From: a virus
Taxonomy: Duplodnaviria > Caudoviricetes
IMG/VR virus record: IMGVR_UViG_3300031912_000021
Span: 1-47,975 of that record
Reading direction: 5' to 3' (one strand)
DNA length: 47,975 nt
The notes below the pieces were generated by a model, which was given only the letters and a program-made list of their open reading frames with translations, ran no database searches and was not told where the DNA came from. Below, piece after piece: positions 1-47,975 of this stretch; position 1 is the first letter of the stretch; the number at the start of each line of letters is the position of its first letter. The position numbers and the translations under genes were made by a program.

Positions 1-178
1 TGGGCGCGCCGCCCGGAGTTGTCGTCCCCCCATTTTTTGTGACCGGAGCCGTAACGGAATTGACCGTGTCAGTTACATCCCGCGCCCAATCCTCGACATC
101 ATTCAACACAAGCCAAAGATGGTTATCGTCTCTATACAGATGAGAGACTCGCGGCTTAACTGTTAGATCCCTAATCAA
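1..178 (-). CDS. Partial ORF (N-terminus), probably the 5' end of the large tail protein that continues at the other window end
   Basis: Not in the ORF track. TTG start overlaps the TGA stop of 175..2097 (TTGA). Reads MIRDLTVKPRVSHLYRDDNHLWLVLNDVEDWARDVTDTVNSVTAPVTKNGGTTTPGGAP and is open to position 1. Confidence 0.6.
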   Translation of the reverse strand, partial: MIRDLTVKPRVSHLYRDDNHLWLVLNDVEDWARDVTDTVNSVTAPVTKNGGTTTPGGAP

Positions 179-2097
179 ACGCTTGGCCTCGAAGGATACT
201 GAATCGCGCTGAAGACATCGAACCTAGAAACCTGCATGTTTCCAGTAGTCTCGAACTTCACGGACATTTGTTCATTCACGTAGTTAATCTGAATCGCCTG
301 ATCCCGATTCCCAACCCCGATCGTCTGCGGAAATGCCGTGATTTGATTCCCGTAATTCTCATCGTACAAATACGTATTGAGCGTTCCCGCGCCCTTCATT
401 CGCCATCGCAGATAGCGGAAAACGCTGACCGTTCCTGGAGCTGAAGTCAATAATCCAGTTCTCCAGTAGTTATCGACTGCCACCGATCCATAATCCGTGG
501 TTTTCTTACCGGTCAATTTCATCAGGCCAACATTGGTTCCCAGTCTAGGCAAATACAACCAGTCCGAGACATCCTGAATATTCGCCATTGTCACATCGTT
601 GATATTCCAAGGGAATTTGTAAATCGTCCAACGAATAGCCTGCGGATCTAAGCCCGCCGCGTAGTCTGCGACCAGAAGGACATTAGCAGTTGAACTTATT
701 GGCAACAGAACATACATTTGCTCCTCAAATGGGTCAATAGCGATCCTAATCTGAGAGGCATCGTATATCTGATTCCAGAAGTTCTTGATCTTGTACGTCA
801 ATTCAGGACGAATCACGTTTCCATTGAACATGAACAGACCCTCTCGATCTCCGAGAATGATCATCGAAGAGATCCCTAGAGAGTTTTGGCTTCCTGTGAT
901 CGACGCTAATCCCTTTGGATAACAGCCAACCGAACCATCAACCATCATCACAGGCCATAAGTACGGATCTTGCCCGTTATCCTGAGTACTGAATATCCCA
1001 ACAGATTTGAATATATACAAAACCCCGAACAATTCCGATGCACAGCGCGCGAAATTGCCATCATGCTGGCTCGGCACTTGAATATTCCCATAAGCTTGAT
1101 CAAAAGACTCGACAGTTCCCGGACTGGAAACGCAAATGTTATCTGGTGCGACCACAGTATTCGCTTGGCTAGTCGTTCCTCCATTGATAATGAATACTCG
1201 GTTTTTATACGCTGTTAAGCCAATGCTACTAACCCCAGACAAAACATGCTCTGCCAAGTCAAATAACGGGTCCGCACTTATAGTCAACCCGAGATCACTA
1301 ATGCTGACTTGCATCGAAGTCGTTGTCGTATCGGGTAGAGTCGGATTAGCTGAACCATCAGGATTCGGGACTCTGAAGAACTCGGGCATATTCGATTTGG
1401 TCATTAACAACCATCGCCCGGTCACTCCCGGAATCCCCGCGCCCGTTGGAATTTGGGTCACCCAAATCTGATCGTTTCCATTGGAAGTCGCGCACGCATA
1501 TGGACCAATAGGCTCCAGATTATTACTGCCAGTGAGATTGGCATCAACTCCCGGTGCGGTCACGAATCCCGTATCAGTCGCATAAGCAACTGAGAAACAA
1601 TGCGCGCCCGCGTTCACCACACCGGGGGTCGAATTCTCGGTTGCCGTCATTCCCGCAATGCTCGGTCGCGCGCCTGCCATTGGCCGTAAAGCGGCGGATG
1701 GCCCCGTCCAAATATAGATGTAATTGGTCGCGCTGAACGCGCTCAGCACGGGCGCGATGAGGACTTTATTATTGACGTTCAGAATCTCAAAGTCGATCAT
1801 GTTGGGAACATTCAACAATACCGTTCCATTATCTTCTCGATAGATGTTCCCATTCCCATCGCAAGTTAGCATTATCAATGTCTGATCGTTGAATGTCGCC
1901 ATCTTCGATCGAACAACTTTTCTGCCACTCGCAAAGCTAATATCAGTTCCAATCCTGGTGTATACTTCTTTCCTATCCGTGAACGAGAGATTCTGGATAT
2001 CCGATGCATGATCGTTCGGGACATCATCGAACGAACCCCTAGACCAGAGTCCAAGAAACTGCACGACTTGAGTCAACTGGTACTTAGAAAAGTCCAT
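175..2097 (-). CDS. Tail nozzle / DNA stabilisation protein (P22 gp10 / T7 gp12-like beta-propeller)
   Basis: 640 aa, beta-strand rich, with propeller-like segments (LYIFKSVGIF, GSVGCY, GLFMFNG). Lies directly downstream of adaptor-like genes, the usual podovirus order. Confidence 0.65.
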   Translation of the reverse strand: MDFSKYQLTQVVQFLGLWSRGSFDDVPNDHASDIQNLSFTDRKEVYTRIGTDISFASGRKVVRSKMATFNDQTLIMLTCDGNGNIYREDNGTVLLNVPNMIDFEILNVNNKVLIAPVLSAFSATNYIYIWTGPSAALRPMAGARPSIAGMTATENSTPGVVNAGAHCFSVAYATDTGFVTAPGVDANLTGSNNLEPIGPYACATSNGNDQIWVTQIPTGAGIPGVTGRWLLMTKSNMPEFFRVPNPDGSANPTLPDTTTTSMQVSISDLGLTISADPLFDLAEHVLSGVSSIGLTAYKNRVFIINGGTTSQANTVVAPDNICVSSPGTVESFDQAYGNIQVPSQHDGNFARCASELFGVLYIFKSVGIFSTQDNGQDPYLWPVMMVDGSVGCYPKGLASITGSQNSLGISSMIILGDREGLFMFNGNVIRPELTYKIKNFWNQIYDASQIRIAIDPFEEQMYVLLPISSTANVLLVADYAAGLDPQAIRWTIYKFPWNINDVTMANIQDVSDWLYLPRLGTNVGLMKLTGKKTTDYGSVAVDNYWRTGLLTSAPGTVSVFRYLRWRMKGAGTLNTYLYDENYGNQITAFPQTIGVGNRDQAIQINYVNEQMSVKFETTGNMQVSRFDVFSAIQYPSRPSV

Positions 2098-2098
2098 T

Positions 2099-2266
2099 TC
2101 AAATGATTTTAAACGACCTCAACAAGTATAGAATTAAGATCAGAACAATCACAACATAGATTATGTTCTTAATCTGTGGGGGAATTGGCAAAAGCTGTTG
2201 AATCAGCCAAATCACCAGTCCCACGACTATCAAAACTATGACCAACTGAATCAACATAGCTTCCAT
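2099..2266 (-). CDS. Small two-TM membrane protein (Thivi_2564-like), holin candidate
   Basis: Not in the ORF track (55 aa): MEAMLIQLVIVLIVVGLVIWLIQQLLPIPPQIKNIIYVVIVLILILYLLRSFKII. TGATG overlap with the upstream stop, and it fills the intergenic gap exactly. Confidence 0.8.
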   Translation of the reverse strand: MEAMLIQLVIVLIVVGLVIWLIQQLLPIPPQIKNIIYVVIVLILILYLLRSFKII

Positions 2267-2991
2267 CAGAAATCCCTCAAGACTCTTGTCCTTCCGAGTC
2301 CCCTGTGGTACGGCCTTCTCTTGGCTGGCACGTTCTGTTGTTGTTTGACGTTATGTCTCATTAGCCTCTCCATGTTCTCTTCAGCTAAGTTCTTGAAACG
2401 ATCACTAGCATCCCATTGCTTTAGACTCTCCATGCACAGTGAGGCAATCCTATACGACAGAAAAAGCTGAGCCATTGGGACGAAAATCGTATCCGTGTTC
2501 ACACCAGGAGTCGGTATGACTCTCTGATACCTGATTTGAACCTGGTTATCCAAAAGTGCGCCCAATACGAAAATGCGTCCTTCACGCCAATTCCAATACC
2601 GTAGAGCAGTATCCACGGAAACATTAGGAATGTACGCAGTCTCAACCATATCAACGAAGTTCTCGCGCGCTTCATTTTTGATCCTCTCTTTCAGCCAAAT
2701 GGGAAGAACCATATCCGATGGGTATCCGGGCAACTGGGACAAATCCAGATCCATATCAATGAAAGTCGCGGTGTTCACTTTTGGAACATCCATCGTCATA
2801 ATAACAGTGCTCAATAGCGGAATCCCCCATAACAACAGCTCCGCCTCTAGCTCCTGAAATGCGAAGCGCGCCTTCCCGAGCATCTTCTGATCGGGCCAGT
2901 TCGCCGCTTCCTCATCATTTAGCATGGATCTCGTTTGCGAGAGAACATCACCCAACAATGGAACCAGGGGTGGAACAAATGGCATCGTCAT
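2266..2991 (-). CDS. Head-tail adaptor-like protein (paralog 2)
   Basis: 241 aa with an N-terminal helical motif (LSQTRSMLNDEEAANWPDQKML) typical of adaptors. Sits between capsid and nozzle. Confidence 0.6.
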   Translation of the reverse strand: MTMPFVPPLVPLLGDVLSQTRSMLNDEEAANWPDQKMLGKARFAFQELEAELLLWGIPLLSTVIMTMDVPKVNTATFIDMDLDLSQLPGYPSDMVLPIWLKERIKNEARENFVDMVETAYIPNVSVDTALRYWNWREGRIFVLGALLDNQVQIRYQRVIPTPGVNTDTIFVPMAQLFLSYRIASLCMESLKQWDASDRFKNLAEENMERLMRHNVKQQQNVPAKRRPYHRGLGRTRVLRDF

Positions 2992-2996
2992 GATTT

Positions 2997-3623
2997 TTAC
3001 GGTTTCTGCGATTGGTTTTGAGCCTGCGGCGCGCGACCTCTGTTACTCAGGATAACTTCAGATAAACTCGCATCAGCCAAGCCCGCCAAGACTCCCATCG
3101 AATTCCCGTCCCCCGTTGATCCATAAGCGATCGCGGCCGTTCGAGGCGCTAAGTACAACTCACCATCAATGAACCCTATTAGATCAGTGTTCGCTTGTGG
3201 AACGGTGATCCTCTTCCAATAGACCATCTTGACCATTCTACTTGCCGATGATCCAATGAAAGTCACAACCTCATTAACCCAAGCCCACCAGACCAAAGTA
3301 GCAACCTGAGCGACATTCGGTAGTGGATCAGATTCGGTCATCAGTTGATAGTTCGCCAACGGTCCAGCGGGCGCGTTTTCCCAAAGTTGGATAGGGGCAA
3401 TTAAATCCACTGGAGGAGTGGAGAATGCCGTACCTGATGCAGGAATCGTCTCAATGTAAGTCCCTTTCATAACGGGCGCGGCGGCTCTCCTAAGCTTGAC
3501 CTGCAACTCCCGATGCGCCTGTTGGAGCTTGGGCATCAGAGCCGCATCGGTCCAATTCGCCGCCGCGTCGTCATTAAGAAACGTCCTAACCGTAGCCAGA
3601 ACCACAGAAGTCGCAACAGACAT
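2997..3623 (-). CDS. Head-tail adaptor-like protein (paralog 1)
   Basis: 208 aa; LATVRTFLNDDAAANWTDAALM, clearly homologous to 2266..2991. Confidence 0.6.
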   Translation of the reverse strand: MSVATSVVLATVRTFLNDDAAANWTDAALMPKLQQAHRELQVKLRRAAAPVMKGTYIETIPASGTAFSTPPVDLIAPIQLWENAPAGPLANYQLMTESDPLPNVAQVATLVWWAWVNEVVTFIGSSASRMVKMVYWKRITVPQANTDLIGFIDGELYLAPRTAAIAYGSTGDGNSMGVLAGLADASLSEVILSNRGRAPQAQNQSQKP

Positions 3624-3654
3624 CTCAGCCTTCTTTCTTTATTTTTCTTTTTCG

Positions 3655-4011
3655 TTATTGCAACGGAGCAAATGCGGCCTCGAAGTTTATCGTATCTCCC
3701 GAGATTCCAGCGGGCAATGCAATCGCTGTTAATTCGGTCCCCGCCGCGGTGAAGATCTTCAGTTTGCCATTAGATGCATCGGTCCCGACTACATAGCCAT
3801 ATGTGTTCCCATTCACACTGGCGAACTGAACATAATACGGCTTCTTCCGAGCTTTTATCATGCCCCCGAAAAAGCTAAATGGAATCCCACCGACAACATA
3901 AATATCGGTGGGCGCGCTGAATGCGACGGTTCCGGTGATGATCATCTTATTCCCTGCCACCCAAGTATTTAGGATGGTTGGGACAACGGGGCGCGCTGTT
4001 GCGTTAGCCAT
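3655..4011 (-). CDS. Small virion structural / capsid decoration-like protein
   Basis: 118 aa, beta-rich (YVVGGIPF, GKLKIF). GGAGG RBS upstream; located in the head module. Confidence 0.5.
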   Translation of the reverse strand: MANATARPVVPTILNTWVAGNKMIITGTVAFSAPTDIYVVGGIPFSFFGGMIKARKKPYYVQFASVNGNTYGYVVGTDASNGKLKIFTAAGTELTAIALPAGISGDTINFEAAFAPLQ

Positions 4012-4652
4012 GGTTCCTCCTTAGCGAAACTTAACTTCTTGTATCTCTCAGCATCAACAATGCACTTACACGCGCCGCACACGATCGCATCAGGGTGCAG
4101 CGGACTCTTGCACGCGGGGCATCTAGTCTGCCCCTGTGCCGAGCTAATCGAAAGCCATTCGTGCTCTAGGGAACTAAGCCCAAGAGCCGTCCCAGCCTTA
4201 CGCTGAATGTCACTAACTGAATTATGATGATGGTAGCGATTCCAGTCATTATCAGCGATAAAACAAATAGCACGGTACCAATTATAGTGTAGATCAAGTA
4301 CCTGAGCAATCTCCTTAGGATAAGCCGCCAATACTTCTTCCGCCTCAAGCTTTCCCGGGAACCAAGTAACTCCCGGTCTGGAATTCTCGTCAATCCCGAG
4401 TTGCGAAGACGCGAAATCATCACAAATAGCCTTGGCGACTTGATCACTCAGAGCCACGCTCCTCAACGATCCCCGATCCGCATCAATATACGTGAAGAAA
4501 CTCGCGGGCCGCACCCATAAGATTCCCGGCTTCTCATCTCCCTCACTAGCCGGTATTAGGTAAGCCGGAGGAATGACCCCAGACTTGACCTCAAATAACT
4601 GTATCGGCATAAACGATACAATCGTACAGAAATTATGTTCCTCGTGATGCAT
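3969..4652 (-). CDS. Hypothetical protein with C-terminal zinc ribbon
   Basis: 227 aa; CPACKSPLHPDAIVCGACKC. Overlaps both neighbours. Confidence 0.7.
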   Translation of the reverse strand: MHHEEHNFCTIVSFMPIQLFEVKSGVIPPAYLIPASEGDEKPGILWVRPASFFTYIDADRGSLRSVALSDQVAKAICDDFASSQLGIDENSRPGVTWFPGKLEAEEVLAAYPKEIAQVLDLHYNWYRAICFIADNDWNRYHHHNSVSDIQRKAGTALGLSSLEHEWLSISSAQGQTRCPACKSPLHPDAIVCGACKCIVDAERYKKLSFAKEEPWLTQQRAPLSQPS

Positions 4653-5151
4653 CCTTTACTCCTTTATACCAAATAGAATTACGCTGAGGACCAGGACGAG
4701 TAGAAAAATGCATAGGATGATCATCCCACGAATCTTCGATTTCTCCGACACTTTTCTCCTTCAGATACTCCTCAGAAGGAATCATATCTTTCGTCACCCT
4801 TTTATTCAGCGCGCCGATCAAGAACTCCAGTACTTTCCGAGTCACTGGCAAACTCTCGCCATTTGCAGACTCAAAAACATAAATTGGAACGTAATCCCCT
4901 TCGAGACTCCCAGGGACTTCAGGACTTCCTCCCTCAACAGAGAAAGCCTCAAAAATCCATCTCTCATGGATGTAGTTATACTTCCTAACCAACCTGACTC
5001 CATTGAACTCCCTCAGGAAAATGTCCCCATAAAATTCCCGAAAAGTCCCCTTCCTATGTTCCATGATATCTTCAGACCAGACGAGCCTATATATCGGCAA
5101 GTTGTTGTACATCCCGTGGCTCGTTAGCCATTTATTGAGTTGATGTTCCAT
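4633..5151 (-). CDS. Hypothetical phage protein
   Basis: 172 aa ORF immediately after the capsid terminator, same strand. Confidence 0.7.
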   Translation of the reverse strand: MEHQLNKWLTSHGMYNNLPIYRLVWSEDIMEHRKGTFREFYGDIFLREFNGVRLVRKYNYIHERWIFEAFSVEGGSPEVPGSLEGDYVPIYVFESANGESLPVTRKVLEFLIGALNKRVTKDMIPSEEYLKEKSVGEIEDSWDDHPMHFSTRPGPQRNSIWYKGVKDASRGT

Positions 5152-5175
5152 GTTTTACGTTTGAAAAATGCGTTT

Positions 5176-5214
5176 GAAAAATACGGGCGCGCGCCCAGAT
5201 TAAACGCGCGCCCG
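5176..5214 (-). terminator. Intrinsic terminator after the major capsid gene
   Basis: 10-bp stem CGGGCGCGCG (5184-5193) / CGCGCGCCCG (5205-5214), followed on the minus strand by TATTTTTC. Confidence 0.75.
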
Positions 5215-5226
5215 AGAAAGGAGTAA

Positions 5227-6495
5227 CTAATAACCCGATGGGAAGGCAAGCTGGTCGATGTACGCGGAACCGGCCGGCTTGTTCATAAAGATGTTGAACG
5301 ATGCTACGTAGTAGAAGACCCAACTCGTCGCTACACCACCGCTGGCGCCTCGGATCTCCCAGATGCGTTGATTATCATCAGGAGACATGTACATCCCAGG
5401 TGGTTTTAACTCCGCGCGGCCCCAATATTCAGCGTCAATGAAGTCTATCCGAGTTCGATCCCAACTGTACGAAATCTTGAGCGGCGCTCCGGCCATTCTC
5501 ATGTTATCGTTGAAATACAAATCTAAGCCTTCCTCTTTCGCTGCCTTATCGATGCGAATGACGTTAAATCCCAATTCCTCGTAGGCCGCCTGTTGAGCCT
5601 TGTGCATCCAAGCAGTACACTTGCTTCTGTAGTTTATCCCAACACGATCGCCGATCAGGTTCAGTGCTAGTCGGGGTAGAGGTAGGGTTAGCGCTGAACC
5701 TGCGGCGTTTACTCGATTGGCACGTATTTCAGGAGTGGTTGCTCTGGGAAACCCGAGCCACGTTCCAACCGAACTGTTTGAATTATGGTAAGGAACACCA
5801 TACATCCCGACTGGCGGGGAACTCGTTAATCCATCAGCAACAATCTTGTCACCGGCGATTACGCCGGTGACAGCCGGTGTCACTTGAACTTGTTTATTTG
5901 CGAGGTCATACTGAGTAATGACGTAAGGCCCGCCCGTTGCAGTCCTCAGAGTCACGTAAGTCGGATCAAAGACGTTGATCTGTTGTTTCGATCTCAGCAA
6001 TCTGACTCCGTAACCATCGGTCGTGCAAGTGTATGTATCAACACCACCCGCCGTTGTTACTGAAGTTATGGTCGCTAAGGTTCCCGTGCCGTCCGTCATA
6101 CATTGGCTGTCTACGTCTCTTCGGAACTGCGACATCTCGACAGCCAAAGCATGCCGAAAGCTATTCATCACGGCTTTCCGATTGCTATCCGTGGACCAAA
6201 TGTTCTTGGCCGTCATTTCCACCCGATGCACTAAATGCACCGAATGTATAACCGCCTTATCAAAATCAGAAATATCACCACGACCCAGATCACCACCGTC
6301 TGGGTTATAGTACCCCGTGTTCCCATTGGGCCTCAACTCTAACGGAATCCGCATGTCGCGCGATGATATTACTTCAACTGGCCGCTTTTCGAGAGAGCTA
6401 TAAAAGACATCATCTCGATCGAACAGAGCGGGCACTTTTGGCAGAACACGCTCAAGTTCTGTTCCAACTACTTGAAGCTCTAAACCTCCAGGCAC
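5227..6495 (-). CDS. Major capsid protein (HK97-type fold inferred)
   Basis: 422 aa, GTG start. Follows the scaffold-like gene and precedes a terminator; size and composition fit. Confidence 0.75.
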   Translation of the reverse strand: MPGGLELQVVGTELERVLPKVPALFDRDDVFYSSLEKRPVEVISSRDMRIPLELRPNGNTGYYNPDGGDLGRGDISDFDKAVIHSVHLVHRVEMTAKNIWSTDSNRKAVMNSFRHALAVEMSQFRRDVDSQCMTDGTGTLATITSVTTAGGVDTYTCTTDGYGVRLLRSKQQINVFDPTYVTLRTATGGPYVITQYDLANKQVQVTPAVTGVIAGDKIVADGLTSSPPVGMYGVPYHNSNSSVGTWLGFPRATTPEIRANRVNAAGSALTLPLPRLALNLIGDRVGINYRSKCTAWMHKAQQAAYEELGFNVIRIDKAAKEEGLDLYFNDNMRMAGAPLKISYSWDRTRIDFIDAEYWGRAELKPPGMYMSPDDNQRIWEIRGASGGVATSWVFYYVASFNIFMNKPAGSAYIDQLAFPSGY

Positions 6496-6506
6496 TTGTT
6501 ATACCC

Positions 6507-7709
6507 TCAATTCTTGTATTTGACTTCATCGTTGAGAATATCCAAGTCGCTAGTCTTCGAGTAGTCGATTCTTCTTGGGTTGTAGTCGAGACTCCTAGTA
6601 CCCGACGGGCGCCCGTTGCCAGACTCGGCTGTTCTGTTAGCGACGCTAGATACTCGCTTAATCTTCTCGGCACTGGCTGACGGACCTTTTCCATTCACCT
6701 CAGCCAAAAACTTCGATCGCAGAGAAGGGATTAGCGATTTAGCGCGCGCCAGATACGCGGATACCAACCTGGCCTTGTCTTCTTCGGTTCTCCCAGACTT
6801 CTTAGCCCGATCCCACAAACTGTCCATATACTTGATATGGTTGGTATCGGACTGTAATGTACTACCGACATTTTCAATGATCTTATCGGCAATAACGGAT
6901 TGCAAAAATGGACTCAAACCGTCTAACTTACCACCTTCGTTTATTAATCTCGACATCTCGCTTTGGATAGATCCTGCTACGCCACTCCGAAATGTCAGAT
7001 ATCGCTCGTTGTCGTATTTCTCACTCGCCTTCAATTCTGCGGCTCTCGCAGGATCAGGCTGCTTTACGAATGTTCTTTTCCCCTCAGCGACCAACAGATC
7101 GCCAAAAAAGAATTCTGCAAGATGGCGCGCCGCGTTCTGGATGTTCTGATCCCCATCCTTCACGCCCTTGTTGAACATATTCCGGCAAATATCTTCGATG
7201 AATGGATTCGCGGCCGACCAGAAAGCCTCGGGCCTTGTCCTCACCAAACTCGGGAAGATCTGCGGCGCGAATTCTTCCAATAGCTTCTCGTTATCCAGAA
7301 ACTTGAACAGATCATCGTTCTTGCCCTGCTCCAAACTCGATCTTAGACCCCGGTATATCTCAACATCTTTCGAGGCCTCCCGCGCGTCGTCGATAGTAGG
7401 GAATACCTTGGAAAACTCGGCCTCCCGAAAATACATGTCTCTGAGGCTCGGGAATGTCTTGAAAATCTCTGGATACTTCTCGTTGATTTGTTTTATCGAA
7501 GGTCGGTTGAACGGGTGCGCGACTTCGTATGGCTTCTCTTCGGTTTCAGGCTCAGCTTCTGGCTCGTCTTTATCGGGAGCGCCTTCGTTGGGCACCCCCG
7601 ATTGAATTTCGGACGTTTCTTTTTCCTCGGGCGCACCTCCTTCCTCCCCCTCTTCCAAGAGAGCAATATCATCCGAAATATCAGTCGTCGAGCCTTCGAT
7701 CTCAGGCAT
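6507..7709 (-). CDS. Capsid scaffolding protein
   Basis: 400 aa with a very acidic disordered N-terminus and helical body. Directly upstream of the capsid gene. Confidence 0.65.
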   Translation of the reverse strand: MPEIEGSTTDISDDIALLEEGEEGGAPEEKETSEIQSGVPNEGAPDKDEPEAEPETEEKPYEVAHPFNRPSIKQINEKYPEIFKTFPSLRDMYFREAEFSKVFPTIDDAREASKDVEIYRGLRSSLEQGKNDDLFKFLDNEKLLEEFAPQIFPSLVRTRPEAFWSAANPFIEDICRNMFNKGVKDGDQNIQNAARHLAEFFFGDLLVAEGKRTFVKQPDPARAAELKASEKYDNERYLTFRSGVAGSIQSEMSRLINEGGKLDGLSPFLQSVIADKIIENVGSTLQSDTNHIKYMDSLWDRAKKSGRTEEDKARLVSAYLARAKSLIPSLRSKFLAEVNGKGPSASAEKIKRVSSVANRTAESGNGRPSGTRSLDYNPRRIDYSKTSDLDILNDEVKYKN

Positions 7710-8958
7710 AAACCATCTCCTTAACCTTCTTATGCATTCCCCCGATTACCTTCGCCGCGTCTGTTCGATACTGCTTATCGGGGATTTTGGCTTTTTCAAG
7801 TATTCTATAAGGCTCGTTAAAGCTGCTGGCAATCGTATCAGCAACGTCAGATACGACTCCGATTGCTCCTGTACCTGCGCTGTGGTATAGGACACCGTCA
7901 GATTTAAGAACTTCGTATAAGTAGACTTTTGATTCGTTATCTTCAAATCCTCGGATTGGAACTCCATAATTCGGTTGTTCCCTCTCAATCACCTTCAAAT
8001 TATGTGGCTCGATTGGAAATGGCGGAATGCTCACCCGCACTCCCGAGGCAAACCCGCTCCGCAAGCTAATCTTACCCACACTCCCATCGATGAGATCCGA
8101 GATAGTCTGACCCACGTCCTCATCGGTCAGCTGTAACCAAGTCGGCATTGCATCTAGACCGAAGCGCGGTGTCCATTCCAGCCCATAAAACTGATCATCA
8201 ACAACCATAACATTGAGATCGATAGGCCCAATATAGCCCTGATCGAGAATATCATCCTCGATCTTCTTCAGCTTATCAACGATATCGTTTCTCTCCGCCT
8301 CCCAGATCGTGTTAGCAGAACAGCCTGTCGAGGGACCAAGGTTGTCATTCATGAATTTCTTGATCTCTATCGTATGAGTCGCGGGTTCCACGAATCCCCA
8401 TTTGCCGCAGAAGAATTCGGTACTCAACGCGGTCCCCTCAATGCATTCTTGCAGAATGAAACTCTCGATGTCGTAGTTTTTATCAACAAATTCCATGTAA
8501 TGCGCGAGATCATCGGGGTCACAAGGTTTGTATGTGAGCTTGGAAGGTAAGTCTCCAGATGGCTTAAAAATATAGTCTCCCCTATTATCCACAATAAAAT
8601 CTAAGCCGTCGCTTGTGCTCTCGAACTTCCGTGACGCAGGAATCTCTATTCCGTGCTCCTGCATGAACTCAAGCCCGAACTCTCGATCGTTCTCTAGCTT
8701 ATCCTGGAACTTCCCCGCGCCGAATACCTTGTGTCCCGACCTCTTGAGTTTATCAGCTTCCGAGCCCATCCCAGAAGAGTCGAAAACAATAATCGTCTCA
8801 TCATCGATATCCCGTATGCCGACCTTATCTAAGATACCGTCGTAAACCGTTCGATACTCTCGCTCCTTGATGTACAAACCTACAGTATTCCCCTCCTGCT
8901 CCAATCGAAGCCCAAGCCCCGCGCCCTCCCCATACTTGCTGTAAATGAGGAATCTCAA
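7702..8958 (-). CDS. Divergent PurD-like (GAR synthetase-like) ATP-grasp ligase
   Basis: Collinear PurD-like motifs: KLENDREFGLEFMQEHGIEIP, IFKP, QECIEG, NDNLGPSTG, LEWTPRFG, GVRVSIPPFP, QYRTD. TTG start overlaps the upstream stop; 3' end overlaps the scaffold start. Confidence 0.8.
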   Translation of the reverse strand: MRFLIYSKYGEGAGLGLRLEQEGNTVGLYIKEREYRTVYDGILDKVGIRDIDDETIIVFDSSGMGSEADKLKRSGHKVFGAGKFQDKLENDREFGLEFMQEHGIEIPASRKFESTSDGLDFIVDNRGDYIFKPSGDLPSKLTYKPCDPDDLAHYMEFVDKNYDIESFILQECIEGTALSTEFFCGKWGFVEPATHTIEIKKFMNDNLGPSTGCSANTIWEAERNDIVDKLKKIEDDILDQGYIGPIDLNVMVVDDQFYGLEWTPRFGLDAMPTWLQLTDEDVGQTISDLIDGSVGKISLRSGFASGVRVSIPPFPIEPHNLKVIEREQPNYGVPIRGFEDNESKVYLYEVLKSDGVLYHSAGTGAIGVVSDVADTIASSFNEPYRILEKAKIPDKQYRTDAAKVIGGMHKKVKEMVYA

Positions 8959-9551
8959 TGTTTGTGCGCCGTTTCTTTCTCGTGCTCTTTCTTGTCGTGC
9001 TCTTTCTTATCGTGCAACCAACCCAGACCATGCTTCTCAGGCTCAGGCTCGGGTTTAGGCTCAGGTAACGGCAACTGCTCCTCAACTTGCGCGCGCAATT
9101 CGTCCATCGCTGTTGGATAAGGATTGCTGGCATATGTCCAATACAGGTGCCCGAATACCGGTGAATCCTTCCGCACTTTTAGAACGGGAGATCCCTGACC
9201 AGCCACGTACATGTCGTTCTTCACCGCATTGGGAACTGTTTGCCGGTCGATAATCTCCGCGACATTCTCCTGCATAAATATTGACCCGGGCGCGCTCAAT
9301 CCCGCGGCTGGTGATCCATAACAGTCGTATCGGTAACAAGCCACGGTTGGTGCAGTTGGGTTTGCATACACGAAACCATAGCCCGGATCATAGATATACA
9401 TATTGGTATTGGTCCCCGGGCTTGGAGTCGTCGCGGCCTGGATGGTCGTGAGCATCGTTGTGCAATTGGCCGATGTGTTGAAGAGATACCACAGACTCGG
9501 GGGGACTTGCTGATTCTGTCCCACCGTAACTCCCGTTGGATAAGTAGTCAT
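8955..9551 (-). CDS. Hypothetical protein with PE-rich linker and His/Lys/Glu repeat tail
   Basis: 198 aa ending PEPKPEPEPEKHGLGWLHDKKEHDKKEHEKETAHKH. Confidence 0.7.
   Translation of the reverse strand: MTTYPTGVTVGQNQQVPPSLWYLFNTSANCTTMLTTIQAATTPSPGTNTNMYIYDPGYGFVYANPTAPTVACYRYDCYGSPAAGLSAPGSIFMQENVAEIIDRQTVPNAVKNDMYVAGQGSPVLKVRKDSPVFGHLYWTYASNPYPTAMDELRAQVEEQLPLPEPKPEPEPEKHGLGWLHDKKEHDKKEHEKETAHKH
8973..9016. repeat. ~15-bp tandem repeat encoding HDKKE/HEKE
   Basis: ttctttctcgtgc tctttcttgtcgtgc tctttcttatcgtgc. Confidence 0.7.
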
Positions 9552-9566
9552 AGCTTCCTTTCTCCC

Positions 9567-9881
9567 TTAAATATTGTCTAAAACGACTTCCACAATCGCG
9601 CCCACCGCGGATTTCATGAAGATTTCCTTGAGCGCGATTGAGTTTCTCGATGAATCAATAACGAATGTCGGATCACCCTTGGCAACCGCCAGAAATCCGT
9701 CAGTTGCATTATTAACTCCTCCCACGTTAACCGTGACCGCTCCCGAGTTAGCATCTGATGCCCTAATAGCTAAGAAGTTAACGTTAGTTGGCTGAATCGC
9801 GCCCGCCGGTAATGCTGGCAGTAAACTCGACAGTGAATGTACAGCAGTATCGGCAAATGTTATTGCTACGATTCTCAACAT
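9567..9881 (-). CDS. Small beta-rich putative virion protein
   Basis: 104 aa directly after the portal; IRASDANSGAVTVNVGG. Confidence 0.55.
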   Translation of the reverse strand: MLRIVAITFADTAVHSLSSLLPALPAGAIQPTNVNFLAIRASDANSGAVTVNVGGVNNATDGFLAVAKGDPTFVIDSSRNSIALKEIFMKSAVGAIVEVVLDNI

Positions 9882-9882
9882 T

Positions 9883-12255
9883 TTATTTTCCGTTCCTTGG
9901 GACCGCGACTTGTGGCGGGTTGATCAGCCGTTCAGCAAGCCCGCGCTTAACTTCTTCCTGAGTCTTGATTTGCTCTTTCGACTTGTCCGCCGCCATCTTG
10001 CCCTGTGCCCGAGCCGACTCCCGCGCCATTTCTCGTTGAGTGTACATGGCTTGCATTTGCTGCATCTGCGCCTGAGTAGCAGCCTGCTGAATTTGCGTGA
10101 TTATTTGCTGATGCGCGCTCAAGTGCTGAGTTAACGCCTGATACCCTTGAGGGTTGGTCCTCTGGAGATCGATTCCCTTGGAGCTGACGAGAAACTCCTT
10201 GAGGGTCTGCATATGAACCTGATGATCATCCACGAGCGCCTCAGGCTGAATCTGTTGCCCGTTCAAGATCTCGTCGATCTCGACATTCTGCTTGATTCGC
10301 TGATCCTCGGTCGGGATAGTCAGATCCAAGAATCCCGTCAGGTCCGCTACCATCCTCTGATTCGCGGGGTCCATTAATATCCCCGTGATCACCTGACTGT
10401 TGAGTTCCAGAAACTTGAAGAACATCGCCTGTTTCTGTGGTAGACTCATCGGGAACTGCTCGCTGGGTTCCGGTTCGACCTCCCCAACGTGCCCCGTCAT
10501 CTCGGCTTTCCTGATCCATACATTTACGTAATTGTTCTTGTTTTCCGGGTCGGGAGTTGAAAACCGCTCATCGTCGATCATGTTCTCGACGTACAGATGA
10601 ACGCATTTCTCCATTAGCTTTGCCCAGAAGATCTGAAATAGATTCCAAACGATCTGCAACCGTTGCAGCGCATACTGCCGAGATTGCTGATATTCTCCCA
10701 ATGTCCGAGATGAGCCTTCACTCGGCCCGCCGTAGATCGCTGGATAACTACCAACAGAAAACTGCGAGTCCTGATCCAATCTATTGAAGAAATCCCCGAC
10801 CTCTTTGCTCAACGTGGCGCGCCCGCCCTCGAAGAAGGCATCTTTTAGGCTCTGCCCGGATTTCGGATGAACGGGATAAGCCATTCCCGGGCGCGCCTCG
10901 TGCTTAGAATAAACATCGAAGTTCAGGACTGATGAGTCAGCGAACATGCTTCCGATTCCCTGCTCGATTGTTTCAGCGGTAATATTGACCAATACATTTC
11001 GTAGTTCTTGTATCGAAATGAGGGGCTGCCCAATTGCGTCGCTATGAATATACGTGCTAAGACCACTCTTGGCGAGTGTCCAGTACTTATCCATGTCTTC
11101 GTCGCGGCTTTCAGCATACGTATTCCCAACGAAAGCAACATAAACCCCACTTGGAAATAGTTTATATAACCGCTTCTTCTCTTTTTCCTTTTCCTTAGGG
11201 AGTCCCTCAAATGCCCAAGTCCGCATCCATACCTGTTTGTGAGTGGCAAGATCTCGATTATCATCCGACCTGGAGAAAGCGGTGTAGCTTGAGGGAGTTC
11301 TAGCCATTCGTTCATATGCCTGAGCGTCTCCTTCATCATTCTCGATCTTATCCTCGATATGCTCGTAGATTGATCTCAGGAATGGCTTTGGCTGATCGAG
11401 GGCCTTTATCAAATAGCTACAATCTCCCTGCTTGCGCGCCCAATACGGAACCTTGACATGCAAGCCACCGAAAGTGTCTATCATGACCCGAGTCTTCGGG
11501 CTCTCTTGAAAGCCATCCAGAACCGTCGCGATCTCCATGGGCGCGCCGCAGTTTTTACAGTTGTGCAGACCTTCGAGCAAGTCTTCCTCATCATCCACGG
11601 GAGCTGATTCTCCGCAGGACGGGCAGCTCAAGACCTTTTTATAAGTCTCAATGTTGACCATCCCAAAAGCTTTGTCAGCCTTCGGCGCGTGGTACCAAGC
11701 TAGCAAGCCCTGATTCCACAAAACAAACAGGCTGGCGAACTGAAGAAGCTTGACCTGATTATGCCGACAAATGAGATCGACTATCTTCCCATAAGTCCTG
11801 GAGGTCTGAACGTCGTCGGCGTCTTCTGCGTTGTCTGGGGGGAATCGGACTGCTGGTACTTGGGCACTGAGGGCCGCGATGATTGCTTCTCCGTGAGCTT
11901 TGAATATGTTGACGACGAAATCGTAGAACGGCCCCTCGCTGCCCTCTCGTCCCTCTGTCTCAGCGAACCACCTGAGGCCGCTAGTGCCGATTGGCGCCAT
12001 CCAATCCTGTTTGGTTTCGGACCAAAAGATAAACTGAATTCCGTGCCAAAACTCTTCATTCTTCTTCCAGAGCTTAATTTGTTGCTTTCGGACCCAACTA
12101 TCTTCTTTTTCATATTTCTCCACAAGGAATTTTAAGCAATCCTTCAGCTCTTGCGGTAAATTGTGATTATTAGGGTCTTTATCTTTCTTCGCACGGTCGA
12201 TTATAGACGCGTCCGGTGGAAGATTAGTACCCAGATCGCTAGGAGCAGGGGTCAT
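9883..12255 (-). CDS. Portal protein
   Basis: 790 aa downstream of the terminase. Portal-like N-terminus (KNEEFWHGIQF, VVNIFKAHGEAIIAALSAQVP) and a Gln-rich C-terminal coil as in P22-like portals. Contains a CxxC...CxxC insertion. Confidence 0.8.
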   Translation of the reverse strand: MTPAPSDLGTNLPPDASIIDRAKKDKDPNNHNLPQELKDCLKFLVEKYEKEDSWVRKQQIKLWKKNEEFWHGIQFIFWSETKQDWMAPIGTSGLRWFAETEGREGSEGPFYDFVVNIFKAHGEAIIAALSAQVPAVRFPPDNAEDADDVQTSRTYGKIVDLICRHNQVKLLQFASLFVLWNQGLLAWYHAPKADKAFGMVNIETYKKVLSCPSCGESAPVDDEEDLLEGLHNCKNCGAPMEIATVLDGFQESPKTRVMIDTFGGLHVKVPYWARKQGDCSYLIKALDQPKPFLRSIYEHIEDKIENDEGDAQAYERMARTPSSYTAFSRSDDNRDLATHKQVWMRTWAFEGLPKEKEKEKKRLYKLFPSGVYVAFVGNTYAESRDEDMDKYWTLAKSGLSTYIHSDAIGQPLISIQELRNVLVNITAETIEQGIGSMFADSSVLNFDVYSKHEARPGMAYPVHPKSGQSLKDAFFEGGRATLSKEVGDFFNRLDQDSQFSVGSYPAIYGGPSEGSSRTLGEYQQSRQYALQRLQIVWNLFQIFWAKLMEKCVHLYVENMIDDERFSTPDPENKNNYVNVWIRKAEMTGHVGEVEPEPSEQFPMSLPQKQAMFFKFLELNSQVITGILMDPANQRMVADLTGFLDLTIPTEDQRIKQNVEIDEILNGQQIQPEALVDDHQVHMQTLKEFLVSSKGIDLQRTNPQGYQALTQHLSAHQQIITQIQQAATQAQMQQMQAMYTQREMARESARAQGKMAADKSKEQIKTQEEVKRGLAERLINPPQVAVPRNGK

Positions 12256-12257
12256 AT

Positions 12258-12710
12258 CTAAGCACTGTTCCTACAGGTTCTACACTCCCTCATGACACCG
12301 CTATTGCCATGACGGTATATAGTATTTCCTTCGTCGAAAAGATGACCATGTTTACAGAACTCCTTAACAGAGTTCAATGCAGCAACATTATCCTCTCCAT
12401 ACTTCAAGGAATCCATAATATTGTCACGTGGTGTTCCTATTTCCAAGTGGTCGGGATTCACACACGCTCGTGACTTGCAAATATCCATCTTATGACGTGA
12501 GACTACAGACTCATCATCTAATTCACCCAACTTACCAAAAGCCCACAAGGAAAGTCGAGGAACCCGATACTGCCTATAGTCTATCTTGAGTATTCCATAA
12601 CCTGAAGAATGTTTAGATCGAGTCCACAACCAACATCCATTCTCATCTACATGGGAGTATAGCTTGACCACTCCCTGGAGATACTCTCTATCTAGCCTGT
12701 GCCTACGCAT
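12258..12710 (-). CDS. HNH homing endonuclease
   Basis: GCWLW, GYG, RHKMDICKSRACVNPDHLEIGTPRDN, plus C-terminal CKHGH...RECRTC. Confidence 0.85.
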   Translation of the reverse strand: MRRHRLDREYLQGVVKLYSHVDENGCWLWTRSKHSSGYGILKIDYRQYRVPRLSLWAFGKLGELDDESVVSRHKMDICKSRACVNPDHLEIGTPRDNIMDSLKYGEDNVAALNSVKEFCKHGHLFDEGNTIYRHGNSGVMRECRTCRNSA

Positions 12711-12862
12711 CAGTAGTTTTTCCTCTGGCGCCCGAGGCCCATCATCTCAAGCCCGCGCTGGAACTTGTTAGTCTCTCCAGTCCTCAAATGCGGGCCGCTT
12801 GGAAGATGGGGCTTTTTTATCTTCAGCTTTGGCCCGACCTTTGGGATTCTTAGTTTCTTCAC
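12710..12862 (-). CDS. Small basic protein (50 aa)
   Basis: Not in the ORF track: [54 protein letters not shown] overlap upstream and TGATG overlap with the HNH start. Confidence 0.6.
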
Positions 12863-13035
12863 TTTTGACCTTCTTTTCCTTTTTTGTTTTTCTCATGTCC
12901 CATTCCCCCAATCTTAGATTTCCGCGCCGTGCTCATTGCAGCAGCTACAGCTTGACGTTGAGGATGACCAGATGCCATCATCTCCCGAATGTTCTCGCTG
13001 ATAACTTTCTTTCCTCCGCCCTTCTTGAGAGGCAT
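12859..13035 (-). CDS. Small basic phage protein (MPLKKG...ISENIREM...QAVA type)
   Basis: Likely start at ATG 13035, just after the upstream stop. This motif type is common next to phage terminase/portal genes. Confidence 0.7.
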
Positions 13036-13039
13036 TGTT

Positions 13040-13336
13040 TTAACCCGCTCTTTCTGCAAGCCGTCGAGCTTCATTTTCCAATTCCTGTCTCATATCAGCC
13101 AATTCTAGTTCCTGCTTCCGCCGCATCCAGCTCTTGCTAGTCTTAGGGACGGGCGTTGGATCGACCATTCCCGCGGTTTGCTCATCGATCAACGGTCGCT
13201 GAGCAATCTGCTCTCTGAGTAGAGAAATTTCCGCGATTAGTTTACCAACCGCTGCGGTGTTTGCAATTTCCGCGGTCAGGAGGGGCTGAAGCTCTCGTTG
13301 GATGAGTCTCGATAAGAATTCCCGAATTTTTCTCAC
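13040..13336 (-). CDS. Hypothetical coiled-coil protein
   Basis: 98 aa; GTGA overlap with the terL stop. Confidence 0.65.
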
Positions 13337-14964
13337 CTAAATCTCCTAAGTCTGGACTTGGGGACGGGCATAGGCTCGTAATTGAAACTTACGTTCTCCA
13401 AATGCTCCATTCTCCGGTAGTAGGATGTCCAGTCCCCACTCTTCTGGAAATCTCGGATAACAAGATCCTGCGCGCTTCTTTGGGCCGCTTCCGATCCAAT
13501 CATGCCTAGGTAATTGTTCGCTGAACAAACGAGATAGCGGAGCGCGTCGTATGGATCATCTCCATGGAATTCCTTCACGTCTTCCGCGGGTTTCTGACTG
13601 ATTTGGGACTTTTTGTCGTAAATACAGAGCGGGATCGTCGTCCTGAGGACTACACAGTTCTTGAATATCTGGAGTTTGGGGATTATCTCTTTTTTCTTCT
13701 CTTTGTAGGAGTTTAGATAGCCCTGATAAGCATCCGGGCCTCTTTTTATCAAAATATCCTTCGCTACGTCGATGTCGAATGGCTCGGGCGCGTCTTTCAC
13801 TCTGTTATCCCACCTCAGGTACTCCTGAATCATCAGTTTCCCGATTATTCGGTCGTTTTCCGCCTGTCTCGCGGCCAAGCCTGAATATTGGCTGAATTGA
13901 TCTACCTGAGTGTGCCCTTCTCCCCGGTTGGCCCATGCTGAACGACACATCACAACATCGGTTAACTTTTCATTCCGTGAAAGATTCCCGATCTCGGTTG
14001 CCCACTCTATGGTCTTTGCTTCCTTGATGCAATACTCCCGATAAACATAAAGTCGGTCATCGGGACTCAGAGCGGCCCAGAGCGCGCAGGTCATGGCCGT
14101 GTAGCCCCAGTCGATCGCTAGGAACCGTGGCCACCATTCAGGTATTGGAAACGGCGCGATAACGTGCAGCGCGTTCTCCGGTTCCCCGGGGAAATTCTCC
14201 TCTCGGTAATCGTTGAATACCTGACCCTCGAATGTCGACCAATCTCCCTCTAGTTTCGCGCGCCGCTCAGCCTCGGGGAGTGAGCCAAGACGATTCACAT
14301 ACTGTGGATCGTTCTGCATTAAATAGGGATTGTCTTGAGCGAAGCTCTGAATAAAAATACGCCTGAGTGAGGTCTTCCGGTCGACGAGAATGGTCCCGTA
14401 AGGAGCGGGCTCCACAAACATCTTTCTCACCCAGGCGTGACCAGAGTTTCCAGGGTTGGTCGCTGAACGAACTATGGCAGGGAGATTACTTGATGATGAA
14501 CGACATCTTGTCCGGCTGATATAAATGTATTGAAATTCTGTGAAACTAGTTAGCTCATCGAACGCGGCGTAGTTGTACTCGGCGGTATCGTACTTTCTTA
14601 CGTCCTGCTCGTATTCAATATGACCGAATTGCATGACCGCGCCGCTCGGGAAATGCCAACGCTTCTTATCGTTGTTATAGCTCGCGCCCGTTAGACTGTA
14701 CCAGTCCCGGCTACGCAATATTATTTCTGATTCCAGCTCGGGATACGTTCGGCGGAAGATGATTCCCTTGAAACGCGGCTCTTTGTAGAATCCCCGAATG
14801 ATCGGGAGCATTATCAGCAGTTCCGATTTCCCGCCCCCGGCCGCTCCACCGTACAGAGCCTCAAAGATAGAGTCGGGAAGACTGGCGAACATCTCCTGAC
14901 GTTTGTGCGGCTTCCAGACTCGATCTAGCTGGACGTTCGTGTTGTCGTAATCGACCGCTCTCAT
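13333..14964 (-). CDS. terL: Terminase large subunit
   Basis: Walker A GGAAGGGKS, Walker B AFDELT, coupling motif ATNPG, nuclease motifs AIDWGY and DDPYDALRY. Confidence 0.95.
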   Translation of the reverse strand: MRAVDYDNTNVQLDRVWKPHKRQEMFASLPDSIFEALYGGAAGGGKSELLIMLPIIRGFYKEPRFKGIIFRRTYPELESEIILRSRDWYSLTGASYNNDKKRWHFPSGAVMQFGHIEYEQDVRKYDTAEYNYAAFDELTSFTEFQYIYISRTRCRSSSSNLPAIVRSATNPGNSGHAWVRKMFVEPAPYGTILVDRKTSLRRIFIQSFAQDNPYLMQNDPQYVNRLGSLPEAERRAKLEGDWSTFEGQVFNDYREENFPGEPENALHVIAPFPIPEWWPRFLAIDWGYTAMTCALWAALSPDDRLYVYREYCIKEAKTIEWATEIGNLSRNEKLTDVVMCRSAWANRGEGHTQVDQFSQYSGLAARQAENDRIIGKLMIQEYLRWDNRVKDAPEPFDIDVAKDILIKRGPDAYQGYLNSYKEKKKEIIPKLQIFKNCVVLRTTIPLCIYDKKSQISQKPAEDVKEFHGDDPYDALRYLVCSANNYLGMIGSEAAQRSAQDLVIRDFQKSGDWTSYYRRMEHLENVSFNYEPMPVPKSRLRRFR

Positions 14965-15003
14965 TGATCGTTCGGGGCCCTAGATTTTCGGGGCCCATCC
15001 TGT

Positions 15004-15519
15004 CTACCCGATCTCAACGATCTTGAATCCCGATTCTTTCCTTAGCTCGGGCGCGTAGAGGACAAGATTGATTCGGCTATTCCTGTCCTCCTTGGGCATC
15101 GATCTTTCTACCACGGTCGCCATATTTCTAGCTACCGTTGATAGTGCAGTTGCATTCAAGTCTTGCAGTTTGTCTTCCGTGATAAGCCCTAGGCTCAACA
15201 TCAGTTTTTGCAGAGCCTTATCGCGCGCGGCGTCGAGGGCGTCCTGCACTCGGGCTTCGCTAATCTGGCCCCCAACGCCGCGCTCGATCTGAGAGACATT
15301 CTGTTGAGTCGTTTTGAACTCCTCAGCGAGAGATGTCTGAGTTTCCCCGAGTCTTGAGCGGATCGCGATTTCGGATCTCTGTTCTGTCGTCAATCCGAAA
15401 CTTCCCTCGGCTCTTCCTGGTCGTTGAATAGGAACGTGAGTGATTTTATTGCCGAAACGATTAGCGAGATTCTTCGGGTTCTCTAATCGCTTGATCGCTT
15501 GTTCCTGTGTGATGTTCAT
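15004..15519 (-). CDS. terS: Terminase small subunit candidate (HTH)
   Basis: HTH TQTSLAEEFKTTQQNVSQIERG followed by a helical oligomerisation region. Immediately upstream of terL. Confidence 0.65.
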   Translation of the reverse strand: MNITQEQAIKRLENPKNLANRFGNKITHVPIQRPGRAEGSFGLTTEQRSEIAIRSRLGETQTSLAEEFKTTQQNVSQIERGVGGQISEARVQDALDAARDKALQKLMLSLGLITEDKLQDLNATALSTVARNMATVVERSMPKEDRNSRINLVLYAPELRKESGFKIVEIG

Positions 15520-15971
15520 CTCAAGCTCACATTCTTCTTCAGTAATTCCACCGTGTTATCGAATGCTCTTTTGAGCAAATCAGGGTCGAGTTCCAATTGA
15601 TAAACTGTCCCACTGCGGGCCATTCCTGCCATGACGCAATCAACTATGTAATCCAGCACGTCGATCAAATTAACGTCTGGACGAATCCCGTCTTCATAGT
15701 TGATGTGATGTCGATTGAGTTGTCGATGTTTATCCCACCATTCGGTTCTCTCAAACCCGGTCAGGAAATCCCTGTGAAATCCCTCGATATCAGAAAGCTT
15801 GTCGAAATCATGGTTCTCGGCCGCTTTGCGGATTAGTGACTCAAAATATCTAAGACCTTCCTGAACGTCGTGGATGTGCTGCTTGGAACTATTCAGTAGG
15901 GTATCCAGGCTCACGTTCTTGAAATCACAAGTTCTGGTATCGGCCGTAGGGCTACTTTGGACGGTAATCAT
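15516..15971 (-). CDS. HD-like metal-dependent hydrolase (DUF5662-like)
   Basis: QHIHDV...NHDFDKL...KHRQLNRHH...DVLDYIVDC pattern. First gene after the late promoter. Confidence 0.6.
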   Translation of the reverse strand: MITVQSSPTADTRTCDFKNVSLDTLLNSSKQHIHDVQEGLRYFESLIRKAAENHDFDKLSDIEGFHRDFLTGFERTEWWDKHRQLNRHHINYEDGIRPDVNLIDVLDYIVDCVMAGMARSGTVYQLELDPDLLKRAFDNTVELLKKNVSLR

Positions 15972-16050
15972 TCTCTGTCTCTGATAGGATTTCTAGATTC
16001 TGACGGATTCTTAAGTTTTTAAAATTTTTTACAAAAATCCATTAAGCCAC

Positions 16051-16079
16051 ATTTTAGCGCGAATGAAAGGCGAAGTCAA
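16051..16079 (-). promoter_or_regulatory. Sigma70-type promoter for the packaging/structural arm
   Basis: Minus strand TTGACT-N17-TAAAAT, ~80 bp upstream of the 15971 ATG. Confidence 0.8.
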
Positions 16080-16706
16080 GCGGTTTATCTCCTTTGTTTT
16101 CAGTAGTTTAGGGGTTTCGCCTTTTCTTCATAAAAAAATTTTTATTTTTTTTTTTGAAAATTCCCGGTGGGGAAGTTTCATTTTATAGGATTCCAGATTC
16201 TGATATTTTCCGAGTTCTGAGGGATTCGCGATTCCGATAGCGGATTCCGGCGATTCTGGCCTTTCACGGCCTTCAGGCGTTTTTCGTTTCCCGCAAGCCT
16301 TTTAAAACGCCAAACGCCGCGCTTTCTGCGGCCTACAGCGATTCGGCAGGCCTTTCCGGAACAAGAAGTGCATCCTTATTAATACGGCGCGTTCCGGCGC
16401 GCGTTTTTGCCCTGAAAGCTTTGCCGCGCATGCTTTTTCATTATACATGAGTAGATTCTGTTTTGTTTGTGGGAAGTGAGTGGATGTTTATTTAAACTGT
16501 CTTTCGGGATTGATTTTCCCGACTGTCTTTCGCTTTTGATAACCCGCGCGGAGCGCGGGCGGGGGAGCCTTTCGGGGGGCTGGCAGGGGGGCGCGTTATC
16601 AGAATCGCGAGAAGCATGCTTTCGCGGCGCTGATAAACGCGCGAAACGCGCACGAATCAGCCTCGAATCAGGTGAATCGTGCGCCAGAGTGCTCGGATAT
16701 CGCGTT

Positions 16707-16742
16707 TACGGGGGCCAAGCAAATCTCAGCCCCCCGTTTTTT
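16707..16742 (+). terminator. GC-rich hairpin with T-tract (possibly bidirectional terminator)
   Basis: ACGGGGGC...GCCCCCCGT followed by TTTTT. Also lies just downstream of the minus-strand ORF 16750..16905. Confidence 0.55.
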
Positions 16743-16749
16743 CACTCAA

Positions 16750-16905
16750 TCACTCCAATCTGCTAATCAGCCAATGAATCACAAACTCCGCAGCCGATAT
16801 CAGAATCGTGGCGTCGAAGTGCGCCGCGATTGCAAGTGCGGCCAAGATCGGGGCGACGGCGCTGGTCAAGATCATCGTGATTCCAATGAGTGTGAGTTTA
16901 GCCAT
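16750..16905 (-). CDS. Small hydrophobic membrane protein (51 aa)
   Basis: Not in the ORF track: MAKLTLIGITMILTSAVAPILAALAIAAHFDATILISAAEFVIHWLISRLE. GGAG RBS; overlaps the end of 16898..17152. Confidence 0.6.
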   Translation of the reverse strand: MAKLTLIGITMILTSAVAPILAALAIAAHFDATILISAAEFVIHWLISRLE

Positions 16906-17152
16906 TTGTCGCTCCGGCGTAGACGTTCTGAAGATTGCTCAATGCAGCGGCGCTTTTCTCGTCAAGAGCGCCTGGGCCAACGGGAATTCCAGAGAGCGTG
17001 TGAACGGTGAACTCGATCCGTGGAACGAATCGCTCATCAATCCGACTTTCAATCTCAAACAAATGCTCGCTGCTCTGGAACAAAACGCAGGCCGGTCCAG
17101 AAGCGAACTCCAGCGCGTTAATCGCGGCGATTAAATCAGAATAGGGTTTCAT
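16898..17152 (-). CDS. Hypothetical protein (84 aa)
   Basis: ATG with purine-rich leader (AGAAAAGAGAAACCCA-ATG); coupled to the downstream small ORF. Confidence 0.55.
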   Translation of the reverse strand: MKPYSDLIAAINALEFASGPACVLFQSSEHLFEIESRIDERFVPRIEFTVHTLSGIPVGPGALDEKSAAALSNLQNVYAGATNG

Positions 17153-17348
17153 TGGGTTTCTCTTTTCTGCTGAATCGTATCAGCAATTCGATCATCACAT
17201 GAACCGAGTGTTTTGTGAATCCGCAAAATTACGGATTTTGAAGGACTCGTGACAAATCAAGAACACGGGGGCAGGTGAAATTTCAGGCCCTCAGCGATTT
17301 ATCAGATTCACGGCAAACTCAAACTCGCTCAACTCACGAAAAAAAAAT

Positions 17349-17555
17349 ATGCAACGAAAAAAATATCAGCCGCATCAAAAGACTGTGCGACAATTCAGAA
17401 CGTTAAACTTCGCAGTCGAACATCCAGACTTAGAGATTGCTGAACGGACGAGACGACTGCAGAAACTCGAAGATTCTCTAAGGGCTCAGGCTCTGAAGTT
17501 CTTCGGGAAACCAAAGCTTATTATTGAAGATTCAAAGGAGAACAAACATGCTTGA
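17349..17555 (+). CDS. Hypothetical early protein
   Basis: 68 aa; overlaps the next gene. Confidence 0.55.
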   Translation: MQRKKYQPHQKTVRQFRTLNFAVEHPDLEIAERTRRLQKLEDSLRAQALKFFGKPKLIIEDSKENKHA

Positions 17556-17814
17556 CATCAAACTGAAAAATGGCGTATCACTAAAGAATGTCTCAGATAC
17601 GCAATTGGTTCATTACAGACCGGAGCAAATCCAGTCTGTTTATGATCCGAGTTTAGTTCGCTACTTGACTCTGGACGAAACTGACGACTTGCGCTCTTAT
17701 TTGCTCGATATGGCTGAGGAGCGTTGGGAAATGGCGGATTCTGGGGACGATTATTCTCTAGATCCTGCTGAGCTTTGCATGCTTCACATTGAGGATATTG
17801 GGGAAACAATATGA
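17548..17814 (+). CDS. Small acidic early protein
   Basis: AAGGAG RBS before ATG 17548; D/E-rich C-terminal half. Confidence 0.65.
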   Translation: MLDIKLKNGVSLKNVSDTQLVHYRPEQIQSVYDPSLVRYLTLDETDDLRSYLLDMAEERWEMADSGDDYSLDPAELCMLHIEDIGETI

Positions 17815-18035
17815 CTTTCAACAGTCTGCATCGAATTGAAGTGAACGGCCAAGCAATAGCTTTCTTACATTGCTCGCGAATCGAGCGCACGTTTTACGAC
17901 GGACGCGCGACAGGTATTAGACTTCACAGAATAAACTATTACACGAGAGAGGAGGAGGATATGGGAATTCTTTTAACGCCGGAAACTTACGTCTACGATC
18001 CGAGCGTTAAATCAGAGCCGATTTTTGTAGGCTAG
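17811..18035 (+). CDS. Hypothetical early protein
   Basis: 74 aa; ATGA overlap with the upstream gene. Confidence 0.6.
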   Translation: MTFNSLHRIEVNGQAIAFLHCSRIERTFYDGRATGIRLHRINYYTREEEDMGILLTPETYVYDPSVKSEPIFVG

Positions 18036-18071
18036 CTCAGAGGCTAAACAAAAGAAATTTCAAACCGGGCC

Positions 18072-18100
18072 TTGACTTTTGGGCCCGGTTGTGTTATAAT
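18072..18100 (+). promoter_or_regulatory. Strong sigma70-type promoter
   Basis: TTGACT-N17-TATAAT with TG at the extended -10. The -35 box is flanked by a 9-bp inverted repeat. Confidence 0.85.
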
Positions 18101-18161
18101 GGTTTTCAGGTGAGGGAATTCAGAAAGCCCAAAGCCGAATCCAAAAGGGAGAAAAAAAATT

Positions 18162-18491
18162 ATGAAGCGTAGCATCGAGACAGTCGAAGTGAGCGTCGGA
18201 AAAGACGTTTATCCGCGACAATACGAAAGAACCGAATTGACGACTCTCGACGAGATCATCGAATTCGGACGCAGGGACGAATCGAAGGCGCTCAAGCTTT
18301 TCAATTACGCGCTGGATCTTGAAAAGCGCAATGAAGTCCGAGCGGAGATTCTCAAGAACGAAGCCGCGCAAGCTTCACTGATCGAGAAGCAAGTCCGTGA
18401 CGTGATCAAACAACGCGCGTCTGTCGGTAAGCCAGTGAGTGAGGAACAAGCTCGGAAGATCGTGGAATTCATGCAAACGATGGAAGTCTGA
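18162..18491 (+). CDS. Hypothetical helical early protein (monocistronic)
   Basis: 109 aa, with its own promoter, GGGAG RBS and terminator. Confidence 0.75.
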   Translation: MKRSIETVEVSVGKDVYPRQYERTELTTLDEIIEFGRRDESKALKLFNYALDLEKRNEVRAEILKNEAAQASLIEKQVRDVIKQRASVGKPVSEEQARKIVEFMQTMEV

Positions 18492-18514
18492 TTCGCCGCT
18501 ATCGCGGCTCATCG

Positions 18515-18552
18515 AAATGGCTCAAGATTCTTCGGAATCTTGGGCCATTTTT
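18515..18552 (+). terminator. Intrinsic terminator with C(UUCG)G tetraloop
   Basis: AAATGGCTCAAGATTC-TTCG-GAATCTTGGGCCATTT followed by TTGTTTG. Confidence 0.9.
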
Positions 18553-18779
18553 GTTTGTGCTCGGGGGATTTATCAGTGTCTCGAATTTATCAGCAACGGG
18601 GGTGGGGATAAATTTCAGGCTCCTGATAAGGGAGTTTCGCCTTTTCTACAAGGCGAAGATTTCACGAAATGGGAAAAAAAAAATCCGAAAAAAAAATCTC
18701 GAATCGAATCAACAGTTTAGCAAAACACGCGACCGTTTTTATCAGGTGAATTTGGGTAGAATAATGAGTGCGTTTGGAG

Positions 18780-19100
18780 TGATTTTAGGTATTTTCACAA
18801 GTACTCAGTTGGTTTGCTAAGTACAATGTTTTCAGTAGCTTGCGCGAAAAAAGGAGTGAAAATAGGAGTGAAGTGGATCTATGATTTTCTCTCTATATAT
18901 ATCTCTTATACATATACCAATACATATACACTAACCCGTTATTTTTCAATCACTTACAGACATTGGCCCTTCGCTTGCTGATATTTCCACCCATGTAACT
19001 TTTACCGATTTCCCCCGGAATCCTACACACTGATAAAATAGGGTAATAACCCTTCACACCCCCAAATACCTAACCCCTTGATTCCAAAGGGGAAAAGGCA
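18780..19100. other. Putative replication origin / AT-rich control region
   Basis: Non-coding. Contains a TATATATA tract (~18894-18902), AGGAGTGAA twice, and three related 25-bp IHF-like boxes. Confidence 0.4.
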
Positions 19101-19101
19101 C

Positions 19102-19130
19102 TTGACATTCTTCCCAAATTATGTTAGCCT
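19102..19130 (+). promoter_or_regulatory. Sigma70-type promoter
   Basis: TTGACA-N17-TAGCCT with extended TG, upstream of 19175. Confidence 0.65.
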
Positions 19131-19174
19131 AGTACTGGAGGCTACTAAGAAAGCACTCAAGAAAGGTATCAGAA

Positions 19175-19660
19175 ATGGAGTACTGTGGAAACTGTGGATT
19201 ACCAAAAGAACCCAATCACGATTGTTTACAACCGCAAACTAAATCGCGGGATCAATTATTCCCCCAAGGCGAGAATAAATTCAATTCCGACAAACTATTC
19301 GCTCAGGTTAAAGCTTTAACACCCCCAACATTCGAGGAGATACGAGACAAAGTCAAACTAGATATCTCTCAGGGTAGAACACTAGCCGAACAGTTGACAA
19401 AGAAATGCGCGGAACCCAACTGTCCAACAATGTTAGCCCGAGGCGCGCGGCGATACTGCTCACAGCATTATAAAGCTCCCGACAAGACATATCAGATGTC
19501 AACACGTGGGGGATTCCGATATGAAATTAGAGAAACTGGCTCGGTGAATGTCGTAGTAGTTTACTATCGGACAAGAGTGGTCTTCCAGCACGTAATCAAG
19601 GCAACGGAAGATAGACTAGACAAATTTGACTTAGTCAAGGAAGGAAAGATACTCGTATGA
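19175..19660 (+). CDS. Zinc-finger early protein (paralog A)
   Basis: N-terminal CGNC...HDC and KKCAEPNC...YCSQH. Confidence 0.7.
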   Translation: MEYCGNCGLPKEPNHDCLQPQTKSRDQLFPQGENKFNSDKLFAQVKALTPPTFEEIRDKVKLDISQGRTLAEQLTKKCAEPNCPTMLARGARRYCSQHYKAPDKTYQMSTRGGFRYEIRETGSVNVVVVYYRTRVVFQHVIKATEDRLDKFDLVKEGKILV

Positions 19661-19905
19661 TTCTCAAGAAATGCGCGGAATCCGGATGTGAGAATATGTT
19701 GCCCAAATCCTCACGCAAATATTGTTCGGTACATAATCAACCGAACGCGCGTTCCTATCAATTTGGCACAAAGAGCGGATATAGATTTGAGCTAAAAGAA
19801 CAAGGAATCTCGTTAATTGCACTGGTCTACCATCGAAACCATCTGATAGCTACTGAGTTTTACGAACCGGAAAAGAACAAATCAAGATCTAGGAGATTCG
19901 ATTGA
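19657..19905 (+). CDS. Zinc-finger early protein (paralog B)
   Basis: KKCAESGC...YCSVH; homologous to the C-terminal half of the upstream gene. Confidence 0.7.
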   Translation: MILKKCAESGCENMLPKSSRKYCSVHNQPNARSYQFGTKSGYRFELKEQGISLIALVYHRNHLIATEFYEPEKNKSRSRRFD

Positions 19906-20423
19906 ACCCGACTCAGACTAAACAACTCACGCTCGATTTAATGGGCCAACATAATCTATTGCCGCATTGGTCTTTTAAGTTCGACTCTACCCGTACCAGA
20001 TTCGGCCAGTGTCGGCATCACATCCAAGAGATCGGCATCTCACGATATCTCTCAGCAATGAATCAAACTCCGGAAGTCAAGGACGTTATCTTGCACGAGA
20101 TTGCACACGCTTTAGTTGGCCCGAATCACGGGCACGATTCGGAATGGCAAGCAAAAGCAGTTTCTATCGGAGCCTCGCCCAACAAGTATTACGACTCGGA
20201 AACTGTGAAACTGGCGAATCTGTACGACTTTTCATGCCCGAAGTGCGCCTTTAAGTACAGGGCAAATCGAATGCCCCCGAAGAACAGAAGATACGTCTGC
20301 CGACACGACCTAACTCCGCTAATTCTCGACAACGATCCACAAGAACAAGCAATAAAGCAATTCATGTTGACTCACGGCTGTTCTCGTGAAAAGGCCGAAC
20401 AAGCATTAACAGGAGACTTCTAA
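19902..20423 (+). CDS. SprT-like zinc metalloprotease
   Basis: RFGQC, ILHEIAH, HGHDSEW, followed by a CPKC...C zinc finger. TTG start. Confidence 0.85.
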   Translation: MNPTQTKQLTLDLMGQHNLLPHWSFKFDSTRTRFGQCRHHIQEIGISRYLSAMNQTPEVKDVILHEIAHALVGPNHGHDSEWQAKAVSIGASPNKYYDSETVKLANLYDFSCPKCAFKYRANRMPPKNRRYVCRHDLTPLILDNDPQEQAIKQFMLTHGCSREKAEQALTGDF

Positions 20424-20426
20424 ACT

Positions 20427-20972
20427 ATGAGGAATGAACACACCAGATGCCAGTTCATCGACCCGAACGGTCAGCAATGCGAAGAGTGGTTTCAAGTCGA
20501 TGGACTAAAGTACTGTCCCCAAATACATAGAACCCTACCCTCAGTCGAAAAGGGCACGATCAGCAAGGAATCCTATCTTACCGTTGTAAACAACGAAGGC
20601 GAGCAATGCTATGCAATGACAATGCCTCAACTTTCAGAGCATATCAGAGATCTCGAACGTCAGAAAGCCGAATTCCTAGCTTCCATGACTCCTCGAATCT
20701 TGCGCGCGAAACAAGTTGAGGCTGATCGTAAAGAGAAGATGACGGAGGAAGAACGGCAAGAACTCCGAAAGATCAAGGTTCATCGAGAAGTCAAGCGAGT
20801 CAAGATTAAGACAGCAACCGATAAACCCAAGAGACAACCCAAGTTCCAGATGAGCGCTGAAGATCTAGAGTTATCGTTCGAGGAATTACAAGCGAAGTAC
20901 GAGCGCGCGAGGGACCAGCGCCCGAATAATCAACCAACCAACCAACCCGACAAGGAGATCCAAATCAGATGA
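20427..20972 (+). CDS. Hypothetical protein with N-terminal Cys/His finger and charged coil
   Basis: RCQF...QCEE...YCPQIH. Confidence 0.7.
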   Translation: MRNEHTRCQFIDPNGQQCEEWFQVDGLKYCPQIHRTLPSVEKGTISKESYLTVVNNEGEQCYAMTMPQLSEHIRDLERQKAEFLASMTPRILRAKQVEADRKEKMTEEERQELRKIKVHREVKRVKIKTATDKPKRQPKFQMSAEDLELSFEELQAKYERARDQRPNNQPTNQPDKEIQIR

Positions 20973-21304
20973 CATGCAAAGTTTGCGCGCGCGATTTTTC
21001 AGCAAACCAGCCAGTCTGTAATCAGTGCGCGGAATTGATCGCGGAAGTCTGCCGCATTCGATTTGAACTAGACCGACCGATCACCGAGGAACAAGCAACC
21101 ACGATAATCCAGAAAGCTTTACTAGACACGATTCACGAAGGTAGATCGAACATCGCCCATCATTTATGCACAGAATGTGATTCACCAATCGAAACGGTCT
21201 ACACATGCCTAACATGCGACTCCCACCTATGTTCTCGGGAATGTCTAGAGGCGCACACACGAAATCAATTTAAGACCCGATATTCGAACATTAAAGTTCC
21301 TTAA
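20969..21304 (+). CDS. Cys-rich zinc-finger protein
   Basis: CKVC, CNQC, CTEC, CLTC and CSRECLEAH motifs. Confidence 0.7.
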   Translation: MTCKVCARDFSANQPVCNQCAELIAEVCRIRFELDRPITEEQATTIIQKALLDTIHEGRSNIAHHLCTECDSPIETVYTCLTCDSHLCSRECLEAHTRNQFKTRYSNIKVP

Positions 21305-21309
21305 TGTAC

Positions 21310-21338
21310 TTGACTTTCGCGCCTTTCCGTGCTATAAT
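21310..21338 (+). promoter_or_regulatory. Strong sigma70-type promoter
   Basis: TTGACT-N17-TATAAT with extended TG, followed by a GGAGG RBS and the TTG start of the helicase. Confidence 0.85.
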
Positions 21339-21359
21339 GGTTAGATACTGGAGGAAACA

Positions 21360-22970
21360 TTGCCATTCACTAAACTGAAGTGCCCACGATGCAATAAGGT
21401 TGCAGAAACCCAAGCTGAGATAAAGGTCAACGGACGCCCGCACTTGTTTCTGAAGTGCGGCCATGTCATGGAGCAGCAACAACTCAAACTCACTGGGACC
21501 CATCCGGAAGAGATCACTTCGTTGGACGGTAAGAAGTTATTTCACTTTCAGAATGACGGAGTCAGATTCATCGAATCCAGTAACGCTCGATGTCTAGTCG
21601 GGGATGAAATGGGTCTAGGCAAGACAGTTCAGGCACTAGCTTTTTTGCTGATGCACCCCGAGAATCGCCCATTCCTATGGATTGGGAAGTCCTCACTAAA
21701 GTACCAATATCAATACGAAGTAATGCGCTGGATGGGGGAAGAACATTTCGCCCAGGTATTGGATGGAGGCCGCGACAAACTCATTCCGGGATTTGTCGGG
21801 CACATTGTCAGCTACGATCTTCTACGAAACATGAAGAAAGAGTTTTCGATGCTCGAACAATGCAAGAAAGTTGGCATCAAGACTCTCATTCTTGACGAGT
21901 GCCAACAGATAAAGAACTCACAATCTCAGCGCACCGCATTCACGCGCGAGTTAGCGCGCGTGATTCCCCACGTCATTGCGCTCTCTGGAACGCCGATAAA
22001 GAACCACGCGGGCGAGTTCTTTCCAGTGCTGAACATCATTCGACCAGACATCTACTCGAACGAAAGCCGATTCCTGATGAACAAATGCTCGACCTACTGG
22101 AACGGCTACACTTGGAAAACTGGTGGTCTTGCAGACCCTAAGAGATTCCATGAAGAAACCAAGAACTATATCATTCGGCGCGAGCGCGCGGAAGTCCTGC
22201 CCGACCTCCCGAAAGTGCAACGATCATTCACGTTCGCCCAGGAACTCGGGAAGAAGGTTGAAGCCGAGTATATCAGGGAGTTCAAGGAATTCCGAACAGC
22301 CTACAATTCAAAAGGTTGGGAAGGTGAATTTGACAATGATCCAGACAGCCCACCAGACTCAACGATAGCCCGACTCTCCAGACTGAGGCATCTGGTTGGT
22401 TGGGCGAAGATCGACCCCTGTATTGATTTCTGTATGGAGTTCTTGGGATCGACCGACCGAAAGCTAACGATCTTCACACATCACAAAGACGTATCAGAGA
22501 CTCTAGTAGAAAAGCTCAATTCCGTTCTTCATGAACTGGAACTCGAACCCGCGCTCTATTTGCACGCGGGTTTGGATTCCGAACGGCGCTACGATTTGGT
22601 GAACAAGTTCCGAGACTCCAAACTAACGCGCATTATGGTAGCCTCCACGCTGGCAAGTGGGGAGGGCCTGAACTTGCAATTCTGTTCAGATTGCATTCTA
22701 CTAGAGCGCCAATGGAATCCAGCCAATGAGGAACAAGCTGAGGGCCGATTCCCCCGACCGGGCTCGACCGCATCATCAATAGCCGCTACCTACTTTACCG
22801 CAGTTGGAACCGTTGACGAATTCTTTGCCGAGATTGTTGAGAAGAAACGGGAGATCGTCCACAACACCCTGAATAAGAACGGTGAAGCCCTACCTTGGGA
22901 CCAATCTTCGATAATGAAGGAATTAGCCGAAACCCTAGCATCTTTAGGTGGTCGGAAATGGAGCATCTAA
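21360..22970 (+). CDS. SNF2-family (HARP-like) helicase/ATPase
   Basis: GDEMGLGKT, LILDECQ, LSGTP, GEGLNLQ, WNPANEEQAEGR; N-terminal zinc ribbon. Confidence 0.9.
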   Translation: MPFTKLKCPRCNKVAETQAEIKVNGRPHLFLKCGHVMEQQQLKLTGTHPEEITSLDGKKLFHFQNDGVRFIESSNARCLVGDEMGLGKTVQALAFLLMHPENRPFLWIGKSSLKYQYQYEVMRWMGEEHFAQVLDGGRDKLIPGFVGHIVSYDLLRNMKKEFSMLEQCKKVGIKTLILDECQQIKNSQSQRTAFTRELARVIPHVIALSGTPIKNHAGEFFPVLNIIRPDIYSNESRFLMNKCSTYWNGYTWKTGGLADPKRFHEETKNYIIRRERAEVLPDLPKVQRSFTFAQELGKKVEAEYIREFKEFRTAYNSKGWEGEFDNDPDSPPDSTIARLSRLRHLVGWAKIDPCIDFCMEFLGSTDRKLTIFTHHKDVSETLVEKLNSVLHELELEPALYLHAGLDSERRYDLVNKFRDSKLTRIMVASTLASGEGLNLQFCSDCILLERQWNPANEEQAEGRFPRPGSTASSIAATYFTAVGTVDEFFAEIVEKKREIVHNTLNKNGEALPWDQSSIMKELAETLASLGGRKWSI

Positions 22971-23353
22971 TGCGAATCAACATTGGAGCAATACCTCACA
23001 TCTTCCAGCGTTACAATACGCTGGGAGATTGGCAGTTCTATGATAATGATGGAACCCTAACAATCCGAGTCTCTGACACGGGAGACTATCGAATGAACGC
23101 GGCGCTCGCGATCCACGAATTCGCTGAGGCAATTTTGTGCAAAGCCCGAGGAATCACCCAACAGCAAGTTGACAGATGGGATCTCGCGCACCTAGAAGAT
23201 CCCGACCCAGGGAGTATCGAAGGTTGCCCATATCACGATCAACATATAGGGGCAGCAATAATCGAAAACATTTTCCTGAAGATGTTAGGAATTAAAGACG
23301 CAGAATACGACGAAAGGACTTTAAAATGCCAACAATCGACTCAGAGCAGCTAA
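22970..23353 (+). CDS. HExxE-motif putative metalloprotein
   Basis: Start at ATG 22970 (TAATG overlap); QRYNTLGDW, AIHEFAE, PYHDQH. Confidence 0.65.
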   Translation: MRINIGAIPHIFQRYNTLGDWQFYDNDGTLTIRVSDTGDYRMNAALAIHEFAEAILCKARGITQQQVDRWDLAHLEDPDPGSIEGCPYHDQHIGAAIIENIFLKMLGIKDAEYDERTLKCQQSTQSS

Positions 23354-23592
23354 TCAAACAGCTAATCTTGGGTGACGGAATGTACGACGGAGATCCACAA
23401 TGCCTCTCCATTCATTCCTACATTAACTCGTGGGACAACCAAACATACCACGTCTCTTACTATCCCGAGCACGAGACCGCACTTTTCACGTCACCATATT
23501 GCAACGATATCAAGACTCTATGGGACGTCCGTAGAATCCCCCAAAGACGCATAACGGAAGACGGGCGCGCGTTTCTCGCCAAAGGAGATTAA
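23326..23592 (+). CDS. Hypothetical protein
   Basis: 88 aa; AGGA RBS. Confidence 0.65.
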   Translation: MPTIDSEQLIKQLILGDGMYDGDPQCLSIHSYINSWDNQTYHVSYYPEHETALFTSPYCNDIKTLWDVRRIPQRRITEDGRAFLAKGD

Positions 23593-23605
23593 GAATTAAC
23601 CCCCT

Positions 23606-23827
23606 ATGAAAATCGATCTCGGCCACGGCGCGTATCTGGAACCGGATGAGGAGCCACGCAACACGATGTTTCACAAGCGCATCGTCGAGACGCGACCCAT
23701 TCCCAACACGCGCAGCGGCAATATCGCCATTCTCGAATGCGGCCACGTGGTGCAAGTCTTTGGGCGATTGACGCTGGCCGAAGGGCGCGTGCTGTGTACC
23801 CAATGCCGGGAGGACTTGCATGGCTGA
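23606..23827 (+). CDS. Small zinc-ribbon protein
   Basis: LECGH...LCTQC. Confidence 0.65.
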   Translation: MKIDLGHGAYLEPDEEPRNTMFHKRIVETRPIPNTRSGNIAILECGHVVQVFGRLTLAEGRVLCTQCREDLHG

Positions 23828-24116
23828 CTTTTGGGTTAACGGAATTGTTGCGCAGCGTGACAAGCAACCCTACATTCAACTCTCGAATGAGAAGGGCATG
23901 ATCGCGCAACTGACCATGGCGCAGGCGCGGCAAGTGGCGCACGACATTCTGGTGATGGCATCGCGCACCGAGGCGGATGCCATGCTGATCAAGTTTTTCG
24001 ATAAGCAGGAATTCCCCAAAGAGGCGGCAGGTGCGCTGTTAGTGGACTTCCGAGAGTTCCGCGCCGGCCTCGACGACGAAGCGATCGGCCACACGCATCG
24101 CGGCGAGGTGCCATGA
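23820..24116 (+). CDS. Hypothetical protein
   Basis: 98 aa; GGAGG RBS; overlaps the upstream gene. Confidence 0.7.
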   Translation: MADFWVNGIVAQRDKQPYIQLSNEKGMIAQLTMAQARQVAHDILVMASRTEADAMLIKFFDKQEFPKEAAGALLVDFREFRAGLDDEAIGHTHRGEVP

Positions 24117-24190
24117 AGGCGCTCGGGCGAAAATACAAGGTTATTAGTCCGGGAGAGCCACCGGAATACGAACGTATCAAAGGAGATTAG
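24113..24190 (+). CDS. Possible 25-aa mini ORF
   Basis: ATGA overlap and GAGGTG RBS; MKALGRKYKVISPGEPPEYERIKGD. Confidence 0.4.
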   Translation: MKALGRKYKVISPGEPPEYERIKGD

Positions 24191-24191
24191 C

Positions 24192-24305
24192 TTGCGGGAA
24201 ACGGCTCATATCAGGCACTTCCTAGACATTTATTTGCTGGTGCTGATCTATGTAATTGGATTTTTGAGCGGATGGCTTTTAAGGGGATTCATCCGCAAAC
24301 ATTAA
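24192..24305 (+). CDS. Single-TM micro-protein (37 aa)
   Basis: Not in the ORF track. AGGAG RBS and TTG start: MRETAHIRHFLDIYLLVLIYVIGFLSGWLLRGFIRKH. Confidence 0.5.
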   Translation: MRETAHIRHFLDIYLLVLIYVIGFLSGWLLRGFIRKH

Positions 24306-24323
24306 TTTCACAGAGGAAAAAAT

Positions 24324-24593
24324 ATGAAGAAATTTGAAGAATTCGGGATAGCCGCGGTCCTTCCAGGGTTGGTGCACGCGGCGGAGCTGCTCCAACAGCA
24401 AATAGACTCGCTTCGGGAGAGAATATCTGAAGTTCCGCAACGGGAGAGAATATCTGAAGAGAAACATAGAAAGAAACCTAAAGCGACATGGTGGACTCAG
24501 GCAACGAAAGCCGAGCGCGCGGCTAGAATAATATCGATGAACAAAGCGCGCGCCAGGAATAGATTGAAAACCGCAGCCAAAGGAGCAGCATGA
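24324..24593 (+). CDS. Small basic coiled-coil protein, possibly nucleoid-associated
   Basis: N-terminal coil and K/R/A-rich tail (AERAARIISMNKARARNRLK). Confidence 0.65.
   Translation: MKKFEEFGIAAVLPGLVHAAELLQQQIDSLRERISEVPQRERISEEKHRKKPKATWWTQATKAERAARIISMNKARARNRLKTAAKGAA
24414..24459 (+). repeat. 19-bp direct repeat (27-bp period)
   Basis: CGGGAGAGAATATCTGAAG at 24414 and 24441, encoding RERISE twice. Confidence 0.85.
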
Positions 24594-24880
24594 CATTCTC
24601 ACCCCGTCAGTACCAGATGATAAAGATGTTCCACGAGGCAAGCGCGGGAATAAGCCTTCACGACATGAAAAGATACGACCAACGTCCCTTTCGATCAATG
24701 TTGATCCGAGGTTGGGTCACGTACAACAAACGCGTGGGATTTGCAATCACCAAACAGGGAAGGCACGACTTTCTGACCTTCCTCTCACAAGACATCTCAC
24801 GAAAGAGCCCAGAAATGCCACTAACGGCATATTTTGACCAGCGTTTATTTCACTTGAAAGCCAAAGGAGCCAGAGCATGA
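24590..24880 (+). CDS. Putative winged-helix DNA-binding protein
   Basis: FSPRQYQMI...FRSMLIRGWV...FAITKQG pattern. Confidence 0.55.
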   Translation: MTFSPRQYQMIKMFHEASAGISLHDMKRYDQRPFRSMLIRGWVTYNKRVGFAITKQGRHDFLTFLSQDISRKSPEMPLTAYFDQRLFHLKAKGARA

Positions 24881-25794
24881 AGCAGAAAATACTAGCAGTC
24901 GACAGCCAGATTCTCAACGAGATCCAGAATTGCGCGCGAAAAGCCGAATTGGCGCATATCAAGAATTTGAGGCCACTTGAGAAAGCGGATGCGCTGGAGA
25001 AAGGAGATCTGATGCACAAAATGCTTCAGACTTACTATTCTCTCAAGCTCGGTCAAGTCTCCGCGGATCTATGGGATTCATTGACCGAAGCGGGAGTGAA
25101 CCCTTCAGACAAACCACAAGATGCGGCCATTTCCGGAGGATATTTCTTCGCGGCGAAGTCCAGCTTGCCCGAGGATATTTCACAAGAAGTCATCTTCCAA
25201 TTCCGTGAGTATGTTGATCACTACAAACATGATTCTTGGAGTCCATTAGCTGTTGAGGAAGTCGGGTCCAAAATCATGTACGAAGATGAGGATCTGAAGA
25301 TCATCTATAGTTTCAAGATCGATCTGATAGCCGAAAAGGGCAATATCGTCGCGCCGTTCGACCACAAGACTGGCTCGACCACAAAAGAACCGAGTTCTCT
25401 CAGCAACCAATTCATCGGTTACGCATGGGCGCTCGGGAGCAATACGGTAATCGTTAACAAGATTGGGTTCCAAAAGACTCTATCCAGGGACAAGCGTTTT
25501 CTACGCTACATTCTCTCGATAGACAATGAAAGAATCGAGGAATGGGTCAACAATTCTATCTGGTGGCTCCGAAATTGGCAGATCAACCATCTAGACAAAG
25601 GTCTATTCCCGATGAACCTAACTAGCTGCGACAAATACGCGGGCTGCATTTATAAGCAGGTTTGCGAGCGGAATCCGCAGATTCGGGATATAAAGCTCGA
25701 ACAGTTTTACAACCCCGCGGAGCAATGGGACGTCGCGCGCGAGTTGGAGAAAGATCAAATTTTAGAGGGTTTAGAAACCATTCAGAAAGACTAA
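24877..25794 (+). CDS. PD-(D/E)XK / Cas4-like exonuclease
   Basis: NCARK, GDLMHKML, KIDLI, DHKT, QFIGY, and C-terminal CDKYAGCIYKQVC. Confidence 0.85.
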   Translation: MKQKILAVDSQILNEIQNCARKAELAHIKNLRPLEKADALEKGDLMHKMLQTYYSLKLGQVSADLWDSLTEAGVNPSDKPQDAAISGGYFFAAKSSLPEDISQEVIFQFREYVDHYKHDSWSPLAVEEVGSKIMYEDEDLKIIYSFKIDLIAEKGNIVAPFDHKTGSTTKEPSSLSNQFIGYAWALGSNTVIVNKIGFQKTLSRDKRFLRYILSIDNERIEEWVNNSIWWLRNWQINHLDKGLFPMNLTSCDKYAGCIYKQVCERNPQIRDIKLEQFYNPAEQWDVARELEKDQILEGLETIQKD

Positions 25795-25795
25795 A

Positions 25796-26110
25796 ATGCC
25801 GCACACTCACGGAAAACACACGAGAACTCACGTTCATAAGTACGAACGAGGAACGATAGGGAAGGATGGACACGAAGTTTATCGCTGCATGCTCCTCGGT
25901 TGCCCACATTATTTGCCTAACCTATTCCTAGCAATCAACCGACTGTCATTATGTTGGGGAAACTGCGGGAATGCGGTCATGCTCACGCAGAAAATGGTCT
26001 ATCACGACAAAACAAAGCGCCCGCTCTGCGACTCTTGCAGAGAGCTTAGGGCACAGAGGAAAGCAAATCTAGCGATGATACCAAAGGAGACAGATGTTAA
26101 CACCAATTGA
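25796..26110 (+). CDS. His/Cys-rich zinc-binding protein
   Basis: HVHKY...YRCMLLGCPHY, CWGNC, CDSC. Confidence 0.7.
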   Translation: MPHTHGKHTRTHVHKYERGTIGKDGHEVYRCMLLGCPHYLPNLFLAINRLSLCWGNCGNAVMLTQKMVYHDKTKRPLCDSCRELRAQRKANLAMIPKETDVNTN

Positions 26111-26912
26111 AGTCAAAACTCTTGAACCACTATCGACCACCAACATTACCGATCATGGTCTATTCGCGCTCTTCAAGGGAGAATCCGGCGAGGGCAAGAC
26201 AACCGCCGCACTGTCGTTTCCCAATATCTATTCATTCGACTTCGATAAGAAGCTCCCGGGAATAGCCACCAAACATTTTCCAGGGAAAGACATTCAATAC
26301 AACACATTCGATCATATATTCGACATCGACGCGAAGATTCAAGAGCTGAAAGAGAACTGTCCCTATGAGACCCTGTTAGCCGACAGCTTCACGGCATTGG
26401 CCAATATCTGTATCTCGTCTGTTGGGCAAGTCAAAGGAGAATCCGTTCCCGAGATCCTAAGGCGGGTCCAGTCTACCAAAGGCAAAGCGGCGCAGATTGA
26501 GATGATGGGGATCGATTACTACAACGCCGAAGACCGATTCATGACCTATTTTATCGAACAGCTTAAAGTCCTCTGGTCCCGACCAGGAAACCCGAAGAAC
26601 GTGATCGTAACGGCGCACGTCATAACAACCGAAAGCGCGCCCGATCTAAAGACAAAGATCGTCACCCGAACCCGCAGCATTGTCAGCAAGGGTAGGAAAC
26701 CGGCAGCCTGGCTACCGACAGAATTCGATAATGTATTCATCTTCGGCCATCAGTTGCCCGACCTTGGAGTCTCTAATAGCTCCGTCCGTAGATTATGCCT
26801 GACCGAATCATTCGGGGAAGACAGCGCAAAATGCTCCCTCAATCTGCCTCGTGAGATAGACTTCACGAATGGCTCTCTATACGACAAGATGTTCCCAAAG
26901 TCAACCCTTTAA
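26094..26912 (+). CDS. AAA_24 / Sak4-like recombinase ATPase
   Basis: Walker A GESGEGKTT, LLADSFT, VIVTAH. Lies between the exonuclease and SSB-like genes. Confidence 0.8.
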   Translation: MLTPIEVKTLEPLSTTNITDHGLFALFKGESGEGKTTAALSFPNIYSFDFDKKLPGIATKHFPGKDIQYNTFDHIFDIDAKIQELKENCPYETLLADSFTALANICISSVGQVKGESVPEILRRVQSTKGKAAQIEMMGIDYYNAEDRFMTYFIEQLKVLWSRPGNPKNVIVTAHVITTESAPDLKTKIVTRTRSIVSKGRKPAAWLPTEFDNVFIFGHQLPDLGVSNSSVRRLCLTESFGEDSAKCSLNLPREIDFTNGSLYDKMFPKSTL

Positions 26913-26928
26913 TTTGACCTTTTTAAAT

Positions 26929-26950
26929 TTGGGTAAGCGACCTTACTCAA
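26929..26950 (+). promoter_or_regulatory. Stem-loop in the leader of the SSB-like gene
   Basis: TTGGGTAAG-CGAC-CTTACTCAA. Confidence 0.45.
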
Positions 26951-26987
26951 CCGATCAATTAACTTAAACTTAAGAGGATAAATTCAG

Positions 26988-27362
26988 ATGCCAAAGGTAA
27001 CATTCACGAAAGAGAACCTGCTAGAAAGAACCCAATTGACAGCAGGTTGGAGAAAACTCAAGGTAAAATCAGTTGATGAGGGACCGGGAAAGTCCGATCC
27101 AACATCGACGGTTTGGGAGACAGTTTTCATTGTCGATGACGGTAAGGATCTCGGGGTGCCCATTCGACATTGGTTTTCCGAGAAACAGATGGGGCGCGTC
27201 GCAGAATTCCTCCGATGTTTCACCGGGGGACAGATCGAAGAGGGAAAGGTGTACGAGATGAACGATGCGGTCGGGCGCGCGGTCGACGGGTATTGCCGTT
27301 ACCACCCGGATCAGAAGTGGAATGTAATTGACGACTTCCGACCTTCACAGAAAGGAGCTTAA
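26988..27362 (+). CDS. Single-stranded DNA-binding protein candidate (DUF669-like OB fold)
   Basis: LTAGWRKLKVKSVDEGPGKS ... WNVIDDF. Follows the Sak4-like gene, the usual module order. Confidence 0.6.
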   Translation: MPKVTFTKENLLERTQLTAGWRKLKVKSVDEGPGKSDPTSTVWETVFIVDDGKDLGVPIRHWFSEKQMGRVAEFLRCFTGGQIEEGKVYEMNDAVGRAVDGYCRYHPDQKWNVIDDFRPSQKGA

Positions 27363-27365
27363 TTT

Positions 27366-27590
27366 ATGGCAACAGTCTTATTGCGATTTTCCATGCCCAC
27401 GTTTGAGCGGGAGATCGACATCCCGGATTGCTACACAGAACAGGATGCCTCGGATTATGTCAGCGAGAACTCCGATGAGTGGGAACCAATCGTATGCGAG
27501 CACGCCGTGGTAGATATCGTTAGTGGCGACTACGACAAGGAAGAACCCGAGTCAGAACCAGAACCAGAAGAAGAACCTGACGAGGAGTAA
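27366..27590 (+). CDS. Highly acidic small protein (DNA-mimic candidate)
   Basis: 74 aa, very D/E rich; tail KEEPESEPEPEEEPDEE. Confidence 0.65.
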   Translation: MATVLLRFSMPTFEREIDIPDCYTEQDASDYVSENSDEWEPIVCEHAVVDIVSGDYDKEEPESEPEPEEEPDEE

Positions 27591-27595
27591 AAGCT

Positions 27596-27630
27596 TGGGC
27601 GCGGGAATTCAAAAACCCGCGCCCACTTTC
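27596..27630 (+). terminator. Hairpin, probable (weak-U) terminator
   Basis: TGGGCGCGGG-N10-CCCGCGCCCA then CTTTC. Confidence 0.6.
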
Positions 27631-27638
27631 AAAAATTT

Positions 27639-28832
27639 ATGCAAATAAAATTATCTGACATCAAAATTCCGGAGACGGTCAAAAAAGACGAAAAGTATGA
27701 GCTTATTAAGAAGTCTATTGAGGAGCACGGGCTATTCCATCAGGTCTTACTTCAAGGGACGAATCCGCCATATTCAGTATTGGCTGGAAGACGACGTTTA
27801 GCTGTCTTTCAGGATCTAGGGAGGGAAACTATAGAAGCCGAGATATTTCCCGAGGGTGAAGCGCGCGAGATCTCACTGCACGAGAATCTTCGCAGGAATA
27901 ACCTAAGCTGGTACGATCAAGTTGAGCTAGAGAAAGAACTGCACGATCTACGAATACAGCAACATGGCCCAAAGAAACCCGGGCGCCCGTTTGCGGGAGT
28001 CACCGAAGGCTGGTCGAAAGTGGAGACGGCGCGCGAGTTAGGGCTATCTGTAGGAGGATTGCACCAGGATATCGAACTGGCCGAGGCTCTGCTGCGAAAC
28101 CCCGAACTCCGAAATCTGAAAGACAAGGGAACCGCTCTCCGCCTGATAAAGCAGGCGAAGGCAAGACGAGAAAATGAGATCTCTGCTTTAATGCCAACGG
28201 ATGACATGAATCAAGTCTACTTGGGAGATTCCGTTGATATCCTAAAGCATCTCAAGCCTGATACATTCGATGCCTGCATAACCGATCCCCCATGGTCAGA
28301 GTACAAGGATGAAGGCGTCCCCCAGGAATCCCTGCTGCCAATCTTCAGAGAAATTTATCGCGCGCTCAAGCCAAACTCATTTCTCTATGTCATCACAAGT
28401 TCGACAGATTTCTATTTCTATAGAGAAAAGCTAACTTACATGGGATTTGAAATCCAGAAGTACCCGATAATCTGGCACAAAACCCGCACGTTAACCCACG
28501 GGCGCGCGATCTGGCAATACGCGCGGGATTATGAACCGATCCTCGTTGCGGTCAAAGGGAAACCATCTCTAGCCATGGGAGTTGAAACGTCTTCCATTCT
28601 GACATATGAAAACGTCACCCCATCGGCAATGGCGCATCCCCACGAGAAACCCGTTGCCCTTCTGATCAAGATTATGCAGCAATGCACGTACCAAGGAGCG
28701 AATATTCTTGATCCATTTGCTGGATCTGGAGTTGTCGGGCAGGCCGCGAAGCAGACAGGCCGGAATTACATATTAATCGAGAAGGATGCCAAATATTACG
28801 AACAAATTCAAAGGAGACTCAAGTGGTTTTAG
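27639..28832 (+). CDS. ParB-like domain fused to a beta-class N6A/N4C DNA methyltransferase
   Basis: VLAGRRRL and ENLRR (ParB); ITDPPW (motif IV), HPHEKP, LDPFAGSG (motif I). Confidence 0.9.
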   Translation: MQIKLSDIKIPETVKKDEKYELIKKSIEEHGLFHQVLLQGTNPPYSVLAGRRRLAVFQDLGRETIEAEIFPEGEAREISLHENLRRNNLSWYDQVELEKELHDLRIQQHGPKKPGRPFAGVTEGWSKVETARELGLSVGGLHQDIELAEALLRNPELRNLKDKGTALRLIKQAKARRENEISALMPTDDMNQVYLGDSVDILKHLKPDTFDACITDPPWSEYKDEGVPQESLLPIFREIYRALKPNSFLYVITSSTDFYFYREKLTYMGFEIQKYPIIWHKTRTLTHGRAIWQYARDYEPILVAVKGKPSLAMGVETSSILTYENVTPSAMAHPHEKPVALLIKIMQQCTYQGANILDPFAGSGVVGQAAKQTGRNYILIEKDAKYYEQIQRRLKWF

Positions 28833-28839
28833 GAGAATA

Positions 28840-29046
28840 ATGACTATGACTATAGACGTGATATCCAGACTCAGCCAAATAATTTCTGAAGTTGAAATTA
28901 CAACAGAAATAAACGAAACCTCAGAATACGATGAAAGAAGAGAGATATCTAAAGCCCTCAGATTAGCTATCGGTCAATTGAAAGTGGCGCGCACGACTCT
29001 AATAAAGGCGGCGCGGGTTTTCGGGAATATAGGAGACCCAAATTGA
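28840..29046 (+). CDS. Hypothetical helical protein
   Basis: AGGAG RBS before ATG 28840; TTGA overlap with the polymerase start. Confidence 0.6.
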   Translation: MTMTIDVISRLSQIISEVEITTEINETSEYDERREISKALRLAIGQLKVARTTLIKAARVFGNIGDPN

Positions 29047-31499
29047 TTTACGTAGGAGGTGAGGGACCATCCAATGCACAACTTGCCGCCGTTGGAGAAG
29101 CGCCCGGAGGAGAAGAGGAAGATCAGCAACGACCGTTCGTCGGGGCTTCAGGAAAACTATTCAATAAGACTCTAAGTGAAGCGGGAGGTTCTAGGGAATC
29201 TATCTATGTAACGAATGTCGTAAAGGTAAGACCACCGAGCAATAAGATCAAGGATCTCCATTTAATCGGCCGAACGATAGAAGAGTTCATTCCTCAACTG
29301 GAAAACGAGATGCGCGCGCTCAAGCCGAATTGTATACTCGCCCTCGGCGCAACAGCATTAGAGGCACTAACAGGGAAGAAGGGAATCGAGAAGCACCGAG
29401 GCTCAATATTGCCCTGTAGATTCGGTCCATATAAAGTCGTCCCCACGATCCATCCGGCTTCTCTATTACACAGCGAAGCCGAAGGCAAGATGCATTCTTG
29501 GAAAGATCTCACCTATATTCGTTGGGACATAGAGCGCGCGCTTTTAGAGTCTCAAACTCCCGAATATTGCCCGCCGCAACGGAATTTGCAAATCGCCAAA
29601 AACGCGCAACAGCTATACAGTTTCCTCAAGCATAGCGGCCAATATTGTTCAGTGGACATTGAGACCTTCCGAACGATCCCCATCTGTATTTCATTAGCCT
29701 TCAATTGTTGCGATGCAATCTCAGTGCCGCTCATGTACCCTCCGGGAATAGATAAGATCATGACCGACGAAGATCAGACAGACTGCTGGTATCAGGTAGC
29801 TCAGGTTCTAGCTGACTTAGACATCCTGAAGATAGGCCAGAACTTCAAGTTCGATGAGAAGCAGTTAATGACCTGTCTAGATGGCAAGATGCACATCAAT
29901 CTGAAGGTTCGTAGTTTTTTCTTTGACACTCTGTTAGCTTTCCGTGTGCTGTACCCCGAACTACCGGGCGCGCTTCAGTTCTCAACTTCCGTTCTAACAA
30001 AGGAGCCATATTACAAAGATGAAGGGAAAGAATATAACCCGAAGAGAGACAGGTTTGACAGACTACTTCTCTATAACGCCAAAGATGCTGCCGTCACTTA
30101 TGAAGTATTTGAGCGGGAAAGCGAAGAACTTAAAAATCGAGGCTTGGAAGAGTTCTTCTATCGGGAAATCATGCCTCTACATTACTTTTACTCCCGAATC
30201 GAGTCACGGGGAATTCTTCGAGACGATAAGTCAAGATCCGAACTCCGCGCGAAATACATGATGCAATGGGAAGATCTGCAAGACGAGCTAAACCTGCTCA
30301 CTTCCGAGTACCTTCCCGAACCCGTTAACGTCATGTCCAATTCAGCCAAGGGAGATATCCCAAAACTGATATACGGCTACATGAAATGCCCCGCGCGCAA
30401 GGGAGTAGACGACCAAACTTTAGATGCTCTCCGGCGTAACGCGATTAAGGATCAAACCAAAAAGCGGATTTTAGAATTGATTCCGTTAATTAGAAAGGTG
30501 AGAAAAACCATTGGAACATACATCGACGCTAATGTTGACTATAGAGGAAGACTCTGCACTGGATATAGAATTGCACTGGAAACAGGCCGAACATCAACCA
30601 GTGTTCTTAAAGCTCCAGTTGTCACCGAGCCTATGGGAATCGCTTTCCAAACAATTACAAAGCATGGGGACGTTGGAGCAGACATGCGAAGGATGTTCGT
30701 GCCTGACCCTGGTTACGCCTTTATCGAGCCAGACCTCAATGGTGCTGAGGCGCGCGTTGTGGCAATTCTTGCAAATGACCTTCGACTTATCAAGGCTTTC
30801 AAGTACAACGTGGACATTCATAGACTCACTAAAGCATGGATAGATTTCAATTCACCGGACGATCTTTTAAGCCAATTCTGGGAGAGTACTAATGATAGAG
30901 AAACTGCCTCACTCGCGCGTCAGATCAATTCCATCCTCAAAGTTGCGATTAGTGATGAGGAACGTCAACTCGGCAAAAAGTTTAGGCACGCCGCAAATTA
31001 CGCAATGGGGAAACGAGAAGCTGCCGTTCAAGCTAATATCAGCGAATACAAAGCGGCGCGCATTCTGGAAGCCATTCACAAGACCAACCCGAACATTCAA
31101 CAGGTTTTTCACAAGGAAATACAAGAGACTCTGGCTGAGAACGGTCGTAGACTTATGTCTCCGAACGGCAGAGAGCGTCTCTTCCTCAACCAATGGGGCG
31201 ACGAACTTTTTAAGGAAGCTTACGCTCAGATTCCTCAGAGTACTGTTTCTGATCAGACCAAGCAGGCCGCGCGCATGGTCGAACGTCGTTTGCCATGGGT
31301 ACAGATATTGGTTGAATGTCACGATTCGTTTCTATGCCAGGTACCGATCGCGCGCGTGGATGAAACTATTCCAGTAATCAGGGAAGAACTAGAGCGACCG
31401 ATAGATTTCTCAAGATGTTCTTTGCCGCGTGGCGCTTTAGTTATTCCCTGCGAAATCAAGATTGGTGATAAGAATTGGGAGGAGATGTGCAAAATTTAG
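29043..31499 (+). CDS. polA: Family A DNA polymerase with N-terminal uracil-DNA glycosylase (family 4-like) and 3'-5' exonuclease domains
   Basis: UDG motifs GEAPG, PFVGASG, TNVVK.RP, HPA. Exonuclease motifs DIET, QNFKFD, YNAKD. Polymerase motifs TGRTS, DLNGAEAR, RQLGKKFRHAANY, CHDS. Confidence 0.92.
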   Translation: MIYVGGEGPSNAQLAAVGEAPGGEEEDQQRPFVGASGKLFNKTLSEAGGSRESIYVTNVVKVRPPSNKIKDLHLIGRTIEEFIPQLENEMRALKPNCILALGATALEALTGKKGIEKHRGSILPCRFGPYKVVPTIHPASLLHSEAEGKMHSWKDLTYIRWDIERALLESQTPEYCPPQRNLQIAKNAQQLYSFLKHSGQYCSVDIETFRTIPICISLAFNCCDAISVPLMYPPGIDKIMTDEDQTDCWYQVAQVLADLDILKIGQNFKFDEKQLMTCLDGKMHINLKVRSFFFDTLLAFRVLYPELPGALQFSTSVLTKEPYYKDEGKEYNPKRDRFDRLLLYNAKDAAVTYEVFERESEELKNRGLEEFFYREIMPLHYFYSRIESRGILRDDKSRSELRAKYMMQWEDLQDELNLLTSEYLPEPVNVMSNSAKGDIPKLIYGYMKCPARKGVDDQTLDALRRNAIKDQTKKRILELIPLIRKVRKTIGTYIDANVDYRGRLCTGYRIALETGRTSTSVLKAPVVTEPMGIAFQTITKHGDVGADMRRMFVPDPGYAFIEPDLNGAEARVVAILANDLRLIKAFKYNVDIHRLTKAWIDFNSPDDLLSQFWESTNDRETASLARQINSILKVAISDEERQLGKKFRHAANYAMGKREAAVQANISEYKAARILEAIHKTNPNIQQVFHKEIQETLAENGRRLMSPNGRERLFLNQWGDELFKEAYAQIPQSTVSDQTKQAARMVERRLPWVQILVECHDSFLCQVPIARVDETIPVIREELERPIDFSRCSLPRGALVIPCEIKIGDKNWEEMCKI

Positions 31500-31678
31500 A
31501 GTTTTTCAAACTCGCGGCCGTCATGCTGCAATGTATGTGGTATGAAATTAATGTCAAGGAAGATCCAGTTTTCAATTTAATTGGTTCTCTTGATTACTCG
31601 TCGGAGATGTATTTTGTAATCGAGCAAGAGAAGGCGAGGATTAATGAGCGCGCCCATATTAACCAGAGGGGAGAATAA
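31487..31678 (+). CDS. Hypothetical small protein
   Basis: GGAGGAG RBS before GTG; bridges the polymerase and helicase genes. Confidence 0.45.
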   Translation: MQNLEFFKLAAVMLQCMWYEINVKEDPVFNLIGSLDYSSEMYFVIEQEKARINERAHINQRGE

Positions 31679-32876
31679 ATCATGGCTGGAACTGTTGACG
31701 GATTCGACTATAGAATCGGAATCACCGGAGAGATATTTTTGGTGGTCCGGACTAGCAGCCATCTCAGCGATGGTGAGAAAAAACGTGTATATAAACAGGT
31801 ACTTCTACAAGCTGTACCCGAACATTTACGTCGCACTTGTGTCGTCGAGATCAGGTTTGAAGAAGGGGATACCGATCTCCATAGTGAAGTCTCTGCTGGA
31901 GCTGTGTGGTACAACGAGGGTGATCTCAGGATGCAACTCGATCCAAGGTCTGATCAAGGAACTTTCTATGCAGAGAACCTATCCGAACGGGATGGTACTT
32001 TCAGACGCGCAAGGTATTATGCTATCCGACGAATTCGAAAGCTTCCTGACGGACGACCCAAAGGCTCTGACTTACCTCACAGCACTGCACAACACGCACG
32101 AACACGAAAAAAGCTGGACGAAAAATATCAAATCGAGCCCGATCGAGGAGCTGAAAAGCCCATGCTTGACCCTTTTAGTAGCAAGCAACGAAGCCCTTTT
32201 TGACTCGGTAGTGCGGCAAAAGGATATCGAGGGTGGGTTTATCGCGCGGACCTTTCTGATTCACGAATATCGACCGAAGCTAATCAACCCTTTGGTAGTC
32301 GCGCCCAAGGTTAAGCTGGACGCTCATGAGTTAGCAATGCACCTTTTGAAGATGAGCAAGATAAAAGGAGAGTTCGTTTGGACACCGGAAGCCGGGGATT
32401 TCTATACAGAATGGTACACAAAAATCTCACTAATGGACTCAGACGATCGAACAGGTTCCGTCGGTCGTTTGGGAGATCAGGTTTTGAAGGTTGCAATGCT
32501 CGTCTCACTAGCCAGGAAGGATACCTTAGACATTACCGTAGAGGATCTTTCTTTAGCCATTACAAAATGCGAAGATTGTATGCCCGCGGTGAACGTCGTT
32601 AGCATGTCTGGCAATGGCACAGACATCTCAAACGCCATTAGCATGGTCCTGAAGCTCTTGTTAATCTCTCCTAATCAAGAACTCTCCAGAAATAAGATCC
32701 TCGCACGCCTTCATCCCCGAGGCGTCGATTCGATAACTCTCGACCGGGTCATGAACTCCCTAATGGAATCGCGCGCGATCGAACAACCGTATCGAAATGA
32801 GAAGAAGGAAATAATTTACAAGATGAGAAAGCAGGAATTCGACAGGTATCGAAAATTTCAGCAGGAAGAGGAATGA
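31644..32876 (+). CDS. DUF3987-like AAA+/helicase-type replication protein with C-terminal winged helix
   Basis: ESPERYFWWSGLAAISA, YPNIYVALVSSRSGLKKG (degenerate P-loop), LSDEF, GGFIAR. No primase domain seen. Confidence 0.65.
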   Translation: MSAPILTRGENKSWLELLTDSTIESESPERYFWWSGLAAISAMVRKNVYINRYFYKLYPNIYVALVSSRSGLKKGIPISIVKSLLELCGTTRVISGCNSIQGLIKELSMQRTYPNGMVLSDAQGIMLSDEFESFLTDDPKALTYLTALHNTHEHEKSWTKNIKSSPIEELKSPCLTLLVASNEALFDSVVRQKDIEGGFIARTFLIHEYRPKLINPLVVAPKVKLDAHELAMHLLKMSKIKGEFVWTPEAGDFYTEWYTKISLMDSDDRTGSVGRLGDQVLKVAMLVSLARKDTLDITVEDLSLAITKCEDCMPAVNVVSMSGNGTDISNAISMVLKLLLISPNQELSRNKILARLHPRGVDSITLDRVMNSLMESRAIEQPYRNEKKEIIYKMRKQEFDRYRKFQQEEE

Positions 32877-33071
32877 ATGTTTATTGAACTCGTGCGCCCG
32901 AAGCCCCTGGACATCCTATGCACTAGGGACCGAATCAAACTCAGGATCATGGAACCCGAAAGCTCCGGTCGTTTCTGGGTCAACCTAACCTTCCATAATG
33001 ACTCCGAGCTAACAAAATTCATTGATGATCTAACAGCAATATCCAAAAGACCCAGGGAATTCAACCCCTAG
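32877..33071 (+). CDS. Hypothetical protein, last rightward gene
   Basis: 64 aa; GAGG RBS; its stop abuts the convergent gene. Confidence 0.55.
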   Translation: MFIELVRPKPLDILCTRDRIKLRIMEPESSGRFWVNLTFHNDSELTKFIDDLTAISKRPREFNP

Positions 33072-35486
33072 TTATTTCCCGGCTTTCAACTTGACTAGAT
33101 GATTTACAAGCTCTTGGAGTTGAGCGGTGCTCAATTTTGTACTGGACTCAACTCCAAACTTCTCTTTCATTAACGCCTTCCGATCAGCATCGGACATCTT
33201 CAACTCTTTAATCAATCCCCTAGATCTGTTCTGGAGCACCCTAATCTCCGGATCTTTAACCGGAGGTTCAACCTTCCCCGGTCCTTCAGTCTTAGTTTCG
33301 ACAGGTTTTTTTCCACCGAACGCGCCCTTCAGAACCTCACCCCAATTTTCCCCAGAGGACAAGAGTTTATTGTTGAACTCCATGACCTGCTCAATAGTCC
33401 AGTCACTTCTCATCCTCTCGATATCCGCATTGGGTACGCCAACCGACTGAAGTGTGCTTAGAAGTACGTTCTTCTTTTTAGAAGATATTTCGGCTTCAGT
33501 GGTTTTAGTTCGCTCATCCCTCTTCTCAACTTCTTCGGCCAACTCCTTCTTAGTAAACGGGCGCCCCGGGAGCTCCTCACTCCCGAACGGCAAATCCTCC
33601 CGCCGTTTAGCGATATCCCGCTCCTCTGCTAATTTCTTAGTTTTCAGCTCCGCTACTTTGCCCTTAACACTCTCATAGACGTCATCGGGAATATCTCCCC
33701 CAATCAACCTTCTATGGGCATCTTGCGCATACATCTTTAGAAGATTCTGTCCCCCGCCGACATCCTCTCTAGGAAATTCTTTAGACGATAACCCTCTAGC
33801 TATCTCCCGAGCTACAGTTGTCGCTGGATCTTCTTCTGCACTATCAGCCAACTCACTAGAAGTGATCTTTTCTCCCGGCGCCTTTTCACCGAGGAACTTC
33901 TGACCTCTGTTAGGATGTCTATCTCCTAACAGTTTCTCACTTTCTAGCCTCTCCATTATTCTCTTTGCTCTTCCCCAACCGGCAGGCTTATCAGCCCAAT
34001 TTTTAGACCATTTCTGAATTAGTTCATTGCTGACATATCCATTCTCCGCAGCCTTCTTTATAACATTGTTATAGAGAGTGTCATCAGGATGCTTGACCGT
34101 CTCAGTTTCAACAGGCTTAGTTTCCGGCTCAACGGGTTTTACTTCAGGCTCAACAGGTTTTTCTTCAGGTTTAACTTCAACAGGTTTAACTTCAACAGGT
34201 TTTACTTCAGGCTCAGGCTTAACTTCATCAGGTTTTACGTCGGGAGGTTTAGCACCAGGAGGCTTGACAGGACCAGGCTTCACGGGAGTGAACGGCCGCT
34301 CTTTAAGATCCACGTTTTCTTTCTTTACTTTCTGAGCTTCAGCAGCTTTAGCTTCCTCAGCTTTGCGTAACTTCTCTTGCAGCTTTCCTTGAAGTATATC
34401 TCGATTATCTTCGTTATAGCCTTGTTCTTTCAACCATTGCTCGAATCCTGCTGGAGTATTCTCTTCTCGAAGAACAGAACCCATATAGTCCGTTGGACTA
34501 ACGTACTTTGGAGATTGACCTGGTGTATATTTCGAATATGGACCAGCTACCGGGCGCCCGTATAAAGTCTCCCCTGTTGGGGCTGGAGGTGGTTCTGGTG
34601 GTTTGGGAGGAGGAGTCTGATCTCCGTATTTCCAGAAACTAGGCCCAGTCTCGCCCGCCGCTCTCATGGCGCGGCCCTTCCTAAATCCACTGATAGCCCC
34701 TTCAATCGAGGGATATAGAGCACCTGCTAATCCAGCGATTTGTGCTCCAGTCTCCCCGAACGGATATCTAGCCGCGAGAGCAGCACCCAATCCCGTCACT
34801 CCCGCAACAGGCGCTCTTGGGAATTCCATACCATGAATTTTGACTGGAACTCCGCTAAAAGGATTCGCGCCTTTGACGGCCTCTCGCAGTTCCACGGGAG
34901 CGTACTTTGCCCCCATTGGAGCAAATAGCTCTGTCGCGCGCGCCGCCGCTTGCTGACCCATGCTCGGAGGAACTTCAGATTCGGTTAACTGGCCTCTCTC
35001 CTTCTCCTGTTGAGCTTTCCTATGCGCGGCTGTGGTCCCTACATCCTCACCGATGGATGCTGCCATTGGCCCAACAAACGGAGTCATCGCCGCATATCTT
35101 CCAGCCTTCTCTACTGGACTTGTAGCTTCCTGAGCTTTTCTATATTGCTCTGCCGATTGCTCCCAAACACTCTTAGGTAAGTCATGGAAGAAATAAGATA
35201 GGGGATTCGTTATTACTTGGTATCCTTGCGACGCAGCACCCCCAATTATGTCCTTAGCTAAGGTTTCAACATAACCTGGTCCAGAACTCTTAGGAGCTTG
35301 AACTTCTCCTTGTGGCTGACCAACTCTGAACTTCGTTCTTGCTTTGTTAACGTAGTCAGATTGAGTCTTGGGGTCTAGTTTACCAAAAGCACTATTAGAC
35401 CGTAGGATAGGAAGGATCTCACTAATTGGTTTCTTGAGAAACTCAGGGTTTTCCAGGGTATCAGCCAAACTGACTTCATCTGCCAT
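33072..35486 (-). CDS. Large putative ejection/internal virion protein with KPVE repeats, FtsK-gamma-like and GemA/DUF1018-like domains
   Basis: Last gene of the virion arm. Hydrophobic GLGAALAA segment; DDTLY...GWGRAKRIMERLESEKLLG; C-terminal MSDADRKALMKEKFGVESSTKLS. Confidence 0.65.
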   Translation of the reverse strand: MADEVSLADTLENPEFLKKPISEILPILRSNSAFGKLDPKTQSDYVNKARTKFRVGQPQGEVQAPKSSGPGYVETLAKDIIGGAASQGYQVITNPLSYFFHDLPKSVWEQSAEQYRKAQEATSPVEKAGRYAAMTPFVGPMAASIGEDVGTTAAHRKAQQEKERGQLTESEVPPSMGQQAAARATELFAPMGAKYAPVELREAVKGANPFSGVPVKIHGMEFPRAPVAGVTGLGAALAARYPFGETGAQIAGLAGALYPSIEGAISGFRKGRAMRAAGETGPSFWKYGDQTPPPKPPEPPPAPTGETLYGRPVAGPYSKYTPGQSPKYVSPTDYMGSVLREENTPAGFEQWLKEQGYNEDNRDILQGKLQEKLRKAEEAKAAEAQKVKKENVDLKERPFTPVKPGPVKPPGAKPPDVKPDEVKPEPEVKPVEVKPVEVKPEEKPVEPEVKPVEPETKPVETETVKHPDDTLYNNVIKKAAENGYVSNELIQKWSKNWADKPAGWGRAKRIMERLESEKLLGDRHPNRGQKFLGEKAPGEKITSSELADSAEEDPATTVAREIARGLSSKEFPREDVGGGQNLLKMYAQDAHRRLIGGDIPDDVYESVKGKVAELKTKKLAEERDIAKRREDLPFGSEELPGRPFTKKELAEEVEKRDERTKTTEAEISSKKKNVLLSTLQSVGVPNADIERMRSDWTIEQVMEFNNKLLSSGENWGEVLKGAFGGKKPVETKTEGPGKVEPPVKDPEIRVLQNRSRGLIKELKMSDADRKALMKEKFGVESSTKLSTAQLQELVNHLVKLKAGK
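34095..34290 (-). repeat. Degenerate VKPVE/PEVKP coding repeats
   Basis: ttaacttcaacaggt units; protein PVKPGPVKPPGAKPPDVKPDEVKPEPEVKPVEVKPVEVKPEEKPVEPEVKPVEPETKPVE. Confidence 0.8.
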
Positions 35487-37141
35487 TACTTTAACCCTTT
35501 CAGAACATCCTCATCAGATTTCTTTTTAGGAGGTTCGGGTTTAGGGGCTTCTGCTTTTGGTCCAAGATCTCCAGTTGCTCTACCTTTGATGGCTGCAATA
35601 GATTGTTTTGCATTTTCCACAACCGTATCAAGGCGCCCTTGCAAAACTGGCATCCCCTGTTCTGGTTTGGCCTCAACATCGCTAAACGCATCGAAGATCG
35701 CGCGCGTGACTCGGCCAGAGGCTAAAGTACCCAAGTCACTAGCATATATGAATTTGAGATCCCCAACGAACTTCGTAAATTCTCTCTTCTCCTCATCGTT
35801 GCTCCCTGGAATTGGAGTACCGGTTATAGCAGCATCAATAGCCTTCCTGAGTTTCTCTGGATCTTGCTCAGTGGGACCAATACCAGCCTTTAATAATAAC
35901 TGATTAACTCTACCTTTCCAGGCTCCAATATTCTTCACTATTAATGGATTGTTAAGAGCCTCTCTAACCGACTTCACATAATTGCCTACTTTGATGCCAT
36001 TATCCATGATCCTAGTTTCATAGGTATCCATCTTGGTTTCTGGCTTGATGCCTTCAGACTGCATCCATGAGATAGCCTGTTTCTTCAGATTAGGATTAAG
36101 ATCGTAGATTATCTGACCATTTTGTTTAATGGCTTCTTTCGTGTAATCATCTAGTGTATTTAGATTCTTAAAGAAGTCGAACCTCTCCCTCGATAGGGCA
36201 TATTTCTGAACATCCAACTGCGCCCTCATTCTCGATTCATCGGTCTGCTGAGATTGCTTTGCTTTATGAAATACGTTATAAATGGTGTCATCTGGTAATA
36301 ATCTCCAGTCTCCCCGACCATACTGATCAAGTAACCCTTTCTGCCGAGCCATATTCTCTAATATACCTACTGCTTCATTAGTTTCCTGCTTAGGTGGAGC
36401 CGGGGGAGCGCCCGTTGTCTCGACCGCACCTTCTGGCATCCCCGGAGCTGGTCCCCACTTGTGAGCGACAGGATCATATTGCATAATTTGCGGTGCCTGT
36501 CCAGGAGCTGACACATTTCTGACTGAGGGTGCAGGTTCTCTCGGTTGATTTCTGTAATGTTCCGGATGCAACATTTGATCTTGCCATCTAGCTATTTGGG
36601 CTCGATTCTTTTCAGCTTCCACTCCCTTATAAGCAGACTCCAGACCGAACATTCTATTCTGTTGTTCGATTTGCTCTAACTCCCGCATATTCTGGAGCGC
36701 GTCTTTGTACTGACCCTGCCTCAACGATTCCCGAACTTGCCACTCTTTTTTCTGCCGCTCAAATTCATTCTTGCCAGTGATCTCCCCCGCGACATCCTTT
36801 CCAATCTCATAATGCCCAACACCCGCCAATCCCCCGAATATCCCCGCTAATATTCGCTGCTTGGTCGAAACGGGCGCGCGCGTCGGGTAGGCAATGGGAG
36901 TCGACAAGCCCTTGACCTCCTGTTGAGCTTGTTGCATCTGTGGAGAAAGCTCGGGCGCAGGCTGTTGATTCTGCGTTATCTGGCGTTGCAATCCTAGATC
37001 AGGATGGAACGCAGTATCAACAACATGAGAACCGAGATAGTTCAAACTAGGAGCAAGGAACGCGCTCCTCCGATACGGCTCCCGTACCCAAGGAAGCAAA
37101 TCCAATCCCTGATCTTGATCTTGATCCTGATCGTCAGCCAT
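35486..37141 (-). CDS. Putative ejection/internal virion protein
   Basis: 551 aa with a hydrophobic ILAGIFGGLAGVG segment and Q-rich coils. TAATG coupling at both ends. Confidence 0.55.
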   Translation of the reverse strand: MADDQDQDQDQGLDLLPWVREPYRRSAFLAPSLNYLGSHVVDTAFHPDLGLQRQITQNQQPAPELSPQMQQAQQEVKGLSTPIAYPTRAPVSTKQRILAGIFGGLAGVGHYEIGKDVAGEITGKNEFERQKKEWQVRESLRQGQYKDALQNMRELEQIEQQNRMFGLESAYKGVEAEKNRAQIARWQDQMLHPEHYRNQPREPAPSVRNVSAPGQAPQIMQYDPVAHKWGPAPGMPEGAVETTGAPPAPPKQETNEAVGILENMARQKGLLDQYGRGDWRLLPDDTIYNVFHKAKQSQQTDESRMRAQLDVQKYALSRERFDFFKNLNTLDDYTKEAIKQNGQIIYDLNPNLKKQAISWMQSEGIKPETKMDTYETRIMDNGIKVGNYVKSVREALNNPLIVKNIGAWKGRVNQLLLKAGIGPTEQDPEKLRKAIDAAITGTPIPGSNDEEKREFTKFVGDLKFIYASDLGTLASGRVTRAIFDAFSDVEAKPEQGMPVLQGRLDTVVENAKQSIAAIKGRATGDLGPKAEAPKPEPPKKKSDEDVLKGLK

Positions 37142-37623
37142 TATGGACCTACCATTTCTTCTTCATCTTCTAGCAAGCTGGTATAAGGACTGTAGGCTTT
37201 CGCGCGAATTGACATCGGGTAAAGAGGGAGGAATTGTGACGCGGCGACTTCATCAGCCCCGGATATCGGAAGCCCAAACCCACCCTCAGACCCAGGCATG
37301 TCCATCGATCCTCTTAAAATTAACCCGGACTGATCTCTGATTCCCGGATCACCACTTGCTAGATATGGAACAGACTGCCCTTGAGCGTTAATCGTAGTCT
37401 GTCCAGGAGCTTGATTACCTTGACCCCTACCGCTTATTCGTTGGAATACTTGTCTAAGACCAGCTAACTGATCGGGGCTGAGTTGAGGAATATCTTCCTG
37501 TTGTTGACCCTTTCCTTGCATTGAGAGCATCGCGGGGCTATATGCGCTCTGCATCATTGCAGATATTGCTTGGTCAACCATATTGACTGGGGTATAATTT
37601 CCCTGTTGAGTTATTAGTGGCAT
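37141..37623 (-). CDS. Putative internal virion protein
   Basis: 160 aa, Q/G-rich, within the ejection cluster. Confidence 0.55.
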   Translation of the reverse strand: MPLITQQGNYTPVNMVDQAISAMMQSAYSPAMLSMQGKGQQQEDIPQLSPDQLAGLRQVFQRISGRGQGNQAPGQTTINAQGQSVPYLASGDPGIRDQSGLILRGSMDMPGSEGGFGLPISGADEVAASQFLPLYPMSIRAKAYSPYTSLLEDEEEMVGP

Positions 37624-37625
37624 AT

Positions 37626-38711
37626 TTAGCCCTTTATTCCAGCGGCCGCCGCGCCAACTCCCTGACCAAGCTCCGCAATATCCTTGAAGATCTTGTCAGT
37701 CAAGCCAGGTTGAGAGGACAAATTAGCAAGGACTTGACTTGCTGACAGTGACGTACTAGCGTCTAGACCAATGCTCTGCAAGATCTGGTTAATGTCACTA
37801 GCAGACTTACCAGCGAACATATTGAACAGGTTAGCCATTTGAGCATTAGCCGACGTTACACCACCGGCAACTCCAGTCTCCAAACCTGCCGCCTGACCGA
37901 ATCCCTGTTGTCTCCCTGCCGCTAATCCAGCCTGTTGAGTCGCTTGTTGACCCAATCCTTGCATTTTTAAAGCTGCCTGCTGACCAGCAACCCCACCCAA
38001 TATACCAGCCCCAGACTGTGCTAGTTTAGCCACGTCAGATTCAGTCATCTGCAAGCCACCTAGACCTGCTAACTTATTGGCCGTTATCTGTTGTTGCAAT
38101 CCTGATCTAGCAGCAATATCAGCCTGCGCGGTCGATTGCGCGCCCTGTCTCGCCATCTGTGAAATCGCGGCCGCGCCCGATCCACCTCCCTGCTGTGCCG
38201 CTTCTCGAGCCTCCGCGCCTAAGACGCTATAAGCTCCACTGACCCCTGATGTTGCTGTATTGAGATAATTAGAAATGTCCTGAGGAGTGAATCCTCCAGA
38301 CTGAGCCATGCTCGTATAGCCCTGTCTAATGTTGGATAGACTCGTCGGGTCATAGGTAGCTCCACTCCCTGATACGACCTTCGCCAGTAAAGTCGGGTCA
38401 AATCCACCAGTCGTAGTCGCGCCCTGCGTGTCGCTGTACAGATTAGCCCACTGCGCGGGATCGTATCCTCCCCACTCCGTTAAGCCTTTTCCTTGACCCC
38501 TCAAGTACTGAAGTTGTGTAGGATCAAATCCACCCGAAGCTTGACCCGCCGCCGTCCCCGACATCGCCATTCCCCCGGCTATATCGGCACTAGCCTGATC
38601 GAGGTTGTAACGACCCTCTAACCCCGTCGTTACGGGAGCTAGCGCGCCAGTGATCCTATTGGCTGTGCCCGAGGCCAAGTTACCACTTAAATTCTTATTA
38701 GTGTTGCCCAT
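37626..38711 (-). CDS. Gly/Ala/Gln-rich DNA pilot/ejection protein
   Basis: Repeats GGFDPTQL, GGYDPAQW, GGFDPTLL, ATYDPTSL, GGFTPQDI; amphipathic C-terminus. Confidence 0.6.
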   Translation of the reverse strand: MGNTNKNLSGNLASGTANRITGALAPVTTGLEGRYNLDQASADIAGGMAMSGTAAGQASGGFDPTQLQYLRGQGKGLTEWGGYDPAQWANLYSDTQGATTTGGFDPTLLAKVVSGSGATYDPTSLSNIRQGYTSMAQSGGFTPQDISNYLNTATSGVSGAYSVLGAEAREAAQQGGGSGAAAISQMARQGAQSTAQADIAARSGLQQQITANKLAGLGGLQMTESDVAKLAQSGAGILGGVAGQQAALKMQGLGQQATQQAGLAAGRQQGFGQAAGLETGVAGGVTSANAQMANLFNMFAGKSASDINQILQSIGLDASTSLSASQVLANLSSQPGLTDKIFKDIAELGQGVGAAAAGIKG

Positions 38712-39072
38712 TATGCTTCCACATTAGAGAATGACCTATACGGTAATCGAAACCAAAATGTTGAACTAACACATTGGCAAAGTCCCTGTTAGGGGTATAG
38801 ACATGAGTCTCCGTTATTCCCTGATTCAACCCCATTCTTATTAGCCACGGAGTTAACTCTCTTATAGCTTCCAACTTTTCACGCTGTGAAAGCTTCCTGT
38901 CTAAGATGAGGGAAAGCTCACTAGATTCGTGAACCCAAAACGAACCCTGGAGCTTTCCCCCTGTCTCGACCGATCCACTGATGAGCGCGCGTTTCCCCCG
39001 GAGATTATCAACAGGGAAAGTCGCACTGCTCTCCAATGCGGCAAGATCGGCCAAGGTGAATCCCCTGATCAC
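38698..39072 (-). CDS. GNAT-like virion assembly protein (T7 gp13 / P22 gp14 position)
   Basis: MIRGFTLADL N-terminus and VQHFGF C-terminal motif; directly before the ejection genes. Confidence 0.5.
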   Translation of the reverse strand: MIRGFTLADLAALESSATFPVDNLRGKRALISGSVETGGKLQGSFWVHESSELSLILDRKLSQREKLEAIRELTPWLIRMGLNQGITETHVYTPNRDFANVLVQHFGFDYRIGHSLMWKHNGQH

Positions 39073-39401
39073 AGTTGTTTCTGGATCGCCGTCTCTGTCG
39101 CCGTCTGCAAGCTTGCATCGTCGATGGTATCCCCTAGTGCTTGGACGTTGGTATCACCGACTACCGCTGGAGCAAATCTTGCCGCCGCCATATCGGGATT
39201 CATCATGGTCTGCTGCGCCCATTGGTAACGGGTGTTGTGCGCCGCCACGGTTGGCTCCTCGCCCTGGATGTAGCTCGCGAAGTGCAGACAGGCCACCTTG
39301 ATGCGCCCGCGAAAACTCATATCGTTCATGAGTTGGGCACTCGAATCGTAGTCGAGCGGCCCCGGAAAATTGCTCTTGGCCGCTCCTTGCATAGGTGTCA
39401 T
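39069..39401 (-). CDS. Hypothetical protein (tail-fibre associated)
   Basis: 110 aa; AGGAGG RBS; follows the fibre gene. Confidence 0.65.
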   Translation of the reverse strand: MTPMQGAAKSNFPGPLDYDSSAQLMNDMSFRGRIKVACLHFASYIQGEEPTVAAHNTRYQWAQQTMMNPDMAAARFAPAVVGDTNVQALGDTIDDASLQTATETAIQKQL

Positions 39402-39416
39402 TTCTAAGTTCCTCCT

Positions 39417-42400
39417 TTAGGAAATTCTCAGCGAACCGCCAATGTAGAGTTGCAACGAAACTCCGTTGGAAAACGCTCCCATCGTGATCTTGATGGAAGT
39501 CCCACTATTGCCTGAAGCGATGACTGCCTGATTCTGGGTTCCCGAACCCCACGCCGCGTAGCAGGTTACGTTATTGGCATCCGCGACGGCTGTTACCGGC
39601 AAAGTGAAGTTTATAGCCCCCGAATTGGCCGTCATCGTGACCACGAAAACGATCTGGATAAAAAGTATCGATCCGAAAACAACATAATGCGCGGTAAGTG
39701 AAGAGGTAGCCATCGCTGTGCCGACGTTATCGGTGACGGTCGGCGTATAGGATAACCATGCGCCCGGTGCGCCGCCCGTCGATAAAGCCACGCCATTCAC
39801 GCGATAGGTGCCGCTGATGTTGCAATCTCCGGTCACATCGAGCGCATAGGCGGGAGCTGCTTTGTTGATGCCCAGATTGCCGCTCGGCAAAATGACTAAT
39901 CTACTAGCAATGTTTGTGTCGTCGTGAATCTCGAATGCATTAGTCGTAAAGTAACTGTTCGAGATCGTAAAGTTCGTAGTCCCGCCATTGATAGTAAGGC
40001 GGGTTCCTCCACCCGCCGCATTATTTACTCGCAGGCCGATGCCGCCCAGGGAGCCATTACCGAGGTCGAGCGTGTATGCGGGACTCACCGTCCCGATGCC
40101 CACATTCCCGCTTGGCAGGATGGTCACATTGGCTAAATTGTTGGCTCCCAAAATCAGCGGCGCGTTCAGCACATTGATGACATAACCGTAGTTGGGGCCG
40201 TGATAAACACTCGCGGATTGAGATGCCGCGTCCTGACCGATGAGCAAGCCATAAGACGCTTGGGAAGTGGTGACATTTATACCAGTGTTCCCATTGGGTA
40301 CGCACACTTCCAATCGGGTTACTGGTGCGGAGCTTCCAATGCCCACGTTGCCATTTCCCGCACCCAAGATCCGCATACGCTCGGCCCATCCGCCCGCAGT
40401 GGTGAAAGTGCCGAAAACAAAATCATTCGTGACCGCCGCCCCCGGCAGACTGTTGCCTAGACAAACCGCATTCGCGTTTGCCGTCGTCGCCGCAAATTGA
40501 ATGACACCACCTGCTCCCGCCTGCCCCGCGCCCAGATAGATTTGACTTCCGCTCCCCGCCGCAGTCTGCAAACGGAGTTGAGTCGCATTGTTGCTCAGAA
40601 TATCGAGTTGATAAGCCGGACTCGCCGTCCCGATTCCAACTAGACCGTTGGTCAGAACTGTCATGCACTCGTTTGATGTGGGACCGTATAAGGCGAATCG
40701 GTTGAAGGACGGACCAGATGCTGCATCCAAGTTACCGCGATTTTGAAAAAACCAATTCTGGTTATTCGACTGAAGCAGCACTTGAGCAATACCGGTTGCC
40801 GTACTCGTCAGGGTGGCAACACCACTTCCTCCGTGGACATCTAAATTTGCTCCCGGGTTTGTCGTCCCAATGCCCACGTTACCGTTGCCCATGATCCGCA
40901 TACGCTCCACGTTCGCCGTGGCAAAAACCATCGGAGCATTAAAGTACTGGACGATGGCCGCGTTATTTGGACCGCCATATCCAGACACGGGCGCGGATGC
41001 TCCGTAAGACTGAAAAACCAGCCCCCACTGGTTGTCCGTAGCGGCGAGATTCAATTGGAAAGTTCCCGAATCCACGACGTTCAAGCGCGCGCCCGGCGTG
41101 ATTAAGCTCCCAATGCTGACCTGTTGATTGAAGTTTATTCGCATGGCCTCAAGAACGCCGCTCGCATTTTTGGTGCCCAATGCTAAGCCCGCGTTATAGG
41201 CAGTGTCCTGAATGTAGGACTCAATGTAAGGCTGAACGTCCGTGCCTGCGAATGCGGCGGCTGGACCCAGGCGAAGCCGCATTTTATTGGTTACATCGGA
41301 ACTTCCGCTGGCATTGATAAAGGTCACGTTCGCTCGTCCGGTGCCTATCGTCTGCGTCACGTCGAACGCGCTCGTTGCCGTCGCTGGCGCGGTGACCTGG
41401 AGCGCCGCAAGCGTGCCATTGCCTGCTGTCTGTCCGATGAGTACTTGCCCCGCGCCCGTAAGCCGCATGCGCTCCGCCGCGCCCCCGCCAGATGCGGTGT
41501 AAAAAATTAGATTCGCATAAGCTGCTGTCGCTCCCCAATTTTGCTCGACTAGGCTTGAGATTTGGGCACCCGTGGTCCAGCCGTTAGTGGAGGTATAGCC
41601 ATTGAATATATGACGCCCAAGAAAATCATTTTGCTGCGAAGGCGTCGGCGCGGCAGAGGTTCCTCTAGCCGAATTGCTGGCAAAGGTCAATCCATACCCT
41701 TGACTAGAGCTATATGAATATCCCTGTAAAATCGCTTGGATTGCGCCATCCCCGGAGATTATGTTGACGGTCTCTGCACTTCCAGGAATTGCATTGAATG
41801 CCGCACTGGAGGTGTTAAATGTTGCAATATTCAATAGTGTTGAAAAATCTCCCGCCGTCGCGGTGTTCGCCCTAAGATAGATTGCAAAGGCATCAGGAAC
41901 GATTTGATATCTTCCTGCTGGAGCCGTCGATCCTAAAGACGAAATGTTAATGTATGCGTAAGGATTTCCCTGTATGTCCAAACTAACGGTAGGCGAAGAG
42001 GTTCCAATACCGATCCGGTTGACGTTGAGTAACTTGTGATTCGCCGCGTCCTCATCAGCAACCCAAGGACTCTGGACTCCTGAAAGCGCATTGGGACTTA
42101 CCCAATTGATGCCCATCGCGGCTACGCTGTTCGCCACCAATACCTGACCGTTGGTCCCAACTCCCAACCTGCCAGTTACAGTGGAACCTCTGACGATCAA
42201 ATCTCCCAGCGTCGTCGTCGGATCGTTCATGCCAGTTGAGGTGATGGCAGTAGTCTGCACCGTCCCATCGGGGAATACGATCCCGCCCGTTAAACTTTTG
42301 ATCTTGCCGTTGACCTGCACCATCTCCACGCCGTCATCGGTGTTTGTCCCGACCAGTAAATGCTTGCCCACTGAAACCCGCATCGCTTCCACATCGGCAA

Positions 42401-44207
42401 TGGAGAAAGTCATCCCGCCTACGGCGGCATTTAGGCCACCAGTTCCCTGTAATGTTCCGCCAAAAGATGATCCATGGGAGACTAGCTGGATCTTCGCCGT
42501 TGCATTGTCGTTGTCGGCCTCGATCCTCGCGGCATTCGCGGCGCTCGAATTGGCCGCTCTTATTGCTAATTCCGTACCAGTCAACTGCAACGCCAAGCGA
42601 GTTGTAATATCGACAGCGGAATTGATGCCCTGATAGGCGACGTTCGCAAGGTTGTATCCCGCCGCGTCCACGTTGGTGAGCCACGGCGTCTGACTCGCGC
42701 CGCCGCCCGTTCCGCCGACCGCGCTGACCGTGATGTCTACGCGGTTGCTCGTGGAGTTGTCAACTCCCGAGAACGTGACATTCGATCCCTCAATCAGGTT
42801 TATGCCCGGCCTATTCCCGATCAGCGTGGTGGTCGCGCCCCTGGTCGTCCAGATGGCCGTCGATCCGGTATTCGTGATTGTGATGTTAGCGCGGTTATTC
42901 GCAGGCTCATCCGCGATGGTAATCGTCGTGTTAGAGTTCCCAGGAATGAAATTGATCCCCGATTCCGTCGATACCGGGGAGCCTGGATTGCCAACTGCGA
43001 CATTGCTGAATACGTTCACCTTCTGAACAGAGGTATTAGATACAACTGACAAATTCAGATCCGCACTTAACGGTCCACCACCAGCCAATCCTGACCCAAC
43101 AGCCGTGATGACCTGCCGAGTATTCGCCACCCCACCAGCCGTTACGATATCTCCCTGATTCAACACGATTGATCCCGTGCGCCCGAAGACACTAATCACA
43201 GCCGCGTTCAAAGTAACATCCGAACTAAGCGCGCCCCCTCCAGACATCCCCGTTCCAGCAATTACTTGCCTCGCCGCTGGTACGCCACCACCAGCTGAAA
43301 CATCAGCAGCCGTTAATACAACAGCTCCAGTGCGGCCGAAAACAGAAGTCACTAGAGCATTAAGCGTCACGTCCGCTGTTAGCTGCCCACCACCAGACAT
43401 TCCCGCTCCGGCTAAGACTGATCTAGTGTTTATTACTCCAGTCGCTCCCGTAATATCTGCAGCCGATAATGTGATAGCCCCAGTTCTAGTGTTGAAGCTT
43501 AGAACTCCCGCGTTCGTTAGCGTCACGTTCCCAGTTAATGCACCGCCACCTGCCAATCCCGCGCCCGCGATCACTTGAGTCGAAGTTGGTACTGCTGGAG
43601 AAGTCGCCCATTTTACTCCTAATGGTTGAGTGCTATCCGCCTGTAGTGTAGTTCCGTCCGCGCCCACTGGGATTCTCACCGCTGGAGCCGCCGCTCCCCG
43701 ACCAACGATGTCCCCTTTAGTAGTCGTTGGATCAGAAAATACTCCAGGCAACACGACATTGGAAAGTGTGAATCCTCCGCCGTTCACATTACCACTCCAG
43801 ATCTGTTGTCCGAGGGTCATTACTCCAGTCGACCTGACAATCGAGATTGGCGTATGAATTATATTGCCTGTATCGTCACAAGCTTCTAGCTGGAGGTTCG
43901 ATCCAGCATTAGCGCCGCTCTCGGTCGTTGCATCCTTGATTAAGATCCATCTCGGGGGATTCCCACCCGCTTCACTGTCTAATCTCAATTGAGCACTATA
44001 ATCAGTAGAAGTTGGGATAACGTGCAACGGGGAAAATTCCGCCACACCTGGACCTGGATAATATGGGTCAATAATGACGTTCGAGAGGTGATGTCCTCCG
44101 CCATTAACATCACCTCCCCAGTTCATTATGTCATTAGAGAGATTATTCATGTCATCGGCATGAAGATTATCCGATGGCGTGAAGTTGTTTTTGCTGAGCC
44201 AAGCCAT
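39417..44207 (-). CDS. Long tail fibre protein
   Basis: 1596 aa. Alternating VIAGxGLxGGGxLxxxVTL and SVFGRTGAVVL repeats, TTxGDxxV motifs, several ERMRI...GNVGIGTxxP repeats, and a C-terminal GAWLSYTP receptor-binding-type domain. Confidence 0.85.
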   Translation of the reverse strand: MAWLSKNNFTPSDNLHADDMNNLSNDIMNWGGDVNGGGHHLSNVIIDPYYPGPGVAEFSPLHVIPTSTDYSAQLRLDSEAGGNPPRWILIKDATTESGANAGSNLQLEACDDTGNIIHTPISIVRSTGVMTLGQQIWSGNVNGGGFTLSNVVLPGVFSDPTTTKGDIVGRGAAAPAVRIPVGADGTTLQADSTQPLGVKWATSPAVPTSTQVIAGAGLAGGGALTGNVTLTNAGVLSFNTRTGAITLSAADITGATGVINTRSVLAGAGMSGGGQLTADVTLNALVTSVFGRTGAVVLTAADVSAGGGVPAARQVIAGTGMSGGGALSSDVTLNAAVISVFGRTGSIVLNQGDIVTAGGVANTRQVITAVGSGLAGGGPLSADLNLSVVSNTSVQKVNVFSNVAVGNPGSPVSTESGINFIPGNSNTTITIADEPANNRANITITNTGSTAIWTTRGATTTLIGNRPGINLIEGSNVTFSGVDNSTSNRVDITVSAVGGTGGGASQTPWLTNVDAAGYNLANVAYQGINSAVDITTRLALQLTGTELAIRAANSSAANAARIEADNDNATAKIQLVSHGSSFGGTLQGTGGLNAAVGGMTFSIADVEAMRVSVGKHLLVGTNTDDGVEMVQVNGKIKSLTGGIVFPDGTVQTTAITSTGMNDPTTTLGDLIVRGSTVTGRLGVGTNGQVLVANSVAAMGINWVSPNALSGVQSPWVADEDAANHKLLNVNRIGIGTSSPTVSLDIQGNPYAYINISSLGSTAPAGRYQIVPDAFAIYLRANTATAGDFSTLLNIATFNTSSAAFNAIPGSAETVNIISGDGAIQAILQGYSYSSSQGYGLTFASNSARGTSAAPTPSQQNDFLGRHIFNGYTSTNGWTTGAQISSLVEQNWGATAAYANLIFYTASGGGAAERMRLTGAGQVLIGQTAGNGTLAALQVTAPATATSAFDVTQTIGTGRANVTFINASGSSDVTNKMRLRLGPAAAFAGTDVQPYIESYIQDTAYNAGLALGTKNASGVLEAMRINFNQQVSIGSLITPGARLNVVDSGTFQLNLAATDNQWGLVFQSYGASAPVSGYGGPNNAAIVQYFNAPMVFATANVERMRIMGNGNVGIGTTNPGANLDVHGGSGVATLTSTATGIAQVLLQSNNQNWFFQNRGNLDAASGPSFNRFALYGPTSNECMTVLTNGLVGIGTASPAYQLDILSNNATQLRLQTAAGSGSQIYLGAGQAGAGGVIQFAATTANANAVCLGNSLPGAAVTNDFVFGTFTTAGGWAERMRILGAGNGNVGIGSSAPVTRLEVCVPNGNTGINVTTSQASYGLLIGQDAASQSASVYHGPNYGYVINVLNAPLILGANNLANVTILPSGNVGIGTVSPAYTLDLGNGSLGGIGLRVNNAAGGGTRLTINGGTTNFTISNSYFTTNAFEIHDDTNIASRLVILPSGNLGINKAAPAYALDVTGDCNISGTYRVNGVALSTGGAPGAWLSYTPTVTDNVGTAMATSSLTAHYVVFGSILFIQIVFVVTMTANSGAINFTLPVTAVADANNVTCYAAWGSGTQNQAVIASGNSGTSIKITMGAFSNGVSLQLYIGGSLRIS

Positions 44208-44208
44208 A

Positions 44209-44514
44209 TTATTCGACGGCCGCTAGACCGTTGGTCTTCTTCTCCTCAATTACGTTAGAAATTAGCTCATCTTCAACAGTACAGATTACCGAGCCATTAA
44301 CTATCTGCGCGGCGCTGAATCGATCGACCCCGCGATGCATCAGAACCGACCTCAGGAAACTCTGTTGCCGCTCGACAGTCGAGTTTATTCGCTGTTCAGC
44401 ATTCTTCATATCGATACTCAGCGCGCCGTATTGCGCCAATGCTCTTGTCTTCTCTTGTTCCAACTGATCGAGAGCAGCGAGTTCTTTCTGTTCGAGCCTA
44501 AATGTCTTTTCCAT
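44209..44514 (-). CDS. Small coiled-coil protein (fibre chaperone candidate)
   Basis: 101 aa between two tail genes; AAGGAG RBS. Confidence 0.6.
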   Translation of the reverse strand: MEKTFRLEQKELAALDQLEQEKTRALAQYGALSIDMKNAEQRINSTVERQQSFLRSVLMHRGVDRFSAAQIVNGSVICTVEDELISNVIEEKKTNGLAAVE

Positions 44515-44522
44515 GTTTCTCC

Positions 44523-47500
44523 TTATTGAACTTTGGTGATAATTCCGCCGACAACAGTAACGGTGCGCCCGTCATTGGTCGGAAAAGTGACTGGAGTTGC
44601 GGTGGTGCCGACGCCCGCGGCATAACCGTAAATTCCAAACTGTGTCGCATAAACGAAGTTGGTTCCCGTCTGTACGCTTCCCGTCCAGATCCCGGCATTG
44701 CAGGTCGAACAAGTCAGCACTCCATTCAGGTCCACATGAAACACCTGCGAGCCGCCAGAGTTCAGCATCGAAATCGAACTAGGCTGCAAATCCATTCTGG
44801 GATAGCCACCGCCCGCGCTCATCAGCAAAATTCCCGGCCCGGTTAGATCCAGGACGTGCTCTCCAAAGCTAGCATTCGGACTGTTTCGCAGGACATATGT
44901 GCTCAACTGAGCCACGATCCTGCCCGCGTCGTGAAGCTCATTCCCCTGCGCATAGATTGTCTGCGTCCAAGGTGTCTGCGCTCCAGTCATGGCAGGACCA
45001 ACCCATTGACCGAAGCCATTAATGATGGGCGTGGCTATCCCTCCCACGCGGATATAAAGGCTGGAAGCTGTGATCTGTCCACTGTCGATCCAGTAGTTCG
45101 CACCGATGTTGACATTGGAGTTGACGAGGTTGCGGCTGGAATCGATGACTTCAGTTGTGCCGATGGAGTAACTGTTGGCAGAGAAATCTCCGGCCTTTAT
45201 CGGCCCGATATAAGTCCCGCTCGCATCGATCAGTTGAATCGAAGCCGTCGGCCCCCAGAACACCTGCGCGCCCAATACTATATCCCTAGTCGAGCGCACC
45301 TGAAAGCTTATGTTATTATGCTCATCTCCCATTGTTAATGAGGAGCCACCAGTTAGGATGCCAGCATTAAAGTACCCAGAATTCATCAAGACATTTATAA
45401 TGCCAGTCGTTGGGCTGAATAGCGCAAGCTCACCCCAGAATCTTCCACCATCGTATCCTTGAGAATCCCCATTGAACGTGTACAGCGCGGCGCGCTTTTG
45501 CTCGGTCGTGGTAGCATCTTGCGTGCTTAGAAGGATTCCGCGATTTATCAACTGCATTCCATGTGTGGTTGCTTTATTCCCCACGTCATCCCAACGCATC
45601 AATGTAATCCCAGGGAATTTATTTATCCCAACAGCCGCATAAGCAACATCCGTTCCCAACAATAACTGATAGGGCGCGTTGGTCGGAGGGCTGATTGCTG
45701 GAATGTTTCGGGTGTAATCAATCTCGAAAGTATTGATCCCCCGCATGTGTATCGTGCCATCCCCAGGAACTAAAATATTCCAGTTAGCTAGATTGGGACC
45801 ACCAATAGCAATCTGGGTGAACCAACCCCCTCCGATATCTGCAATGTTCCCGATTGGAACCTGGTATGTCCCATCGGGATTAGCTGATAAACTCGCCCCT
45901 ATTCTAGCCTGCTCGGTATTTCTCTTATCCCGAACGCTTATGTATGGGAAGTATTTCGTTCCCAAAGACGTCTGAACATCCCAACCTCCGACTATAACTA
46001 GCCCTCCATTCTTGACGTATAACGGCGAAGTTGGAGGTCCACTACCACCGACATACAACTCTGAAAACCAACCTCCATAAATCGTTCCCCCTCCAGAACT
46101 TTGTTGTCCAATCCAAGCTCTCAGAGTTGGGGTTCCATTGATATCTCCAGGATCAGTCCCACTTGAGTAAACTGCGATCTGACCATTCTTGCCCGAGAAA
46201 GATGGTCCCAACCCTGAGCTAGCGGGCGCGCCCCCGACCCTCAATACGGTCCCCACTTGGACTCGACCCGCGTCAACCTGATTGATAAGTAATCCAGTAT
46301 TCAGCGGATCATTAGGATTAAACGGGCCGGGCGCGTTCTTCCAAACGAAATCATTAGTGCTGAACCAATCCGTGGGAATTTGACTAGCCTTTATAGCTCC
46401 AGGTTTAGGTTTAAAGTCGTCGTAAGTAAATGGTGTCGTACCCCCAGGCTGTTGATCAATACTATTCATGAGATTCTGAGGGTCATAACTTATCACGTAA
46501 AAATAGATTCTCCCCGCGCTCGATGCCGGCATCCAAGGAGTGGTTAAACTTGTCGCCTTTCCCGCGTCAAAGTAAGTTATTCCCCCAAAAACATCGATCA
46601 TTGCAACTTTCGCGCCGCCGAAATTATTGTCTTTAGGTATCGTCCAGCCAGATATCGTGAAGCGCATCATTTGCACGCCATCACTAGAAACTTGCTGATC
46701 CTCGATTGGCGTGGGCAAGTTCAATGGCGTAACGAGCGGCGCGTGCTCCTGACCTATCCCGCCCTGTGTAATTGGGCCACCAATATGCCAAAGGATTTCG
46801 GGAGATCCGACCCTTGGGCTAGATGGAGTATTGTTTTCCTGTGAGAAAGCATCTTGAGATACGGCAAGTATAGTCCAATCTTCTGCATTTACAGGCCAAT
46901 TCAAAACTTCCAGAGTATCGAATGTTGCCGTATCCCCGACCATGTCCAATTGCATTGGTAGTTTGTAATTGGGATCTGTTGGGTTAGTTGCAATCAGATA
47001 GAATACAACTCCCCCAAAGTTCGCGGCCGTCTGTTTATCCCAGGCTATATCGGCCATAGCTACCAACGAGCCATCGTACCTCCTACTCCAATACGTCTTC
47101 ACAAGTTTAAATCCCGTGATGTCGGGCGCGTTTGGTAGGCTTAAACTAATCGTTACTTGAACGTAAGGAGTTACCCCAGGAATCAACTGGTTAACGTGAG
47201 ACGGTTGTGAATTATCTCCCGAACAGAAATAAGCTCTAAATGTTCCCCCGCCTCCCGCGGGATAGATCGGAGACAAATAACCGTGAGAATCCGTTACTGA
47301 AACCCAGACTTTAGAGTCGGTAATTACGTAATAAGGGTCAATGTTCTTGACATCTGGATAAGCATAAAAGATATCAACTCCGCCAAATGGATTCATTCCC
47401 GTGGGAAGGGGAGTATTCAAATCTGGCGGAGTGTAACTAAACAGCAATCTATAGTTTGGATCAGGCCTATCGAAGTCCGTTTCCAATTGTACTTGACAGT

Positions 47501-47975
47501 TTGTAACCAACCAAGCATATTCTTGTCCGCGAACATATATAGTTCCAGGAGGAGGGATGGCCGCTATCACGCTAGGGGTTGCGTTTGGTTGATTAGCCCT
47601 GACTAGAACAGCATTTGAGTTTGGGCCGTATGAAGCTAAGTAAATCCTGACCTTCCGATCCATCCCCTTCTTCAAACTTGTAGACGTGTTGTCAACTAGG
47701 ATATCTACGGGGCCATGAGCGGCGGCCGATCCGGTCCAGACGGTTGAGGATTTGTTCTCGAAAACCGGGGTCCACTTCCCGCTGACCTGATTCGTGGTCC
47801 CGTCCATTGGCCGCGTGCCGCTCATTGGCATCGAAGCTTGGGAGCTGATGTCAGGATCTTCTAAATAGACGTCAACTCCAGAGAAGTTATCCGCAGTTGC
47901 CTCGGGAGCTAACGTATAATAAACCTGAACTTCAATTTGTCCATTGCTTCTCGGAGTTATAACTGGATTCGGTTT
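44523..47975 (-). CDS. Large tail/receptor-binding protein, 5'-truncated by the window end
   Basis: The frame stays open from 47831 to 47975 (KPNPVITPRSNGQIEVQVYY...). Ig/FN3-like repeats, then beta-rich segments, ending in TVTVVGGIITKV. Confidence 0.75.
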   Translation of the reverse strand, partial: KPNPVITPRSNGQIEVQVYYTLAPEATADNFSGVDVYLEDPDISSQASMPMSGTRPMDGTTNQVSGKWTPVFENKSSTVWTGSAAAHGPVDILVDNTSTSLKKGMDRKVRIYLASYGPNSNAVLVRANQPNATPSVIAAIPPPGTIYVRGQEYAWLVTNCQVQLETDFDRPDPNYRLLFSYTPPDLNTPLPTGMNPFGGVDIFYAYPDVKNIDPYYVITDSKVWVSVTDSHGYLSPIYPAGGGGTFRAYFCSGDNSQPSHVNQLIPGVTPYVQVTISLSLPNAPDITGFKLVKTYWSRRYDGSLVAMADIAWDKQTAANFGGVVFYLIATNPTDPNYKLPMQLDMVGDTATFDTLEVLNWPVNAEDWTILAVSQDAFSQENNTPSSPRVGSPEILWHIGGPITQGGIGQEHAPLVTPLNLPTPIEDQQVSSDGVQMMRFTISGWTIPKDNNFGGAKVAMIDVFGGITYFDAGKATSLTTPWMPASSAGRIYFYVISYDPQNLMNSIDQQPGGTTPFTYDDFKPKPGAIKASQIPTDWFSTNDFVWKNAPGPFNPNDPLNTGLLINQVDAGRVQVGTVLRVGGAPASSGLGPSFSGKNGQIAVYSSGTDPGDINGTPTLRAWIGQQSSGGGTIYGGWFSELYVGGSGPPTSPLYVKNGGLVIVGGWDVQTSLGTKYFPYISVRDKRNTEQARIGASLSANPDGTYQVPIGNIADIGGGWFTQIAIGGPNLANWNILVPGDGTIHMRGINTFEIDYTRNIPAISPPTNAPYQLLLGTDVAYAAVGINKFPGITLMRWDDVGNKATTHGMQLINRGILLSTQDATTTEQKRAALYTFNGDSQGYDGGRFWGELALFSPTTGIINVLMNSGYFNAGILTGGSSLTMGDEHNNISFQVRSTRDIVLGAQVFWGPTASIQLIDASGTYIGPIKAGDFSANSYSIGTTEVIDSSRNLVNSNVNIGANYWIDSGQITASSLYIRVGGIATPIINGFGQWVGPAMTGAQTPWTQTIYAQGNELHDAGRIVAQLSTYVLRNSPNASFGEHVLDLTGPGILLMSAGGGYPRMDLQPSSISMLNSGGSQVFHVDLNGVLTCSTCNAGIWTGSVQTGTNFVYATQFGIYGYAAGVGTTATPVTFPTNDGRTVTVVGGIITKVQ

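Follow-up and report, generated by a model that had tools for sequence, protein, structure and literature searches.

The 47,975-bp virus record analysed here (hereafter the window; complete-looking, CheckV 100%) encodes an ATP-grasp ligase with a predicted PurD fold within its virion-gene operon. By every sequence test applied, neither this ligase nor its family is the purine enzyme PurD; the gene is accessory and mobile, and it is tracked by a small HExxE protein, here termed the partner or Z. As the best explanation we tentatively propose, from sequence comparisons, that the ligase couples an amino acid with a small polyamine-type amine late in infection and that the partner hydrolyses or supplies this amide, a reading that we consider plausible while somewhat short of probable. 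The family points to an amide not known so far that certain Acidobacteria and phages of the soil type would make; ligase and partner, being small and apparently soluble, lend themselves to direct assay.

Fold, active site and ancestry

The resemblance of the ligase to PurD is well beyond chance. A single-sequence search recovered four PurD structures with E of about 1e-4; a 120-sequence ligase profile recovered eleven structures, all of them PurD (best 84 bits), and matched the B. subtilis and A. aeolicus enzymes with E of 7e-23. The AlphaFold model (pLDDT 93.2, pTM 0.91) predicts the N, A, B and C domain architecture of ATP-grasp enzymes of the PurD/PurT/PurK type. In a Foldseek search with this model the top 15 rows were all PurD (E 1e-26 to 1e-22, TM 0.69-0.79, 14-20% identity), and the next tier consisted of PurK and biotin carboxylase, whose structural scores are lower than those of PurD (E about 1e-17). 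By this model the fold is common to the whole length of the ligase and PurD (EC 6.3.4.13; TIGR00877; PF01071, PF02843; PDB 2YW2, 2QK4, 2XCL, 5VEV), the mechanism of which is treated in the accessible text of PMC8880213. Pfam and PHROGs gave no matches for the ligase itself, no NCBIfam ligase model scored above its cut-off on the window protein (TIGR00877, 50.6 bits vs a cut-off of 288), none of 50,697 cultured phage records matched, and a library of predicted viral structures contained just distant ATP-grasp proteins (best E 1e-9, TM 0.47).

The active site was compared in an alignment of 96 phage family-I, 30 family-II, 14 cellular and 18 PurD rows (17 of the latter in the profile). Residue roles were transferred by motif from the accessible part of PMC8449271, including the equation of the GGRV arginine with Arg427 of that paper. 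All motifs quoted in the initial annotation were found in the ligase, namely YSKYGEG (6-12), IFKP (130-133), QECIEG (170-175), IEIKK (197-201), GPSTGCSA (208-215), EWTPRFG (261-267) and RFGLDA (265-270). The ligase retains R92, K132, Q170/E171, K200, E261, R265, the GPxTG loop and YRxD; in common with PurD it has the ATP lysines and acid, the metal glutamate Glu261, Arg265, the acid-x-Lys element, the loop and the YRxD end. Among 110 diverse family rows R92, K132, E198, N249 and R265 are invariant (110/110), and E261 is conserved at 99%. N249 occupies what we take to be the metal-ligand position, by comparison with biotin carboxylase and carbamoyl-phosphate synthetase.

In contrast to PurD, all four residues credited with phosphoribosylamine binding are changed. 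The P-loop Arg and Glu (GxGGRE; 17/17 PurD rows) correspond to E11 and G12, position 11 being acidic in 68% of the 96 phage family-I rows and in 79% of 110 wider rows. The Asp of RFGD is replaced by L/Y268 in the family (RFGLDA in the window, with A in place of the motif Glu), and the Arg of GGRV (17/17 PurD rows) by A/V/Y365 (A365 in the window). The glycine site retains Lys200 and Arg265 and has a conservative replacement of Asp by E198, while D247 stands in place of the Tyr/Phe beside the glycine ammonium; D247 is conserved in the family at 98-99%, and E198, K200 and R265 at 98-100%. The acid of the PurD GPE motif is retained as D60 (97%). Elsewhere the PurD E-x-N motif has become E-x-T (Asn to Thr263), and Asn249 and Asp247 have been gained at PurD Gly and Tyr positions, respectively. 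The earlier description of a kept ATP-grasp core and an altered substrate side therefore needs qualification on both counts: the ATP and metal residues are indeed kept, but not the E-x-N motif, and two residues are new; the phosphoribosylamine residues are lost, but the amino-acid side is partly retained (D-H-K to E-x-K, Arg265).

The ligase is also far more acidic than PurD. Its net charge is -6.2 per 100 aa (pI 4.7), the most acidic value among the 20 window proteins of at least 200 aa; the medians are -5.0 and -5.7 for the families, -1.2 for PurD and -8.8 for the partner. By the alignment, arginines have gone from the pocket and acids have been gained. A catalytic role of Cys213 was considered and rejected: the residue is 90% conserved in family I, but it is Glu in cellular members and its loop is missing in family II, hence it is not required. 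Intein-like inserts (LAGLIDADG or intein Pfam matches) interrupt three catalytic motifs in five long relatives, three of the five directly before the Cys213 equivalent, which points to long-term selection on the active site.

The ligase does not belong to PurD but would work in the manner of ATP-grasp amide ligases. PurK, biotin carboxylase and related ATP-grasp enzymes, as well as L-amino-acid ligases, PGM1 and glutathionylspermidine synthetase, proceed by way of an acyl phosphate to an amide, and by analogy the ligase would form an amide at the expense of ATP. From the pattern of kept and lost residues we infer that it would activate an amino acid and hand it to a phosphate-free, probably cationic amine. 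The haloarchaeal proteins rrnAC0307 and Hlac_1553 are likewise PurD-like and have lost both the P-loop and the Asp of R[LF]GDPE, a likeness taken from their description; the accessible text of PMC3261824 uses these two features to exclude both from PurD and assigns them no function.

The family search matched 773 proteins out of 5215 candidates, and an exhaustive search raised this to 688 matching clusters (50% identity, E up to 1e-30; 150 of them listed, counted without row-by-row checks). In the Atlas clusters of the family 69-97% of the members with a record are viral. The family has two deep branches; family II proteins (400-460 aa) have their own motifs and are deeply divergent. Trees were built without an outgroup by FastTree (96 rows, with half the phage sequences omitted) and IQ-TREE (32 rows), with PurD sampled from two phyla. 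In both, a long branch (100/100) has all of PurD on a single side, and grouping of family I with acidobacterial PurD is rejected (AU p=7e-5). The phylogeny that had been called for thus places the ligase outside the sampled PurD, and the family appears to be either derived from PurD or sister to it.

That the gene is an auxiliary metabolic purD still making glycinamide ribonucleotide has next to no likelihood in our estimate, although the closest structure is PurD and many relatives are labelled phosphoribosylamine-glycine ligase in a source database. The TIGR00877 score, the four altered phosphoribosylamine-site residues and the position in the trees all stand against a host-like intact active site, and no second purine-pathway gene was seen among the window proteins scanned (sets of 17, 28 and 14, partly overlapping, with small ORFs partly covered). 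The initial annotation was right on this point, and its idea of a repurposed PurD-fold ligase is supported by the PurD-shaped model, the residue map and the tree. We found no description of the family in openly readable main texts. In the accessible text of the viromics study PMC12043954 viral PurD is entered under purine metabolism; hundreds of divergent phage proteins labelled PurD run the risk of being counted as purine auxiliary genes.

Virion operons and dispensability for the head

The minus-strand genes of the window follow the order terminase, small ORFs, HNH, a 790-aa presumed portal, 104-aa and 198-aa genes, the ligase, a presumed scaffold and the major capsid protein (Table 1). The ligase ORF, whose start is at the same place in relatives, shares 4 nt at that start with the stop of the 198-aa gene, and 8 nt at its own stop with the 400-aa gene, including the ATG of the latter; it is thus coupled between portal-side genes and scaffold, as originally described, the portal and scaffold candidates having no library match and being labelled by position and size. 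The 198-aa gene is missing at the corresponding position in most relatives. The initial annotation omitted the strand of the ligase, the partner gene and the cellular members of the family.

Table 1. Features of the window discussed in the text
Feature	Position	Strand	Remarks
Major capsid protein	5227..6495	minus	phrog_14242, E 1.4e-10
400-aa acidic gene, presumed scaffold	6507..7709	minus	downstream of ligase, 8-nt overlap; scaffold presumed from position
PurD-fold ATP-grasp ligase, family I (P0001)	7702..8958	minus	418 aa, TTG start
198-aa gene	8955..9551	minus	upstream of ligase, 4-nt overlap; no library match
790-aa gene, presumed portal	9883..12255	minus	after terminase; portal presumed from position and size
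50-aa Lys-rich peptide	12710..12862	minus	coupled to 58-aa peptide gene; candidate acceptor under the basic-peptide alternative only
58-aa Lys-rich peptide	12859..13035	minus	phrog_2423; candidate acceptor under the basic-peptide alternative only
Partner Z, HExxE ... PY..H..A...E	22970..23353	plus	127 aa, predicted minimal zincin-like fold

Neighbourhoods of viral relatives were surveyed in the best 80 of 162 loci, with gene labels partly derived from sequence. In these loci the ligase is co-oriented with virion genes at differing positions: between portal and scaffold in about 24/80, between terminase and a different portal in 12/80 (phages of the 117-132 kb type), and among presumed tail and ejection genes in about 42/80, two loci being not placed. 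Residence of relatives in virion-gene operons, for which this survey had been suggested, is supported. The clade of the window's ligase itself includes ligases of the 117-132 kb phages with another portal. In a set of 28 genomes, chosen because they carry ligase or partner and made up of the window plus 27 complete or almost complete phage records, the ligase occurs with at least four capsid clusters that share no BLAST match; nine records fall outside these clusters.

As a control, 59 loci with the capsid family of the window were examined (60 minus one spurious row). The ligase is present at the site in 11 and absent from it in 48, many of which are near-copies. Neither ligase nor partner was found anywhere in 19 such records, nine of them near-complete, with queries that do detect their targets in ligase- and partner-selected records. 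Relatives with the same head genes thus do without both, and the ligase is an accessory protein that in all likelihood neither assembles nor cross-links heads; the gene is dispensable for this head type. The coupling to scaffold, here and in about 24 of the best 80 of 162 loci, had suggested a role in head maturation, with capsid, scaffold or portal as targets of cross-linking. We regard this as very improbable given the same-capsid relatives, the occurrence of the ligase at other positions with unrelated head genes, and the retention of a small amino-acid site; the earlier proposal of such a role is not upheld.

Except for the partner, no enzyme recurs with the ligase across the 28 genomes, DNA polymerase being the next commonest family (15 genomes), so the substrates are probably host-made. 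A scan of 87 neighbour entries, which represent 86 distinct proteins and were for the most part chosen by hand among 180 candidate clusters, yielded only scattered genes for lysis, fibre, nuclease, HAD and glycosyltransferase proteins. A SpeD-type decarboxylase was rejected as a general partner: it was seen in 1/80 records, below cut-off, and in none by a motif scan, which divergent forms might escape.

The HExxE partner and cellular relatives

The partner gene lies 14 kb from the ligase on the opposite strand, where its ATG overlaps the stop of a helicase gene by 1 nt; in many other loci it adjoins the ligase. The proteins of this family (125-130 aa) have invariant H10, Y15, G19-D20, H49-E50-x-x-E53, D71, P87-Y88, H92 and E99. 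The motif is HExxE and not HExxH in all rows of two sets (18/18 and 43/43), with the later invariant His and Glu, and the partner is likely a metal-binding protein.

Co-occurrence of the partner with the ligase family is tight. The partner is present in 22/48 ligase records (16/32 near-complete ones), and the ligase in 45/46 partner-picked records (32/32 near-complete), where the partner query is biased by its descent from ligase-linked seeds and three records are common to both sets. Among these 45 ligases 17 belong to family I, and 28 weak matches are family II. Of 80 partner loci, 50 have the ligase no more than 60 nt away, 13 have it within 1 kb and 4 at a greater distance, and for the other 13 it is not in the stretch; the same classes hold 41, 7, 4 and 11 of 63 non-redundant loci. 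The partner occurs in 21 of the 28 genomes, a figure inflated by their selection for ligase or partner.

The partner model has a pLDDT of 95. Its fold matches are weak: the Z scores of 5.1 for PprI (rmsd 3.8, 78 aligned) and 5.0 for selecase (rmsd 3.0, 81 aligned) are within the range of common arrangements, many of the top rows being zincins, including abylysin. Foldseek gave no match to the model under E 0.5, and the nearest named Atlas cluster is Peptidase_M78 at 0.79. Hydrolase activity of the partner may be suggested by these model-based matches. Tubulin tyrosine ligase and MATCAP provide an example of an ATP-grasp ligase paired with a metallopeptidase, comparable to the ligase and its putatively zincin-like partner; that ligase is from another clade, and the partner here has HExxE. 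The phage R2K ATP-grasp peptide ligases, predicted in the accessible text of PMC7824862 to aminoacylate proteins, also belong to another clade than the ligase of the window, and that text nowhere mentions PurD or glycinamide.

Cellular members were sought at a threshold of E 1e-100 in 401 genomes from the phylum to which a Terracidiphilus assembly belongs, presumably Acidobacteriota. Fifteen genomes matched, one of them through short phage-like contigs; the remaining 14 acidobacterial genomes have ligase homologues with non-phage neighbours that branch within family I, which rules out a phage-only family. No match was found in 400 further Pseudomonadota genomes at E 1e-60. In seven of the 14 cellular loci the ligase stands between two MFS transporters, in the order MFS transporter, ligase, AmpG/RhtX-like transporter; six of the seven have a class-III aminotransferase just upstream, preceded in two by a flavin amine oxidoreductase. 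These seven operons form one clade and count as one observation. In one cellular locus a Peptidase_Mx gene and a Ddl-like ligase come after the family member. The pocket of the cellular members differs (Leu at position 11, Glu for C213), and no partner gene was found near them in the stretches read.

Candidate acceptors

In the proposed mechanism ATP would activate an amino acid as an acyl phosphate, as expected of the ATP-grasp family, and the acceptor would be a small, non-phosphorylated, probably positively charged amine, for example a polyamine. The charge changes in the pocket suggest a cationic acceptor; the cellular operons and the movement of the gene among unrelated head types would fit a small molecule, and the coupling to head genes late expression. 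The amines would probably come from the host, and the HExxE partner would likely act on the same amide as a metal hydrolase. As to purpose, we can only guess that the pair may tune or neutralise polyamines, either while DNA is being packaged or ahead of lysis.

According to the accessible text of PMC9992855, viruses encode spermidine N-acetyltransferase and acetylpolyamine amidohydrolase, which acylate and deacylate polyamines. These enzymes add and remove acyl groups, as in the proposal; unlike the ligase they use acetyl-CoA chemistry, and the word 'ligase' is absent from the main text of that source as accessible. PMC9992862, in its accessible part, describes polyamines released at lysis that inhibit phage replication in P. 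aeruginosa. Together these findings offer two possible purposes for the ligase: if the proposal is true, the phage would control genome-condensing cations or disarm the polyamine alarm of lysis. Several observations speak against the polyamine reading: an acidic pocket would suit a lysine-rich peptide equally, a SpeD-type decarboxylase turned up in just one of 80 records and below cut-off, the fold match of the partner is weak, half of the near-complete ligase phages have no detectable partner, and the cellular members combine a different pocket with the absence of the partner from the stretches read.

An alternative that we hold possible, if unlikely, is a writer and eraser on protein, in which small basic virion peptides (or a host protein) would receive an amino acid from the ligase, on lysine or on the N-terminal amine, and the partner would remove the group. 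Among the loci of this head type that show the terminase-portal interval, a peptide of 45-87 aa with a net charge of at least +8 and at least nine Lys occurs in 19/19 with the ligase and in 0/14 without it, a contrast that tracks capsid phylogeny. In another phage group small basic peptides are located directly upstream of the ligase. The acidity of both enzyme and pocket, the resemblance of the partner to the small zinc proteases PprI, selecase and abylysin, and the Peptidase_Mx gene after one cellular ligase agree with this alternative as well. However, under a strict filter basic peptides were found on the ligase strand in 13/27 genomes and on the other strand in 13/27, without enrichment; the peptide family of the window is very common (about 3100 stretches), with the ligase in 0/25 such records; and the peptides belong to several unrelated families. 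As a general rule a basic-peptide substrate was rejected, since it fails outside one or two phage groups. The broader formulation of a mobile two-enzyme phage system, in which the ligase would aminoacylate polyamines or basic peptides of the head late in infection and the HExxE metalloenzyme would reverse the reaction, is in our view rather unlikely.

Amidation of an amino sugar or another envelope or glycan component, on the host surface or a virion glycan, appears improbable. The acceptor of PurD is itself an amino sugar, the acid of the GPE motif persists as D60, the cellular ligases have an AmpG-like transporter gene after them, and some family-II phages have glycosyltransferase and sugar-methyltransferase genes just upstream. 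Against this, no glycosyltransferase was found among the window proteins scanned and none recurs in the 28 genomes, and the cellular transporter reaches neither the AmpG nor the RhtX cut-off.

The mom gene of Mu is a precedent for a late DNA-modifying phage gene. Modification of packaged DNA or of a nucleotide, as put forward in the initial annotation, would accord with the descent of the ligase from, or its sister relation to, an enzyme of a nucleotide pathway and with the coupling of the window's partner to a helicase gene. Such a target is disfavoured and in our judgement quite improbable: no nucleotide-modification enzyme recurs with the ligase in the 28 genomes, both phosphate-binding arginines are gone, and the strong acidity of both ligase and partner argues against DNA.

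Small peptides and other genes of the window

Two translationally coupled Lys-rich ORFs lie between the terminase and portal genes of the window. One of them belongs to phrog_2423, a very common family found in about 3100 stretches in IMG/VR; the two products are possibly DNA-condensing head peptides. A different family of peptides (41–99 aa) is encoded directly upstream of the ligase gene at loci L045–L081, L087–L089, L119, L137 and L139. These peptides share a conserved N-terminal helix-like stretch followed by a variable, Gly/Ser/Lys-rich tail and, judged by these sequence features, may resemble a precursor or a head-targeted peptide; a PHROG search with this family gave no match.

Additional features of the window
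Feature	Position	Strand	Remark
Two coupled Lys-rich ORFs	12710-13035	-	50-58 aa
DUF5662 protein	15516-15971	-	weak match
SprT-like metalloprotease	19902-20423	+	
ParB-methyltransferase fusion	27639-28832	+	
Family-A DNA polymerase	29043-31499	+	N-terminal uracil-DNA glycosylase domain
GNAT-looking gene	38698-39072	-	124 aa; among presumed ejection genes; no match in libraries searched

Gene surroundings of the phage ligases

Many fibre- or decoration-like genes adjoining the ligase gene start with an apparent secretion signal peptide (L006, L007, L008, L012, L022, L034, L036, L040, L083, L094, L096 and others). Such signals are unusual on virion proteins. In phages carrying family II, the second, deeply divergent branch of the ligase family, blocks of glycosyltransferase and sugar-methyltransferase genes are located between the terminase gene and the portal-like gene, upstream of the latter (L097, L104, L108, L117, L138, L145, L152, L154), and could possibly provide virion glycosylation.

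One ligase-carrying group (L059, L063, L065, L069, L054, L075) also has genes that, by inspection of the sequences, look like QueC, QueE and FolE, which suggests 7-deazaguanine DNA modification. L163 is a long cellular contig (638 kb) of gammaproteobacterial origin by its assembly. It harbours a virion module of a phage, complete-looking and with the ligase gene inside; this module is possibly a prophage and a clue to the host.

Inserts, fusions and a cellular operon

Five ligase relatives (P0286, P0302, P0319, P0326, P0335) contain intein-like inserts of about 330–400 aa each, at three different catalytic motifs: before the Cys next to GPxTG, after EFTPR, and after EAT. In a single relative, P0257, the ligase C-terminus is fused to a HAD-like domain, and at another locus a HAD gene (L015:11277-11615) is inserted immediately after the ligase gene.

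An uncharacterised operon including the ligase gene was found at seven acidobacterial loci (L219, L220, L223, L225, L226, L227, L228). Its first four genes encode a peptidase, a molybdopterin oxidoreductase, a cytochrome c peroxidase-like protein and a SnoaL-like protein, all four labels being assigned by inspection of the sequences; these are followed by an amine oxidoreductase, present at two of the loci, a class-III aminotransferase, present at six, an MFS transporter, the ligase and an AmpG/RhtX-like MFS transporter.
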